The position numbers were made by a program, and so were the translations under genes. A DNA stretch of 63,345 nt, counting the filler. It is 5 parts of 5 records of this genome, joined end to end, with 100 filler letters (N's around TTAATTAATTAA, not from the genome) between each part and the next. Parts side by side here need not be neighbours in the genome. Positions count along the whole stretch, not along the records: positions 49,176 to 54,904 come from SRR22947727_5398; 4 more parts are not named here. One strand, given 5' to 3'. Below, in pieces: positions 1 to 63,345 of this stretch (the stretch's first letter is position 1; each line of letters begins with the position of its first letter). The notes under the pieces were generated by a model. That model saw only the letters and a program-made list of their open reading frames with translations, had not been told where the DNA came from and made no database searches.

Positions 1-30
1 CAGGCCAAGAACGCCTGATATAGCCCGAAA

Positions 31-501
31 ATGCGTCTTACCATTTGTGCCGTTGGCCGGTTAAAATCCGGCCCCGAACATCTTTTGATCACCGATTACG
101 CAACCCGGTTCAATCGCATGGGCAGGTCTTTGGGATTGGGCCCTTTGAAAATTCAAGAAGTCGAAGATAAGAAAAATATTGGCATGTCAGCAGAAGCCGA
201 ACTGCTGCGCAAATCCATCCCCAATTCGGCCCGTATCTGCGCGCTTGATGAGCGCGGCCCGGTGATGAGCTCGCCAGAATTTACGCGCTATATGGCCGCG
301 TTGCGCGATCAGGGGATCAGCGATTTGGCCTTCGTAATCGGTGGCGCCGATGGAATTGACCCAAGCTTGCGCGACGCGGCCCATGCGCAATTGTCTTTTG
401 GTAAAATGGTCTGGCCACATCTCTTAGTGCGGGCGATGCTATGTGAACAAATTTACCGCGCCGCAGCCATTCTTGCTGGCACCCCCTATCACCGAATATA
501 A
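31..501 (+). CDS. rlmH: 23S rRNA (pseudouridine1915-N3)-methyltransferase RlmH
   Basis: 156 aa SPOUT protein with 'FVIGGADG', 'LSFGKMVWPH' and the C-terminal 'EQIYRA...PYH' signature. Confidence 0.95.
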   Translation: MRLTICAVGRLKSGPEHLLITDYATRFNRMGRSLGLGPLKIQEVEDKKNIGMSAEAELLRKSIPNSARICALDERGPVMSSPEFTRYMAALRDQGISDLAFVIGGADGIDPSLRDAAHAQLSFGKMVWPHLLVRAMLCEQIYRAAAILAGTPYHRI

Positions 502-580
502 AGCGTCAACCCTGTAAGGCCGCGCCCAGTTATCAACAACGATCGGCAAGCCTAAAAGCCAGATTGCGCCCCCACCAAGG

Positions 581-609
581 CTTGCACCCCAATGCAGCGC
601 AGCCTAAAT
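581..609 (+). promoter_or_regulatory. Putative alphaproteobacterial sigma70-type promoter of gpmI
   Basis: CTTGCA-N17-CTAAAT resembles the CTTGAC-N17-CTATAT consensus; ends 21 nt before the ATG at 631. Confidence 0.4.
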
Positions 610-630
610 CGGGTAAAAAAGGAAATCAGC

Positions 631-2154
631 ATGGCAGCAACACCTACAGTTCTGTGTATTTTAGACGGCTGGGGCTGTGGCGCCAGCGAGGTTGGAAATG
701 CCCCAAAACTAGCAAAAACACCTTGCTTTGACCACATTATGAAAACCTGCCCGCAAGCAGAATTAATCACATACGGGCCAGATGTCGGCCTGCCCTCGGG
801 GCAAATGGGAAATTCAGAAGTGGGTCATATGAATATCGGCGCTGGGCGTGTGGTGGCGATGGATCTTGGTCAAATTGATCTGGCAATCGAAAATGGCTCT
901 TTTGGCCAAAACGCAGCGCTTAACGCGTTTATCGGTCAGCTTCAAAGCAGCGGCGGCGTCGCGCATGTGATGGCTCTTGTGTCCGATGGCGGGGTGCATG
1001 GGCATATCGCGCATCTGCTTGCAACGCTGCAAGTGCTGAGCGCAGCAGGCGTGCCCAGCCGCATCCATGCGATCACCGATGGCCGCGATGTGGCCCCGGG
1101 AAGCGCGCTTGGCTTTATCGAACAGCTCAGCGCCGCGCTGCCCGCGCAAGCGCAGATCGCCACCGTAACGGGCAGATATTTTGCGATGGATCGCGACAAT
1201 CGCTGGGAGCGGGTTCAAACCGCTTATGATGCAATCGTGGCGGCGCAAAGCAGCAGAACCGCCGCAACAGCCGCGCAAGCGGTCACTTCGGCAGATTTGG
1301 CAGGCATCAGCGATGAATTCATCCCCGCAACGGTTGTGAACGGTTATCGCGGCGTTTCGTCAGGCGATGGGCTGTTCTGTTTAAATTTTCGCGCCGATCG
1401 GGCACGCGAAATTCTAAGCGCTCTGGCTGATCCGTATTTTGATCATTTTCAAAGCCATGCCCAACCCGCCTGGGCGGGCGCATTGGGCATGGTGAATTAT
1501 TCCGAGGCGCATGCCGCTTACATGCAAGCCTGCTTTCCCAAAACACCCGTGGTGAACACATTAGGGGCGTGGGTGGCGCGGCATGGCAAGCGCCAGTTTC
1601 GCGTTGCCGAAACCGAAAAATACCCCCATGTCACGTTTTTTCTAAACGGTGGCAAAGAACAAGCAGAGCCGCGCGAAGAGCGGTTCATGCCGCATTCTCC
1701 GAAAGTGGCAACCTATGATTTGCAGCCCGAAATGGCCTCTGAGGCCGTTACAGATCAGCTGATCGGCGCGATCAATAACGCCTATGATCTTATCATTGTG
1801 AACTATGCAAATCCGGATATGGTTGGCCATACGGGGGATTTGAACGCCGCCATCAAAGCCTGCGAAGCAGTTGACCGTGGCCTTGCGCGGGTGTTGAATG
1901 CGTTAGAAGAAACCAATGGGCAAATGATCCTTACGGCGGATCATGGAAATTGTGAAATGATGGTAGATCCGGAAACGGGGCAACCCCATACTGCGCATAC
2001 GCTTAACCCGGTGCCGGTGGCGTTAATCAATGGCCCCGATGGCAGCGCTTTGCGGCCAGGGGGGCGGCTGGCAGATCTGGCACCAACGCTCTTGCAGCTG
2101 ATGGGGCTGGACTGCCCCGGCGAAATGACAGGCCGCAGCCTGTTGCTGCCATGA
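631..2154 (+). CDS. gpmI: 2,3-bisphosphoglycerate-independent phosphoglycerate mutase
   Basis: 'LCILDGWG', 'QMGNSEVGH', 'NPDMVGHTG', 'TADHGN' motifs; start moved to ATG 631 after AAGGA SD. Confidence 0.96.
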   Translation: MAATPTVLCILDGWGCGASEVGNAPKLAKTPCFDHIMKTCPQAELITYGPDVGLPSGQMGNSEVGHMNIGAGRVVAMDLGQIDLAIENGSFGQNAALNAFIGQLQSSGGVAHVMALVSDGGVHGHIAHLLATLQVLSAAGVPSRIHAITDGRDVAPGSALGFIEQLSAALPAQAQIATVTGRYFAMDRDNRWERVQTAYDAIVAAQSSRTAATAAQAVTSADLAGISDEFIPATVVNGYRGVSSGDGLFCLNFRADRAREILSALADPYFDHFQSHAQPAWAGALGMVNYSEAHAAYMQACFPKTPVVNTLGAWVARHGKRQFRVAETEKYPHVTFFLNGGKEQAEPREERFMPHSPKVATYDLQPEMASEAVTDQLIGAINNAYDLIIVNYANPDMVGHTGDLNAAIKACEAVDRGLARVLNALEETNGQMILTADHGNCEMMVDPETGQPHTAHTLNPVPVALINGPDGSALRPGGRLADLAPTLLQLMGLDCPGEMTGRSLLLP

Positions 2155-3311
2155 AGCCGCTTTTCGCCCTTCTCGCTCTGCTGAGCTTATCTGCGGGCCA
2201 AGGCATTGCCCGCGATTTGGCCAGCAGCCCTCAAAACCTGGTAGAGGCCGCCCAAAAAGCCGCAAACACGCTGGATCAAGCCACCGCAAGTTTGGTGCGC
2301 GCAGAAACAGCATCAGATCGCGTACGGGCCTTGACGCAATCGATCAGAAGCATCGAGCACGCCTTGGCTTTGGTGCGCCAAGGCCTGCGCGAAATGGCGA
2401 TGGAAACGGCAGCGATTGATGCCCATCTCACCCGTCAAGAAGATGAAATCGGACGTCTGCTTGGGGTGCTGCACAGCATCGATAAAGACACAGTTTACAG
2501 CAGCCTAATCCACCCCTCTGGCCCCTTGGCAACGGCGCGGGCGGGCATGATGCTTTCAGATATCGTGCCGGCATTGCAAAGCCGGGTCTCGGCGCTGCAA
2601 CGCGAATTAGAGGATCAAAACGCGCTGATCGCGTTTCAAACCGAAATCCGCGATGCGCTGAAACTAGGGCTGAGCGAAGTGCAGCACGCCCGCACTGCAT
2701 TGGCCAGAGCGCTTGCCGATCGCAAAGACCTTCCCCGCCGCTTTACCGAGGATCCATCAAAAACCGAAATCTTGCTGACCGCTGCCGATAGTTTAGACGC
2801 TTTCGCAGACGGCGTTGCGATCATCGCTGCCGATGAAGTGCCCGGATCCCTGCCCTACATCGGAAATCGCAAAGGTGCGCTGCCCTTTCCCGTGGCGGGG
2901 CGGATCATCCGCCAATTCAATGAAACTGACGCGGCGGGGATTGTTCGCCCAGGCTTGGTTATTGCAACGGCCTCACAAGCCATCGTCACAACGCCCACAG
3001 CCGCCACAATACGCTATCGCGGGCCACTGCTAGATTATGGGCAAGTGTCGATTATCGAACCGCAAATCGGGGTGCTGATCATCGTTGCGGGCATGGAAAC
3101 AGTCTATGGCAATATTGGCGAAGTGCTGCCGGCGGGCAGCCCAATCGGCATCATGGGCGGCCAATCACAAAGCTTTGAAGAAATAATTGAACAAACTGTG
3201 ATTGGCAATGGTAGCGAGCGACCGGAAACGCTCTATATAGAGATAAGAAATGAAAATATTCCGCAGGACCCACTGCTTTGGTTCGGCCAGGGAAAGGATC
3301 TTAAGAAATGA
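2151..3311 (+). CDS. Murein hydrolase activator EnvC-like protein (coiled coil plus degenerate M23 domain)
   Basis: Signal peptide, long coiled coil, C-terminal M23-like 'LPFPVAGRIIRQF...LYIEIR...PQDP'; usual gpmI-envC-ctpA context. Confidence 0.8.
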   Translation: MKPLFALLALLSLSAGQGIARDLASSPQNLVEAAQKAANTLDQATASLVRAETASDRVRALTQSIRSIEHALALVRQGLREMAMETAAIDAHLTRQEDEIGRLLGVLHSIDKDTVYSSLIHPSGPLATARAGMMLSDIVPALQSRVSALQRELEDQNALIAFQTEIRDALKLGLSEVQHARTALARALADRKDLPRRFTEDPSKTEILLTAADSLDAFADGVAIIAADEVPGSLPYIGNRKGALPFPVAGRIIRQFNETDAAGIVRPGLVIATASQAIVTTPTAATIRYRGPLLDYGQVSIIEPQIGVLIIVAGMETVYGNIGEVLPAGSPIGIMGGQSQSFEEIIEQTVIGNGSERPETLYIEIRNENIPQDPLLWFGQGKDLKK

Positions 3312-4645
3312 GTAGGTTGATTTTAGCCGCAGGGTTTGGCCTGAGCCTTGGGGTGATGACAGCGTTGCAATTCGCGGCACCGGTTCTGGCGCAATCCAGC
3401 AGTGAGCGCAGCAGCGTCTATGAGCAGCTTGACCTTTTCGGTGATATTTTCGAACGCATCCGCTCGCAATATGTGGAAGAGGTTGACGAGGCTGAACTGA
3501 TCGAAGCCGCGATCAATGGTATGCTGACCTCACTGGATCCACATTCCAGCTATATGTCGCCAAAAGCAGCTGCGGATATGCGTGTGCAAACCCGTGGTGA
3601 ATTTGGCGGGCTTGGCATCGAAGTTACCCAACAAGATGGGTTTGTGAAAGTTGTCTCGCCCATTGATGGCACCCCTGCGGATGCAGCGGGCATTGAAGCG
3701 GGCGATTTTATTACCCATGTTGATGGCGAAACGGTGCTTGGCTTAACGCTCAATCAAGCCGTGGAAATGATGCGCGGGCCGGTTGGCTCTGAAATTATCA
3801 TCACGGTGGTGCGCGAGGGCGAAGATGAACCTTTCGATGTGTCAATCATCCGCGATACGATTAAGCTCACGGCAGTGAGATCGCGCGTTGAAGGCAGCTC
3901 GGTGGTGCTGCGCATCACCACGTTCAACGATCAAACCTATCCCAACCTTTCTGACGGGATTGCCAAGCAAGTTGAAGAATTGGGCGGCATCGACAACGTA
4001 AACGGATTTGTGTTGGATTTGCGCAACAATCCGGGTGGCTTGCTCTCGCAAGCGATCCGCGTGTCCGACGCGTTTTTAGAGAAGGGCGAAATCGTCTCAA
4101 CCCGCGGCCGCGATCCGCAGGACGGAGATCGCTATAATGCCTCGCCCGATGATCTGGCCGAGGGCAAACCCATTGTGGTGCTGATCAATGGTGGGTCTGC
4201 CTCGGCCTCGGAAATTGTGGCCGGCGCGCTGCAAGATCATCGCCGCGCCGTGGTTGTGGGCACGCGCAGCTTTGGCAAAGGCTCGGTACAAACGGTCATG
4301 CCCTTGGGCGGTGATGGTGCGATGCGCCTGACAACTGCCCGTTATTACACGCCATCAGGGCGCTCGATTCAGGCTTTGGGTGTCTCGCCTGATATTATCG
4401 TTGAGCAACCGCGCCGAAAAGAGAACGAAGAGGCCAAAGATGAAGACGGCACAAGCCAGCGCCGTTCGGAAGCGGATCTGCGCGGATCTTTGCTGAATGA
4501 CAGCCTCAGCGATGAAGAAATTAAACAGATTGAAACAGACCAAGCCGAGGCTGACTTGGCCGCCAAACTGCGCAATGACGATTTTCAACTGTCTTACGCG
4601 ATTGATCTTCTCAAAGGTATGATGGCACTGGCGGGGCAAGATTAA
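3308..4645 (+). CDS. ctpA: S41 family carboxy-terminal processing protease
   Basis: PDZ 'GGLGIEV', 'DLRNNPGG', catalytic 'SASASEI', 'SFGKGSVQ'. Confidence 0.93.
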
Positions 4646-4649
4646 GCCG

Positions 4650-5138
4650 ATGACGCCAGAGCAGATTGCCGCGCTACCTTATCGACGCAATGTCGGGATT
4701 ATGCTGATCGACAAACGCGGATACGTGTTTGTGGGGCAGCGGCGCGATAACCATTCCGATGCCTGGCAAATGCCGCAGGGCGGAATAGATCCCGGAGAAA
4801 CGCCGGAAGCGGCGGCTTGGCGGGAATTGGAAGAAGAAACCGGGGTTGCGCCTGCCTCCGCGACGTTAATGGCCGTCTCAAAGGGTTGGGTGACCTATGA
4901 CTTGCCCGCCGATCTGGTATCCAAACTCTGGCAAGGAAAATATCGGGGGCAGGAACAAAAATGGTATCTGATGCGCTTTGAGGGCGCGGATCAGGATGTG
5001 AATATTCAAACAGAGCATCCCGAATTTTCCGCATGGGCTTGGATGCGTCCTGCAGATCTGATCGAAAATATTGTGCCTTTTAAACGCGCGGTTTATCACG
5101 CCGTTTTAAACGAATTCGCCAGTCACTTGCCAGAATAA
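4650..5138 (+). CDS. rppH: RNA pyrophosphohydrolase (Nudix)
   Basis: 'YRRNVG', Nudix box '[21 protein letters not shown]', 'YRGQEQKW'. Confidence 0.93.
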
Positions 5139-5305
5139 GCTATGCCATACAGGCCTATCTTACGAGCACAGGCTTGGGGCCAAAAACTGTAAACCCGGGC
5201 GCGCATCCCGGAAATGGTACAATCCAAATGGAGTGCTAGCGCAAGCAGCGCGGCGCATGCTCGCAACGGCGGGCCGCAAAAATTTAGCTTTGAAGAGCGA
5301 TTTTA

Positions 5306-7225
5306 TTAGCTGGCGGAAAACTGCAGAATATTTTGCGATGGATGTACCAATTCAAAGATGGTTTTGTGAATATCCTGCGCGGTCAAACCGGCATCTTTGT
5401 ACATTTCTTGTGGCGATCCGTGGTCAATAAAGCGATCCGGCAAGGTTAAGGTGCGCAATTTCACCCCCTGCTCCAACTGACCTGATTGCGCCAAATAATG
5501 CAGCACCATAGCGCCAAAGCCACCAACCGAGCCCTGCTCAACCGTTACCACCGCCTTATGGTGGCGCATCAATTGCGTGATTAAATCTGTATCAAGGGGC
5601 TTTGCAAAGCGCGCATCCGCAATCGTCACGCGGATACCCTGCTGCGCCAAAGTCACTGAGGCTTGCTCAATTTCGCCCAAATGTGCGCCGAAAGAAAGGA
5701 TGGCGACATCCTCGCCCTCTTGCACAATACGGCCTTTGCCGATTTCAAGCACTTCGCCGCGCACGGGCATGGCAACCCCTGTGCCGTTTCCACGCGGATA
5801 GCGAAAGGCGATCGGGCCAGCATCATGCGCCGCCGCAGTGGCCACCATATGCATCAACTCAGCCTCATCCGAGGCAGCCATCACGGTAAACCCCGGCAGA
5901 TTGCTCAGATAGGCGATATCAAACGCCCCCGCATGCGTGGCCCCATCGGCCCCAACCAAACCCGCGCGGTCAATTGCAAAGCGTACCGGCAAACCTTGCA
6001 GCGCCACATCATGAACCACTTGATCATAGCCACGCTGCAAAAAGGTTGAATAAATCGCACAGAAGGGTTTCAGGCCGCTGGCCGCCATTCCTGCGGCAAA
6101 TGTCACCCCATGCTGCTCCGCAATCCCGACATCAAACACGCGCTTTGGAAAGCGGTCCGCCAAAATATTGAGACCTGTCCCCGATGGCATCGCCGCGGTT
6201 ACCGCAACAATATTGGGATCGCGTGCCGCTTCATCGCACAGCGCTTGCCCGAACACTTTTGTATAAGCCGGCGCGTTGGGTTGCGATTTTGCCTGCGCGC
6301 CGGTTGCAACGTTGAATTTAGACACGCCGTGATATTTATCCGCAGCTTGTTCTGCAGGCGCGTAGCCTTTGCCTTTCACCGTGCAAGCATGGATCAACAC
6401 CGGGCCCGTTGCCCGCGTGCGCGCCGCGCGCAATATCGGCAGCAACTGAGTCATATCATGGCCATCAATCGGGCCAATATACTCAAATCCCAATTCTTCG
6501 AACAAAGTGCCAGAGCCGTGCAAACCTGTGACCAATTGGCGCGCGCGCTTAGCGCTGTCGCGCAAGGGTGAGGGCAGGGCCGATTCAAACCCTTCCGCCA
6601 GCGCCTTCATTTTCGCCAAAGGTTCGTTCGAATAAAGCTTCGACAGATATGAGGACATCGCGCCCACTGGGGGTGCGATCGACATTTCATTATCGTTCAA
6701 AATAACAAATAAGCGCCGGCCTTCGCTGCCAGCGTTGTTTAAGGCTTCATAAGCCATACCCGCGCTGATCGAGCCATCGCCGATCACAGCGATTGCATCC
6801 CCCGTCGGACGCCCCATATCGCGGCCCACGGCAAAGCCCAGCGCTGCAGAAATTGAGGTTGAGCTATGCGCAGCGCCAAAGGGATCAAACTCGCTTTCGC
6901 TGCGTTTGGTAAAGCCGCTTAGCCCGTCTTTTTGCCGCAAACTGCGGATGCGGTCGCGCCGGCCGGTAAGAATCTTATGCGGGTAACATTGATGCCCAAC
7001 ATCCCAGATCAATTTATCATGCGGCGTGTTAAACACCGCGTGGATCGCCACACTCAATTCGACAACCCCCAGCGAAGAGCCCAAATGGCCGCCGGTTTCG
7101 GACACGGCCGAAACAACCTCGCTGCGCAGCTCATGCGCCAATTGGGTGAGCTCTGGATCGCTTAGACCTTTTAGATCTGCAGGGCCTGCAATTCGCTCGA
7201 GCATGGGAAGATCAGAATATTGCAT
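5306..7225 (-). CDS. dxs: 1-deoxy-D-xylulose-5-phosphate synthase (photosynthesis-cluster copy)
   Basis: '[13 protein letters not shown]', '[11 protein letters not shown]', ThDP motif 'GDGS...NDN', '[13 protein letters not shown]'. Confidence 0.96.
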
Positions 7226-7245
7226 CAGGCGCGCCTCCTAAGCGA

Positions 7246-7286
7246 GGGAAAAAGCGTCACATTCAAGGAGACCCTGAATGTGACGC
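7246..7286 (-). terminator. Rho-independent terminator-like hairpin downstream of pufC, just upstream of dxs
   Basis: Perfect 12-bp stem GCGTCACATTCA/TGAATGTGACGC (7254-7286) followed on the minus strand by TTTTT. Confidence 0.7.
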
Positions 7287-7398
7287 CAGTCTCCTGTAGC
7301 CAACAGGATGGGAACCGGGGTGTGGAGACCCCGTATTTGACCCACGGGAAAATGGGTCAAATCTGGCGGGGATCGGGGCGGCAGTACCGCCCGCGATC

Positions 7399-8514
7399 CT
7401 ATTCGTAAACCGGCGTGCCCGTGGTCGCGAGCTCGGGCCAGTATTGGATCACATTGGTGCCCTGCAGCGGCTGTTGATAGCCTTTGTGACAGGTTTTACA
7501 CGCCGCTTTTGGCGCATCCCCATGCAAAGGACCAAGGCGGTTCTCAGGATAAGTATCGCCCAATGGGATCAGATACTCGGTGTTCATTTCCTGAACCATT
7601 CCGATACCCAGCGATTCTGTGCCCCATTGCGGCGTCACTTGCTCGGGATCATAGAACGCCCGCGTATTGTGGCAGAAGACACAGTTCACACCCAAAGAAT
7701 TGCTGACATAATTCATCAGCGCATAGGTGCGTTCTGCATTCTGAATGCCCGCTACATCCGGATCGGTGATGTCTTCATCGCTCCGGCTTTCCAGACTGTG
7801 CACGCCAATCACTTCCCCATCTACCAAATACTTCTCAAGCGCATCAGAGGGCAAAGAGCTGTATTGGCTGAGCGGCGTGACCCGGTTCTGGTTCGACGAC
7901 CATCCCGCAGTAGACGCGTTGACCGGCGTCACTTTGAACCAAATATCGCTGGGGACATTTTGTCCCCGGTGACAGGTCATGCAGGTCACACCAACTTCTT
8001 TATTGGCGTTGACATGACCATCCCAGTTTTCGTTGATATTCTGGGTCATTTGGATCATCCGGCGGGCCACAACTTTGGTGTAGAGTGTATCTTCACCATA
8101 GGTTTCGACATCGCCATCCCCGTGACAATAAGCGCAGCCTTCTTCGGGCGCTACCCAGCGGGTCATCGCCGCCATCACCCGGTTGAAGTTATCCTCTGTG
8201 ACATCCCCCAACACTTGCACGTTTTCATAGATGTCTTTTGCCAGCGCATCACCAGCCTCAGGGATGTAAGGCTCATCCTCGATCAGCTCGGCAATATCAG
8301 GATCCGGAATAGCCAGTTCGGCTTTAAATTCCGGCACTGACATACCCGTGCCGCGCGGCCCGGTTTGCAGACTGTCCGTGGCATAGGGTTGCCCCCAGGC
8401 CACGATCATGATCGCTACAAAAACAGCCCCGCCTAAGGCGCCAACCAGAATGCCAGGCCCAAATACATCTTTCGGGTTCTCGCGATTCCATTTGTTAAAC
8501 CAATTCGGAAGCAT
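7399..8514 (-). CDS. pufC: Photosynthetic reaction centre tetraheme cytochrome c subunit
   Basis: Four CxxCH motifs (CAYCH, CMTCH, CVFCH, CKTCH), 'LQTGPRGTGM', directly downstream of pufM. Confidence 0.96.
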   Translation of the reverse strand: MLPNWFNKWNRENPKDVFGPGILVGALGGAVFVAIMIVAWGQPYATDSLQTGPRGTGMSVPEFKAELAIPDPDIAELIEDEPYIPEAGDALAKDIYENVQVLGDVTEDNFNRVMAAMTRWVAPEEGCAYCHGDGDVETYGEDTLYTKVVARRMIQMTQNINENWDGHVNANKEVGVTCMTCHRGQNVPSDIWFKVTPVNASTAGWSSNQNRVTPLSQYSSLPSDALEKYLVDGEVIGVHSLESRSDEDITDPDVAGIQNAERTYALMNYVSNSLGVNCVFCHNTRAFYDPEQVTPQWGTESLGIGMVQEMNTEYLIPLGDTYPENRLGPLHGDAPKAACKTCHKGYQQPLQGTNVIQYWPELATTGTPVYE

Positions 8515-8518
8515 GCTA

Positions 8519-9505
8519 TCACTCCTTGCCTATAAAGGCTTCGTATGAGCCATAGCTGTCATAGCCATACGAGCCGTCATACATAGGCGCAAAGTTATGC
8601 TCTTGTGCCCAGATGAACCAGTTATCGACAACCGTGCCGGTGAGAAGGATCCCAATACCACCCGTGATCGGGGTGAGCACTGCAAACCACCATGCCCAGC
8701 GGTGAATACCCTCCATGGTCGCGTTAAAGCCCATCGTCCAGCGCCAGAAAAGGGCTGCACGCTCAGAGGCGGTGCCGCGATCATAAATCTGCTCAAGCTC
8801 GCGATCGCCGCCGAAACGGGTCACCGCCAGAATGGTCGCCCCATGCATGGCGAACAGCAGAACCGAGCCATAGAGGAAGACAATCGACAGACAATGGAAG
8901 GGGTTATAATAAAGGTTGCCATAACGAATTGAGAACGCAGTGGTCCAATCGAGATGCGGGAAGATGCCATAAGGCACAGCCTCAGACCAGCTGCCCATCA
9001 GGACGGGCCGGAACAAGCCAAGCACCAAGAACAACCAAATCGCACTGGCGAAGGCCCAAGCCACATGTTTGCCCATCTTTTGCTCTTGCGCCAAAAGATA
9101 GGTACGCATCCACCACGTGCAAACCGAAACCAGCAAGAAGAAGGAGGCGATGATATAAAGCCCTCCATCATTCAATGGTGGCATGCTGAGCCCGTGCTCG
9201 GGGCCCGGAGGTTCTAGCGCCAGCCAGAAACCCTGCCGCAGGAACTCTGGCAAAGACCAATCCACCTGCGCCAACATGCTAATACCAACGATGAAGAACC
9301 AGGCCAAGCCTGTTGCCAGACCGATCATACCCGTCCAGCCCAAATAAACCGGGCCAAGCTGCGCGTTTCCGATCCAACCGGCCAGATTGGAAAACCAAGG
9401 GGTTCCCATCCGCTCGGCCGCCATCGTGCCCGCTTCATTATCCAAGCCCATCTCCGCAGGACCGCGAACTTGCACTTGGGTGAATATGTTCTGATATTCA
9501 ATCAT
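8519..9505 (-). CDS. pufM: Reaction centre M subunit
   Basis: '[11 protein letters not shown]', 'YNPFH', 'MHGATIL', '[10 protein letters not shown]'; start moved to ATG 9505. Confidence 0.98.
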
Positions 9506-9507
9506 GA

Positions 9508-10347
9508 TTACATCCCCACCTGTGATGGCCAAATCGGCAATTCAAGCCACCAGTTCCACCATTCAGGCCAGCCTTTTGTCCAGACCGGGCCAGAAATAAT
9601 GATACAAACGGCGGAAAAGAAAACCGCGTTAATCGCCAGTAAAAATCCAAGCCGGTGAATCCCCAACGTGCCAATCGAATACCCGATAAGATCGCGAAAG
9701 AACGTATCTTCGTGATCCGGGCCCATCGCTTCTTGGCCTTTTTCAGGATTGGCCGCGCTCAGGATCAAACCGCCATGCAATGCCAACGCCAGCGTGGTGG
9801 TAAAGAATAAGGTTACCGCCAGCATATGGGCTGGATTATAATGAAAGTGTAAATATGCATAGCCAGTATTGCTGACCCAATCGAGGTGGCTGAAAATCCC
9901 ATAAGGGAACCCATGCCCCCAAGCGCCCATTAATAAAGGCCGAAATACGACCAAAGTCATATAGGCAAGAATTGCAAAGCTAAACGCAAAGGGCACATGA
10001 TACCCCATGCCAAGCTTTCGACAAATCTCGACTTCACGCAGCGCCCAACTGATAAAGGCGCAGACCGCACACATCGTGATAATCTGCCACAAGCCGCCCT
10101 CAAGCAACGGGGCCAGACCCAATCCATATTTCAAATCAGGAGGTGCAATATTGATCAACCAAGGGTTAAACGTGCCTTGCTGTGAGGCCCCCCAGAAGAT
10201 CAGCACGGTTCCCAACAGGGCAAAAAATGCTGTCGTGACCCCGAAGAAGCCTACATAAAAAGGCCCCACCCAAAAGTCGAACAGATCGCCCCCGATCAAC
10301 GTCCCTCCTCGGACGCGATACTTTCTTTCGAAGCTGAGCAATGCCAT
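9508..10347 (-). CDS. pufL: Reaction centre L subunit
   Basis: '[15 protein letters not shown]', 'HYNPAHM', '[13 protein letters not shown]'. Confidence 0.98.
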
Positions 10348-10412
10348 CTAATTTCTCCGCTCTTACCGGCCTTTCGCACCTGCGATGGCCGCCTTCTGTG
10401 AATTTGACTAGC

Positions 10413-10489
10413 CGCGGCCGATCCCAAAAGGGATCGCCCGCCACTGTCTTTTGTGAAAACTGTCCGATGGCCCTTAATAAAGAGCCATC
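10413..10489 (-). promoter_or_regulatory. pufA-pufL intercistronic stem-loops (likely pufBA mRNA stabilisers)
   Basis: CGATCCC-AAAA-GGGATCG (10419-10436) and GATGGC...GCCATC (10466-10489); equivalent hairpins stabilise pufBA mRNA in Rhodobacter. Confidence 0.65.
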
Positions 10490-10495
10490 AGCCAA

Positions 10496-10651
10496 TTAAT
10501 TTGCAGCAGCTGCTATTTCGAACCAGTTGAAGCCATCCGTGCTGAGCAGCACCAAATGGATCATCGCGGCCAGTAGGAACAGGAAAACACCCTGCGCTAC
10601 AAAGACACGACGTGGATCAAAAACGAGCCAGATTTTGTAAAACTTAGCCAT
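10496..10651 (-). CDS. pufA: LH1 alpha polypeptide (51 aa; below the ORF-track cutoff)
   Basis: Manual translation [58 protein letters not shown]. Confidence 0.97.
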
Positions 10652-10664
10652 TATTCAATCCTCC

Positions 10665-10814
10665 TCAAAACCACGGAAACACGATGAACGTAGCAATGTG
10701 GGCAACCACAGCTACGGCAACGAATAACCACATACCACTCAGATATACTGAGTGAAGCTCTTGAGCTTGCTCGTCTGTTAAACCTGTAAACGACAGGTCA
10801 CTTCTATCAGCCAT
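10665..10814 (-). CDS. pufB: LH1 beta polypeptide (49 aa; below the ORF-track cutoff)
   Basis: Manual translation [56 protein letters not shown]. Confidence 0.97.
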
Positions 10815-10936
10815 GAACTTTCCTCCGGAATGTTAAGCCGACGCCGCAGTGCCCCTGCGGCCGGGTCCTTTGGGGCTTTCACCCCGCCGGGTCCTGCCCC
10901 CTCAAAAGAGGGGTCAGTTTCGTCTTCCCAACCCTT

Positions 10937-11158
10937 TCAGGCCGAGAAAATTAGTGGTGTGATCCGATCAGCCTCAGCCCAGGCACGCGCAAGCGGCCCA
11001 TGCAGCATCAATGTCTGTTTGCGGATCACATCCAGCACCCAAGCTGCCGTGGCAAAGGGGATTGCCAAAACAAAAATGAGGCTGAAGTAAATCATGAATT
11101 CCGAGCTGCGCCGCGTTGTGCTGCGCGCTTTGGGAACGTTTGAAGTAAAGTCCGTCAT
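10937..11158 (-). CDS. pufQ: PufQ, bacteriochlorophyll synthesis regulator
   Basis: 73 aa, one TM 'EFMIYFSLIF', C-terminal 'GPLARAWAEADRITPLIFSA'; lies between bchZ and pufB. Confidence 0.9.
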   Translation of the reverse strand: MTDFTSNVPKARSTTRRSSEFMIYFSLIFVLAIPFATAAWVLDVIRKQTLMLHGPLARAWAEADRITPLIFSA

Positions 11159-11171
11159 CTGTCGGTCCTTT

Positions 11172-12635
11172 CTAAGTTACAGCCGACCCAGAGGGGTCGA
11201 GTGCCAATACAGTTTCGATCACAACCCGCTCAGCGCCTTGCGCAAGCGCCGCTTTTTCGGCGGCATCCCGCAATGTTTTTGCTGCGGAAATACGGGTTAA
11301 AATCGGATGTTGTTCAACGATGCGATCCAGCGCGTTCTGCGCATCGGCATCCCAAGGGAAATCACGGCGTAAGGTGGTGGGGGTGGCCTCGGCGCTGTCC
11401 ATTTCACTGCCCAGAGGCAAAATATGAAACAGCGCATCAAACAACCCGTTGCAGACTTCTTGCAGCAAATAGGTCGCACCGGCATAGCCCATCATCGGCG
11501 TACCCGTAGCGCGCCGAATCGCCGCGCCGGGAAAAGATGCCGGAATAAAGGCTGGGCTGGGCCCATGGCCGCCTTTTAATTCTGCCAAATACATTTTTTC
11601 ATTGATGCTGCCCAAAACAATCAAGGGGCGTTTTTGCGCCATCAGCGCGCGCACCTCGTTATTATTGGTCTTGCTGCCCCGCGAGCGGGCCACGGCAAAG
11701 GCGCAGGGCAATCCTAAATCACCCTCTAAATAATTGCGAATTCCGCGCGCATAGGTTTCATTAGCCACGATTGCGAACTCAGCTGTAGCAAAGAAATCCT
11801 GCGTCACCGAGCGCCATAAATCCCAAACTGGCTTGATCGTGGAATGCTTTTCCTGTTCGATAAACGGCTCGGGATCCAATTCCAAAAGCTCGCCCAATTT
11901 GCGCAGGAACAGCGTGGTGCTTTCTACCCCAATCGGCGCTTGCAAATAGGGCTTCCCAAGCACTTCGCATAAGCCGCGGCCAAATTCGCGATACATACAA
12001 ATATTCACATCCGCATTCACCAAATCGCGCATTTCAGCCACATGCGCGCCAAGCGGCATCACCATATTCACTTCGGCGCCAATACCCTCTGCCAAACGGC
12101 GGATCTCGGCCAAATCACTGGGCATGTTAAACGTGCCATACATCGGGCCCAAAATATTGATCCGCGGCTTGGCGCCATCTTCGCGCTTTTTCTCACGCGG
12201 CATACGGCCTTTGGTCATGCCAAATTCGGTGAAAATCCATGTCATGGCTCGATCTGCCGCTTCCCATTGATCTTCATCAATTGTACGTGGCAAAAACCGC
12301 TGAATATTGGTGCCCATTGGGGTGACACCACCGCCGATCATTTCGGCAATTGACCCTGTCACCACCACTGCGGGCAAAGCTGGATCAAGCGTTCCCCAAG
12401 CGCGCTTCATCGCACCTTCCGTGCCATCGCGGCCCAGTTCTTCTTCGCCCAAACCCGTCACCACGATGGGCAATTCATGCGGCGGCAACGCATCTGTGTA
12501 ATGCAGCACTGAGGTCACGGGCAGATTTTCACAGCCCACGGGCCCATCGATCACGCATTGCAGGCCTTTGACGGCGCAAAATGCATAGATTGCGCCCCAA
12601 TATCCACCCGCTCTGTCATGATCCTGAATCAGCAT
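11172..12635 (-). CDS. bchZ: Chlorophyllide a reductase subunit Z
   Basis: '[11 protein letters not shown]', '[10 protein letters not shown]', C-terminal PCP-red-like segment. Confidence 0.97.
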
Positions 12636-14203
12636 CAGATCATCTCCTGCGCTTTGGCGGCGCGCGCCATTTTATCAAGCTTTTTCTGATGTGCGGCGCG
12701 AAAATCGGGGCGCAGATTTGGTGCCCCTTCCCAAACGCCCGCGGTATCCCCCTCGCCAACGCCTTCAAAAAAGTCACGCATCTTATCCATACGCTCTTTT
12801 CCGGCAATCGCCGCGTTCACCACTTCTGCCAGCGATCCAGCCCCGGCAGGGCCCATCAAGGGGCGCGCAGAAATCAAATTGGTGAAGTAAAGCCCCGGAA
12901 TAGCCAGTTCTTTGGCCTTTTGAACCACCGGGGTGGTGCCGATCGCCAAATTGGGCTGGAACGCCTCCATCGCCGCGCAATCATCTTCCAGCGATGCACG
13001 GAATTTTACCTGAACCCCTTTTGCCTCAAGCCAAGCCGCATCTTCGGCCGACCACGGCGTTTTGGGGCAGGCGGTGCCGACATATGGAATTTCAGCGCCG
13101 CTTTCGATCAACAAGCGCGCGACCAGCAATTCGCTGCCCTCATAACCCGATAGGGTAATCCGTCCGGTAATTGGCTTGGCGGCAAGCGCGCCTTTGATCG
13201 CAGGCAGAAAGGCATTTTGGGCCGCGGCCACTTGATCTGCGGCCAGACCAAAAATATCACCAATACCCGCCATCCAAGCCGCTGTGCCGTCATAACCCAC
13301 GGGGGCGCTGCCCAGAATAGGGCGGCCGGCAGCTTCAAATTCGCGTATCGCCGCGGTGTAAAACGGATGGATCGCCGCAACAGCGCCACAATCCAGCGCC
13401 GAATAGAGCTCGCGCCATTCACGGGTGGGCACCACGGGCCCGGCTGCAAGCCCCATCGGAGCCAGCATCGCACCAATCATCACCGGATCAGCGGGGAACA
13501 TTTCTCCGAGCAAACTCACCGTAGGGCGATCCGATTTGCCACCCAGCGGCGCCGCCACAGGCCCCGCTTCAATTTCTTTGCGCGCATAATTCAACATCGC
13601 ACCGGCCAAAACATCTTTCGCCTCGGCATGCGTTGGGATCCCAAAGCCGGGCACATCGATACCCACGATCCGCACGCCATTTATTTCATCGGGCAACAAG
13701 CGCAACGGCACGCCGCTGGCGGTCGGCACGCAAAGATTTGTGACAACGATCGCATCGTAAAGATCGGGGTCGGCCAATTCATGAACCGAATCACGGATAT
13801 CTTCAAACAGCTTGCCCGTGACCAAGGTTTCCGAATTAAACGGCACATAGCCAACCGAACGCCGCGCCCCATAGAAATGGCTAACAAAGGTCAAGCCATA
13901 GACGCAGCAAGCCGAACCAGAGAGCACAGTGGCCACACGGCGCATCCGCAGGCCAACGCGCAAGGAGCCAAAAGCCGGGCACATGGATTGCGGTTTATCA
14001 TGCGGACCTTGCGGATAATCCTTGGCGAATTGCGCGAGCAATTCAGAATTCCCCGACAATTCAGCCGCCTTTTTCATTTCAGATCCAGAATGACATCCAA
14101 GACCATCAGCGGGCATAACAGAGACTTCAGCCGCCTCATCGCGCGGATGACCTTTGATCACTTCAACCTGTGAAGCCGCATCATATTTGACTTCGTCACT
14201 CAT
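12635..14203 (-). CDS. bchY: Chlorophyllide a reductase subunit Y
   Basis: '[14 protein letters not shown]', 'SGSACCVYG', 'NLCVPTASG'. Confidence 0.97.
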
Positions 14204-14206
14204 CCA

Positions 14207-15220
14207 TCAGGCCTCATCATAGACAACTTCAAGCGATTCCGTAGGCTTGGCATTTTTACCACGCATATCGATATCTGTGGCAGGCACCAAAACGTAATCG
14301 CCGCCCGTATCCTTACTGTCGAACAAGTTCAAAAGCCCATCTTGGTCCAACGGGGAAGGGCGTACCGGAGGCGCTATCGAGACCGCATCTGCTAATTCAG
14401 CAAACAAGGCGCCCCACTGACTTTGCGCCGTTCCAACGATTTGGTAATTGGCAGATTTCTTGCGCAAATCATCATCTTGAGGAATCGCCGCAAGGACCGG
14501 GATATCAACTGATTTGGCAAAGGCAGCGGCTTCACCCGTGCCATCATCTTTGTTGATTACCAAACCGGCCACGCCAACATTACCGCCTAGCTTACGGAAA
14601 TATTCCACCGCCGAACAAACATTATTGGCCACATAAAGCGATTGTAGATCGTTGGATCCAACCAGAATAACTTTTTGCGCCATATCCCGCGCGATTGGCA
14701 AACCAAAGCCACCGCAGACCACATCGCCCAGAAAATCAAGCAGAACATAATCGAAATCCCAATCATGAAAGCCCAACTTTTCGAGAAGTTCAAAGCCATG
14801 GATAATCCCGCGCCCGCCGCAACCGCGCCCAACTTCGGGGCCGCCCAACTCCATCGCGAACACCCCGCCGCGCTTGAAACAGACATCCCCAATCTGAACT
14901 TCTTCCCCAGCCAATTTCTTTTTGCTCGATGTTTCAATAATCGTCGGACAGGCTTTGCCCCCAAAAAGCAAGCTGGTTGTGTCTGATTTTGGATCACAGC
15001 CAATCAGCAAAACACGTTTGCCCTGCTCGGCCATCATATGGCTGAGATTGGCTAAGGTGAACGATTTTCCTATGCCACCTTTACCATAGATCGCGATGAT
15101 CTGAGTTTTTGATGTGGGCTCGCCTTGCTCTTCAGCAGCTTGCAGATCAGCCAGATCCTCATGCGCCTCTTCACGTAAGCGGCGGTCGAAATCCTTCAGA
15201 TTTGGTACGTCATCTTTCAC
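14207..15220 (-). CDS. bchX: Chlorophyllide a reductase iron protein subunit X
   Basis: NifH-like 'YGKGGIGKS', 'GRGCGGRG', 'GDVVCGGF'; GTG start at 15220 overlaps the bchC stop. Confidence 0.97.
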
Positions 15221-16158
15221 GCGATTTCCTTCCAATCTAGTATCATTTTTAAACAGCCTGGATCATTAAAGGCCGTTGGATAGGCTTTATCGGCGCGCTC
15301 GGCGCCCGCGGCATGGGTGATAAGACCGCCCAAAGACAGCGCGCCGCCCTCCACCAAAGCCCGAGTGGCCAACATATCTTCTTTGGCCCATTCCGCCGCA
15401 ATCCGAAGGCGGGCCTCTTTCATAAAGGCTGGCGGAAAGGCAAAGCTCAGCGGATCCGTGTAAAAGCCAGCCAAAACAATCTCGCCGCCCCTTGCGATCC
15501 GACTGACCAATTCATTCAACAAGCCGCTATTGCCTGATGCATCATAAATCGCCTGATAATCGCGACGCGAATCGTCTTCCGGCGCCAGAACCTGATAACC
15601 CTCGGCGCCAGATTGACGTAACGGATCTATTTCCCAAACCGTCGGGGCGGGGGCGCCAGCTGCGAGCGTGAGGCGGGCCAATAAACGACCCAAAACGCCG
15701 TGGCCAACGATCAAATCTGGAACTTTTTTATCCAAACCCGCCATCGCGTGGCGCGCTGTGGCCGCAAGGGCCAATAGGGCACCTTCAGGCCCAAACCCGG
15801 GATCAATCTTGGTGAGTCGATCTGCCGAAGTAACGACGCGCCGCGCCGACCCTCCAAAAAGCCCAAACGCTTCTTGATAGCAATTGGCCCCTGGAACAAA
15901 GGCATAATCACCGATTTTTAACCCCGATTCGGGGGTGGCCTCAACGATTTCACCCATTGCCTCATAGCCGGGAACCAACGGATACCCCATGCCGGGAAAG
16001 GGCGGCATCTCACCCGACCAAAATAATTTCTCAGTGCCGGTGGAAATGCCAGAATGCGATATTTCTACGACCACATCGCCCGCAACAGGCGCTTTAAGCG
16101 CCAGCGAGTCGAGCCCGATTGAGCGAGGGCCATGCATGATTACCGCAGAGGTTTCCAA
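15217..16158 (-). CDS. bchC: 3-hydroxyethyl bacteriochlorophyllide a dehydrogenase
   Basis: '[30 protein letters not shown]'; start moved to TTG 16158 after AAGGA SD, because the longer ORF runs through the PpsR promoter. Confidence 0.95.
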
Positions 16159-16227
16159 ACCGTGTAAGTCCTTTTGTTTCGAGTCAGCATCGTGAGCAGA
16201 AATCATATCCCATAGAATATGCCTTTC

Positions 16228-16271
16228 TGTCACTTTAAACTTACATTGCTTTGTGTCAACTAAAATAGACA
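16228..16271. promoter_or_regulatory. Tandem PpsR/CrtJ boxes at the bchC promoter
   Basis: TGT-N12-ACA at 16228-16245 and 16254-16271, 8 bp apart as in the Rhodobacter bchC promoter. Confidence 0.92.
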
Positions 16272-16283
16272 GTTATTCACAAA

Positions 16284-17423
16284 TCACCGCGACTTGCGTG
16301 CCGTTACTGCAGAGGTGATAAACGGGCGCGGGGCTTTTGGCGCTTTGATATCCACAAACCCTGCTTCCTGACAAAGCGCTGATATTTGCGCGACCGAGCG
16401 CGCTTTGCCGGTATTCATAGCCATGGTGTAAAAGGCAAAATAAACATCACCCGGGCGTGTCGGAGCCGCGCCACCAGCCATCGGCTCTGAAATGATCAAC
16501 TGCCCGCCAACCGGTAAAGCCTCATACGTTTTTTTCAAAAGTGCCTGCACAGTCTCATCGGAATGATCGTACAGAACCCGAATTAAACTGATTACATCTG
16601 CCTCTAAAGGCAAAGGATCACTACGAAAAGAGCCCCCATGAAACGAAATTCGATCGCTTAACCCTTGCTCCGCCAACCGGTTTTGTGCCGCCGGTCCAAC
16701 TTGTGCAAGATCAAAAATATTCAAGTTAAGCGCTGGATATTGGCGCGCCACATGGGCCAAGAACGCCCCCGTACCGCCCCCGATATCAAGCAGCGTTTCT
16801 GCGCCCTTCAACGGCACCATTTTCAACGTATCCGCCGCCACCAACGCCTGCGACTGCTCCATCAAACGCGAATATTCATCCGTTACAGATTGCGGAGCAG
16901 CGCCGGTTGCGCCGAACACATAGGGCCAGAATTGCGCCAGCTTTGTATCAACCTGATCGCGTAACAGCGCGACGGGATCCGCCATATCTTGATAAAAATG
17001 ATCATGGTGCAAGATCATCTGCGCCAAGCCCGGCACCCCCAAAAGCGCCGCGCCGCGCCGCGCCAAACCATAGCGCCCGCGCCGGTGGCGACGCAGCAGC
17101 TTCAGCGCAACGCCTGCTTGCAATAAAATTTCCATACGCGCGATAGGCACGCAAGCTCGATCCGCCAGCGCTTCCAGCGACAACGGGCCATCGAGCAAAT
17201 GCTCTAAGGTTTTCAACTTCACCAACGCATAAAGCGCCTGCGACTGAACAAACCCCATGACCAAATCAAAAAGGGCCTCTCCTTCTTGGCGAGCAACCCG
17301 CCGAAGAATCGGCACCTTACTGATAAATCTTTGAAAATTCGGGCTTGCAAAGATTTTATTGGGCAAGCCCGCAAATACAATTCTACCGCTTGGTTTTGCC
17401 AAAATCGGATCGGCCACTGTCAT
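16284..17423 (-). CDS. crtF: Demethylspheroidene O-methyltransferase
   Basis: 'EGEALFDLVMGFVQSQ', SAM motif 'LLDIGGGTG', 'RVLYDH'. Confidence 0.95.
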   Translation of the reverse strand: MTVADPILAKPSGRIVFAGLPNKIFASPNFQRFISKVPILRRVARQEGEALFDLVMGFVQSQALYALVKLKTLEHLLDGPLSLEALADRACVPIARMEILLQAGVALKLLRRHRRGRYGLARRGAALLGVPGLAQMILHHDHFYQDMADPVALLRDQVDTKLAQFWPYVFGATGAAPQSVTDEYSRLMEQSQALVAADTLKMVPLKGAETLLDIGGGTGAFLAHVARQYPALNLNIFDLAQVGPAAQNRLAEQGLSDRISFHGGSFRSDPLPLEADVISLIRVLYDHSDETVQALLKKTYEALPVGGQLIISEPMAGGAAPTRPGDVYFAFYTMAMNTGKARSVAQISALCQEAGFVDIKAPKAPRPFITSAVTARKSR

Positions 17424-17426
17424 CCG

Positions 17427-18296
17427 TTACACCGAAAAAGTTGACCGTGACGCAGGGATCAAGCGCTCAGCCTGCAGGCTGACCATCTGCGCCAATTGCG
17501 CCTCACCCGGACACGAGGGTATCGACGAAATTGCCCCGCCCAATATATCTTTCAAGCGTTTTGACGCGCCCTCAACACCAAACTCTGCAACCGCGTTCGG
17601 GCGGCCATGCAAATCATCTTGGCCAGCGGGCTTGCCCAATGCCTCGGTGTCGCAAAGCACATCGCGCAAATCATCCGCAACCTGGAAGGCTTCGCCAATC
17701 CGCGCGCCCAGCTCATACCAAGGTTCGGCATCTTGGCCCGCGGCCACTGCGCCCATTTGCGTGGCTGCAACAAATAATGCACCGGTTTTGCTTCGGTGAT
17801 AAGCGGCCAGATCAATCCGGCTTTCGCTTTCCCAACCTTGCCCCGCACAAATGCCATTTGGCATGCCCGTTTGCTTGGCCAAAATTTCCACCAAATTGAT
17901 CGCCCTCAGCGGATCGTAGTGTTTTTGCCGGGCCAAAATTTCAAAGGCCAGCACGATCAAACTATCGCCAGCTAAAACCGCTAAAGGCTCTGAAAACTCT
18001 TTATGAACCGTAGGCTTTCCACGGCGCAAATCCGCATCATCAAAACAGGGCAAATCATCGTGAATCAAACTTGCGCAATGGATCAATTCAAGCCCCGCAG
18101 CCGCGGCATCGCTTATATCGGGGCGATCATCTCCGCAGGCCATGGCCACCGAAAGTAAAATCGTTGGCCTGATTCGGGCCCCCCCTGGGAATAACGCAAA
18201 ATCAAGCGCATGCGCGAGCTTATGCGGGGCTGAGCTTGCCTGACTAAGCTTCACCGCCGCCGTCAGTGCCGCTTCTATACGCGTTTTAGGGCCCAT
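17427..18296 (-). CDS. crtE: Geranylgeranyl diphosphate synthase
   Basis: 'PGGARIRP', 'HDDLPCFDDADLRRG', 'FQVADDLRD'; start moved to ATG 18296. Confidence 0.95.
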   Translation of the reverse strand: MGPKTRIEAALTAAVKLSQASSAPHKLAHALDFALFPGGARIRPTILLSVAMACGDDRPDISDAAAAGLELIHCASLIHDDLPCFDDADLRRGKPTVHKEFSEPLAVLAGDSLIVLAFEILARQKHYDPLRAINLVEILAKQTGMPNGICAGQGWESESRIDLAAYHRSKTGALFVAATQMGAVAAGQDAEPWYELGARIGEAFQVADDLRDVLCDTEALGKPAGQDDLHGRPNAVAEFGVEGASKRLKDILGGAISSIPSCPGEAQLAQMVSLQAERLIPASRSTFSV

Positions 18297-18317
18297 AATG
18301 GTTCCTTTTTGCCATAT

Positions 18318-18359
18318 TGTATCATTTAGTTGACACATTAGTGTAAATCACACTGGACA
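18318..18359. promoter_or_regulatory. Two PpsR boxes in the crtE/crtD divergent promoter
   Basis: TGT-N12-ACA at 18318-18335 and 18342-18359. Confidence 0.9.
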
Positions 18360-18388
18360 GTTTGACATTCAGAGTCAACAATTGGTTT

Positions 18389-19981
18389 ATGAACCTTTCA
18401 GTGATTTCAAAACGAACCAAAGGCGAGGTGATCGTAATAGGTGCCGGTATTGCCGGGCTGGCGGCGTCGCTGCGTTTGGCGCATCAGGGATTTTCAGTCA
18501 CTGTACTTGAACGCCATGCAGGCCCGGGTGGTAAAATGCGCGGTTTATCAAGCGTGGCAGGGCCGATAGATGCTGGCCCTACCGTTTTGACCATGCGGCC
18601 AGTCTTCGAAGATCTGTTTCGCTCTGTCGGAGAGCAAATTGAAGATCATCTGATATTGATTCGGCAAAAAATTCTGGGGCGACATTGGTGGCCAGATGGC
18701 AGTTCACTCGATTTATTTGATGATTATGAAGCCTCTCAAGAGGCCATCTATGAATTTGCAGGGCTGAAAGCTTTTGGCGAATTTCAAGAATTTTTTAAGC
18801 GTACGCAACGGCTCTTTACAGCTTTTGACGCCCCGATGATGCGCGCGGCGCAGCCCAACCAAGCGGAAATTATAAAATCGATGGTGAAAAAGCCGTCTTT
18901 GATAAGCGATATGGCCCCTTGGCACAGCCTGTCAAAAATGCTTGAGAAGCAATTCAGCGATCCGCGCTTGGCGCAATTATTTGGCCGCTATGCCACCTAT
19001 GTTGGCGGATCGCCCTATGCCGCCCCCGGCTTACTGTCTTTAATTTGGCAGGCCGAAGCAAATGGCGTGTGGGCGGTTAAGGGCGGCATGCATAAATTGG
19101 CCAAGAAGCTGGTAGAGCTAAGCGAAAACCGCGGCGCCATTTTTCATTACAACAGTCATGTCAGCCGGATTTTGACAAAGGATGAAAAAGTGATTGGCGT
19201 GACGCTGGAAAACGGCGAAAACATCAGCGCGGATGCGGTTGTGTTCAATGGAGATCCCCGCGCATTGGCCACGGGCGCGATGGGCCCAGACTGCCAGAAA
19301 ATTGCCCCACAAACGCTGAAAGACAAGCGCAGCTTTTCGGCCCGCGTCTGGAGCTTTGCGGCGGAATTAACCGGCCCTGATTTGGTTCATCACAACGTAT
19401 TCTTTGGGCAGAGTTCAAAATCCGAATTTGACGATCTTGCTGAAGGTCAAATGCCCGTTGATCCAACGATCTATATCTGCGCCCAAGATCGCGGCCAAAA
19501 CGCCCCCTATCCCAAAACAGAGCGCTTTGAGATTATCCTAAATGCGGCCCCTGTTTACGGGGCGCAAACGCTGGAGAAGGAATTTGAAACATGTCGAACA
19601 CGGACTTTCGACACGCTGGGCAGGTTCGGTCTGACCTTCTCGCCGCTTCCAAAGGAAGAGGCGCTGACGACACCAGCGGATTTCGCCAGCATGTTCCCAG
19701 CCTCGGACGGCTCGCTTTACGGGCAGAGCCCACATGGTCTGACGGCAGCCTTCCGGCGGCCAACAACGCGAACACAGATTCAAGGTCTGTATCTGGCCGG
19801 GGGCGGAGCCCATCCGGGGGCGGGGGTGCCGATGGCAACCCTCTCCGCGCGGCACGCGGCCGAGGCGATCATCAAAGACCTAACTTCAACATCATCGTCC
19901 CCCCAAATGGATATGCATGGTGGTATATCGACGGAGTCGATCGAACTGCGCAGCGCGCGGTTTCAGTCATCGGATTCATAG
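18389..19981 (+). CDS. crtD: 1-hydroxycarotenoid 3,4-desaturase
   Basis: FAD motif 'VIGAGIAG', 'DAGPTVLTM', 'FGRYATYVGGSP', 'HPGAGVPMA'; start codon uncertain (18389 or 18401). Confidence 0.93.
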   Translation: MNLSVISKRTKGEVIVIGAGIAGLAASLRLAHQGFSVTVLERHAGPGGKMRGLSSVAGPIDAGPTVLTMRPVFEDLFRSVGEQIEDHLILIRQKILGRHWWPDGSSLDLFDDYEASQEAIYEFAGLKAFGEFQEFFKRTQRLFTAFDAPMMRAAQPNQAEIIKSMVKKPSLISDMAPWHSLSKMLEKQFSDPRLAQLFGRYATYVGGSPYAAPGLLSLIWQAEANGVWAVKGGMHKLAKKLVELSENRGAIFHYNSHVSRILTKDEKVIGVTLENGENISADAVVFNGDPRALATGAMGPDCQKIAPQTLKDKRSFSARVWSFAAELTGPDLVHHNVFFGQSSKSEFDDLAEGQMPVDPTIYICAQDRGQNAPYPKTERFEIILNAAPVYGAQTLEKEFETCRTRTFDTLGRFGLTFSPLPKEEALTTPADFASMFPASDGSLYGQSPHGLTAAFRRPTTRTQIQGLYLAGGGAHPGAGVPMATLSARHAAEAIIKDLTSTSSSPQMDMHGGISTESIELRSARFQSSDS

Positions 19982-20808
19982 GCTCGGTTTTTTCGCCTTG
20001 GTATCGCTGGTCGGGTCGTAAAGACCCTGAAAACAACGTCTGCATCAATGTCGCGACCTATGGACCAGGCGGGCGCTTCACGATGACCGACCGGGGACGC
20101 AGCGCTTTGCGGCAAAGCGAAGATCGTTTCGAAGTGGGACCTTCAAGCCTGCGATGGGAAGATGGCAAATTGATCATCGAGATTGATGAAATCAGCGGCC
20201 CACCGATTATTTCACGCGTGCGCGGACGCATCACGCTCACGCCCAGCGCAATCACCGATCAAGAATTGGCGCTTACCAGCGATGGCGCGCATATATGGCG
20301 GCCATTTGCGCCCACTTCGCATATTAAAGTCGACCTGAACGGAGAGGGGTGGCAATGGGATGGCCATGGATATTTCGATGCCAATTTCGGCACGCGCGCC
20401 TTAGAAGAAGATTTTTCATATTGGACGTGGGGCCGATTTCCAACGCAGCAAGGCAGCACCTGCTTTTACGATGCCACCCGCCTAGATGGCAGCGTGTTAG
20501 AGCAAGCGGTCACGTTTAACCGCGAGGGTGCGCTGGTCGACACGCCGATGCCCCCCAAAGCGCGCCTACCCCGCAGCCTTTGGGCGGTTGCCCGCGAAAC
20601 CCGCGCGGATGCAGGATACCAGCCCAAACAAGTCAAAAACATGCTGGATGCTCCATTTTACAGCCGCTCAGCGGTAAAAACCAAGATCAACGGCATGGAA
20701 ACAGTTGGCGTGCATGAGGCTTTGGATTTGGTTCGGTTCCGAAGTCCGCTGATCAAACCTATGTTGGCCGTGCGGGTTCCCCGCCGTGCTAATTGGAAAT
20801 TTGATTAA
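19591..20808 (+). CDS. crtC: Carotenoid 1,2-hydratase (hydroxyneurosporene synthase)
   Basis: 'GYAWWYID', 'FIGSVFSPWY', 'HIWRP', 'GYFDANFG', 'DAPFYSRS'; long overlap with crtD. Confidence 0.92.
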   Translation: MSNTDFRHAGQVRSDLLAASKGRGADDTSGFRQHVPSLGRLALRAEPTWSDGSLPAANNANTDSRSVSGRGRSPSGGGGADGNPLRAARGRGDHQRPNFNIIVPPNGYAWWYIDGVDRTAQRAVSVIGFIGSVFSPWYRWSGRKDPENNVCINVATYGPGGRFTMTDRGRSALRQSEDRFEVGPSSLRWEDGKLIIEIDEISGPPIISRVRGRITLTPSAITDQELALTSDGAHIWRPFAPTSHIKVDLNGEGWQWDGHGYFDANFGTRALEEDFSYWTWGRFPTQQGSTCFYDATRLDGSVLEQAVTFNREGALVDTPMPPKARLPRSLWAVARETRADAGYQPKQVKNMLDAPFYSRSAVKTKINGMETVGVHEALDLVRFRSPLIKPMLAVRVPRRANWKFD

Positions 20809-21274
20809 GACTGATCGGGCGTTGCTCCGGATTCAGGTTTAAAACGCTCGCATTCAACGCTCCGGCCACGCTTGCCCAAGCCAAATAGGGAAGGAACAAC
20901 AGCCCAGAGAGCGTATCAACCTGCCAAAGTGATATCAAACAAGCCGCCACCGAAAGCCAAAGGCCGATCAGCACGAGCAACCCCAAGCGTAAATTCCTAA
21001 GACCAAAGAACACGGGCGTCCACAGCGCATTCAAGGCAATCTGCAAGCTCCAAAATGCCATGGCAAATCCGTTTTCTGGCAAGCCCGCAACGCGTGCGCC
21101 GGCCACAGACATGCATAAATACAAGCTTGTCCATGCCACTGGGAACAACCAATTGGGGGGCGTCCAGCTGGGTTTTTTCAATTGTTGGTACCAGGCACCG
21201 GGGGGAAACAAGCCCCCGGTTGCGCCAGCCGCAAAACACGCAGCCAAAAATATTAGAAACATCATCCAATCCAT
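20789..21274 (-). CDS. tspO: Tryptophan-rich sensory protein TspO
   Basis: 'WYQQLKKPSWTPPNWLFPVAWT', 'NALWTPVFFG', 'PYLAW'. Confidence 0.96.
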   Translation of the reverse strand: MDWMMFLIFLAACFAAGATGGLFPPGAWYQQLKKPSWTPPNWLFPVAWTSLYLCMSVAGARVAGLPENGFAMAFWSLQIALNALWTPVFFGLRNLRLGLLVLIGLWLSVAACLISLWQVDTLSGLLFLPYLAWASVAGALNASVLNLNPEQRPISLNQISN

Positions 21275-21298
21275 CTCTGGGTCTCTCGTGTAAAGGGT

Positions 21299-22321
21299 TT
21301 AACGGATCAAGCTGCTGTTTTTGGCGATATCGCCCTCGCGCAATTGCTGCATTGCCAGAATGATTTTATCGCTCCAATCGCGCTTACCAGACGCCTGCTC
21401 TGCGGCAGCATCGACCAAAAATTGCACTTCTGGTAGGGGTTTGGCGTAAAGCACCGCCGATTGCGGCATCGCAATGCTGACCCCAGTGCTTAAGATTGAA
21501 CGCGCCAACCACCCCAGTTTCTGCAGCTTATTCGTATGCGCGCGCTGCGTGATTGTTTCATAGCCCAGCGCCTGAACTTCACTGCCAATTCCTGCGTAAA
21601 TATAGCGTGCGGCATAAATACCTGTGCGTGATCCCAAGGGTAATTTGCTGATGCCCGCCTCCGAACGGTAATAAAGCCGATTGCTTTCCATCAAAAGGCG
21701 CCGCACCATTTGCCGCACCGCTTTGATGGGACGCGGATTGTCGAAAAACACGTCAACCTCAAGGCCGGCCTCTTGCATCCAATCCAGCGGTAGATAAATC
21801 CGCCGCTCTAACGCATCTTCGCCCACGTCACGGGCGATATTGGTCAGCTGCATGGCAACCCCCAGATCACACGCCCGCGCCAACGCGTTTGGTTCGCGTA
21901 TTTTCATCAAAACGCACATCATTGCGCCAACCGCTGACGCCACGCGGGCCGAATAAGAAATCACATCCGACAGACTGTGATAGCGCTTATCCATTGCATC
22001 CCAAGCCAACCCTTCCAGCAGGGCTTCAGGCAGGGCGCGCGGCATGTTAAAATCTTCTACCATTTGGGCAAAGGCACGGTCCATTGGCGTGTTTCGGGGC
22101 CGCCCCGCATAGGCGGCATCCATCCGCTCTTCCAAGGCCAAAACCGCCGGTGCTTTATCGGCCTGCAAATCCACCTCATCATCAGCAAGGCGGCAAAACG
22201 CATAAAGCGCCAAAGCCGGGTCGCGGACCTTTTTGGGCAAAACTTTAGACGCTGCGTGAAAGGATAACGAGCCATGCCGAATCGCCTCTTCACAATATGC
22301 AAGATCTTTGGGATCAATCAT
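21299..22321 (-). CDS. crtB: Phytoene synthase
   Basis: 'YAFCRLADDEVD', 'QLTNIARDVGEDA'. Confidence 0.96.
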   Translation of the reverse strand: MIDPKDLAYCEEAIRHGSLSFHAASKVLPKKVRDPALALYAFCRLADDEVDLQADKAPAVLALEERMDAAYAGRPRNTPMDRAFAQMVEDFNMPRALPEALLEGLAWDAMDKRYHSLSDVISYSARVASAVGAMMCVLMKIREPNALARACDLGVAMQLTNIARDVGEDALERRIYLPLDWMQEAGLEVDVFFDNPRPIKAVRQMVRRLLMESNRLYYRSEAGISKLPLGSRTGIYAARYIYAGIGSEVQALGYETITQRAHTNKLQKLGWLARSILSTGVSIAMPQSAVLYAKPLPEVQFLVDAAAEQASGKRDWSDKIILAMQQLREGDIAKNSSLIR

Positions 22322-23879
22322 GATAAGCCTTCCAATACTGCGCCTCTGGAACCAAATGATTTAGCACTTCTGATGAGGTGACCACGCTGGGAAGCCCCGC
22401 ACCCGGATGCGTGCCGGCCCCCACCAAAAATAATCCGTGAATTTCTTCGCTGATATTATGCGGACGAAACCAAGCCGATTGAAAAATCCGCGGCTCTAGC
22501 GAAAACCCAGCACCATGCGGGCTTAGATAGCGGCTTTGAAACGTTTCGGGGGTAAAAATTTCAGAAGCTGAGAGATGGTCGACAAAGCCTGGCAATAGCT
22601 GGTTATGCAACACATCTTCCACTTTCTGCCGGTATGACGCGCAGGCCTTTTGCCAATCCACCGACTCCGAGCCCACCAGATTAGGCACGGGCGATAGAGC
22701 GTAGAACGTATCATCACCGAGCGGCGCAACGCTGGGGTCCGTGACCGAGGGGCGGTGCAAATAGATCGACATGTCATCGGCCAAATGCCGCTTTTGAAAA
22801 ATATCCTTCAGCAAACCGCGATATCGAGGGCCATTTAATATCGTATGATGCCCCACATCAGCCCATTTACCCGCGGTGCCCTTGGTGCCGAAATACCAAA
22901 CAAACAGCCCCATCGACCAGCGCGCGCGGCGCAGCCTTTCAGGCGTCCAGCGGCGCTTTTCTATGCCGCGCAACAAGTGATCATAAGTGTGGCCCGGATC
23001 CGCATTTGACACCACAATATCCGCCGTGATTACATCGCCAGATTTGGTGCGCACGCCCCGCACAACCTTCTGCTTGCAAAGGATCTCTTCAATCTCTTCA
23101 CCCAGCCGAATACACCCACCCTGATCTTCAATCACGTGCCCCATCGCATCAGCGATCGCTTGCACCCCACCCATCGCGTAGTGAACCCCGAAAGCTTTTT
23201 CCAAATATGACACAAGAATATACATCGAAGTCACATTCACCGGATCACCGCCGATAAACAGCGGGTGGAAGGATAAGGCCATGCGCAATTTTGGATCCCG
23301 GACCCGCTTGGCAGCATGGGCATAGACGGATTGATCGGCCCGAAGGGCGGCAAACCCTGGCAATTCCTTGATCAAATCCCACAGCCGGTTCATCGGCTTG
23401 CGGCCCATCCCCTCAAAGCCAAAGTGATAGCGGGCTTCGCTGTCTTTCAAAAATTTTTGATAGCCCTTCACATCATTGGGAAATAACCGCGTAACTTCAG
23501 CCAGCATTTTGGCTTCATCTTGACGCACTTGGAACCTGCTGCCATCGGGCCAGCGTATCTCATAATACGGGTCTACAGGGCGCAGATCGACCTCATCCTC
23601 AAAGACCCGCCCGCAATCAGCCCAAAGATCACGAAACACATTAGGAACGGTCACGATGGTGGGCCCCAGATCAAAGCGATGGCCATTTTGCGTGATCGAA
23701 GAACCGCGCCCGCCCAGCCGATCCAGCCTGTCTAAAACGGTTACCCGATAGCCTTTGGCCCCCAAACGCATAGCCGCGCTTAACCCGCCCAGCCCAGCGC
23801 CGATGATAACGGCGCGCGGGGCGGTGCTTTGCTCGGCCGCAACCAGAAGCTTAGGGTCGACAGTTGTCATCATTTTCAT
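22314..23879 (-). CDS. crtI: Phytoene desaturase
   Basis: 'IIGAGLGG', 'FDLGPTIVT', 'QSAWFRPHN', 'GTHPGAGLP'; start at one of the ATGs at 23879, 23873 or 23870. Confidence 0.95.
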   Translation of the reverse strand: MKMMTTVDPKLLVAAEQSTAPRAVIIGAGLGGLSAAMRLGAKGYRVTVLDRLDRLGGRGSSITQNGHRFDLGPTIVTVPNVFRDLWADCGRVFEDEVDLRPVDPYYEIRWPDGSRFQVRQDEAKMLAEVTRLFPNDVKGYQKFLKDSEARYHFGFEGMGRKPMNRLWDLIKELPGFAALRADQSVYAHAAKRVRDPKLRMALSFHPLFIGGDPVNVTSMYILVSYLEKAFGVHYAMGGVQAIADAMGHVIEDQGGCIRLGEEIEEILCKQKVVRGVRTKSGDVITADIVVSNADPGHTYDHLLRGIEKRRWTPERLRRARWSMGLFVWYFGTKGTAGKWADVGHHTILNGPRYRGLLKDIFQKRHLADDMSIYLHRPSVTDPSVAPLGDDTFYALSPVPNLVGSESVDWQKACASYRQKVEDVLHNQLLPGFVDHLSASEIFTPETFQSRYLSPHGAGFSLEPRIFQSAWFRPHNISEEIHGLFLVGAGTHPGAGLPSVVTSSEVLNHLVPEAQYWKAYHD

Positions 23880-23889
23880 ACAGTACAAC

Positions 23890-23907
23890 TGTCTAGTTTG
23901 ATTTACA
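23890..23907. promoter_or_regulatory. PpsR box in the crtI/crtA divergent promoter
   Basis: TGTCTAGTTTGATTTACA = TGT-N12-ACA. Confidence 0.85.
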
Positions 23908-23972
23908 ACTAAAGCTTGATATGATTTTATATCCGAATAAGCATTCTGACTTAGCCGCAGAAAGGGAAGAAC

Positions 23973-24677
23973 ATTCAAGCCGTTACACTCAGCTTCTTCA
24001 GATTCCAATCAACGCCTGCGCGCCTCTGGGCGTTCGTGATGATGGGGCTTGCGCGGCCATCGATGCGGCGCTTGAGCGATGCCAGTTTTTGGAAGCTTTG
24101 CGGATCGGGAACGGGCGAAGGATTTACCCCGAAACCCAATACTGCGGTTTATGCGATTCTATGCGTTTGGCCCGATTTGCAAACGGCGCAAGCCAATATT
24201 GCGCGAGCCAGCATTTTTCACCGCTATCGCAAACGCTCTAGCGAAAGCTGGACGGTGTATCTGGGCCCCTCATCTGCGCGCGGCGCGTGGTCGGGCGAAA
24301 CACCATTTTCCGCAGATCATACCGGCCAAGATGGGCCTATAGCGGCCTTGACGCGCGCCACGATCAACCCCCGCGTTGCACTGCAATTTTGGGATCGGGT
24401 GCCCGATATCAGCAATGTCATCGGCAAAAACAACGATGTCTTATTCAAAATTGGCATTGGTGAAGTGCCGTTTTTACATCAAATTACTTTTTCAATTTGG
24501 CCCTCAACGCAAAGCATGGCGGAATTTGCGCGCCATGATGGCCCACATGCCAAAGCGATCTCTGCAGTGCGCAAAGGGCTGTGGTTCAAAGAAGAGCTTT
24601 ATGCCCGTTTTGCAGTTCTGGACAGCCAAGGCTGCTGGATGGGCCAAGACCCCCTTAAAATGAAAGACACGCAATGA
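23973..24677 (+). CDS. crtA: Spheroidene monooxygenase (probable ATT start)
   Basis: 'FWKLCGSGTGEGFTPKPN', 'FKIGIGEVP', 'WFKEELYARF'; the CrtA-like N-terminus (I)QAVTLSFFRF lies upstream of the ORF-track start. Confidence 0.93.
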   Translation: MQAVTLSFFRFQSTPARLWAFVMMGLARPSMRRLSDASFWKLCGSGTGEGFTPKPNTAVYAILCVWPDLQTAQANIARASIFHRYRKRSSESWTVYLGPSSARGAWSGETPFSADHTGQDGPIAALTRATINPRVALQFWDRVPDISNVIGKNNDVLFKIGIGEVPFLHQITFSIWPSTQSMAEFARHDGPHAKAISAVRKGLWFKEELYARFAVLDSQGCWMGQDPLKMKDTQ

Positions 24678-25678
24678 CTGACGCCTTCCCATTTGCCGCG
24701 ATTGTCGGGCAGGACAATATGAAACTGGCAATGATTCTCACCGCGGTCGATCCCAAAATCGGCGGCGTTCTGGTCTTTGGGGATCGTGGCACCGGAAAAT
24801 CCACAGCCGTGCGCGCACTAGCAGCGCTTTTGCCGCAAATCACCGCCATTAAGGGCTGCCCGATCAACGCAGAAACCAAAAAAGATGTCCCAGAATGGGC
24901 AGAATTAACTCGCTTTGAACCGCATCAACGCGCAACCCCCGTGATCGATCTGCCGCTTGGCGTTTCAGAAGATCGGGTTACCGGCGCGCTAGACATCGAA
25001 CGCGCCCTAACGCAGGGCGAAAAAGCTTTTCAACCCGGGCTTTTGGCGCAAGCCAACCGCGGGTATTTATATATTGATGAGGTCAATCTGCTGGAAGACC
25101 ACATCGTCGATTTGTTGCTTGATGTCGCACAGTCGGGCGAGAATCTGGTTGAGCGGGAAGGGCTTTCAATCCGGCATCCGGCGCGGTTCGTTCTGGTGGG
25201 GTCGGGCAATCCAGAAGAGGGCGAATTGCGGCCACAACTGCTTGATCGCTTTGGCTTGTCAGTCGAAGTGACTTCGCCAAAAACCATCGATGAACGCATT
25301 GCCGTAATCGAGCGCAGAGACGCGTTTGATCAAAATCCAAAACGCTTTCTTAGCAAATGGAAACCCGAAGAGCTGAACGTGCGGACAGCGATTACCGACG
25401 CGCGGGCCGCTTTGGCAAAAATCAAAAAAACCAAAGCTGTGCTGCGCGATTGCGCCGAATTATGTTTGGCGCTTGGCGCCGATGGCCTGCGCGGAGAATT
25501 AACCTTGCTGCGCGCCAGCCGCGCCCTGGCAGCTTATGAGGGGCAAACCAGCATCCAGCGCGCGCATTTAAAAGCCGTGGCGCCTTTGGCCCTAAGCCAC
25601 CGCTTACGCCGTGATCCGTTGGATGAAGCCGGTTCGAGCGCGCGCGTTGCACGCGTTGTCGAGGATGTTCTGGGGTGA
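24674..25678 (+). CDS. bchI: Magnesium chelatase ATPase subunit I
   Basis: 'FPFAAIVGQ', Walker A 'GDRGTGKS', 'YIDEVNLL', 'GNPEEGELRPQLLDRF'. Confidence 0.97.
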   Translation: MTDAFPFAAIVGQDNMKLAMILTAVDPKIGGVLVFGDRGTGKSTAVRALAALLPQITAIKGCPINAETKKDVPEWAELTRFEPHQRATPVIDLPLGVSEDRVTGALDIERALTQGEKAFQPGLLAQANRGYLYIDEVNLLEDHIVDLLLDVAQSGENLVEREGLSIRHPARFVLVGSGNPEEGELRPQLLDRFGLSVEVTSPKTIDERIAVIERRDAFDQNPKRFLSKWKPEELNVRTAITDARAALAKIKKTKAVLRDCAELCLALGADGLRGELTLLRASRALAAYEGQTSIQRAHLKAVAPLALSHRLRRDPLDEAGSSARVARVVEDVLG

Positions 25679-27345
25679 CCCAAGGGTTAGATAGCTGGGT
25701 GAAAACCCTTTTGGCATTGCGGCTGCTTAGCGCCAACCCAGCCGGCTTGAAAGGCCTTGTCATTCGCGCCCGCAGCGGGCCCATACGCGACCGGCTAATC
25801 GAGATTATCCAAAATGCAGCCCCTGCATTATACAAAATCTATCCCATTATGAGCGATGAGCAATTGTTCGGCGGCTTGGATCTTGTACAAACGCTACAGC
25901 AACAAAAATTGGTTTATGCACAGGGGCTTTTGGCGCGTTCAGCTTGGGCGCAGCTCTGCATGGCAGAGCGCTGCGATGGGGCGTTAGCGGCAAAGCTTGG
26001 GCAAGCCTTGGATGATGGTCGCATCGCTCCGCTGATCGTCTTCGACGAGGGTACAGATGAAGAAACCGCCCCCCAGGCGCTGAAAGACCGGGTGGGATTT
26101 TGGGTGGATCTGGAAGATGTCTCGCTGGCTGATCTTGAGGTGGTAAAGTTTGAGCCCGCGCCAAGGGAGCCGTTGGCCGTAGTCAGCGCCCGCCCCGAAA
26201 ATATTGCCACTTTGGTCGATTTAGCGGCACGGTTTGGAATTCACTCGGCCCGCGCTGCCCAGTTTGCTTTGACATGCGCGCGCACCCATGCGGCGCTTGC
26301 AGGGCGCAGCGCGCTCAGCGCGGAAGATATAGAAATCGCTGTCGCTTTGATCTATCCCAGCCGCGCAACACTGGTGCCGGAAGCGCCAGAGGCCCCGCCC
26401 GAACAGGCCCCAGAGCCCGAGCAAGACGACTCTCAAGACGAGGCCGAGAGCGCCCAGCATACCGACCTGTCCGAACTGCCCCAAGAGCTGTTAATCGAGG
26501 CTGTCAAAGCCCTACTTCCTCCAGATTTTCTGGGCAGGCTTGCCTCCACAGGGGCGCAGCGTAGCGCCGCTGGCACCGGCGCTGGGCAGAGCCGTAAATC
26601 AAAAGCCAGGGGGCGCCCCGCACCCTCACGGCCAGGGCGTTTAGACGGACAAAGCCGCGTAGATGTGATCGCGACTTTGCGCAGCGCAGCCCCTTGGCAA
26701 AAGCTGCGCGCAGCGCGCAAACCGCTGCAATCAAGAATTACGATATTCCCAAACGATATTCACCTTAAGCGCTATGAACAGCGTGCAGAGCGATTGGTTA
26801 TTTTTATCGTAGATGCCTCTGGCTCTGCGGCGATGGCGCGCTTGGCAGAGGCCAAAGGCGCCGTTGAGCTGCTGCTGGCAGAAGCCTACGCGCGGCGCGA
26901 TTACGTTGCCTTAATCGCTTTTCGCGGCGCCTCAGGGGATTTGATGTTGCCCCCGACTCGCTCGCTTGTGCAAACCAAACGCCGTTTATCAGCGCTGCCC
27001 GGCGGGGGGGGAACGCCATTGGCAGGCGGCTTGCAAGCCGCCGGTGTTTTGGCGCAAAAAGCGCTCAGCCAAGGCAAAACACCCGTCTTGGCTCTGCTCA
27101 CCGATGGACGTGCAAATATCAGTTTGGACGGTTCTGCAAACCGCCAGAAAGCAGCGGAAGATGCCGCCTTAATGGCCGGGTGGATCTCTGGTTTGGGAAT
27201 CAAATCAGTGGTGATGGATGTCGCGCGTAGCCCGAACGCAGCCCTTGCAGATTTGGCGCAGACCTTACGCGCCGAGTATTATCCGATGCCCCGCGCAGAC
27301 GCCCATGGCCTAAGCCAGACTGTGCATCGGGTTTTGGACAATTGA
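25675..27345 (+). CDS. bchD: Magnesium chelatase subunit D
   Basis: Degenerate AAA N-terminus, Pro/acidic linker, vWA 'DASGS', 'GGGTPLA', 'TDGRAN'. Confidence 0.95.
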   Translation: MTQGLDSWVKTLLALRLLSANPAGLKGLVIRARSGPIRDRLIEIIQNAAPALYKIYPIMSDEQLFGGLDLVQTLQQQKLVYAQGLLARSAWAQLCMAERCDGALAAKLGQALDDGRIAPLIVFDEGTDEETAPQALKDRVGFWVDLEDVSLADLEVVKFEPAPREPLAVVSARPENIATLVDLAARFGIHSARAAQFALTCARTHAALAGRSALSAEDIEIAVALIYPSRATLVPEAPEAPPEQAPEPEQDDSQDEAESAQHTDLSELPQELLIEAVKALLPPDFLGRLASTGAQRSAAGTGAGQSRKSKARGRPAPSRPGRLDGQSRVDVIATLRSAAPWQKLRAARKPLQSRITIFPNDIHLKRYEQRAERLVIFIVDASGSAAMARLAEAKGAVELLLAEAYARRDYVALIAFRGASGDLMLPPTRSLVQTKRRLSALPGGGGTPLAGGLQAAGVLAQKALSQGKTPVLALLTDGRANISLDGSANRQKAAEDAALMAGWISGLGIKSVVMDVARSPNAALADLAQTLRAEYYPMPRADAHGLSQTVHRVLDN

Positions 27346-28229
27346 TCGAGGGCGCGCGCAATAGAGCAAACTGGCCTTTCGCCCAGGCCTCAGAGCAGCT
27401 GCGCGCAGGGCCGCATCACTGGCATATCCAAAGGCTTGGAGGCAATGGGCCAAAGGTGCTGTTTTTGCATGGCACCGGTGCCTCGACCCATAGTTGGGCG
27501 CCGTTAATGCCGTTTTTGCAACATGATATCGCAGCAACATTGGTTGATTTACCCGGCCATGGCCTGACCAAAATAAGCACAGGCCAGCGCAGCAGCCTCA
27601 CCTATATGGCGCAGGACCTGCTGACCCTGTGCGAAACCCTACAGTTTCAGCCGGATTTTATCGTTGGACATTCCGCGGGAGCGGCTTTGGCGCTCGAATT
27701 GTCAAAATCTCTTCCCCTCAAAGGCGTCGTGGGCCTGAACCCCGCCTTGAGCAAATTTCCTGGATTGGCCGGGGTGATGTTTCCAATGATGGCTAAAATG
27801 ATGGCCTTAAACCCGCTTACGCCGCGCTATCTGGCAGGGTTGGCAAAAAGCAAATCGCGTGTGCGACAGATTTTATCAGGCACCGGGTCTGATTTGGCGG
27901 AAGATCAAATCAACCTATATCAAAAGCTTTTTAGCGATAAGACGCATGTGAAGGGCACTATTTTAATGATGTCACAATGGAATTTAGATCGGCTTTTAGC
28001 ACAGCTCAACACCGTTGACACGCCCTGCCTATTGATCGCCAGCACGCGTGACCGCACGGTTCCCTGCGCCGATGTAAAAGCAACCGCAGAGCGGATGCGC
28101 AACACCGCATATCATGAGCTGAACGGTCTAGGACATTTGGCGCATGAAGAGGATCCACAAAAGGTTGCAGGACTTTTAAGCGCTTTCTTCAAACAAAAGC
28201 GCGCTGCTCTTTCACAGACCAGCGCGTAA
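27342..28229 (+). CDS. bchO: Alpha/beta hydrolase BchO
   Basis: 'LHGTGASTHSW', nucleophile 'GHSAG', 'GHLAHEE'; follows bchD. Confidence 0.92.
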   Translation: MIEGARNRANWPFAQASEQLRAGPHHWHIQRLGGNGPKVLFLHGTGASTHSWAPLMPFLQHDIAATLVDLPGHGLTKISTGQRSSLTYMAQDLLTLCETLQFQPDFIVGHSAGAALALELSKSLPLKGVVGLNPALSKFPGLAGVMFPMMAKMMALNPLTPRYLAGLAKSKSRVRQILSGTGSDLAEDQINLYQKLFSDKTHVKGTILMMSQWNLDRLLAQLNTVDTPCLLIASTRDRTVPCADVKATAERMRNTAYHELNGLGHLAHEEDPQKVAGLLSAFFKQKRAALSQTSA

Positions 28230-28256
28230 TAATGTCAAAATATTCAGGCGTCTTGC

Positions 28257-28682
28257 TTAAGACGGCCCCACAGAAACCAGGTAGGCCCAAACATTGGCTG
28301 CGTCTTTTTCTTTTTTCAATTTGAATGACATTTTTGATTTCGCTTTTTTGTCATCCAGCGTTTTTTGCAGCCATTTTTTCGGATCGGCCACGTAAGATAC
28401 AAATTCTTCCTCGCTCCAAGCCAAGCCTGACTCGGCTACAGATTTAAGCGACTTGCCGTAGCGAAAACCATCAAGGCTTCCTGCTACACGGCCAGACACG
28501 CCATAAAGGTTCGGGCCCGTTTTCCCGCCCTTGACGATGTTGTTTCCTGCGTCATCTTGAATCATATGGCATGATTTGCATTTCTTAAAAACTTTTGCGC
28601 CCTTATCCGCATCCCCGCCTGCAAAAGCAGGCGCGGCAAGTGCCAATGATGCGATTGTTATCGCCTTGAAAACTCCGGTCAT
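28257..28682 (-). CDS. cycA: Cytochrome c2
   Basis: Signal peptide, 'CKSCH', 'KTGPNLYGV', 'KSKM'; start moved to ATG 28682 after GGAGG. Confidence 0.92.
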   Translation of the reverse strand: MTGVFKAITIASLALAAPAFAGGDADKGAKVFKKCKSCHMIQDDAGNNIVKGGKTGPNLYGVSGRVAGSLDGFRYGKSLKSVAESGLAWSEEEFVSYVADPKKWLQKTLDDKKAKSKMSFKLKKEKDAANVWAYLVSVGPS

Positions 28683-28750
28683 TTGTGCCTCCTCTTTTCG
28701 TCTTATATCTAGGTAGCACGGATTAGAAATTGTCAATGCACGACAGCTGT

Positions 28751-29965
28751 TTAGGCAACGGCATGTGAGATTGCGCAACGCTTCCAAAGCACCGTTAAAG
28801 CCTGAACAAGGTGTTGAATATCAGCATCACTGTGCAATGGAGAAGGCGTAAAGCGCAACCTTTCCGAACCCTTTGGGACAGTGGGGTAATTGATCGGCTG
28901 CACATAGATTCCAAAATCATGCATCAAAATATCTGCCAATTGCCGACATTTCACCGGATCTTTGATCATCACTGGTATAATATGGCTTGGGTTTCTCAAA
29001 TGTGGAATACCCGCAGCATCTAGACCTGCCCGAAGTTTTGCCACTTGCGCCCGTTGTTGTTCGCGTTCGGTGTTTGATTGTTTCAAATGCGCAATGCTGG
29101 TGCGGGCTGCAGCCGCTACTGCCGGTGGAATCGCTGTAGTAAAAATAAACCCACTGGCAAATGAACGTATAAAGTCACATAAAGCAGCCGACCCGCTCAC
29201 GTAGCCCCCCATCACGCCATAAGCTTTACCCAAAGTGCCTTCGATCAGAGTAATCCGATCTGAAAGACCCTCTTGCTCGGACACGCCACCGCCGCGTGGG
29301 CCATAAAGACCCACCGCATGCACCTCGTCCAAATAGGTCATCGCACCATGCTTTTCAGCCACTTCAACGATTTCGCGCATGGGGCAGATATCACCATCCA
29401 TGGAATATACCGATTCAAAGGCAACGATCTTCGGCGCATTGGCCGGTAAGCTCGCCAGTTTGCGATCCAAATCTTCCGGATCATTATGCTTCCAAATCAT
29501 CTTTTTAGCCCGCGAATGACGAATACCCTCTATCATGCTGGCATGGTTCAACTCATCTGAAAGGATCACTGCATCCGGCAAACGGCCACCTAAAGTGCTG
29601 AGAGCCGCCCAGTTTGAAACATAACCCGATGTGAACAAAAGCGCGTTTTCTTTGCCATGTAAATCTGCCAATTCGCGCTCAAGTAAAAGATGCTCGTGGT
29701 TTGTTCCAGAAATATTGCGCGTACCGCCAGCACCGCAGCCGCTATTATCAATTGCGCTTTTCATCGCCTCTATTACCAGAGGGTTTTGGCCCATGCCCAA
29801 ATAATCATTCGAGCACCAAACTGTTACTTCTGCAGGCGCGTTCGAATCATGACTTTTTGCTCGAGGAAATTGACCACGCTGGCGCTCAAGTTCGGCAAAA
29901 ATACGGTAATTGCCTTCGTCTTTTAGTAATTGTAATTGGCTATTGAAAAGGGCATCAAAGTCCAT
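28751..29965 (-). CDS. hemA: 5-aminolevulinate synthase
   Basis: 'WCSNDYLGM', 'GGTRNISG', 'DEVHAVG', PLP Lys in 'TLGKAYG'. Confidence 0.96.
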
Positions 29966-30770
29966 GGGCGTCCTCCGGTCTTAAATCAGGTGTTTCATTA
30001 TCACTCGCCGGGAGCATCCAGCGCCAAAGTTTTGCATCTGGCAATGGCAAAACCATCAACCAATGCTCAAGAAGGGCCAAAGCCGAAAGGCTAGCCAAAA
30101 GCGTAAATCCAATCTGAGCACTTAAATCGCCAGTGGTATAAAGTCGTTCCAACCAGCAGGCAGTGGCGAAGCTAAGCGCAGTGATTGAGATCGGAAATAC
30201 CCAGTTTAACTGAGCAACCTTAAAATGGCTGGGCAAATGCCCAAGCGGCTTTGGCAAAAACTCAATATTGATTCTGGGAACTCCAAAAAACAAATTCAGC
30301 TTCGCCGAAATCCGCGCAAAATATAAAATCACAAAGGTCCATAAACCGATGGTGTTTTCAGAGCCCCAGCCAAAATACAACACCACCAGCAAGGCTGCCA
30401 AAAGCAACATTTCATGATAGGCGATGGTACCCCAGGCGCGGATAAACCGCTCCCATTCGGGAATGTTTTTGGGAGCATCACTACGATTAGGCCCTGCAAT
30501 CACGCCAGTCAAAAAAGCGAGCTCAATCCAGCCCCATATCGCCAAAGCTGACAAAAACCCAAGATAAATCTGCGCCGCGCTGCTTCCCTCAAGTGTCATC
30601 CAAAACCCAAATGCACCCAAGAGCAGGGTTGGCAAAGCCAGCAGCGTGGCGATCCGATGCGCATTTGGGCCGCGCTGATCCGCCGCCCGCACAATCAACA
30701 GGATCGCGCCAGTGAAAAACCACCAGCTAAACAGCGCAACCAGCGCAGCTATGCCAACCGGGCCGATCAA
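29955..30770 (-). CDS. puhE: Photosynthetic complex assembly membrane protein PuhE
   Basis: Multi-TM; 'WWFFTG', '[13 protein letters not shown]', 'LEHWLMVLP'; acsF-puhE-hemA-cycA order. Confidence 0.88.
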
Positions 30771-31654
30771 TATGCCGGCTCAAGGCGCGTTGAAACTGGC
30801 ACCGCATGCAATTTGGTGGGAATGGTGTAAAGCGATACAAAAGCCAGTGCGGCTTGCAACCGCGCGCCTGTGCGGGTGATCATACCGCCAAGGCCCTTTT
30901 GATCTACGGCGTCGGCCAAGGTCACATTGGCGGCGCGCAACCGCTTTAAATTGGCCATCCAACGCGGGTGATCAATATCCAACGTGATGGGGAAAATCTG
31001 TTTGCTCAATTCAGATGTTTTGCGAAACACCTCTTGGCCATACCAATCCACATCCACCCCAAGCGCGGCATGAAAGGCCGGGCGCTGATGGTCGCGCACA
31101 TACATCGTGGCATAGACCGCCGTGAGGAAGAATTTGATCCAATAGACGTTGATACCACTGGTTAATTTAGGGTCGGTTTTCATCAGCAGCGCAAACGCCT
31201 CGCCATGCGAAAACTCATCATTGCACCATTCTCGGAACCATTTGAAAATCGGGTGAAAGCGCAGCTCTGGATGTTCTTCTAGATGCCGATAAATGGTAAT
31301 ATACCGCGCATAGCCAATCTTCTCCGACAGGTACGTAGCATAATAAATGAATTTCGGGCGAAAATAGGTATATTTCTTTTTCTGCGTTAAAAACCCCAAA
31401 TTCACCGCCACGCCCGCCTCGCGCAACGCATCATTGATAAAGCCGGCATGGCGGGCCTCATCGCGCGCCATCAGCTGAAACAATTGCGTGATATCTTTAT
31501 TGCTGCCCCGGCGCTTCATTTCCTTATACAGAACGCAGCCCGAAAACTCAGAAGTGCATGAAGAAATCAGAAAATCGATAAATTCTTTTTTCAGTTCCGG
31601 CTCCATACCTTCCCAATCGACATCCTCCCAATCTTCATTCTTTTTGAAATGCCC
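30767..31654 (-). CDS. acsF: Aerobic Mg-protoporphyrin IX monomethyl ester cyclase (5' truncated by contig end)
   Basis: Di-iron motifs 'SEFSG', 'DEARHAG', 'SEKIGY', 'DEFSHG'; frame open to the gap. Confidence 0.96.
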   Translation of the reverse strand, partial: GHFKKNEDWEDVDWEGMEPELKKEFIDFLISSCTSEFSGCVLYKEMKRRGSNKDITQLFQLMARDEARHAGFINDALREAGVAVNLGFLTQKKKYTYFRPKFIYYATYLSEKIGYARYITIYRHLEEHPELRFHPIFKWFREWCNDEFSHGEAFALLMKTDPKLTSGINVYWIKFFLTAVYATMYVRDHQRPAFHAALGVDVDWYGQEVFRKTSELSKQIFPITLDIDHPRWMANLKRLRAANVTLADAVDQKGLGGMITRTGARLQAALAFVSLYTIPTKLHAVPVSTRLEPAY

Positions 31655-31655
31655 C

Positions 31656-31755
31656 NNNNNNNNNNNNNNNNNNNNNNNNNNNNNNNNNNNNNNNNNNNNT
31701 TAATTAATTAANNNNNNNNNNNNNNNNNNNNNNNNNNNNNNNNNNNNNNNNNNNN
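31656..31755. other. Artificial contig spacer
   Basis: 100 nt of N flanking TTAATTAATTAA; abrupt GC change across it. Confidence 0.99.
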
Positions 31756-31756
31756 T

Positions 31757-32872
31757 AAGTTTGAAGCTTATGGAGAAGAAGAAATTAAAGCTGTAGAAGC
31801 TTGTCTTAGAGATGGATGGTTAGCAGGATTTGGTCCTCGTACTGTTGAGTTCGAAGAAAAAATAGCTAAACATTTTGGTAAAAAATATGGAGTGTTTGTG
31901 AATTCAGGCTCAGCAGCCTGCTTACTAGCTCTTGCTAGTTTACAACTTCCTAAAGGTACAAAAGTAGTTACTCCTGCTTGTACTTTTTCTACTACATTGG
32001 CTCCTATTATTCAACTAGGACTTGTTCCTATATTTGTTGATGTTGATTTAACAACATATTGTGCTAATATAGAAGAAATATTAGCTGCAATTGATGATGA
32101 TGTCAAAGCACTTATGATTCCTAACCTTATTGGTAATAAACCAAATTGGAAAGCCCTTAAAGAAGGTTTAATTCAAATGGGAAGAGAAGATATTATCTTA
32201 ATCGAAGACTCCGCAGACACAGTCACCCACACTCCAGAAACTGACATTGCTACAACTAGTTTTTATGCTTCACATGTTATTACAGCAGGGGGAAGTGGAG
32301 GAATGGTAATGTTTAATGATGAAAAACTCCGTAATGTTTGTCTTCAATTTAGAGATTGGGGTAGAATTGGTGATAATTCGGAAGCTATGGAGGATAGGTT
32401 TAACCATAGTGTAGATGGTATTCCATATGATTATAAGTTTTTATACGGTGTATTAGGTTATAATATGAAATCATCTGAAATGAATGCCGCATTTGGTTTG
32501 GTCCAACTTGAACGTTTTAAACAGTTTGAACAAATTAGGCGTGCAAACATTGAAAGATATATTGAAAACCTTCAAGGTGTAGGAGATTTAGTGTTACCTG
32601 ATGACAGCATTAAACCTAATTGGTTAGCTATTCCCCTTCAAACTGAAAAGCGCTATGAATTACTTCACTTCTTAGAAGACAACAACATCCAAACCAGAGT
32701 TACATTTGCAGGTAATGTTACCCGTCACCCAGTCTATAGAGAATACCTTCAAGAATTTAAAAACTCAGATACTATTATGAAAAATGGTTTCTTGCTAGGT
32801 GCCCACCATGGAATGACTCTTGAGGATGTAGATTATGTTTGTGACAAAATTAAAGAATTTTTTGCTAAATGA
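31757..32872 (+). CDS. DegT/DnrJ-family PLP enzyme, His-type (NDP-4-keto-6-deoxysugar 3-dehydratase-like); 5' truncated
   Basis: Frame open from the contig edge (KFEAYGEEEIKAVE...); 'FVNSGS', 'IEDSAD', 'SFYASHVIT' with His at the catalytic Lys position, 'YDYKFLYGVLGYNMK'. Confidence 0.85.
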   Translation, partial: KFEAYGEEEIKAVEACLRDGWLAGFGPRTVEFEEKIAKHFGKKYGVFVNSGSAACLLALASLQLPKGTKVVTPACTFSTTLAPIIQLGLVPIFVDVDLTTYCANIEEILAAIDDDVKALMIPNLIGNKPNWKALKEGLIQMGREDIILIEDSADTVTHTPETDIATTSFYASHVITAGGSGGMVMFNDEKLRNVCLQFRDWGRIGDNSEAMEDRFNHSVDGIPYDYKFLYGVLGYNMKSSEMNAAFGLVQLERFKQFEQIRRANIERYIENLQGVGDLVLPDDSIKPNWLAIPLQTEKRYELLHFLEDNNIQTRVTFAGNVTRHPVYREYLQEFKNSDTIMKNGFLLGAHHGMTLEDVDYVCDKIKEFFAK

Positions 32873-33816
32873 AAGTAGTATATGTAACAGGTTGCTTAGG
32901 TTTTATAGGTTCTTATGTAACTAGAACTTGTTTAGATAAAGGTTGGTATGTTAAAGGTGTAGATAAAATAACCTATGCTGCTAATAAACACCTTTTAGAC
33001 GAATTCAAACAATATGATAATTTTTCATTTGTTCACTGTGACATAAACGACTTAAAGTTTTTATATGATTGTGATTATGTTATTAACACAGCAGCTGAAA
33101 CCCATGTTGGTAATAGTATAGCTAATAGTGATGATTTTGTTCATTCTAATATAAACGGGGTTCATAATCTTTTAGAATTAATCAGAAATCATAGGGGAGA
33201 AAATGTTAAAAAACCCATATTTCTCCATTTTAGTACAGATGAAGTTTATGGAGATATTGAATCAGGAGCTCATACTGAATTGGATTTACTCCACCCTAGT
33301 AACCCGTACTCAGCTACTAAAGCAGCGGCCGACCAATTAGTATTAGCTTGGGCTCGAACTTATGATTTACCTTATATTATAGTTAGACCCACTAACAATT
33401 ATGGTATAGGACAATATGTTGAAAAACTTATCCCCAAATCATGTAAGTATCTTAAGTTAGGTAAAAAAATTCCTTTACACAATAATGGCACTCCTATCAG
33501 GAATTGGCTTCATGCCCAAGATACTGCCAATGCTGCTACAACTATTATAGAATCAGGAGTTATAAATGAAATTTATAACATTGCTGGGGGGTTTGAACAA
33601 GAAAATATAGTAACTGTTAAAAAAATAATCCAAGAATATATTGGAAATGTAGAATATGTTTTACATATTGATACTTCTATAAATAGGAAAGGACAAGACG
33701 TTAGGTATGCTTTAGATGATTCTAAATTAAGAAATTTAGGATGGGAACCTATAAAAGTATTTGACCAAGAACTTCCTAAAATAGTAAAATATTATAAAAA
33801 TAAATTTATATGGTAA
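32869..33816 (+). CDS. NDP-glucose 4,6-dehydratase (RfbB/RmlB-like)
   Basis: 'TGCLGFIG', 'AAETHV', 'STDEVYG', 'PYSATKA', 'NNYG..Q..EKLIP'. Confidence 0.9.
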   Translation: MKVVYVTGCLGFIGSYVTRTCLDKGWYVKGVDKITYAANKHLLDEFKQYDNFSFVHCDINDLKFLYDCDYVINTAAETHVGNSIANSDDFVHSNINGVHNLLELIRNHRGENVKKPIFLHFSTDEVYGDIESGAHTELDLLHPSNPYSATKAAADQLVLAWARTYDLPYIIVRPTNNYGIGQYVEKLIPKSCKYLKLGKKIPLHNNGTPIRNWLHAQDTANAATTIIESGVINEIYNIAGGFEQENIVTVKKIIQEYIGNVEYVLHIDTSINRKGQDVRYALDDSKLRNLGWEPIKVFDQELPKIVKYYKNKFIW

Positions 33817-34436
33817 AAGAACAATTAGTCTCTTTTGAAAAAAAGATAGGAGATAGCTTTAACAGGGGTGAAATTAAGGCCCCTATTCATCTATATGATG
33901 GTAATGAAGAATTTTTAATAGAAATTTTTAAAGATGTAGATATTAAAAATGATTGGGTTTGTTGTACCTGGAGAAATCATTATCAAGGTCTTTTAAAAGG
34001 AATTCCTGAAGATATAATGGAATCTAATATTAAAAAAGGGAAATCAATGGTGGCTAACTTACCTGAATATAAATTTATTTGTAGTTCTATAGTAGGTGGT
34101 ATTCCTTCAATAGCAGCAGGTATAGCTTTATCCCTAAAATTACAAAATAAAAACAACCATGTATGGTGTTGGGTAGGTGACATGAGCGCAGAAACAGGCC
34201 ATTTCCATGAAGCTTATAAATACTCATTAAATCATGATTTACCTATAACTTTTATAGTAGAAGACAATAAAAAATCTGTATGTACTCCTACTCCTAAAAT
34301 ATGGGGGAGAGAAACTCCATATTATTTAGATTCTCCTTATAAGGGTGGAATTTTAAAACAAAAACATTTAATTTACTACCAATACGATAATACTAAATAC
34401 CCACATGCTGGAGCAGGGGTAAGGGTTCAATTTTGA
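33810..34436 (+). CDS. Short ThDP-dependent E1-alpha-like subunit
   Basis: 'PIHLYDGNE', 'WRNHYQ', ThDP motif 'GDMS...EDN'; only 208 aa. Confidence 0.85.
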   Translation: MVKEQLVSFEKKIGDSFNRGEIKAPIHLYDGNEEFLIEIFKDVDIKNDWVCCTWRNHYQGLLKGIPEDIMESNIKKGKSMVANLPEYKFICSSIVGGIPSIAAGIALSLKLQNKNNHVWCWVGDMSAETGHFHEAYKYSLNHDLPITFIVEDNKKSVCTPTPKIWGRETPYYLDSPYKGGILKQKHLIYYQYDNTKYPHAGAGVRVQF

Positions 34437-34442
34437 TAACAA

Positions 34443-34979
34443 ATGGAATATTTTAATAATTTAAAAAAGGCTATGAGCCTATTAGCAGATCACCCTAAAA
34501 CTTTTTTTATAGGACAAGCTGTTGAATATGAAGGAACAGGATTATATGACTCACTATCCCACCTTCCCCAGGAAAAAAGATTAGAATTACCTGTAGCAGA
34601 GTATTTTCAATCTGGATTAGCTAACGGAATGGCTATTGAAGGTATGATTCCTATATCTACTTTCCCTAGATGGAATTTTTTGCTTATGGGAACTGATCAA
34701 ATAGTAAACCACTTAGACAAATTCAAAAGCATGTCAGACGGGAAATTGTGTCCTAAAGTTATTATTAGAGTAGCTGTAGGTAGTGAATATCCTGTAGACC
34801 CCCAATGTCAGCATAAAGGTAATTTTTCTACCTCTTTTAAGATGATGGCCCCTAATACAGAAGTAGTAGAACTTATAGAACCCGAAGATATAATCCCAGC
34901 ATATACTAAGGCTCTTAATAGAGAAGATGGAGTTAGTACTATTTTAGTAGAATTTGCTGACTATGCTAAAACCAAGTAA
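34443..34979 (+). CDS. Short ThDP-dependent E1-beta-like subunit (pyrimidine-binding domain only)
   Basis: 'FFIGQAV', 'ELPVAEYFQSGLANGMA', 'DQIVNH', 'QHKGNF'; 178 aa, no C-terminal domain. Confidence 0.82.
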   Translation: MEYFNNLKKAMSLLADHPKTFFIGQAVEYEGTGLYDSLSHLPQEKRLELPVAEYFQSGLANGMAIEGMIPISTFPRWNFLLMGTDQIVNHLDKFKSMSDGKLCPKVIIRVAVGSEYPVDPQCQHKGNFSTSFKMMAPNTEVVELIEPEDIIPAYTKALNREDGVSTILVEFADYAKTK

Positions 34980-35748
34980 AATCTTAGTCACAGGGGGTAA
35001 TGGGTACATAGCTAAAAGTGTAGTTAAAGCTTTAAAAAGTAAGTATAATGTAACTTCTATTACTAGGAAAGATTTTGACTTAACAAATCGTTTTGCTACT
35101 GATAAGTGGTTTCAAAATAAACACTTTGATGTTGTAATTCATACTGCTGTTAAAGGAGGGAGCAGGCTTGGGGTAGATAATGGAGAGATTTTTTATCAAA
35201 ACCTCCAAATGTTTTATAATTTATATTATAATAAAAGCCATTTTAAAAAATTTATTTACTTTGGATCTGGGGCTGAATTAGGGAGTCCTAGTGATCCTTA
35301 CGGGTTAAGTAAAAAAATTATTAATGATATTATTAAATATGAACATGGGTTTTTCAACCTTAGAGTATTTGGGGTATTTGATGAAAATGAGTTAGATACA
35401 AGGTTTATTAAGGGCAATATTAAAAGATATCTTAACCAAGAAAATCTTATTATCCATCAAGACAAACAAATGGATTTCTTCTACATGCCGGACTTAATTC
35501 ATATTATAGATCAATATATTATAGGAAATGCTTATACCTCTTTACCTAAGATAACAGAATGTGTTTATAAAGAAAAAACAACTTTATATGATATAGCTCA
35601 ACTTATCAATTCTTTATCTGATTATACAGTTCCTGTAAATATACTTGATTCCTCAAAAGGTATTCCCTATATTGGCAATACTCATCCTGTAAAAAAGTTT
35701 ATAGGATTAAAACAAGGGATCCAAAACGTTTATAATAAATTAAAATGA
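34963..35748 (+). CDS. NAD(P)-dependent sugar epimerase/reductase (extended SDR)
   Basis: 'VTGGNGYIA' Rossmann motif and 'YGLSK' (YxxxK). Confidence 0.85.
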   Translation: MLKPSKILVTGGNGYIAKSVVKALKSKYNVTSITRKDFDLTNRFATDKWFQNKHFDVVIHTAVKGGSRLGVDNGEIFYQNLQMFYNLYYNKSHFKKFIYFGSGAELGSPSDPYGLSKKIINDIIKYEHGFFNLRVFGVFDENELDTRFIKGNIKRYLNQENLIIHQDKQMDFFYMPDLIHIIDQYIIGNAYTSLPKITECVYKEKTTLYDIAQLINSLSDYTVPVNILDSSKGIPYIGNTHPVKKFIGLKQGIQNVYNKLK

Positions 35749-36638
35749 ATATAAAAATTGTTCAGCATTTAATGCCTTGGGAACTAGATTATGCCCTATT
35801 ATCTTTTTCTCAATTAAAAAAATCTCATTATTACCTCTCAGGAGAAGATAATATTATTATAGAAACTTGTTTAAATTTATCATCACATATAATAGATTGG
35901 GATGACAGTAAATTACCTAAGGAATTTTTTATAGAAAAATATAATGAACTTTCTAAATTATTAAATAAATTCGATCATGTAAAAAAGATTTATGATGGAG
36001 ATGAACTTTATGGACATTTAGATGTTCAAAGAGAAGCCACCTCTCCTGAAGTAGATTATTATATGTACATTTGTCCTGATATGTACTTTAGTGAACACTT
36101 ATTATCTTACATTATTGAAGGTGCTAAACAAGTAAAAAATGATTATTTTGTTATCACCCCTCAAATTCCTAGGTTATGGGATAATAGCTGGGAAATTTTA
36201 ATGAATCCTCAATATAGTGATATTGAATACGATAAATGGAATGAACAAGATACTTTTGACATCATTTATAACGACACAAACTCAAATGAAGAAATCCAGT
36301 TAACTCCTATTTCATCTGTTAAATTTGCTGGATGGTTTGATTTATACAGTAAAAGTTTTTGGGAGGATCTAGTCCCAGTTTGGGATGAATGGAAGGGGTA
36401 TGGATCTTGGGATTGGTACTGTTTAATAGTTAGTGAAAATTTTAAACGAATGGGGGGAGATTTTCAACAATATTTGCTTAAAGGAAAAACTATATTTGAA
36501 TATTCTTCTGGTCCTATGAAAAAAGGGTTTACCCCCTATTATAAGGGATATATTTCTCTTAAAGAAATCCCTGACCAAAAAGACGCATTTAAAAAGAAGG
36601 TATTAGAATATGCCCAAACTCGAATCAACCAGCTATGA
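35745..36638 (+). CDS. Hypothetical protein, possibly a GT-A-fold glycosyltransferase
   Basis: 'YYMYICPDMYF' (DxD-like position), 'FAGWFDLYSK', 'GYGSWD'; glycan-cluster context. Confidence 0.5.
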   Translation: MNIKIVQHLMPWELDYALLSFSQLKKSHYYLSGEDNIIIETCLNLSSHIIDWDDSKLPKEFFIEKYNELSKLLNKFDHVKKIYDGDELYGHLDVQREATSPEVDYYMYICPDMYFSEHLLSYIIEGAKQVKNDYFVITPQIPRLWDNSWEILMNPQYSDIEYDKWNEQDTFDIIYNDTNSNEEIQLTPISSVKFAGWFDLYSKSFWEDLVPVWDEWKGYGSWDWYCLIVSENFKRMGGDFQQYLLKGKTIFEYSSGPMKKGFTPYYKGYISLKEIPDQKDAFKKKVLEYAQTRINQL

Positions 36639-37696
36639 ATAAAATAACATTTTGTATCCCTAGTAAATCTAATCTGCGTTATTTAAAAACTTGTATTCCC
36701 TCTATAAGAAAAAATGCTTATAGAGATGACCATGAAATCATTGTATTTGTAGACTCAGATGAGGATGGTACTATTAAATGGTTAGATAGTGTTAAAAATA
36801 TATATAATATATCTTATTATGTTAACCCTGATTTAGGTAATAGCCTGTATGGAATAGGTAAAGCATATGACTATTGTGTTGAAAAATCAACCACAGATGT
36901 ATTTATGATTTTTCATGCTGATATGATGTTAGGAAAACATGCTGATTTAAAGGCATATAATCATCTCAAAGAAAAAACAGTAGTATGCTCAACTAGAGTT
37001 GAACCCCCTATTCACCCTAATGGGGGTGAAAAAATATTACTTGATTTTGGGATGTGGCCTGAAGGATTTAAGGAAACCGAATTTAAGCAATATGTTAATG
37101 AACACCTTGAGGATAATAAAATAACTGAAGGTATATTTGCCCCTTGGATGATGTATAAATCAGAGTTTCTAAACATATTGGGTGGTCACGATCCAATTAT
37201 GCATTCCTGCAGAGAAGATTCAGATTTGTTTAATAGAATGCATTTAGCTGGGTTTAAATTTATTCAACCTTGGAATTCACTAGTATACCACTTAACAGGT
37301 AGAGGGGCAGGTAGTTTTGATGGTGATCCCGAAAGACACAAGCAATGGCAAGCTGATATGAATAAATCTACATTAGAATTTATTCGTAAGTGGGGAACTA
37401 ATGTAAAACATACTCCACTAATGAAACCTATTGTAACTCCAGTGTATAAAAAATCAGTTCGTATTACTAACTCAAACCCACAATTAGAACAAGCTTTGTA
37501 CCCTTGGTTTAATGGTAAAGAGGGTATATTAGTTGAAGTTGATGGAAATACTTTTACCCAACAAGATTATCAAATAATCCAACAACTTTCAGATATTATA
37601 GAGGACAGTGGTGAAATAGGCCAATTTGAATTAGGTAATTTAAAAATTACTATAAATAGTTTAGATTCAATTGAGCAAGAATTAATAAAAATTTAA
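36635..37696 (+). CDS. Family 2 glycosyltransferase with an extra C-terminal segment
   Basis: 'ITFCIPS', 'IIVFVDSDEDGT', 'IFHADM', 'REDSDLFNR', 'VYH'. Confidence 0.85.
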   Translation: MNKITFCIPSKSNLRYLKTCIPSIRKNAYRDDHEIIVFVDSDEDGTIKWLDSVKNIYNISYYVNPDLGNSLYGIGKAYDYCVEKSTTDVFMIFHADMMLGKHADLKAYNHLKEKTVVCSTRVEPPIHPNGGEKILLDFGMWPEGFKETEFKQYVNEHLEDNKITEGIFAPWMMYKSEFLNILGGHDPIMHSCREDSDLFNRMHLAGFKFIQPWNSLVYHLTGRGAGSFDGDPERHKQWQADMNKSTLEFIRKWGTNVKHTPLMKPIVTPVYKKSVRITNSNPQLEQALYPWFNGKEGILVEVDGNTFTQQDYQIIQQLSDIIEDSGEIGQFELGNLKITINSLDSIEQELIKI

Positions 37697-37742
37697 TATT
37701 TATAAGTGATAATAAATTATTAACCTCCCAAACTTTGAAGTA

Positions 37743-37852
37743 ATGAAAAGTAAAAAGGAAAGAGATATACTCTCTATAGAAATACTCTATGATTATAAGG
37801 AGGAGTTAGAAGAACTAATAAGTAGTGAAGATTTTAATAGATTAATGTTTGA
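37743..37852 (+). CDS. Hypothetical protein, 3' truncated
   Basis: ATG 37743, frame open to the gap (MKSKKERDILSIEILYDYKEELEELISSEDFNRLMF...). Confidence 0.5.
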
Positions 37853-37952
37853 NNNNNNNNNNNNNNNNNNNNNNNNNNNNNNNNNNNNNNNNNNNNTTAA
37901 TTAATTAANNNNNNNNNNNNNNNNNNNNNNNNNNNNNNNNNNNNNNNNNNNN
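37853..37952. other. Artificial contig spacer
   Basis: N-run with TTAATTAATTAA. Confidence 0.99.
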
Positions 37953-38172
37953 CACCATAAATGTCGCGCCATTCGATAATCGTTTCCACACCGTACCTCA
38001 GTCAAAAGCTGTAATGCGCTTGAAATAGCATTTTTTATTTTTTTGGAAAGGTATAATTCACTCATACAGAAAATAAATGCTCATTGATTGAAAATTTAGG
38101 CAAGATTTTTTGAAAATGCGGGGTTTGAGGCAATGCCCAATCGAGCCGTCTTCGCGGCGGTGATCTTCGCGC

Positions 38173-38201
38173 TTGAAATTGCCACTGTGGCTGGCTAGTG
38201 T
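38173..38201 (+). promoter_or_regulatory. Sigma70-type promoter of the thi operon
   Basis: TTGAAA-N17-TAGTGT; predicted +1 falls at the start of the riboswitch. Confidence 0.55.
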
Positions 38202-38205
38202 AATG

Positions 38206-38312
38206 GATCTGTTGGGGTGCATTGGTTTGACCAGTTGGTTGATGCCAAGGCTGAGAAGCGAAAGCTAACTCATAGAACCTGATCCAGTTAAAACTGGCGT
38301 AGGGAACGGAGA
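38206..38312 (+). ncRNA. TPP (THI-box) riboswitch
   Basis: GGGGTGC...CTGAGA...GAACCTGATCCAGTTAAAACTGGCGTAGGGAA; P1 TCTGTT/AACGGA; upstream of thiD. Confidence 0.95.
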
Positions 38313-38379
38313 TCATACCAGATCGTAGCGGCTATCTCTCCTGTTCCCACGCAAGGCATTTGTTTTTGGGGCGCGTCGC

Positions 38380-39192
38380 ATGTTGAAATCAGACAATCAA
38401 AAGCCAGTTGCAACCGCATTGACCATTGCCGGTTCGGACAGTGGCGGCGGCGCGGGGATCCAGGCTGATCTGAAAAGCTTTTCCGCGCGTGGCGTTTATG
38501 GCGCAAGCGTCATTACTGCCGTAACGGCGCAAAACACCCGATTGGTCACAAAGGTCGAAGAGATTTCACCAGCGATGATCAGGGCGCAGATTGACGCGGT
38601 GCTGTCTGATATTCGGATTGACGCTATTAAAATTGGGATGTTGGCAACACCTGCGATAATTGACGCTGTTGCTGATGGTCTTGCCGATTTTCGTGGGCCG
38701 ATTGTCCTTGATCCGGTCATGGTGGCAAAATCAGGTGATGCATTGTTGCAAGCTGATGCCGTATCTTGCCTGATTGAGAGATTGTTGCCGCTTGCCAGAC
38801 TGCTAACCCCCAATATTCCTGAAGCCGAACGGCTTTTGTCGGGCAAGGGTGATTTAACACCACAAGAACAGGGCAAAGCGCTTTTGACGCTTGGGCCAGC
38901 GGCGATTTTAATGAAAGGCGGCCATGCCGATGGCGCTGTTTGCCATGATTATTTGGTGACTGAGTCGCAAATTATCTGTTTCGACGCGCCGCGCATTGAT
39001 ACCGGCAATACGCATGGCACAGGATGTTCGCTGTCATCGGCGATTGCCGCGGGTCTTGCCAAAAATTTAGCACTCGATGACGCCATTGGCACAGCGCATC
39101 AATGGCTTCATGGCGCAATTAAGGCAGCCGACCAGCTTGGCATTGGACAAGGTCATGGGCCGGTGCATCATTTTCACCAATTCTGGAGTTAG
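38380..39192 (+). CDS. thiD: HMP/HMP-P kinase
   Basis: '[18 protein letters not shown]', 'DPVMVAKSG', 'THGTGC'. Confidence 0.96.
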
Positions 39193-39195
39193 CGC

Positions 39196-40218
39196 GTGAC
39201 CGAACCACAGATCACCATTGTTGGCGGCGGGGTTGCCGGACTTTGCCTTGCTGCTGAATTGGCGGAACGCGGTGTTTCCTTGCGGATCTTTGACCGCTAT
39301 GGCCGCCCTGCCGAACATGGCTGTTCGTGGTGGGCTGGTGGCATGCTGGCGCCTTTTTGTGAAAGCGAGGCGGCTGAAGAGCCGGTTGTTAGGCTTGGTC
39401 AAGAAGCTGCTGGATGGTGGCAGCGGCATAATGTGAATGTTGAGCGCAATGGCTCGCTGGTGCTGGCGCTAAGCCGTGATGGCGGCGAATTGGATCGCTT
39501 TGCCCGCCGAACTGACCAGCATGAATGGGTTGATGCTGATGGTGTGGCGGCCTTAGAGGCTGACTTGGCCGGTCAGGCGCGGCGCGGCCTGTTCTTTCCA
39601 ACCGAAGCGCATTTATCGCCGCGTGATGCTTTGGCCTGTCTTGTTGGTGAATTGGAAAGCCGCAATATCACGATTGAAACCGCCGATGGTCTGGATTTCC
39701 CAGATAATGATAATCAAGCGGCACTGCCAACCAAGGTTCGTAAAATTGATTGTCGCGGCTTGTCAGCATCGGATGCCATGCAGGATTTGCGTGGGGTCAA
39801 AGGTGAAATGCTGGTAATCCGGTCAGCTGATATTCGTTTATCACGGCCGGTGCGGTTGCTGCATCCGCGGATTCCGATCTATCTTGTGCCTCGCGGCGAT
39901 GGTGTTTTCATGCTTGGCGCAACGCAGATTGAATCGGGAAACCGGCAAGCGGCAAGCGTGCGTTCGGTTCTGGAATTGCTAAGCGCTGCCTATGCGCTTC
40001 ATCCGGCTTTTGGCGAAGCCGAGATATTGGAAATTGGCGTCGATGCGCGGCCTGCCTTTCCCGATAATTTACCGCGGATCAGACGCCGTGGAGACCGCCT
40101 TTATGTCAATGGCCTGTTTCGGCATGGGTTTTTGCTGGCACCAGCGATGGCGCGGATGACAGCCGATTATCTTCTTTCAGGACAGATTCCAGAGGTGATG
40201 GATGAAAATCTCAATTAA
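39196..40218 (+). CDS. thiO: Glycine oxidase (thiazole synthesis)
   Basis: 'IVGGGVAG', 'AGGMLAP', 'NGLFRHGFLLAP'. Confidence 0.92.
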   Translation: MTEPQITIVGGGVAGLCLAAELAERGVSLRIFDRYGRPAEHGCSWWAGGMLAPFCESEAAEEPVVRLGQEAAGWWQRHNVNVERNGSLVLALSRDGGELDRFARRTDQHEWVDADGVAALEADLAGQARRGLFFPTEAHLSPRDALACLVGELESRNITIETADGLDFPDNDNQAALPTKVRKIDCRGLSASDAMQDLRGVKGEMLVIRSADIRLSRPVRLLHPRIPIYLVPRGDGVFMLGATQIESGNRQAASVRSVLELLSAAYALHPAFGEAEILEIGVDARPAFPDNLPRIRRRGDRLYVNGLFRHGFLLAPAMARMTADYLLSGQIPEVMDENLN

Positions 40219-40399
40219 CGGCGCGGCAAAAGACGTCACCAGCACCAATCTAGCCGCCGTGTTGCACGAGGCTGGCTATGGTGATGCGCGTGTGGCAACC
40301 GCGGTAAATGGCAATTTTGTTCCGGTTGGCCAGCGTGAATCATGCCCGATCGAAGCTGGCGATCAGGTGGAAATTGTCGCGCCGCGGCAAGGAGGGTGA
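40202..40399 (+). CDS. thiS: Sulfur carrier ThiS
   Basis: 65 aa ubiquitin-like protein ending in GG. Confidence 0.95.
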
Positions 40400-40400
40400 T

Positions 40401-41174
40401 GTGACAGCATTTTACGAAGTTGAATTGCCAACCGCCTTCATGCTTGGGACGGCGCAATATCCATCGCCAGCAATTCTTGGCGCGGCTTTTCGCGAATCTG
40501 CGGCGTCAGTTGCGACGGTTTCGGTTCGGCGCGAGGCCGCTGGCGCACAGGCAGGCGAGGGGTTCTGGCGGCTTATTCGTGATCTTGGTGTGCATGTCTT
40601 GCCCAATACCGCTGGTTGTCATTCACCAAGTGAGGCGATCACCACGGCAAAAATGGCGCGTGAATTATTTGAAACTGACTGGATCAAGCTTGAAGTCATC
40701 GGCCATAGCGATAGTTTGCAGCCCGACCCGTTTGGCCTTGTCGAAGCGGCGGCCAGCCTTTGCCGTGACGGGTTTAAGGTGTTTCCCTATACGACTGAAG
40801 ATCTGGTTCTTGCTGACCGGCTTCTTGATGCTGGCTGCGAGGTGCTGATGCCGTGGGGTGCGCCAATTGGCACTGGATTGGGGCTGGTGAATCCCTACGG
40901 GTTACGAAGCTTGCGCGCGCAATATCCTGATGTGCCGATGGTTATTGATGCGGGGCTTGGCCTGCCGTCACAAGCGGCGCAGGCAATGGAAATGGGGTTT
41001 GATGCGGTGCTGCTGAATACCGCAGTCGCCAAGGCGGGTGATCCGGTGGCGATGGCGGTTGCGTTTGCCAAGGCGATTGCGGCTGGCAAGCTTGCTAGAA
41101 ACGCCGATCCGATGGATCCGCGCGATATGGCTGCGCCATCTACCCCGCTAATTGGAAAGGCGTTTTTACAATGA
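40401..41174 (+). CDS. thiG: Thiazole synthase
   Basis: 'LPNTAGC', 'WIKLEVI', '[10 protein letters not shown]', 'DAGLG.PS'; start moved to GTG 40401. Confidence 0.96.
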
Positions 41175-41767
41175 AGCTTGATCGGTTTTACCCCATTTTT
41201 GATCATCCTGACTGGCTGGAGCGCATGTTGCCATTGGGGGTCAAGCTTGTGCAAATGCGGATCAAGGATTTGCCAGCGGATGAAACCCGCGCAGCGTTGC
41301 AACGATCAAAGCAATTATGCGATGCGGCGGGTGCCATCATGGTGGTGAATGACTTTTGGGAAATGGCGATTGATCTTGATTGTGATTGGACTCACCTTGG
41401 TCAAGAAGACCTTGACGATGCTGATATGTTGGCAATCCGGCGCGCTGGTTTGAAAATAGGCATTAGCACGCATGATGAGGATGAACTTGACCGTGCCTTG
41501 GCCGAACAGCCTGATTATGTTGCGCTTGGGCCGGTTTATCCGACAATTCTGAAAAAAATGAAATGGGTTGAACAGGGGTTGGATCGGGTTCAGCAATGGA
41601 AAAACCACATTGGTGATTTGCCGCTTGTCGGAATTGGCGGCATGACAATTGATCGCGCCGCAGGGGTTTATGCGGCTGGTGCCGATATCGTGTCGGTTGT
41701 GACCGATATCACATTGAATGAAAATCCCGAAGACCGCCTAAAAGGCTGGGTAAAGGCAACAAGATGA
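41171..41767 (+). CDS. thiE: Thiamine phosphate synthase
   Basis: 'VQMRIK', 'VND', 'HLGQED', 'GISTH', 'GPVYPT', 'GIGG'. Confidence 0.95.
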
Positions 41768-42747
41768 ACCGGTATGACCGACAGATTAGCGTTGCAGAAA
41801 TTGGGGTTGATGGTCAAAAAAAACTAGCTGCGGCCAAAATTCTTGTTGTCGGGGCTGGGGGGCTGGCAAGCCCTGTCCTGCAATATCTGGCAGGCGCCGG
41901 CCTTGGTCACATAAAGGTGATGGATTACGATATTGTCAGTGTGAACAACATGCATCGGCAAACGATTTTCCGTTCAGATGATCTTGGGCTGGCCAAGGCT
42001 GGCGCGGCTGCAACAAATATGCGCCGCTTGAATCCTGATTGTCAGATGACGCCGATCATCGAGCCGCTAACGCCTGATAATATTGAAACACATGCCAGTG
42101 ATGTCGATCTGGTGCTGGATTGTGCCGATAGTTTTGCCGTTAGCTATAGTCTTTCCGATTACTGTTTGAACCGGTTGCCATTGATCCATGCGTCGGTTGT
42201 TGGAACGGCAGGCTATGTTGGCGGGTTTTGTTACAATGTGCCAAGCCTTCGTGCGGTTTTTCCTGATCTGCCACAACGGTTTGGAAGCTGTGCCGAAGAT
42301 GGTGTTTTGGGGCCGATTGTTGGCATTATCGGATCGCTTCAGGCACAAATGACGCTTGCTGTCATCACGAAACAACTCTCATCACCACTTGGCCAGCTTG
42401 TAACTTATGACGCCATTGGAAACCGGTTTGGTGGGTTCCGCTTTGATGGGGTCGAAGAACCTGATGCATCGCTGGCATTTATCAGCTCGCAGCAATTAAA
42501 AAGTGGCGATCTTGTGATTGATTTGCGCGCCGCCGACGAGGCTGATTTGATCACGGCTAATGCGCAGCGGCTTGGCCTTGAACAGATCACACCCGATTTA
42601 CCGCTCAAGGGCGTTGGACATGTTGTCTTTTGCTGTCGGTCTGGCCAACGTGCGTGGGCAGCGGCAGAAAAACTTTCTGGATTCTGGTCTGGATCCATTT
42701 CATTGATCGCGGCTGGCGATCCAAATTTCATACGAAAAAGAGGCTGA
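41764..42747 (+). CDS. thiF: ThiF/MoeB-family adenylyltransferase with C-terminal rhodanese-like domain
   Basis: 'RYDRQ', 'VVGAGGL', 'NMHRQ', 'SCAEDGVLGP', C-terminal 'CRSGQRA'. Confidence 0.88.
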   Translation: MNRYDRQISVAEIGVDGQKKLAAAKILVVGAGGLASPVLQYLAGAGLGHIKVMDYDIVSVNNMHRQTIFRSDDLGLAKAGAAATNMRRLNPDCQMTPIIEPLTPDNIETHASDVDLVLDCADSFAVSYSLSDYCLNRLPLIHASVVGTAGYVGGFCYNVPSLRAVFPDLPQRFGSCAEDGVLGPIVGIIGSLQAQMTLAVITKQLSSPLGQLVTYDAIGNRFGGFRFDGVEEPDASLAFISSQQLKSGDLVIDLRAADEADLITANAQRLGLEQITPDLPLKGVGHVVFCCRSGQRAWAAAEKLSGFWSGSISLIAAGDPNFIRKRG

Positions 42748-42749
42748 AG

Positions 42750-43688
42750 ATGAAGAAGTATCTTATTGTTTTATTTTGCTTATTGATAAGCACACCGTTG
42801 CAGGCGCAAGATCGGATAACGCTTTTGCTGGATTGGTTTGTCAACCCTGATCATGGGCCAATTATCATTGCTCAGGAAAAGGGTTATTTTGCCGATGCCG
42901 GCCTTGAGGTTGAGGTGATCGCCCCGGCTGATCCTGCTGATCCGCCAAAAATGGTGGCAGCCGGAAAGGCCGATCTAGCCGTTTCCTATCAACCGCAATT
43001 ACATCTTCAAGTTGCCGAGGACATGCCCCTTGTCCGGGTTGGAACCTTGGTGGCGACACCGCTAAATTGTCTGCTGGTGCTAAAGGACGGCAAGATCAAA
43101 TCCATTGCCGATCTAAAAGGCAAAAAGGTTGGATTTTCCGTTGCTGGTGTTGAAGAAGCCCTGCTGACAACGATTTTGGCACGAAATGGCCTGTCGATGA
43201 CGGATATCGAACTGGTGAATGTGAACTGGTCCTTGTCGCCATCATTAATGTCGGGACAGGTTGATGCGGTGATCGGCGCCTTTCGCAATTTTGAATTAAA
43301 TCAGATGGATATCGAAGGGGTTCCGGGGCGTTGTTTCTATCTTGAAGAAGAAGGTCTGCCGGCATATGACGAGTTGATCTATGTCGCCAATCCCGATCGC
43401 ATGAATAAAGATGTCGTTCGCCGGTTTTTGCAAGCAACCGAGCTTGCAACGCAATTCATCGTTAATCATCCGCAGGAAAGTTGGGAAATTTTCAAAGGCA
43501 CCGCCAAGGAATTGGATGATGAATTGAACGCCCGCGCATGGAAAGACACGGTACCGCGCTTTGCTTTGCGTCCCGAGGCATTGGATGAAGGCCGTTACAG
43601 CCGCTTTGAGAGCTTTTTGAAAGAGGCGGGTCTGTTAAAAGATCTTCGTCCTGTATCGAAACTGGCGATTGATTTGGGGGCAAAATGA
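42750..43688 (+). CDS. thiY: ThiY/NMT1-like ABC substrate-binding protein (pyrimidine precursor uptake)
   Basis: Signal peptide, 'LLDWFVNPDH', 'GAFRNFE'; start moved to ATG 42750. Confidence 0.85.
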   Translation: MKKYLIVLFCLLISTPLQAQDRITLLLDWFVNPDHGPIIIAQEKGYFADAGLEVEVIAPADPADPPKMVAAGKADLAVSYQPQLHLQVAEDMPLVRVGTLVATPLNCLLVLKDGKIKSIADLKGKKVGFSVAGVEEALLTTILARNGLSMTDIELVNVNWSLSPSLMSGQVDAVIGAFRNFELNQMDIEGVPGRCFYLEEEGLPAYDELIYVANPDRMNKDVVRRFLQATELATQFIVNHPQESWEIFKGTAKELDDELNARAWKDTVPRFALRPEALDEGRYSRFESFLKEAGLLKDLRPVSKLAIDLGAK

Positions 43689-44359
43689 CGGAATATGGTC
43701 ATAGCTTTGCCGCTTGGCGTAAGGCAACAGGGACTGCATGGCATGATTATGTTTGTCATGAATTTGTAACCGAATTGGGCAGTGGCACGCTGCCCAAATC
43801 GGCCTTTTTGCATTATCTGGTTCAAGATTATCTGTTTTTGATCCATTTTTCGCGGGCATGGGCGCTTGCTGTTACCAAGGCCGATGATGTTGCTGAAATG
43901 CGCGCCTGTGCGGCAACGGTGAATGCGCTTGTCAATGACGAGATCAGTTTGCATGTACGCATTTGTGCTGCGGCGGGCATTGATGAGGCCACATTATTTT
44001 CTGCCACCGAAGAAACCGCCAATCTGGCCTATACGCGCTATGTTCTTGATGCTGGCCATTCAGGTGATTTTCTGGATCTGATGGCTGCCTTGGCACCTTG
44101 CGTTCTTGGCTATGGTGAAATTGGTGCAAGGCTGCTGGCCGCAAGTCATGACGCCGCCTATGCCGATTGGATCGAAACCTATGGTGGTGAGGATTATCAG
44201 CAGGTTTGCCGCGATGTCGGAACTTTGATCGATGATGCGGTGTTACGCCGACTTGGTGAGCAACCGACAAAAAGCCCTCGTTGGGCTGGGCTTTGCCAGC
44301 GTTTTGCCACAGCCACAAGGCTTGAGGCCGGCTTTTGGCAAATGGGGCTGAGCAGGTGA
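43685..44359 (+). CDS. tenA: Thiaminase II / aminopyrimidine aminohydrolase
   Basis: 'YLVQDYLF', catalytic Cys in 'APCVLGY', 'WIETY', 'LEAGFW'. Confidence 0.93.
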   Translation: MTEYGHSFAAWRKATGTAWHDYVCHEFVTELGSGTLPKSAFLHYLVQDYLFLIHFSRAWALAVTKADDVAEMRACAATVNALVNDEISLHVRICAAAGIDEATLFSATEETANLAYTRYVLDAGHSGDFLDLMAALAPCVLGYGEIGARLLAASHDAAYADWIETYGGEDYQQVCRDVGTLIDDAVLRRLGEQPTKSPRWAGLCQRFATATRLEAGFWQMGLSR

Positions 44360-44412
44360 AAGGCAGCAAGGCAAAATCGGCACTGGCGCGACATATCGGG
44401 CAGGGGGCGTTC

Positions 44413-45138
44413 ATGTCCAACAGTCCGGCGTTGCATGTCCATGGCAGTGCCGCAATTGCTGGAACATCTATTTTTGATCCGCTTGATCTTGATATTGCTG
44501 CGGGGAAATGGACCTGCCTTCTTGGCGCGTCTGGCGTGGGCAAAACAACGGTTTTGCGCCTGCTGGCAGGGCTGGGTGATCATATTGATCATGTTGGATC
44601 TATCAAAACAAGCGATGGTCAACCGCTTGCTGGCCGCATTAGCCTGATGGCGCAAACGGATAATCTGATGCCGTGGCTTGATGTTTTTGACAATATCGTG
44701 ATTGGCAGTCGGCTTCGCGGGGATGCGGTTGATGGTGATCGGGCTGAAAGGCTGATCGCGCAGGTTGGCCTTGCCGTGCACCGACATAAAAAGCCAAATG
44801 CGTTATCGGGTGGCCAGCGTCAAAGGGTGGCCTTGGCACGCACCTTGATGGAAGGCAGGCCGATTGTCTTGCTTGACGAGCCTTTCTCGGCGCTTGACGC
44901 CAAAATTCGGGCGGAAATGCAGGAATTAGCCGCAGGTTTGTTTGCTGGTAAAACCGTATGTCTGATTACGCATGATCCCGGTGAGGCGGCACGGCTTGGC
45001 GATGTGATTTTCGTGATGAATGCAACCGGATTACACAGCATTACCCCACCATCATCGCCGGTGATACGCCCCTATGATGCGCCAGATGTTCTGGCCTGTC
45101 AGGGACAGCTTTTGCGGCTGCTTCGTGAGACACCATGA
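44413..45138 (+). CDS. thiZ: ABC transporter ATP-binding protein (ThiZ-like)
   Basis: 'GASGVGKT', 'LSGGQ', 'LLDEPF', 'THD'; alternative start GTG 44356. Confidence 0.85.
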   Translation: MSNSPALHVHGSAAIAGTSIFDPLDLDIAAGKWTCLLGASGVGKTTVLRLLAGLGDHIDHVGSIKTSDGQPLAGRISLMAQTDNLMPWLDVFDNIVIGSRLRGDAVDGDRAERLIAQVGLAVHRHKKPNALSGGQRQRVALARTLMEGRPIVLLDEPFSALDAKIRAEMQELAAGLFAGKTVCLITHDPGEAARLGDVIFVMNATGLHSITPPSSPVIRPYDAPDVLACQGQLLRLLRETP

Positions 45139-45875
45139 TGCGCGCGCTTCGCATCATCGGGGTAACTATGTTCATTCTGTCTTTATGGCATCTTCTTGTT
45201 GTTTTGACGGGCTTGCCTGCCTTTATCCTGCCATCACCGGCGCGCGTTGGCATGGCTTTGGTTGGTAATCTTGAATTGATTGCACATCATGCCAGCGTCA
45301 CCATGGCCGAAGTGATGATCGGCCTGCTTCTTGGTGCGGCTCTTGGGGTGATGACGGCGATCAGTCTGGCACAGTCGCCGATCGCCCGCGTTGTTGTGCG
45401 GCCAATGATGGTTCTTAGTCAGGCTTTGCCGGTTTTTGCCTTGGCACCGGTTTTAACGCTGTGGCTTGGCTATGGTTTATGGCCCAAAATCATCATGGCC
45501 TTGCTAATCATCTATTTTCCGGTGACGTCGGCCTTTTTTGACGGTTTGATGCAAACGCCGCGCGGCATGCTTGATCAGGCAAAGGTCATGCAGGCGCGGC
45601 CATGGCAGATTATGCGTCATATCCGTATTCCGGCTGCTATTCCAGCATTGGCATCAGGATTGCGCTTGGCTGCGGTCTATGCACCGATTGGCGCGATCAT
45701 TGGCGAATGGGTCGGCGCGTCACAGGGGCTTGGCTATCTAATGCTATTGGCAAATGGCCGCGCCAAGATTGATTTGATGTTTGCAGCATTGATCGTCTTG
45801 GCGGTTTTAACCCTGTTGCTGCATACGTCGGTTGACCGGCTATGCAGCTATGTGGTGCGGCGTCAACAGGCCTAG
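45135..45875 (+). CDS. thiX: ABC transporter permease (ThiX-like)
   Basis: Multi-TM; 'ILPSP', '[15 protein letters not shown]'. Confidence 0.85.
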
Positions 45876-46321
45876 CCGCGTCCACGATAGCCAGCGACAC
45901 CTTGATCAGGCACCCACGTGCCTTCAGGAATGGTGCCATGCTGCCAAAACACATCAATCGGAATACCGCCACGCGGATACCAATAGCCGCCAATCCGAAT
46001 CCATCTTGGTGACAAGAGCGCGATTAGTTCTTTGGCGATATCAACCGTGCAGGCTTCATGAAACGCCTGATGGTTGCGAAAGCTACCAAGATATAGTTTC
46101 AGCGATTTTGATTCGACCATCCATTGATCGGGAATATAATCAATAACGAGATGCGCGAAATCAGGCTGCGCCGTTACCGGACAAAGCGAGGTGAATTCGG
46201 GCTGGGTAAAACGGGCAACAAAATTGCAGTCAGGATGTGGATTGGGAACGCGTTCCAGTTCGGCCTCTTCGGGGCTGTTTGGCTGTTTAGCAGCTTGACC
46301 AAGTGCTTTCAAATTTTCCAT
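45872..46321 (-). CDS. queF: NADPH-dependent 7-cyano-7-deazaguanine reductase (type I)
   Basis: '[15 protein letters not shown]', 'ESKSLKLYL', 'RGGIP'. Confidence 0.96.
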
Positions 46322-46650
46322 CTTATCCTCGTTCTACAATGTTGGGTGGTACCCATGAAAAGCGTGATAACCCAAGGCGAATACATAATTGGTTTCAGGC
46401 TTTTCCATATCCAGCCTTTGGGGTCAAGCCTCTTTTGCGAAATGCACAGTAAGCAGGTGATCAAGACAGGTGGAAACGCACTGGTGAAATGATGGTTTAA
46501 AAAATATTAGTAATATTACATTTCATGCTTGTGCTTTTGCGTTTAGACCACTAATAGAAGCGCGTTGCGATGACCGATCCCAACTCGCATTTCGTGCGGG
46601 GAGTGCTAAGGCATTGCTGGTTCATCTACTGGTTCCGAAAGGGGTGCGTC

Positions 46651-47181
46651 ATGGATAACGCCAACCTTTTCCAACTGGGGATAGGTCTGGCAACGGGCAC
46701 CCAAGCGGAAGATTTCGACAGCGGCAGTGATGCTGCGCGTCACAACGATTCTGATCAAGCATATCATGGGCTAAGACTTGTCAGCGATGAAGCGCGCGAT
46801 GATCATTTTATCCGCCGTGATGGCAAAATCTTTGCCGGTACACATCTTATCATCGAAGTGGTCAATGGTACTGGTCTTGATAATGAGGATTTGATTCAAT
46901 CAGCATTCCGGCGCTGTGTTGATGAATGTGGCGCAACCTTGCTGCATATTCATACGCATAAATTCAGCCCGCAAGGCGTTTCTGGCGTTGCCGTTTTGGC
47001 CGAAAGCCATATTTCGGTTCATACATGGCCGGAAATTGGCTATGCCGCCTTTGATGTGTTCATGTGTGGCGATGCACAGCCATGGAATGCGGTTGGCGTT
47101 TTGGCGGAAATGTTTGAAACAGCTGATGTTCGGGTTCGCGAATTGCTTCGCGGCGACGGCGTTGTGGAAGGTATACTATGA
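46651..47181 (+). CDS. speD: S-adenosylmethionine decarboxylase proenzyme
   Basis: Self-cleavage motif 'LAESHISVHTWPE', 'DVFMCG'; ATG 46651 follows AAAGGGG SD. Confidence 0.94.
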   Translation: MDNANLFQLGIGLATGTQAEDFDSGSDAARHNDSDQAYHGLRLVSDEARDDHFIRRDGKIFAGTHLIIEVVNGTGLDNEDLIQSAFRRCVDECGATLLHIHTHKFSPQGVSGVAVLAESHISVHTWPEIGYAAFDVFMCGDAQPWNAVGVLAEMFETADVRVRELLRGDGVVEGIL

Positions 47182-48026
47182 GCGAGCGTTTTACCGAAAC
47201 ATTGCATGATGACTATGCGCAATCACTTGGCGTGACCAAAGTCCTTTATGACAATAACAGCAGCTTGCAGCATATTCAGGTCTTTGAAAATGACCGCTTT
47301 GGCCGGGTGCTGACGCTTGATGGCGTTGTGCAAACAACCCAAGGTGATGAATTTATCTATCATGAAATGTTGACCCATGTTCCGATTTTGGCGCATGGCA
47401 ATGCAACCCGTATTTTGATTATTGGTGGTGGTGACGGCGGTATGGCGCGTGAAGTATTACGCCATAAATCGGTTGAAAAAGTCACGATGGTCGAAATTGA
47501 CGAAGGCGTTGTTGCCTTTTCAAAAACCTATCTGCCAAGTCTGTCAAATGGCGCATTTGATGATCCGCGTCTTGATCTGGTGATCGCCGATGGTGCTGAT
47601 TTCATGGCAACATCAACCGATGAATTTGACGTCATTATCATTGATTCAACCGATCCTGTTGGGCCGGGCGAAGTGCTGTTCACCGATAGTTTTTATGGCC
47701 ATGCCAAGCGACGGCTTGCCAAAGATGGTGTTCTGGTAACGCAAAATGGCGTTCCGTTCATGCAGCCAAGCGAATTGACCGGCACAATGCGGGCCTTTCA
47801 ACAGCTATTTGCCGATTGGGGATGCTATATTGCCAGCATACCAACCTATGCAGGTGGCCCAATGGCCTTTGGCTGGGGCAGTGACAGCAGCAAAGCAAGA
47901 GATGTCGATGTTGCCGTTCTGACCAAGCGGCTTGAAGCGGCTGTTCTTGATCTTAACTATTACACGCCATCGGTTCACAAGGCCGCCTTCAGCCTGCCGC
48001 GCTATATCGAAAAGCTATTGCCCTAA
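47178..48026 (+). CDS. speE: Polyamine aminopropyltransferase (spermidine synthase)
   Basis: 'LDGVVQ..DEFIYHEM', 'IIGGGDGG', 'IIDSTDP'. Confidence 0.95.
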   Translation: MSERFTETLHDDYAQSLGVTKVLYDNNSSLQHIQVFENDRFGRVLTLDGVVQTTQGDEFIYHEMLTHVPILAHGNATRILIIGGGDGGMAREVLRHKSVEKVTMVEIDEGVVAFSKTYLPSLSNGAFDDPRLDLVIADGADFMATSTDEFDVIIIDSTDPVGPGEVLFTDSFYGHAKRRLAKDGVLVTQNGVPFMQPSELTGTMRAFQQLFADWGCYIASIPTYAGGPMAFGWGSDSSKARDVDVAVLTKRLEAAVLDLNYYTPSVHKAAFSLPRYIEKLLP

Positions 48027-48078
48027 CGCCGATTGCGCGGCTTAATGAGCCGCGTTAACGAGGTAACTGGGTCTTTTG

Positions 48079-48951
48079 ATGGTATCTGCCAACATTAAGG
48101 GCGCCATTTTGATGACAATTGCGCGTTTTGCATTTGTCACGAATGACGTTTTTATGAAATTTCTGTTTGTTGATATGTCGGTGTTTCAGGCGATGTTTCT
48201 GCGCGGCACCGTGGCAGTGCCGATCATTGCTGGCCTCGCATGGTACCGCAATTGCCTATTGGTTCGGCTAAGTATGGCTGATTTTGGCCTTTTGTCGATC
48301 CGCGCCGCGGCGCAAATTGGCATGGCCAGCTGCTTTTTGACGGCGCTTGCCCATATGCCAATTGCCAATGTTTCAGCCATTATGCAGATCGTGCCTTTAT
48401 CGCTGATTGTGGTGGCGGCGATATTTCTAGGTGAAGTGGTCGGATGGCGGCGCTGGAGCGCGGTTGTGATTGGGTTTTGTGGGGTGTTGATGGTGATCCG
48501 CCCGGGAACTGATGATTTCAATAGCTATTCAACGCTTGCCGTTGGGGCGGTGGCCTTTGCCACAGTCAATGATGCGGTAACGCGCCATTTGCCGAACCGT
48601 GTACCAGCGTTATTTGCGGCGTTGTTTACGGCAATCAGCGTCTGCCTGTTTAGCGGCGCGATGACCTCGACCATACTGTGGCAGGCAATTTCTGCCTTTA
48701 ACTGGCTGATCTTGTCATTCTGCGGACTTAGCGTTGCTGCGGGCTATTTCTTTCAGGTGATGACAATGCGGTTTGGCGATCTAAGCTTTGTCGCGCCATT
48801 TCGATATATTGGGCTCGTTTGGGCGGTTTTATTGGGGGCTTTGTTATTTAACGAATGGCCCGATGGCTGGACCGGATTTGGCACAATCCTTGTTGTTCTA
48901 AGTGGTCTTTATTCATTTTATCGCGAGCATCAGCAGCGTAGTGCCAATTAG
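48079..48951 (+). CDS. DMT/EamA family transporter
   Basis: About 10 TM segments, two EamA repeats, 'LGEVVGWRRW', 'VAPFRY'. Confidence 0.85.
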   Translation: MVSANIKGAILMTIARFAFVTNDVFMKFLFVDMSVFQAMFLRGTVAVPIIAGLAWYRNCLLVRLSMADFGLLSIRAAAQIGMASCFLTALAHMPIANVSAIMQIVPLSLIVVAAIFLGEVVGWRRWSAVVIGFCGVLMVIRPGTDDFNSYSTLAVGAVAFATVNDAVTRHLPNRVPALFAALFTAISVCLFSGAMTSTILWQAISAFNWLILSFCGLSVAAGYFFQVMTMRFGDLSFVAPFRYIGLVWAVLLGALLFNEWPDGWTGFGTILVVLSGLYSFYREHQQRSAN

Positions 48952-49045
48952 CCAATACCCATGGATAAAATATGCGCCGGATTTAGTGGTATTATGTTTG
49001 TGACGCCGCTACAATTGGGCTTGTGGTGATCTGTTATGACCGCCG

Positions 49046-49075
49046 ATTTGACTATCTATTTGACTATCTATTTGA
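49046..49075 (+). repeat. 12-bp tandem repeat (ATTTGACTATCT x2.5) at the contig end
   Basis: Read directly; truncated by the gap. Confidence 0.85.
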
Positions 49076-49175
49076 NNNNNNNNNNNNNNNNNNNNNNNNN
49101 NNNNNNNNNNNNNNNNNNNTTAATTAATTAANNNNNNNNNNNNNNNNNNNNNNNNNNNNNNNNNNNNNNNNNNNN
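49076..49175. other. Artificial contig spacer
   Basis: N-run with TTAATTAATTAA. Confidence 0.99.
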
Positions 49176-49205
49176 AACGATTTCGCAAGCCATGCCATCC
49201 TCTAG
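49176..49205. repeat. 30-nt inverted copy of 54875-54904 (efp sequence) at the contig start
   Basis: AACGATTTCGCAAGCCATGCCATCCTCTAG is the exact reverse complement of the contig's last 30 nt. Confidence 0.95.
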
Positions 49206-51356
49206 TTTTTTAAAGTCAATTGATAATATATCGCTACATTGATCAAGAAACTCTAAAAATAGATTAATATTTTCTATATCTTGCGTATCAATCATAGATT
49301 TATCACCTCTTAATTGTCGCCAAACACTTTCGACAAAATATCTATGTGCAACTCTACTGCGGTATTCGATATTATTTTTAATTACGTTAATAAAATTATT
49401 TAATCTACTTAAGCTATTCTTGTTAAGCTTAATTTTTATATCCTCATGATTGATGATTTCCCAGACTGATGATTTGTGATCCTTTTCGAATAATATGACC
49501 AAGTCTTCTAATTTTAAGCCGCACCATGGAGCTTTTAGAGTGGCAATCCATTCAGTTCTGTTACTGAAATTATACAAAGCCTTAGTTAGAGAAAAAATAT
49601 CTTGAAATGTTTGATTAGATAAAATTTTTGACATTTCAATTGCATCTACAGGCAGTGTTGTATTTTGCTTATTAATAAGAGTAAGAAGTTCATTGAGATG
49701 AGCTCTTGATCTAGTTAAGACAGCAATTGATGAATTTGGATTTGAATCTCTTATGCTATTAATTAAATTTAAAACATATAAGGCCTCAGCGTCATATAAT
49801 TGTGTTTTATTTTCAACATCGCAAACAAGTGGTGTTAATTCAACCCCACCTTCTTGAATGTTATTACTTGATTCACAGTGAGAGAAGAGGATTGATCCTT
49901 CTTCGTTAATATTTAATACAGGAAATGATTTTGAATAGCTATAGTTAATCCAGTCGATAATACTTTTATTTGACCTAAAATTAACTTTTAGGAAAAGTGA
50001 TTTTAGTTTTAAATCACCAATACCATTTTTTTGAACTCTATTAAAAATTTCAACTTCAGCTTTTCTAAATCGATAAATTGATTGCATGGGGTCACCAACT
50101 GCAAAAAAAGATTTTTTATTATTACCTGCAAAGTTTTCAGTAAGCAATTCTAGAAAATTAAGTTGGGATTCATTGGTGTCTTGAAATTCATCCACCATTA
50201 TATGTGAAATATTTTGATCTAGAATTAGGGGTAGATTCGTACTTCTAAGAGCCTCAACAGCGTTACCCATGACTTGAGTAAAATCAACAATTCGTTGCGA
50301 GTTAAATTTCTCATTTAATCTGGTTACCATATCCACCAGCATCAAGCAAAAAGAAGATATGATTGGTATAATATCTTGGAGATTTTTAGGATAAACTACA
50401 TTATAAAAATCTTTTATATAATTGATTTCTATTTTATTTTTATTTATTAATTTAAATAATTTCTCTTTATTTTCTTTCCCTTCATTCCCAGGAAAACCAT
50501 TTTTTTTATTAAATTCTTTACGTAAGTCTTTACCATTTTTTGTTAGTATAAGGTCTCTAAAATAGAACCAAAACTCATAGTTTTTTGATGACCTTATTGT
50601 GTCTTTATGGCTTATATTTTTGTTGTCAGCAACAAAGTTTATTATCGATTCTAATTCTTCAATCTCTTCCATTGTAAAAATGGGTTTAATTTTTTTATTT
50701 ATCCATTTCTCTAATTCTTTTGAATAATATGTATCGTAATTCGCCTTTGCATTATTTGCAGATTTTAATAATGCACTTACCGTTGGTAACCATTGATCTC
50801 TTTTACTTATTAATGTCAATAATTGCTCGGTTAATTTATGAAAATCATAATTAAAGAATCTTATTAATTCATGATTATCCGCGATGGCAGTTATGGTTTC
50901 CTTTATTGTTTCTCGATATAGTTCTTCAGGATCTTCATCTATCAAAAAATTTACACCTGACTTGCTAAGTATAGGAGTTTGTTTCACTAATCTTAGTGCC
51001 AACTTATCAATGGTCATTATCATCAGAGAGTCTATATAACTTTCCTCCCACTTATTATTGAGGGCGTGCTTGGATAGCTTTTCTTTAATTTTTTTTATTT
51101 CGTTGTCTTCGCTTTGGCCCTCAAGGGCATCCTTAATCCTCTGGGCCATCTCTGCAGCAGCCTTATTTGTAAATGTAAGCGCAAGTACTTCTTTAGGTGA
51201 TTTGACTTTAAGGAGAAGGCTTAGGAATCTTTTAACTAACAATGATGTTTTTCCAGATCCTGCAGGTGCTTGGACAATAAACGACCCCATTCCCAGAGCT
51301 TCCTCTCTGTACTTATAATCAGATGGTTTTTTTGATATTTCAGCCATATAGCTCAA
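49176..51356 (-). CDS. addA: AddA-like UvrD/SF1 helicase-nuclease, 3' truncated
   Basis: 'QAPAGSGKT', 'LTFTNKAA', 'VDEFQD', 'GDPMQSIYRFR', 'NFRS'; paired with an AddB-like gene. Confidence 0.82.
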
Positions 51357-53985
51357 ATTGATGTTTTTTTTCAGCCAATCTCAGAAGTGATAAAACATCG
51401 CAGTAAGTAAAATCTATTCTTTCTTCAAATTTTACAGAAGCATCACCTGATAAATAATGTTCAGCAATTGCTTCAATTCTTTCTTTCCATACTTTTATAA
51501 GCATGTCCCAGTCAGTAATATTTGAGTTATCAATTTTGGAGTTAAGTTGCTTTGCAATGGAATTAGAATCATTTGCTAGGATTCCGTATAAGTTTATTTT
51601 ATCTCGATTAATGTGACCTATTGCAATGCCTGAGAGATCCTTAATTGGAATAAAACAAGCGTAAATTGGCAATTGGAGGTCTTCAAGACTGTCAGAAAAT
51701 AATTCTTTTCTAGATGTTGGGTTTTTTGCTGTTTTATAGTCAATAAGTAATTTATTTTTTTTATTAATAAAATCTATTCGATCGATACGAATATTAAATT
51801 TAAGCTTACGTATCTTTATTTCATAAGATTTTTCAAGCGCATGTATAGAAAATTTAGGTCGAGTTTTTTCTTCTTTTAGCCAACTATAAATCAAGCTCTT
51901 TAAAAAATTTTGTTCCATCGATAACAGTCGGCTATCCAGTTCATTATGCTCAAGTTCAAATTCACTCAAGGCTTCAGATATTGCTATCTCTAGATTGTTT
52001 GAGAGTTCACCATCACCATAAGATAGTAATTGATCCGATGTTTTACAATTTCTCCAAAACAATTCTAAAATTCTATGGACTAGTGTTCCCTCTGACCTTC
52101 TAGTGATCTCATATTGTTCATCTTCTTCGTATCTAGAGCAACCTAGCCTGTTCGCATAAAAAGCCCAAGCAGGGCATTTATTTTGGTTTTCAATAGTTTT
52201 GCATCCACTCTTAATTATTAATTCATTACTCACCTTTATGGCAGGAGCTTGATGGTCAGTAACATAACACTGGTTTTCTTCAACTAGTGATCTTGATTGG
52301 TTTTCAAACAGTCGATGAATATTAATTTTTTCTTTATTCCAAGGCGAGGGGGATAGAGAAATGTCATTGTCCCTTAATGAAAATGAAATCGATAGTTCTT
52401 TTGATAATTTTGATAGTCTAGCTACTTTATCTTGATAAAATTGTTTGTGATAGGAAGCGTTAAATAAATTATTTTTTTCTTGTATTTTTTTTGATAAAAA
52501 TGGATTGTATTCCTCCAGATTTGGCCAAAAATTATCGTTCATATTCATTAACCATATAGCATCATATTCTCTTGTTGGGTTTTCATAAAACCCATAAATA
52601 TCGATGGTAGAGTCTTCATTGATTTGATTCGGTACAAAATTTTCTAAATAATATTCTAAGTAACTTACATATTCAGAAAGTGATAGTTTATTAGGCGTAA
52701 TTTTGCTATTACTTAATTGATTAATTACTTTAAATAAAAGTTTTATATTATTGTTTTCAAATGATAAAATATTATTTATTTTTCCAAAATTTATTATTTC
52801 TAGAAAACTATATATTAACTTATTCCAAGATGATGCTTTATTATGTTTTGGCCATTTATTTTGATTATTTTGTATAATTTTGAAAATATTTTCGAGTTTC
52901 TGAAAATTATGTTTTTGGTCTGTCGATTTTTTATTTCTTAACAGCATTTGTAAATTTACTAACGATATATAGTTTTTTTTTGTTTCCTTTAGTGCATTTG
53001 CAAAATGTTGTTTGCTTTCATAACTAGCACTTGAAACCCAATTATCAAACAACAATAATTCGTTTAGTTCTTTTACGGATAAAAGTTTATTTTCATTAAT
53101 CTTAATGCATATTATTGCAGCTCTTATAATGGGTTCTGCTGATAATGGTCTTTTAAGACTTGTATTTAATATGCTTTTGGACTGTATATCAGAAAAAATA
53201 TTTGGTTGTATACTTCTGTCTATCTTATTTTGTAGGTTAACTTGAAATTTTTCTAATGCTGGTGACATTATTAGCAATTTATTTTTATTTTTTGACTTAT
53301 TTTTATTAATCCACTCAACAACTGCTGAAATTTCGTGATCATAATTTTGAAATGCATGAACTTTGGGTATAGATTTAAATTTTTCTGCTTCTAAGTCATT
53401 TGAGACTTCATTATTTTTTTGTAATGCTTCAAATAGGTTTTTGTGGCTAGGTTTGCTTTTATCGAGGCTTACAAACAATATATTTTCATTTTCTATAATA
53501 GTTTTTTCTTTTTGCAGCGAAGTAAAGACGTTTAAAAAATCATATTTTGTTATAAGCTGGTTTTTTGAACACTCCTTCTGAAACTCTTTCCTCCATTCAA
53601 GAAAGTACTTTGGCTCTTTGTAGGCTATATGCTTTTGTAACTCATTATGATGAATATGATAGTTTGAAATTATCCTATTAGCATTAATCACCTGTTGAGC
53701 AATATTTGTGATATCGGTTATTTTTTTTTCTTGACGTTTTCTTAAATCATCTCTGATAATTTTTTCCCATAAAATCTTTTCTTCAATCCCATTTAGTATT
53801 AAAAATTCATTCGCTGCTTCTCTCATTAGAAAATCTTGATATTCATTTGCAATCCAATTATCTAGCGTTTGGATTTTAGGAATCTTTAAAACATTATTAT
53901 TTGATTGTTTTTTATAGGTAAGCCGAATATCATTCACTTGAATTTGATTTTCACAGACTACGGCGGTGTATGGTTTATGATTCAT
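51340..53985 (-). CDS. addB: AddB-like inactive helicase with C-terminal PD-(D/E)XK nuclease
   Basis: 'CPAWAFY', 'GTLVH', 'RIDRID...LLIDYKT', 'QLPIY'. Confidence 0.8.
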   Translation of the reverse strand: MNHKPYTAVVCENQIQVNDIRLTYKKQSNNNVLKIPKIQTLDNWIANEYQDFLMREAANEFLILNGIEEKILWEKIIRDDLRKRQEKKITDITNIAQQVINANRIISNYHIHHNELQKHIAYKEPKYFLEWRKEFQKECSKNQLITKYDFLNVFTSLQKEKTIIENENILFVSLDKSKPSHKNLFEALQKNNEVSNDLEAEKFKSIPKVHAFQNYDHEISAVVEWINKNKSKNKNKLLIMSPALEKFQVNLQNKIDRSIQPNIFSDIQSKSILNTSLKRPLSAEPIIRAAIICIKINENKLLSVKELNELLLFDNWVSSASYESKQHFANALKETKKNYISLVNLQMLLRNKKSTDQKHNFQKLENIFKIIQNNQNKWPKHNKASSWNKLIYSFLEIINFGKINNILSFENNNIKLLFKVINQLSNSKITPNKLSLSEYVSYLEYYLENFVPNQINEDSTIDIYGFYENPTREYDAIWLMNMNDNFWPNLEEYNPFLSKKIQEKNNLFNASYHKQFYQDKVARLSKLSKELSISFSLRDNDISLSPSPWNKEKINIHRLFENQSRSLVEENQCYVTDHQAPAIKVSNELIIKSGCKTIENQNKCPAWAFYANRLGCSRYEEDEQYEITRRSEGTLVHRILELFWRNCKTSDQLLSYGDGELSNNLEIAISEALSEFELEHNELDSRLLSMEQNFLKSLIYSWLKEEKTRPKFSIHALEKSYEIKIRKLKFNIRIDRIDFINKKNKLLIDYKTAKNPTSRKELFSDSLEDLQLPIYACFIPIKDLSGIAIGHINRDKINLYGILANDSNSIAKQLNSKIDNSNITDWDMLIKVWKERIEAIAEHYLSGDASVKFEERIDFTYCDVLSLLRLAEKKHQFELYG

Positions 53986-54033
53986 CTTCTAGAATTTTAA
54001 CTCAAATCATAGTAAAAAAATTTTCAGAACCAA

Positions 54034-54513
54034 ATGACAAAAAGTAATAATTACATCACTTCAGAGGGTTATAAAAAACTCCAAACAGAGCTTTTAGAGT
54101 TAATCAAGCATGATCGTCCTAAAATTGTTGAGATAGTCTCCTGGGCAGCTGGAAATGGAGATAGAAGTGAAAATGGAGATTATATTTATGGGAAAAAAAA
54201 ATTAAGACAAATTGACGGTAGGATTAGGTTTTTAACAAAAATCATTGAAGCCTCTAATATTATTCATCCTAGTGAGAAAATAGATAAAACTAAAATTTTT
54301 TTTGGTGCATTAATTGAATTGTTTCAAGAGGAAAGTAACAAAACGCTGAAATTAAGAATTGTTGGTCAGCATGAGACTAGTCATGAAGATCATTATATAA
54401 GCTGGATCTCTCCACTTGGAAAGGCACTCTTAGGGAGAAAAAAAAGAGAAACAATTGATGTGAATATTGATGGGATAAATACAGCCTATACAATTATTAA
54501 TATTGATTATTAA
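54034..54513 (+). CDS. greB: Transcription elongation factor GreB
   Basis: 'VSWAAGNGDRSENGDYIYGKK.LRQID.RIRFL', 'ISWISPLGKAL'. Confidence 0.95.
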   Translation: MTKSNNYITSEGYKKLQTELLELIKHDRPKIVEIVSWAAGNGDRSENGDYIYGKKKLRQIDGRIRFLTKIIEASNIIHPSEKIDKTKIFFGALIELFQEESNKTLKLRIVGQHETSHEDHYISWISPLGKALLGRKKRETIDVNIDGINTAYTIINIDY

Positions 54514-54553
54514 AAAGGTATAATCACAAAAAATTTAATTCCGAGGAAGTGAA

Positions 54554-54904
54554 ATGAAAACGGCACAAGAAGTCAGAGTAGGAAATGTAATTATTGTTGA
54601 TGGAGATCCAATGGTGGTTCTCAAGTCAGAATATAATATTTCAAAGTCAGGCCGAAGACAGAATGCAGCTATTGTCAAAATGAAAATGAAGAATTTATTG
54701 ACTGACAATGCAGCTGAAAAGATTTATCAAGCAACGGATAAATTTGATCTGGTTATCTTAGAAAAAAAAGACGTAACATACTCCTATTTTTCTGATCCAA
54801 ATTATATATTTATGGATTCAGATTTTAATCAATATGAAATTGATCAAGATGCAATGGAGAGCACTTTAAAATTCCTAGAGGATGGCATGGCTTGCGAAAT
54901 CGTT
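54554..54904 (+). CDS. efp: Elongation factor P, Arg-type lineage with extended loop; 3' truncated
   Basis: 'MKTAQE.R.GNV', 'KMKMKNLLT', 'TYSYF.DP.Y.FMD..FNQYE'; GAGGA SD and TATAAT at 54519. Confidence 0.96.
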
Positions 54905-55004
54905 NNNNNNNNNNNNNNNNNNNNNNNNNNNNNNNNNNNNNNNNNNNNTTAATTAATTAANNNNNNNNNNNNNNNNNNNNNNNNNNNNNNNNNNNNNNNN
55001 NNNN
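54905..55004. other. Artificial contig spacer
   Basis: N-run with TTAATTAATTAA. Confidence 0.99.
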
Positions 55005-55064
55005 ATTTTAAGTAAATTAGATTTTCAAATATATATCTTCTAAGCTCAAACTGAAATTTTTTAA

Positions 55065-55421
55065 ATGAATAAATTATACTATTTATCCTCTTGTTCAACT
55101 TGTAAAAGAATAATTAATCAATGGTCTTTAACTAAGGCGATTGATTTAATTGATGTTAAAAAAACGCCTTTAGACGAAAAGAATTTAAAAGAACTGTATA
55201 AAATCACTAATAGTTACGAAACTTTGTTTAATAAAAGAGCCCAGATGTTAAAAAAATTAAATCTAAACATCAACCTTTTAGATGAAAATGATTTTAAAAA
55301 ATTACTGCTTAGTCATTACAGCTTTTTAAAAAGGCCTGTATTATTATTTAATAGAAAAATTTTCGTTGGAAATTCTAAAAAAAATATTGAGGAAGCAGAG
55401 ATTGAACTTATTAAAAAGTAG
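55065..55421 (+). CDS. ArsC/Spx-family thioredoxin-fold protein
   Basis: 'YYLSSCSTCKR' (CxxC), 'LKRPV', 'VG'. Confidence 0.85.
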   Translation: MNKLYYLSSCSTCKRIINQWSLTKAIDLIDVKKTPLDEKNLKELYKITNSYETLFNKRAQMLKKLNLNINLLDENDFKKLLLSHYSFLKRPVLLFNRKIFVGNSKKNIEEAEIELIKK

Positions 55422-55482
55422 TTTAATCTATTTTTCAAAAAAATAAAAAACAGATTTTGTATTTTTAAAAAAAAGTTTAGGC

Positions 55483-55968
55483 ATGAATATTTTTAAATCA
55501 ATTACTTTAGTTTTTGTTTTCTTTTTAATTTCTGGTTGTGGTGATTCAAAAAAACCTGAGGAAAAATCGATTTATAAAAGAGTTAAAACAGAAAAAAAAC
55601 AAGTTAAACAAGTAAATGCCGAAACTCCAATTGATCTTAATAATAAAGGTATTGGTCCAATAAAAAATTATAATTTTAGTTCTGAGGTTAATTTAGAATT
55701 AGCGAATGAAGGCAAACAAGTCTTTAATTCAAAATGTACAGCATGCCATAATGTAAATAGAAGATTAATCGGCCCCGCTATGTCAGGAATTTATGAAAGA
55801 AGAAGTGTTGAGTGGGTTTTAAACATAATGCTTAACCCTGACCAAATGTTAAAAGAGGATCCTACAGCAATAGCTCTTCTAAAAGAATACAATAATATTA
55901 TAATGTTAAATCAGAACCTTTCTGAAAAAGAGGCTAAAAGTTTAGCAGAATATTTTAGAACTCTTTAG
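55483..55968 (+). CDS. Monoheme cytochrome c lipoprotein
   Basis: Lipobox 'ISGC', 'CTACH', 'IGPA', distal Met in 'IMLNQ'. Confidence 0.88.
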   Translation: MNIFKSITLVFVFFLISGCGDSKKPEEKSIYKRVKTEKKQVKQVNAETPIDLNNKGIGPIKNYNFSSEVNLELANEGKQVFNSKCTACHNVNRRLIGPAMSGIYERRSVEWVLNIMLNPDQMLKEDPTAIALLKEYNNIIMLNQNLSEKEAKSLAEYFRTL

Positions 55969-55969
55969 T

Positions 55970-56698
55970 ATGAACTCAAAACTATTTTTTTTCTTTCTTT
56001 TAGGTATTTCATTTGCCCATTGTCAAAGTAAACTTACCGAAGTATGGGAGCCAGTTCCAGAAAAAATAGAAGCATATAATTTCTCACAACCACCAAGTGA
56101 TGCTATTATTTTATTTGACGGAACTGACTTTTCGAACTGGGTCACATGGGGAAATAAAGAGCCTAAGTGGATAATTAATAAAGATGGCTCAATGACTGTT
56201 GTAAACGGCAAGGGTTCAATTCAAACAAAAGAATCGTTCGGATCTGTTCAATTACATATTGAATGGAAAACAGGCACAGATGACTTAGACAAACATAAAA
56301 ACCAAAGTAGATCTAATAGTGGAGTTTTTTTTCAAAAAAACTATGAGATTCAAATTTTAGATAGTTATAAAAACCCTACTTATGTTAATGGTCAGTCAGG
56401 ATCTGTTTACAAGCAGTACATTCCGTTAAAAAATTCAAGCAAAAAGCCAGGGGATTGGCAATCTTACGATATAATATTTACCGCCCCCATATTTAAAAAT
56501 AAAAAATTAGAAAAACCAGGTTATTTTACTGTTTTTCATAATGGAGTTTTAATTCAAAATCATGTTGAAATTAAAGGTACTACAACAAATGTTGGAAAAC
56601 CAAAATATTCAGCTCACAGCAATGCACCAATAATGTTACAAGATCATTGTTGTATCCCATTAAGTTTTAGAAATATATGGTTAAGGAAATTAGACTAA
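55970..56698 (+). CDS. DUF1080 (3-keto-disaccharide hydrolase-like) secreted protein
   Basis: 'PPSDAIILFDG', 'LHIEW', 'NSGVF', 'YEIQILDS', 'LQDH', 'FRNIW'. Confidence 0.88.
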   Translation: MNSKLFFFFLLGISFAHCQSKLTEVWEPVPEKIEAYNFSQPPSDAIILFDGTDFSNWVTWGNKEPKWIINKDGSMTVVNGKGSIQTKESFGSVQLHIEWKTGTDDLDKHKNQSRSNSGVFFQKNYEIQILDSYKNPTYVNGQSGSVYKQYIPLKNSSKKPGDWQSYDIIFTAPIFKNKKLEKPGYFTVFHNGVLIQNHVEIKGTTTNVGKPKYSAHSNAPIMLQDHCCIPLSFRNIWLRKLD

Positions 56699-56712
56699 GC
56701 CTCACTTTTTTG

Positions 56713-56720
56713 TAAATTTG
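56713..56720 (+). promoter_or_regulatory. Bacteroidetes -7 promoter element (TAnnTTTG) before yicC
   Basis: TAAATTTG ends 5 nt before the ATG at 56726. Confidence 0.6.
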
Positions 56721-56725
56721 TCGAC

Positions 56726-57586
56726 ATGCTACAATCAATGACTGGTTTTGGGAATGCCTCTTCAGATTCAGAATTTGGAAAGATATCAATAGATGTCAAA
56801 TCTTTAAACAGTAAAACTCTAGATCTAAATTATAGTCTAAATCCAATATTTAGAAATATTGAGAGTGACATAAGGTCAATATTGACAACTGGACTTAAAA
56901 GAGGCAAAATTGATTTTAAAATTAATTTTAAAATTTCAGAAAACAGTTTTACATCCAATTTAAACCACGATGTTATTAAATCTTACATTACAGATTTGAA
57001 AAAGTTGTCATCTGGAATTGATTCCGAATTTCTTAAAATTGCAGTTACACTTCCTAATTCAATTGAAAATAATAGAAGTGATCTTGATCAAAAATTATTA
57101 GAAAATATTAAAGAATTGTTTAATAAGGCAATTGAAAAAGTAATTGACTTTAGAGTTCAAGAAGGAAAATCTATGGAATTAGATTTAGCAGGTAATTTGG
57201 ATATTATACAAAAAAAACTTTTTGATATAGAAAAATTGGCTCCTGAAAGGATATTATCAATAAAAAAAAGATTAAATAAAAAATTAGAATCTCTAAAAAT
57301 AGAAGTTGACCAAAACAGGTTCGAACAAGAGCTAATTTATTATTTAGAAAAAATTGATATTAATGAAGAAATAGTTAGATTAAAAAATCATTTAAATTAT
57401 TTTAAAAGTACATTGAACGAAAGTCAAATTGAAAAAGGCAAAAAACTTACTTTTATTAGTCAAGAAATGGGAAGAGAAATTAATACTATTGGATCTAAGT
57501 CCAACAATTTACCGATGCAACTGCTTGTAGTTGAAATGAAAAATGAGTTAGAAAAGATAAAAGAACAACTTCTTAATGTTTTGTAA
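56726..57586 (+). CDS. yicC: YicC/YloC family endoribonuclease
   Basis: 'SMTGFG', 'RGKID', 'DINEEIVRL', 'QEMGREINTIGSK', 'KEQLLNV'. Confidence 0.93.
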   Translation: MLQSMTGFGNASSDSEFGKISIDVKSLNSKTLDLNYSLNPIFRNIESDIRSILTTGLKRGKIDFKINFKISENSFTSNLNHDVIKSYITDLKKLSSGIDSEFLKIAVTLPNSIENNRSDLDQKLLENIKELFNKAIEKVIDFRVQEGKSMELDLAGNLDIIQKKLFDIEKLAPERILSIKKRLNKKLESLKIEVDQNRFEQELIYYLEKIDINEEIVRLKNHLNYFKSTLNESQIEKGKKLTFISQEMGREINTIGSKSNNLPMQLLVVEMKNELEKIKEQLLNVL

Positions 57587-58155
57587 TGTCTAAAGGAAAG
57601 TGTATAATTTTTTCTGCCCCATCAGGAAGCGGTAAAACCACTCTTGTTAATTACTTATTAAATCAAAAAGAATTGAATCTGTCTTTTTCAATTTCCGCAA
57701 CAACAAGACAAAAACGAGACGGTGAAGTTCAAGGAAAAGATTACTTTTTTAAAACCAAAACAGATTTTAAAAAATTAATTAATAATAGTGAGTTTCTTGA
57801 ATATGAAGAAGTATACGATGATGTTTTTTATGGGACTTTAGAAAGCGAAGTGATTAAGCAATTAGAAACACAAAATGTGATTTTTGACATTGATGTAATT
57901 GGGGGAATCAGATTAAAAGAATATTTTAAAAACAATGCACTTTCAATTTTTGTTAAGGCTCCAAGTGTCAAAGAGCTCAAAAAAAGATTAAGCTCCAGAA
58001 ACAAAGATTCTAATGAATCAATTGAAGCAAGAATTCAAAAAGCTCAAAAAGAAATAGAAAAAGAATCGGAGTTTGACCTTAGCATTATTAATAATAATCT
58101 TGACTTAGCCAAGAAAGAATCATTCGATATCGTTAAAAAATTTCTTGCTAAATGA
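57586..58155 (+). CDS. gmk: Guanylate kinase
   Basis: 'SAPSGSGKTT', 'SATTR..R.GE..G.DYFF', 'YGT', 'DIDV.G'. Confidence 0.96.
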   Translation: MSKGKCIIFSAPSGSGKTTLVNYLLNQKELNLSFSISATTRQKRDGEVQGKDYFFKTKTDFKKLINNSEFLEYEEVYDDVFYGTLESEVIKQLETQNVIFDIDVIGGIRLKEYFKNNALSIFVKAPSVKELKKRLSSRNKDSNESIEARIQKAQKEIEKESEFDLSIINNNLDLAKKESFDIVKKFLAK

Positions 58156-58721
58156 ACAAAAATATAGGATTATTTTTTGGAACTTTTGACCCACTGCACA
58201 ATGGTCACATTGCTATTGCTAAATATTTTTTAAAAAAACTAAATTTAGATCAAATATGGCTGGTTATTACACCAATAAGCCCTCATAAACAGGCGAATAA
58301 ATTAACAAATTATTATACTAGATTTAAAATCATTAATAATTACTGCAAAAAAAACAGCAAAATAATTTGCTCTGATATTGAATTTAATTTAAAACCTCCC
58401 TACAATACATCTGATACATTGATCTATTTAAATAAAAAATATCCAAAAATAGATTTTAAAATTATATTAGGTGAAGACAATTTAAACACTCTTCATCTGT
58501 GGAGCAATTATGAATTAATTTTAGAGCACAAAATATGTGTCTATCCAAGAAAAAGTGCTTCTAAAGAAAAAAGTAAATTAATAAGTCACCCAAATGTAAA
58601 TCTGTATAATGCTCCAATTATGGAGATTTCTTCTACTCTTATTAGAAAAAATATTTTAGAAAAAACTTCAATATCTCATCTTGTTCCTAAAGAAATTGAA
58701 GAAATGTTAATTGAAAAATAA
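58152..58721 (+). CDS. nadD: Nicotinate-nucleotide adenylyltransferase
   Basis: 'GTFDPLHNGH', 'ILGEDN', 'ISSTLIR'. Confidence 0.94.
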   Translation: MNKNIGLFFGTFDPLHNGHIAIAKYFLKKLNLDQIWLVITPISPHKQANKLTNYYTRFKIINNYCKKNSKIICSDIEFNLKPPYNTSDTLIYLNKKYPKIDFKIILGEDNLNTLHLWSNYELILEHKICVYPRKSASKEKSKLISHPNVNLYNAPIMEISSTLIRKNILEKTSISHLVPKEIEEMLIEK

Positions 58722-58839
58722 ATTCTAGTCTCAGAGCATAATCAAATATTTAACCAATTATTAACAATTTGAATCAATTTTTTTATTCAAATTGCACCCC
58801 CTTAGTTTTATAAGTAAATTTATCTTAAATAAGTAAAAA

Positions 58840-59835
58840 ATGAATAAAGAAATTGATATTAAAGAAATTAACGAATTAATTGAAAAGGAAAGTGCTTTTA
58901 TCGACATGCTATTACTTGAAGTTAATAAAGTAATTATTGGTCAAAAACACATGATGGAAAGGTTATTAATTGGTCTTTTAGGCCAGGGTCATATTCTTTT
59001 AGAAGGAGTTCCAGGTCTTGCAAAAACATTAGCTATAAACTCTTTAAGCAAAGCTGTAAAAGGAAGTTTTAGTAGAATACAATTTACACCTGATTTATTA
59101 CCAGCTGATGTAGTGGGAACTATGATTTATAATATGAAAGAAAATGATTTCTCGATAAAGAAAGGTCCTATTTTTGCAAATTTTGTTCTCGCAGATGAAA
59201 TAAATAGAGCCCCTGCAAAAGTACAATCAGCTTTATTGGAATCCATGCAGGAAAGACAAGTTACTATTGGAGATTCAACATTTAAGTTAACTCCACCTTT
59301 TTTAGTAATGGCAACTCAAAATCCAGTTGAACAAGAAGGTACATATCCACTTCCTGAAGCACAAGTGGATAGATTTATGTTAAAAACTATAATCGATTAT
59401 CCCAAAATTGAAGACGAGCAATTAATAGTAAGAGCTAATATTAACAACAGCTTTGGAGACATCAAACCTGTTGTTACTGTTAAACAAATTATTAAAGCTC
59501 AAGAATCTGTTCGAAAAGTTTACATGGACGAAAAAATAGAAAAGTACATTCTAGATTTAGTTTTTGCAACCAGATACCCTGAAAAATACGGTTTAGAAGA
59601 TTTGAAACCGTTAATAAATTTCGGCGCATCGCCAAGGGGAAGTATTAACCTAGCGAATGCAGCTAGATGTTATGCTTTTATAAAAAGACGGGGATATGTT
59701 GTGCCTGAAGACGTAAGAGCTGTAATCCATGATGTTTTAAGGCACAGAATAGGTCTTACCTATGAGGCAGAAGCAGAAAATATTTCAACTGAGGAAATAA
59801 TTAATAAAATAGTTAATCAAGTAGAGGTTCCTTAG
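58840..59835 (+). CDS. moxR: MoxR-family AAA+ ATPase
   Basis: 'EGVPGLAKT', 'RIQFTPDLLPAD', 'DEINRAPAKVQSALLE', 'GASPR'. Confidence 0.95.
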   Translation: MNKEIDIKEINELIEKESAFIDMLLLEVNKVIIGQKHMMERLLIGLLGQGHILLEGVPGLAKTLAINSLSKAVKGSFSRIQFTPDLLPADVVGTMIYNMKENDFSIKKGPIFANFVLADEINRAPAKVQSALLESMQERQVTIGDSTFKLTPPFLVMATQNPVEQEGTYPLPEAQVDRFMLKTIIDYPKIEDEQLIVRANINNSFGDIKPVVTVKQIIKAQESVRKVYMDEKIEKYILDLVFATRYPEKYGLEDLKPLINFGASPRGSINLANAARCYAFIKRRGYVVPEDVRAVIHDVLRHRIGLTYEAEAENISTEEIINKIVNQVEVP

Positions 59836-59874
59836 AGAACAAAATACTATTTCTAATTCATCACTTTCATTATT

Positions 59875-60741
59875 TTGGAAACTAAAGATTTATTAAAAAA
59901 GGTCAGAAAAATTGAAATCAAAACCAGAAGATTAAGTAATAATATTTTTGGCGGAGAGTACCACAGTACATTCAAAGGCCGAGGTATGACTTTTAGTGAA
60001 GTAAGAAATTATCAGTTTGGAGATGATGTTAGAAGCATTGATTGGAATGTTACCGCAAGATATAATGAACCTTTTGTGAAAGTTTTTGAAGAAGAAAGAG
60101 AGCTTACACTAATGCTTGTAGTAGACGTGAGTAGCTCGGGTTTGTTTGGTACTGATAATGCCTTGAAAAAAAATATAATTACGGAAATTTCTGCAACTTT
60201 AGCATTTTCTGCTCTTCAAAACAACGATAAAGTAGGTTTGATATTGTTTAGTGATCAAATTGAGTTATTTATTTCTCCTAGCAAGGGTAAAACTCATGTT
60301 CTTAGAATTATTAGAGAGTTAATAGAATTTAAGCCAAAAAGTAAAAAAACAAATATTAGTACTGCTCTGGAATTTTTAATTAGTGTTTTGAAAAAAAAAT
60401 CCATTGCCTTTATTTTATCAGATTTTATTTCATCAAATTATGAAAAAACATTAAAAATTGCGTCTAAAAAGCACGATTTAACAGGTATAAAAGTATTTGA
60501 TAAACTTGAAGAGTTTATCCCAAATTTCGGATTAGTTCAAATGTTTGATCAGGAAACTGAACAAGTTCAATTAGTTGATACTTCATCAAAATTTGTAAGG
60601 AATAATTACAAGAAACAAAGGACGTTAAAATTTAAGGAATTCAATGATTTGTTCAAAAGAAACGGGGCAGGCACAATTCTTTGTCGAACAGACGAAAGCT
60701 ATATTAAAAAACTACTAAATTATTTTAAAACCCGTGGTTAA
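59875..60741 (+). CDS. DUF58 (vWA-like) protein of the moxR-bat operon
   Basis: 'GEYHS.FKGRGM.FSEVR.YQ.GDD.R.IDWNVTAR', 'EEERE'. Confidence 0.92.
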   Translation: METKDLLKKVRKIEIKTRRLSNNIFGGEYHSTFKGRGMTFSEVRNYQFGDDVRSIDWNVTARYNEPFVKVFEEERELTLMLVVDVSSSGLFGTDNALKKNIITEISATLAFSALQNNDKVGLILFSDQIELFISPSKGKTHVLRIIRELIEFKPKSKKTNISTALEFLISVLKKKSIAFILSDFISSNYEKTLKIASKKHDLTGIKVFDKLEEFIPNFGLVQMFDQETEQVQLVDTSSKFVRNNYKKQRTLKFKEFNDLFKRNGAGTILCRTDESYIKKLLNYFKTRG

Positions 60742-62302
60742 TAAGAAAATTTTAATATCGTTTTTGTTTTTAAGCCTAAGTTTTGGGCTATTTTCTCAAA
60801 CTCCAATAAGGTTAAAGTCTAAAGTAGATACACTTTCTATAAAAATCGGAGAAGAAATTAAGTACGAATTTTCTTTTGTTGCTGATTCGTTGAACGATTT
60901 TGAATTTAAATTACTAAAATTCAACCCTCCTATTGACGTGATTCAAGAATTTCAAATAGACACATTATATGAAGATAACACGGTAAGGTTTGTTAAAAAA
61001 TATTCATTAACAAGTTTTGAGCCAGGGTCATTTTCTATAATTCCACCTATCAAAATTTTAGATCAAATAATTAAATCTCGAGATTCAATTATTATCAGTG
61101 TTTCAAGTGTTAAAGTCGACACTGTCAGCAAGAAATTTTTTGACATAAAAAATATAATTCAAGTTGAAAGAAATAATGAAGGTTGGTGGAAAAAATATTT
61201 TTTGATTCTTAGTATAATTTCAATTCTAATATTATCTGTTAAGCTTTACAAGGAATCTAAATACTTTAATTCATCAAAAGAAATCATTACTCCTCCACTT
61301 GAGAAAGCGATTGAAGCATTAAAATCACTAGAGCTGAATGAATCTAATAACCAATCAGATTACAAAGAATATTATTCTAAATTAACAGAAATTGTAAAAG
61401 GCTATTTTGAAGAAGAGGTTAAAGTAGACGCCTTAGAAAGCACAACTAATGAATTAATAGTAAAACTAGAATTATTAAAGGATGCGGGTCAATTAGATAT
61501 TTCAAAAGAAACTTTGAAAAACTTTAAATCAGTTTTATCCACAGCTGATTTGGTAAAATTCGCTAAATCAGCACCTGGTTCTAAAACAGCAATTTTAGAC
61601 AAACAACTTTTAGAGACAGTTCTTGTTGACACAAAAGAAGCAATCCCTGAACCTTCCGAAGAAGAGCTATTACAAAACGAAGAGTATCTAAAGAAAATTC
61701 AAGGTGAAAAGAAAAGAAAATTTCTTATAAATATTGCCAAAATATTAATTACAATAATTTTCATTTCTCTTATTGCAAGTATTTCAATTTTTGGATGGGA
61801 AGAAGTTAAAGATAATGTGTTTGGAAATTCGACAAAAGAACTTTTACAAAAAGAAGATTGGGTTGTAAGTAGTTATGGAGCTTTTCCAATTAAAATATCA
61901 TCACCAGATGCATTAATAAGAAACGATTCAAAAACAGGGCAATTGTTTAGCCTTCAGGGTTTAGAAGATCCGTTTAGCTTAACTATTAATACAAAACCAA
62001 TTAATAAAGAGGATGAAATTCAGTCAATTCTCATAGAAAAATTAAAATCTAAGGGAGCCCTAAACATCTTAACTCAACAGGAAGAGTTTACACTTGATAA
62101 CGGGATAACTACAGCTAGGTATTATGGCTCTTTTGATTATATTAATAACGAAAATATTTCAATCAAAAAAGAATATTCCAGCTTATCGTTTTTTGAAAAT
62201 GGTGGAAATCAAACTTTAAATATTATTTACGATAGGAATAATAGATATGCAAAACAAATTAGAACTAGAATTGAAAGTTCAATAGATTTTAATAATAAAT
62301 AA
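60734..62302 (+). CDS. Bat-operon membrane protein (between DUF58 and batA)
   Basis: Signal peptide, two TM segments, 'ALESTT.EL', 'ADLVKFAK'; position usual for Flavobacteria. Confidence 0.7.
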   Translation: MVNKKILISFLFLSLSFGLFSQTPIRLKSKVDTLSIKIGEEIKYEFSFVADSLNDFEFKLLKFNPPIDVIQEFQIDTLYEDNTVRFVKKYSLTSFEPGSFSIIPPIKILDQIIKSRDSIIISVSSVKVDTVSKKFFDIKNIIQVERNNEGWWKKYFLILSIISILILSVKLYKESKYFNSSKEIITPPLEKAIEALKSLELNESNNQSDYKEYYSKLTEIVKGYFEEEVKVDALESTTNELIVKLELLKDAGQLDISKETLKNFKSVLSTADLVKFAKSAPGSKTAILDKQLLETVLVDTKEAIPEPSEEELLQNEEYLKKIQGEKKRKFLINIAKILITIIFISLIASISIFGWEEVKDNVFGNSTKELLQKEDWVVSSYGAFPIKISSPDALIRNDSKTGQLFSLQGLEDPFSLTINTKPINKEDEIQSILIEKLKSKGALNILTQQEEFTLDNGITTARYYGSFDYINNENISIKKEYSSLSFFENGGNQTLNIIYDRNNRYAKQIRTRIESSIDFNNK

Positions 62303-62303
62303 A

Positions 62304-63305
62304 ATGTTTAATAATATTACATTTTACAACCCTGAATTTTTATGGCTTATTATAGGCGTGATCTTCTTTGTTGTTGTTAATTATAAAATTAAACACCTCA
62401 AAAACCCCAAACTTAGCATATCTTCAATTGATTCGTTTAGTAAATCATCTCTAAAAACCACTATTTTCCCTTTTTTAGATTTATTAAGATATACAGCTTT
62501 AGTTTCTTTAATTATAGCTTTAGCAAGACCACAAATAATAGATATCTCGACACAAACTAAAAAAAGCAGAGGGATTGATATTGTGATAGCAGTAGATGTC
62601 TCTTCAAGTATGCTTGCCCAAGATTTAAAACCTAATAGACTAGAAGCGTTAAAAGAAGTTGCTAAAGAATTTATTTATGATAGAGTTAATGATAGAATGG
62701 GCCTTGTTGTTTACGCAGGAGAAAGTTATACCAAGACACCTGTTACTACCGATAAATCAATTATAGTTAAGTCCTTAGATGAAATAATTTTTGATGGAAT
62801 TATAGAAGACGGAACAGCAATTGGGATGGGTTTAGCGACTTCCGTCAATAGACTTAAAAACAGTAAAGCTAAAAGTAAAGTTATTATTTTACTTACTGAT
62901 GGAGTCAATAATTCAGGATTTATCGACCCAAATACTTCTGCTGATTTAGCCCTTTCATTTGGAATAAAAACATATACAATCGGACTAGGAAGCAATGGAA
63001 ATGCCCTTGCTCCCATAGCTTTAAATCCAGACGGTTCTTTCAGATACGGTATGACAAAGGTTGAAATTGACGAAAAACTTTTAGAATCCATAGCTTCTAA
63101 AACAGGGGGATTATACTTTAGAGCTACAGATAACAAAAAACTTAAAGAAATATATCAAGAAATTAATAAACTTGAAAAAACTGATGTGGAAGAATTTAAA
63201 TATTCAAATGCGCAGGAAATTTATAGAGTATTTGTTTTATTTTCTATTATTTTAATATTCTTAGAGTGGATTTTAAGAACAACATTATTTAAAAGTTTTA
63301 TATAA
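62304..63305 (+). CDS. batA: BatA vWA-domain protein
   Basis: 'ALARPQ', MIDAS 'DVSSSM', 'GTAIG', 'LLTDG.NN.G', C-terminal TM. Confidence 0.92.
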   Translation: MFNNITFYNPEFLWLIIGVIFFVVVNYKIKHLKNPKLSISSIDSFSKSSLKTTIFPFLDLLRYTALVSLIIALARPQIIDISTQTKKSRGIDIVIAVDVSSSMLAQDLKPNRLEALKEVAKEFIYDRVNDRMGLVVYAGESYTKTPVTTDKSIIVKSLDEIIFDGIIEDGTAIGMGLATSVNRLKNSKAKSKVIILLTDGVNNSGFIDPNTSADLALSFGIKTYTIGLGSNGNALAPIALNPDGSFRYGMTKVEIDEKLLESIASKTGGLYFRATDNKKLKEIYQEINKLEKTDVEEFKYSNAQEIYRVFVLFSIILIFLEWILRTTLFKSFI

Positions 63306-63345
63306 GTGTACCAGTTAGAAGAGACATATTATTTTTATTTATTAG
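63306..63345 (+). CDS. Start of a probable BatB protein (truncated)
   Basis: GTG directly after the batA stop gives MYQLEETYYFYLL..., resembling BatB N-termini. Confidence 0.55.
   Translation, partial: MYQLEETYYFYLL

Follow-up and report, generated by a model that had tools for sequence, protein, structure and literature searches.

The beta3-omega-beta4 loop of canonical elongation factor P (EF-P) is seven residues long (Volkwein et al., 2019, PMC6544042). Arginine-type EF-Ps of the EarP class need rhamnosylation of R32 in this loop by EarP, and are described as working poorly when they are not rhamnosylated (PMC12931083). Each EF-P subtype is regarded as bound to its own modification system (PMC12931083); how a lineage might escape such a dependency is an open question, and the locus described here bears on the exit route. 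EfpL (YeiP) has a loop that is two residues longer than the canonical one, its R33 was found by mass spectrometry to be unmodified, and docking showed that the loop reaches the CCA end (Sieber et al., 2024, PMC11611912). The same paper proposes that loop length replaces modification, reports that all 528 Arg-tip sequences with a loop of more than seven residues, from 4736 RefSeq genomes, form the EfpL branch, and speculates that EfpL came first, that the loop shrank next and that EarP was recruited last (PMC11611912).

Arginine-type EF-Ps without EarP of D. radiodurans, of G. ferrihydriticus and of N. communis complement E. coli efp knockouts in the unmodified state (BMC Biol 2026, PMC12931083). 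That study counts 206 Arg-type EF-Ps from 14 phyla without a known modification system, and states that genomic data cannot separate an unmodified EF-P from one modified via an unknown pathway; such pathways are openly considered there and by Brewer et al. (2024, PMC11388002). In the PGKGP-type EF-P of Actinobacteria (6S8Z), which is also unmodified, activity is encoded in the loop sequence (PMC12856214, 10.1101/2023.09.18.558224). The gene analyzed here evidently encodes the sole EF-P of a clade of marine OM43-type Methylophilaceae, and its sequence indicates descent from an Arg-type EF-P that needs rhamnosylation of R32 by EarP.

The stretch of DNA that we analyzed (the window, positions 1-63345, 63,345 nucleotides) consists of five contigs, with joints at 31656-31755, 37853-37952, 49076-49175 and 54905-55004. 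Each joint is composed of 44 N, TTAATTAATTAA and 44 N, an arrangement found four times in the window where 0.03 would be expected by chance; TTAATTAATTAA is a six-frame stop linker. The GC content of the five pieces alternates between 52-54% and 28-31%. The window must therefore have been strung together from the contigs of more than one organism, two at the least and probably three. The contig carrying efp (49176-54904, 29.6% GC) aligns collinearly from end to end with the complete genome G002 (73.6% identity at the nucleotide level), and the sole match of the other pieces to G002 was 235 bases at 67%, from the first piece. We rejected another genome, G001, as kin of the efp contig: it is related to the 52-54% GC contigs only, its EF-P is 32% identical, and its missing EarP is thus uninformative on the efp gene of the window. 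The joint at 54905..55004 cuts efp after codon 117, so that the region downstream of the gene is not visible, and the DNA beyond it belongs to another contig from another organism; genes past 55005 are therefore not neighbors of efp.

Upstream of efp, the contig carries a PD-(D/E)XK DNA-repair protein on the minus strand (51340..53985, TIGR03623), which is the conserved left neighbor of greB-(earP)-efp and occupies the same position in loci L005 and L017. This is followed on the plus strand by a greB-like transcript cleavage factor of 159 aa (54034..54513; NF002506, 183.4 bits against a cut-off of 188) and by a spacer of 40 nt (54514..54553, plus strand), the site of earP in relatives. The first-pass annotation had named greB as the upstream gene and had given the same distance. 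It had also assigned efp its own TATAAT and Shine-Dalgarno sequence. Both sequences are present, with GAGG at 54543-54546, 7 nt ahead of the efp ATG, and TTAATA-16-TATAAT at 54497-54524 matching the promoter consensus at 10 of 12 positions. However, promoter-like sites, the one ahead of efp included, were not more frequent than chance allows in such AT-rich DNA (6 vs 3.2 ± 2.3 in shuffled sequences). A single DNA contig spanning the whole stretch (run X6) lacks one base of greB at 54382; either greB may be frameshifted in that strain, or the contig may be in error.

The efp fragment in the window (54554..54904, plus strand) comprises the first 117 codons, which take in the KOW domain and the greater part of OB domain 1, and matches the Pfam models EFP_N (PF08207, 2.7e-15) and EF-P OB domain (PF01132, 5.9e-13). 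Its product is 98-99% identical to the full-length 190-aa proteins P0003 and P0004, and P0004 contains all three Pfam domains (PF08207, PF01132, PF09285) and scores 194.7 bits with TIGR00038, above the cut-off of 185.8. These matches assign the product of the window gene to the elongation factor P family, TIGR00038. Translation of the ORF from 54554 places the loop region, E26 to K42, at 54629..54679 on the plus strand, exactly as first read. Alignment with MAFFT and HMMER, the latter against P. aeruginosa EF-P (3OYY/6J7M), bore out the presence of two extra residues on either side of KSGR: I29-S30 (ATT TCA, 54638..54643, plus strand) on the N-terminal side, and R35-Q36 (AGA CAG, 54656..54661, plus strand) on the C-terminal side. 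In the HMMER alignment the P. aeruginosa sequence carries two 2-residue gaps, EFN--KSGR--NAAVVK, and MAFFT gave the same result with standard-loop relatives. R34 (CGA, 54653..54655, plus strand) aligns by HMMER with R32 of the EarP-type EF-P and K34 of E. coli EF-P. The loop of the window EF-P is thus 11 residues long; it contains I-S-K-S-G-R-R-Q, with G33-R34-R35 at its center.

We then compared this protein with the described systems. The proposed relation to the EarP type was upheld by sequence: P. aeruginosa EF-P (3OYY) is the best solved match of the full-length protein (E 8e-68), and the TIGR00038 model is passed while the EfpL model is not. The K-S-G-R core, the flanks E-Y/F-N and N-A-A-V/I-V-K-M-K, and the greB/efp/tldD neighborhood are common to the OM43-type EF-P and to the EarP type, the neighborhood being that of EarP-bearing Methylophilaceae. 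In contrast to the EarP type, the OM43-type loop has 11 residues and not seven, R35 stands at the apex in place of N33, and EarP is missing from 20 of 20 extended-loop genomes. EfpL (8S8U) shares with the OM43-type protein an Arg-tipped loop of more than seven residues and the lack of a known modifier, and its longer loop and unmodified R33 (PMC11611912) do provide the precedent that had been invoked for function without modification. An assignment to EfpL/YeiP itself was rejected, since P0004 scored 111.3 bits with TIGR02178 against a required 264 and 122.9 with NF003392 against 216. EfpL is only a distant solved match (2e-20), and its extension is of two residues (a 9-residue loop) whereas that of the OM43 type is of four (an 11-residue loop). 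Three residues before the Arg, EfpL has a strictly conserved Pro (PMC11611912) where the OM43 type has K31. Further, EfpL is a paralogue found beside an EpmA-type EF-P, unlike the OM43-type protein, which is the sole EF-P and arose inside the EarP type.

The unmodified Arg-type EF-Ps described in PMC12931083 resemble the OM43 type in their Arg tip and the lack of a co-occurring EarP, and the loop of G. ferrihydriticus is also extended; however, these were not derived from the EarP type within a genus, and two of them are second copies. The PGKGP type has a Lys tip on a 7-residue loop stiffened by two prolines, with no change in length; its solved match to the OM43 type is only 4.9e-26, and the P-G-K-G-P motif is not present in the OM43-type loop. 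In agreement with the view that this EF-P type is new, no published description of an extended-loop, EarP-less EF-P was found in the literature searched, which included the 2026 reviews PMC12856214 and PMC13602936 in part; the loop table of the 206 proteins of PMC12931083 lay outside the search and may include OM43-like sequences. That search also yielded no paper joining EarP or EF-P with OM43, Methylophilaceae, Methylopumilus or HTCC2181, and the main text of the paper on streamlining in the Methylophilaceae contains no mention of an elongation factor, efp, rhamnos- or translation (PMC6794327).

The insertion had also been thought to keep the register of the hairpin and to push its tip outward, and this was not borne out by structure prediction. 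In the AlphaFold2 model of P0004 (103 aligned sequences, mean pLDDT 86), strands were predicted at residues 18-27 and 40-47, and residues 28-39 were modeled as coil with a pLDDT of about 59. In contrast, the standard-loop control P0069 was predicted as a tight hairpin, with strands at 18-30 and 34-43 and a three-residue turn at about 83. A symmetric 2+2 insertion would fit a hairpin lengthened by two pairs, or roughly 6-7 Å, although the AlphaFold2 model is without such a hairpin.

A protein search returned 3255 proteins at E up to 0.001, and we considered the best 120 of these. An identical loop 15-mer was present in 65 of these best 120 matches, preceded by V in 40, I in 23 and L in one, so that S at position 30 together with I, V or L at position 29 was seen in 64 of the 65 extended matches; the remaining one, P0052, differs from them in its N-terminal part as far as F-SKSGRRQ. 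The other 55 of the best 120, at 65-68% identity, had the standard E-Y/F-N/S-KSGR-N/S. Some extended-type entries differ in length outside the loop: P0053-P0060 and P0063 (193 aa) have an extra MYEM or MFEM ahead of MKTAQE, and P0017, P0027, P0030-P0033 and others are 192 aa long, with two more residues in total. These entries, which lie outside the loop finding, probably reflect alternative start calls and small C-terminal differences.

The extended loop was found in 20 species genomes. Contigs from all four sequencing runs, of four studies (two DNA and two RNA libraries), covered the loop with zero indels, and their four substitutions within it (54649, 54658, 54667 and 54676) were all synonymous and at third positions; the presence of the insertion in relatives and in sequencing runs was thereby confirmed. 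Contigs from the RNA (metatranscriptomic) libraries indicate the presence of efp and are not a proof of its transcription. When 19 distinct genes of 190 aa were compared across residues 26-43, variation was seen at 17 of 18 codons but in only one residue (position 29, I/V), as compared with 75 of 190 positions over the whole EF-P. R35 and Q36 were invariant as amino acids in these genes, with three and two synonymous codons, respectively. This pattern indicates that the loop is under purifying selection.

In a scan of species genomes, 14 loci carried the 570-nt form of efp, under the names Methylophilaceae bacterium and OM43 beta proteobacterium, and one of them lies on a complete chromosome of 1,359,251 bp. 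EarP (PF10093) was found in none of five extended-loop genomes and in five of five standard-loop controls (E about 1e-145), and tblastn of the complete genome G002 with two EarP proteins gave a best E of 0.4. We then extended the comparison to the genus of G002, where 37 of the 42 genomes have efp, and the remaining five, all small assemblies, have neither efp nor earP. The 570-nt efp with the motif inside the gene was present in 20 genomes of the genus, with an EarP match in 0 of 20, while all 17 genomes with a standard loop (efp of 555-558 nt) encode EarP directly upstream of efp. The genome-wide absence of earP that had been expected to accompany this loop is therefore seen in every extended-loop genome of the genus. 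Across the family, EarP was detected in 315 of 361 genomes. The 46 without it comprise the 20 of the extended clade, 24 with no efp in the assembly and two with efp fragments only; outside the genus, 19 of 21 EarP-less genomes have no efp, and the other two have only C-terminal fragments at contig starts. An intact standard-loop efp without EarP was not found among the 361 family genomes. The loop search in these genomes used a back-translated DNA pattern, which matched 26, and six of the matches were spurious: G155 and G300 have their own efp elsewhere, and in G108, G192, G247 and G307 the codons matched by WSN do not encode serine.

Comparison of gene order located the loss of earP precisely. 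At the standard-loop locus L017, a TIGR03623 nuclease on the minus strand is followed by GreB (224.8 bits), EarP (TIGR03837, 477.9 bits) and efp. Sisters with small genomes have greB, an EarP of 322-338 aa and efp, followed by a minus-strand ORF of 480-490 aa where the extended clade has tldD. In the extended clade the order is nuclease, greB, efp and tldD, and the window is alike up to the point where efp is cut. Synteny thus indicates a change from greB-earP-efp-tldD to greB-efp-tldD, with earP excised cleanly; the deletion falls exactly between greB and efp, in agreement with the earlier remark that earP is not upstream of this gene, and no new gene was found in place of earP beside efp in the extended clade. 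The EarP of the standard-loop sisters is itself short and divergent, at 322-338 aa, with 171.5 bits for TIGR03837 against a cut-off of 347 and Pfam E values of 1e-25 to 1e-76, some of them in two stretches. These shrunken EarP genes (loci L087-L091, e.g. L090:2097-3062, minus strand; genomes G012-G020, G024-G026, G035-G037, G043 and G046) keep the D-N-Y-G-D and R-G-E-D motifs, which line up with catalytic residues D13, D17 and E273 in the P. putida enzyme. EarP was thus already under reduction in this lineage before its loss.

A tree was built from 71 rows, namely 70 locus sequences distinct in DNA and the window fragment, with the four insert columns dropped; 31 loci without a parsed efp and 17 nucleotide duplicates were left out. 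All 20 extended rows formed one clade (support 100/98), requiring one change on the tree. The clade is nested among EarP-bearing Methylophilaceae, and the standard-loop members of the same genus are paraphyletic around it. The topology points to a single origin of the extended loop, and, together with the names of the relatives, it places the window efp in OM43-like Methylophilaceae, so that the host proposed in the first-pass annotation, an OM43-like betaproteobacterium, can be retained. An intermediate state, with loop gain and no loss of earP or the converse, was not seen among the genomes compared. The path indicated for the OM43 clade is opposite to the order on which Sieber et al. speculated.

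Each of the 20 extended-loop genomes has one gene of the EF-P family, with no second EF-P or paralogue. In the five extended genomes searched for other modifiers, there was no match to EpmA over the cut-off, the matches being ORFs of the size of aminoacyl-tRNA synthetases, and no match to EpmB. RmlC (PF00908) was considered as a proxy for a lost rhamnose supply and rejected, as its presence in 9 of 20 extended-loop genomes vs 6 of 17 EarP-bearing standard-loop genomes does not discriminate between them. PF00908 is absent from 11 of the 17 genomes of the genus that retain EarP, and the dTDP-rhamnose epimerase of those genomes, if any, is therefore not of the PF00908 type; alternative RmlC homologues reportedly occur in P. 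putida (PMC8184846). One RmlC match, in G016, contains an in-frame TAA.

The polyproline load was compared between one pair of complete genomes, G002 (extended loop) and G012 (standard loop with EarP), with no outgroup, using 1147 reciprocal-best orthologues of 58% median identity. There were 364 PP motifs in G002 vs 342 in G012, of which 227 were shared, 137 occurred in G002 only and 115 in G012 only; for PPP, nine were shared, three occurred in G002 only and five in G012 only. Proline content was 3.61% vs 3.57%. Neither PP nor PPP is depleted in the extended-clade member of this pair, and the polyproline load of these two genomes would give no sign of a failure of EF-P. Counts of CCNCCNCCN were dropped as a measure of polyproline and replaced by this orthologue comparison, since the pattern takes no account of reading frame and the control used for it was the identical pattern.

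Taken together, these results suggest a path by which EarP may have become dispensable. The ancestor had an Arg-type EF-P that depended on EarP for the rhamnosylation of R32. Along the branch leading to the clade, the beta3-omega-beta4 loop grew from seven to 11 residues, with I-S added before and R-Q after K-S-G-R and G33-R34-R35 at the apex, and on the same branch earP was deleted between greB and efp. The longer loop may then supply the reach that rhamnose, or beta-lysine in the case of E. coli, otherwise gives, in the manner proposed for EfpL with a loop two residues longer. We infer that the OM43-type EF-P is unmodified and active, length compensating for the sugar. By analogy with EfpL, we consider it probable that this EarP-derived EF-P works without rhamnosylation and that its 11-residue, G-R-R-tipped loop supplies the reach.

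Other explanations were weighed against this one. An artefact of assembly or sequencing could be suspected in a record that concatenates contigs of several organisms and has efp at a contig end, yet the same loop in 65 of the best 120 database matches, in 20 genomes and in four runs of four studies, with no indels, refutes this reading and leaves it a negligible chance. Small genomes and the loss of earP might also suggest that EF-P is degenerating along with a genome that has been reduced, and that the insertion is a lesion tolerated in a less important factor. This is very improbable: conservation within the protein is highest in the loop (one of 18 residues varies, as against 75 of 190 in the full protein, and 17 of the 18 codons show synonymous change), 20 species have an intact efp, contigs from RNA libraries cover it, and PP and PPP motifs are not depleted. 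A functional reading of another kind is that the insertion retunes the spectrum of arrest motifs, or fits a changed ribosome or tRNA-Pro, and that the loss of earP was a separate streamlining event, tolerated through the partial activity of an unmodified Arg-type EF-P. Motif preference does differ among EF-P subtypes (PMC12931083; for EfpL, PMC12856214), and the node coincides with the marine branch of this family, whose genomes are known to have been streamlined in steps (PMC6794327). However, EarP status goes with loop type without exception in 37 of 37 genomes, every standard-loop genome having EarP, EarP-type EF-Ps perform poorly when unrhamnosylated (PMC12931083), and the polyproline load is unchanged between G002 and G012, which makes this account rather improbable.

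The extended loop could, alternatively, still receive a modification, from an enzyme that is not related to EarP, EpmA/B or YmfI and for which the new geometry is the recognition element, and not a substitute for modifying the loop. The number of Arg-type EF-Ps without a known system (206, in 14 phyla; PMC12931083) and the consideration given to unknown pathways (PMC11388002) speak for it, as do the 127 G002 ORFs of 150 aa or longer for which G012 has no counterpart. RmlC is kept in 9 of the 20 extended genomes, and the dTDP-rhamnose donor may therefore be available to another transferase. We regard such a modification as unlikely, since no new gene adjoins efp, its neighbors being those of the relatives minus earP, and the closest analogue, EfpL, is unmodified (PMC11611912). 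In addition, the genomes are streamlined, at about 1.1-1.4 Mb, so that the gain of a pathway in exchange for one that takes a single gene is not parsimonious.

A second lineage of EF-P, 43% identical, also has a loop that is four residues longer, with G33-R34-R35 and the Gly at the same distance from E26. By sequence comparison it includes P0156, P0272-P0279, L256:8001-8570 and L257:8001-8570; nine metagenome proteins read E-F-H-K-S-T-[AS]-G-R-R-A-S, and two contigs with a GC content of 28-31%, one of which measures 2.1 Mb, read H-Q-S-T-S-G-K-R-Q-R. EarP was not found within 8 kb of the second-lineage efp, the span to which the search was limited. This lineage possibly represents a convergent solution. 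Beyond the account of the OM43 protein itself, a broader reading can be offered only tentatively: that this is a natural switch within a genus from a modification-dependent to a modification-independent EF-P, that a four-residue extension with a G-R-R apex is sufficient to make the rhamnosyltransferase dispensable, that at least one further AT-rich lineage came independently to the same solution, and that the substitution of encoded loop length for EF-P modification is a general and transferable rule.

Both states are present in one genus, a standard loop with a shrunken EarP that keeps its catalytic motifs and an 11-residue loop with no EarP, and the two differ by a defined four-residue change. 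If loop length does replace the sugar, the clade would provide an independent case for the idea derived from EfpL, running opposite to the order of Sieber et al., and the extension would amount to a minimal design for a modification-free Arg-type EF-P. If the loop is instead modified by an unknown enzyme, these genomes would hold a new EF-P modification pathway. OM43-type bacteria are among the most abundant coastal methylotrophs, and the replacement of EarP by loop length, if true, would be a translation-factor example of genome streamlining in them.
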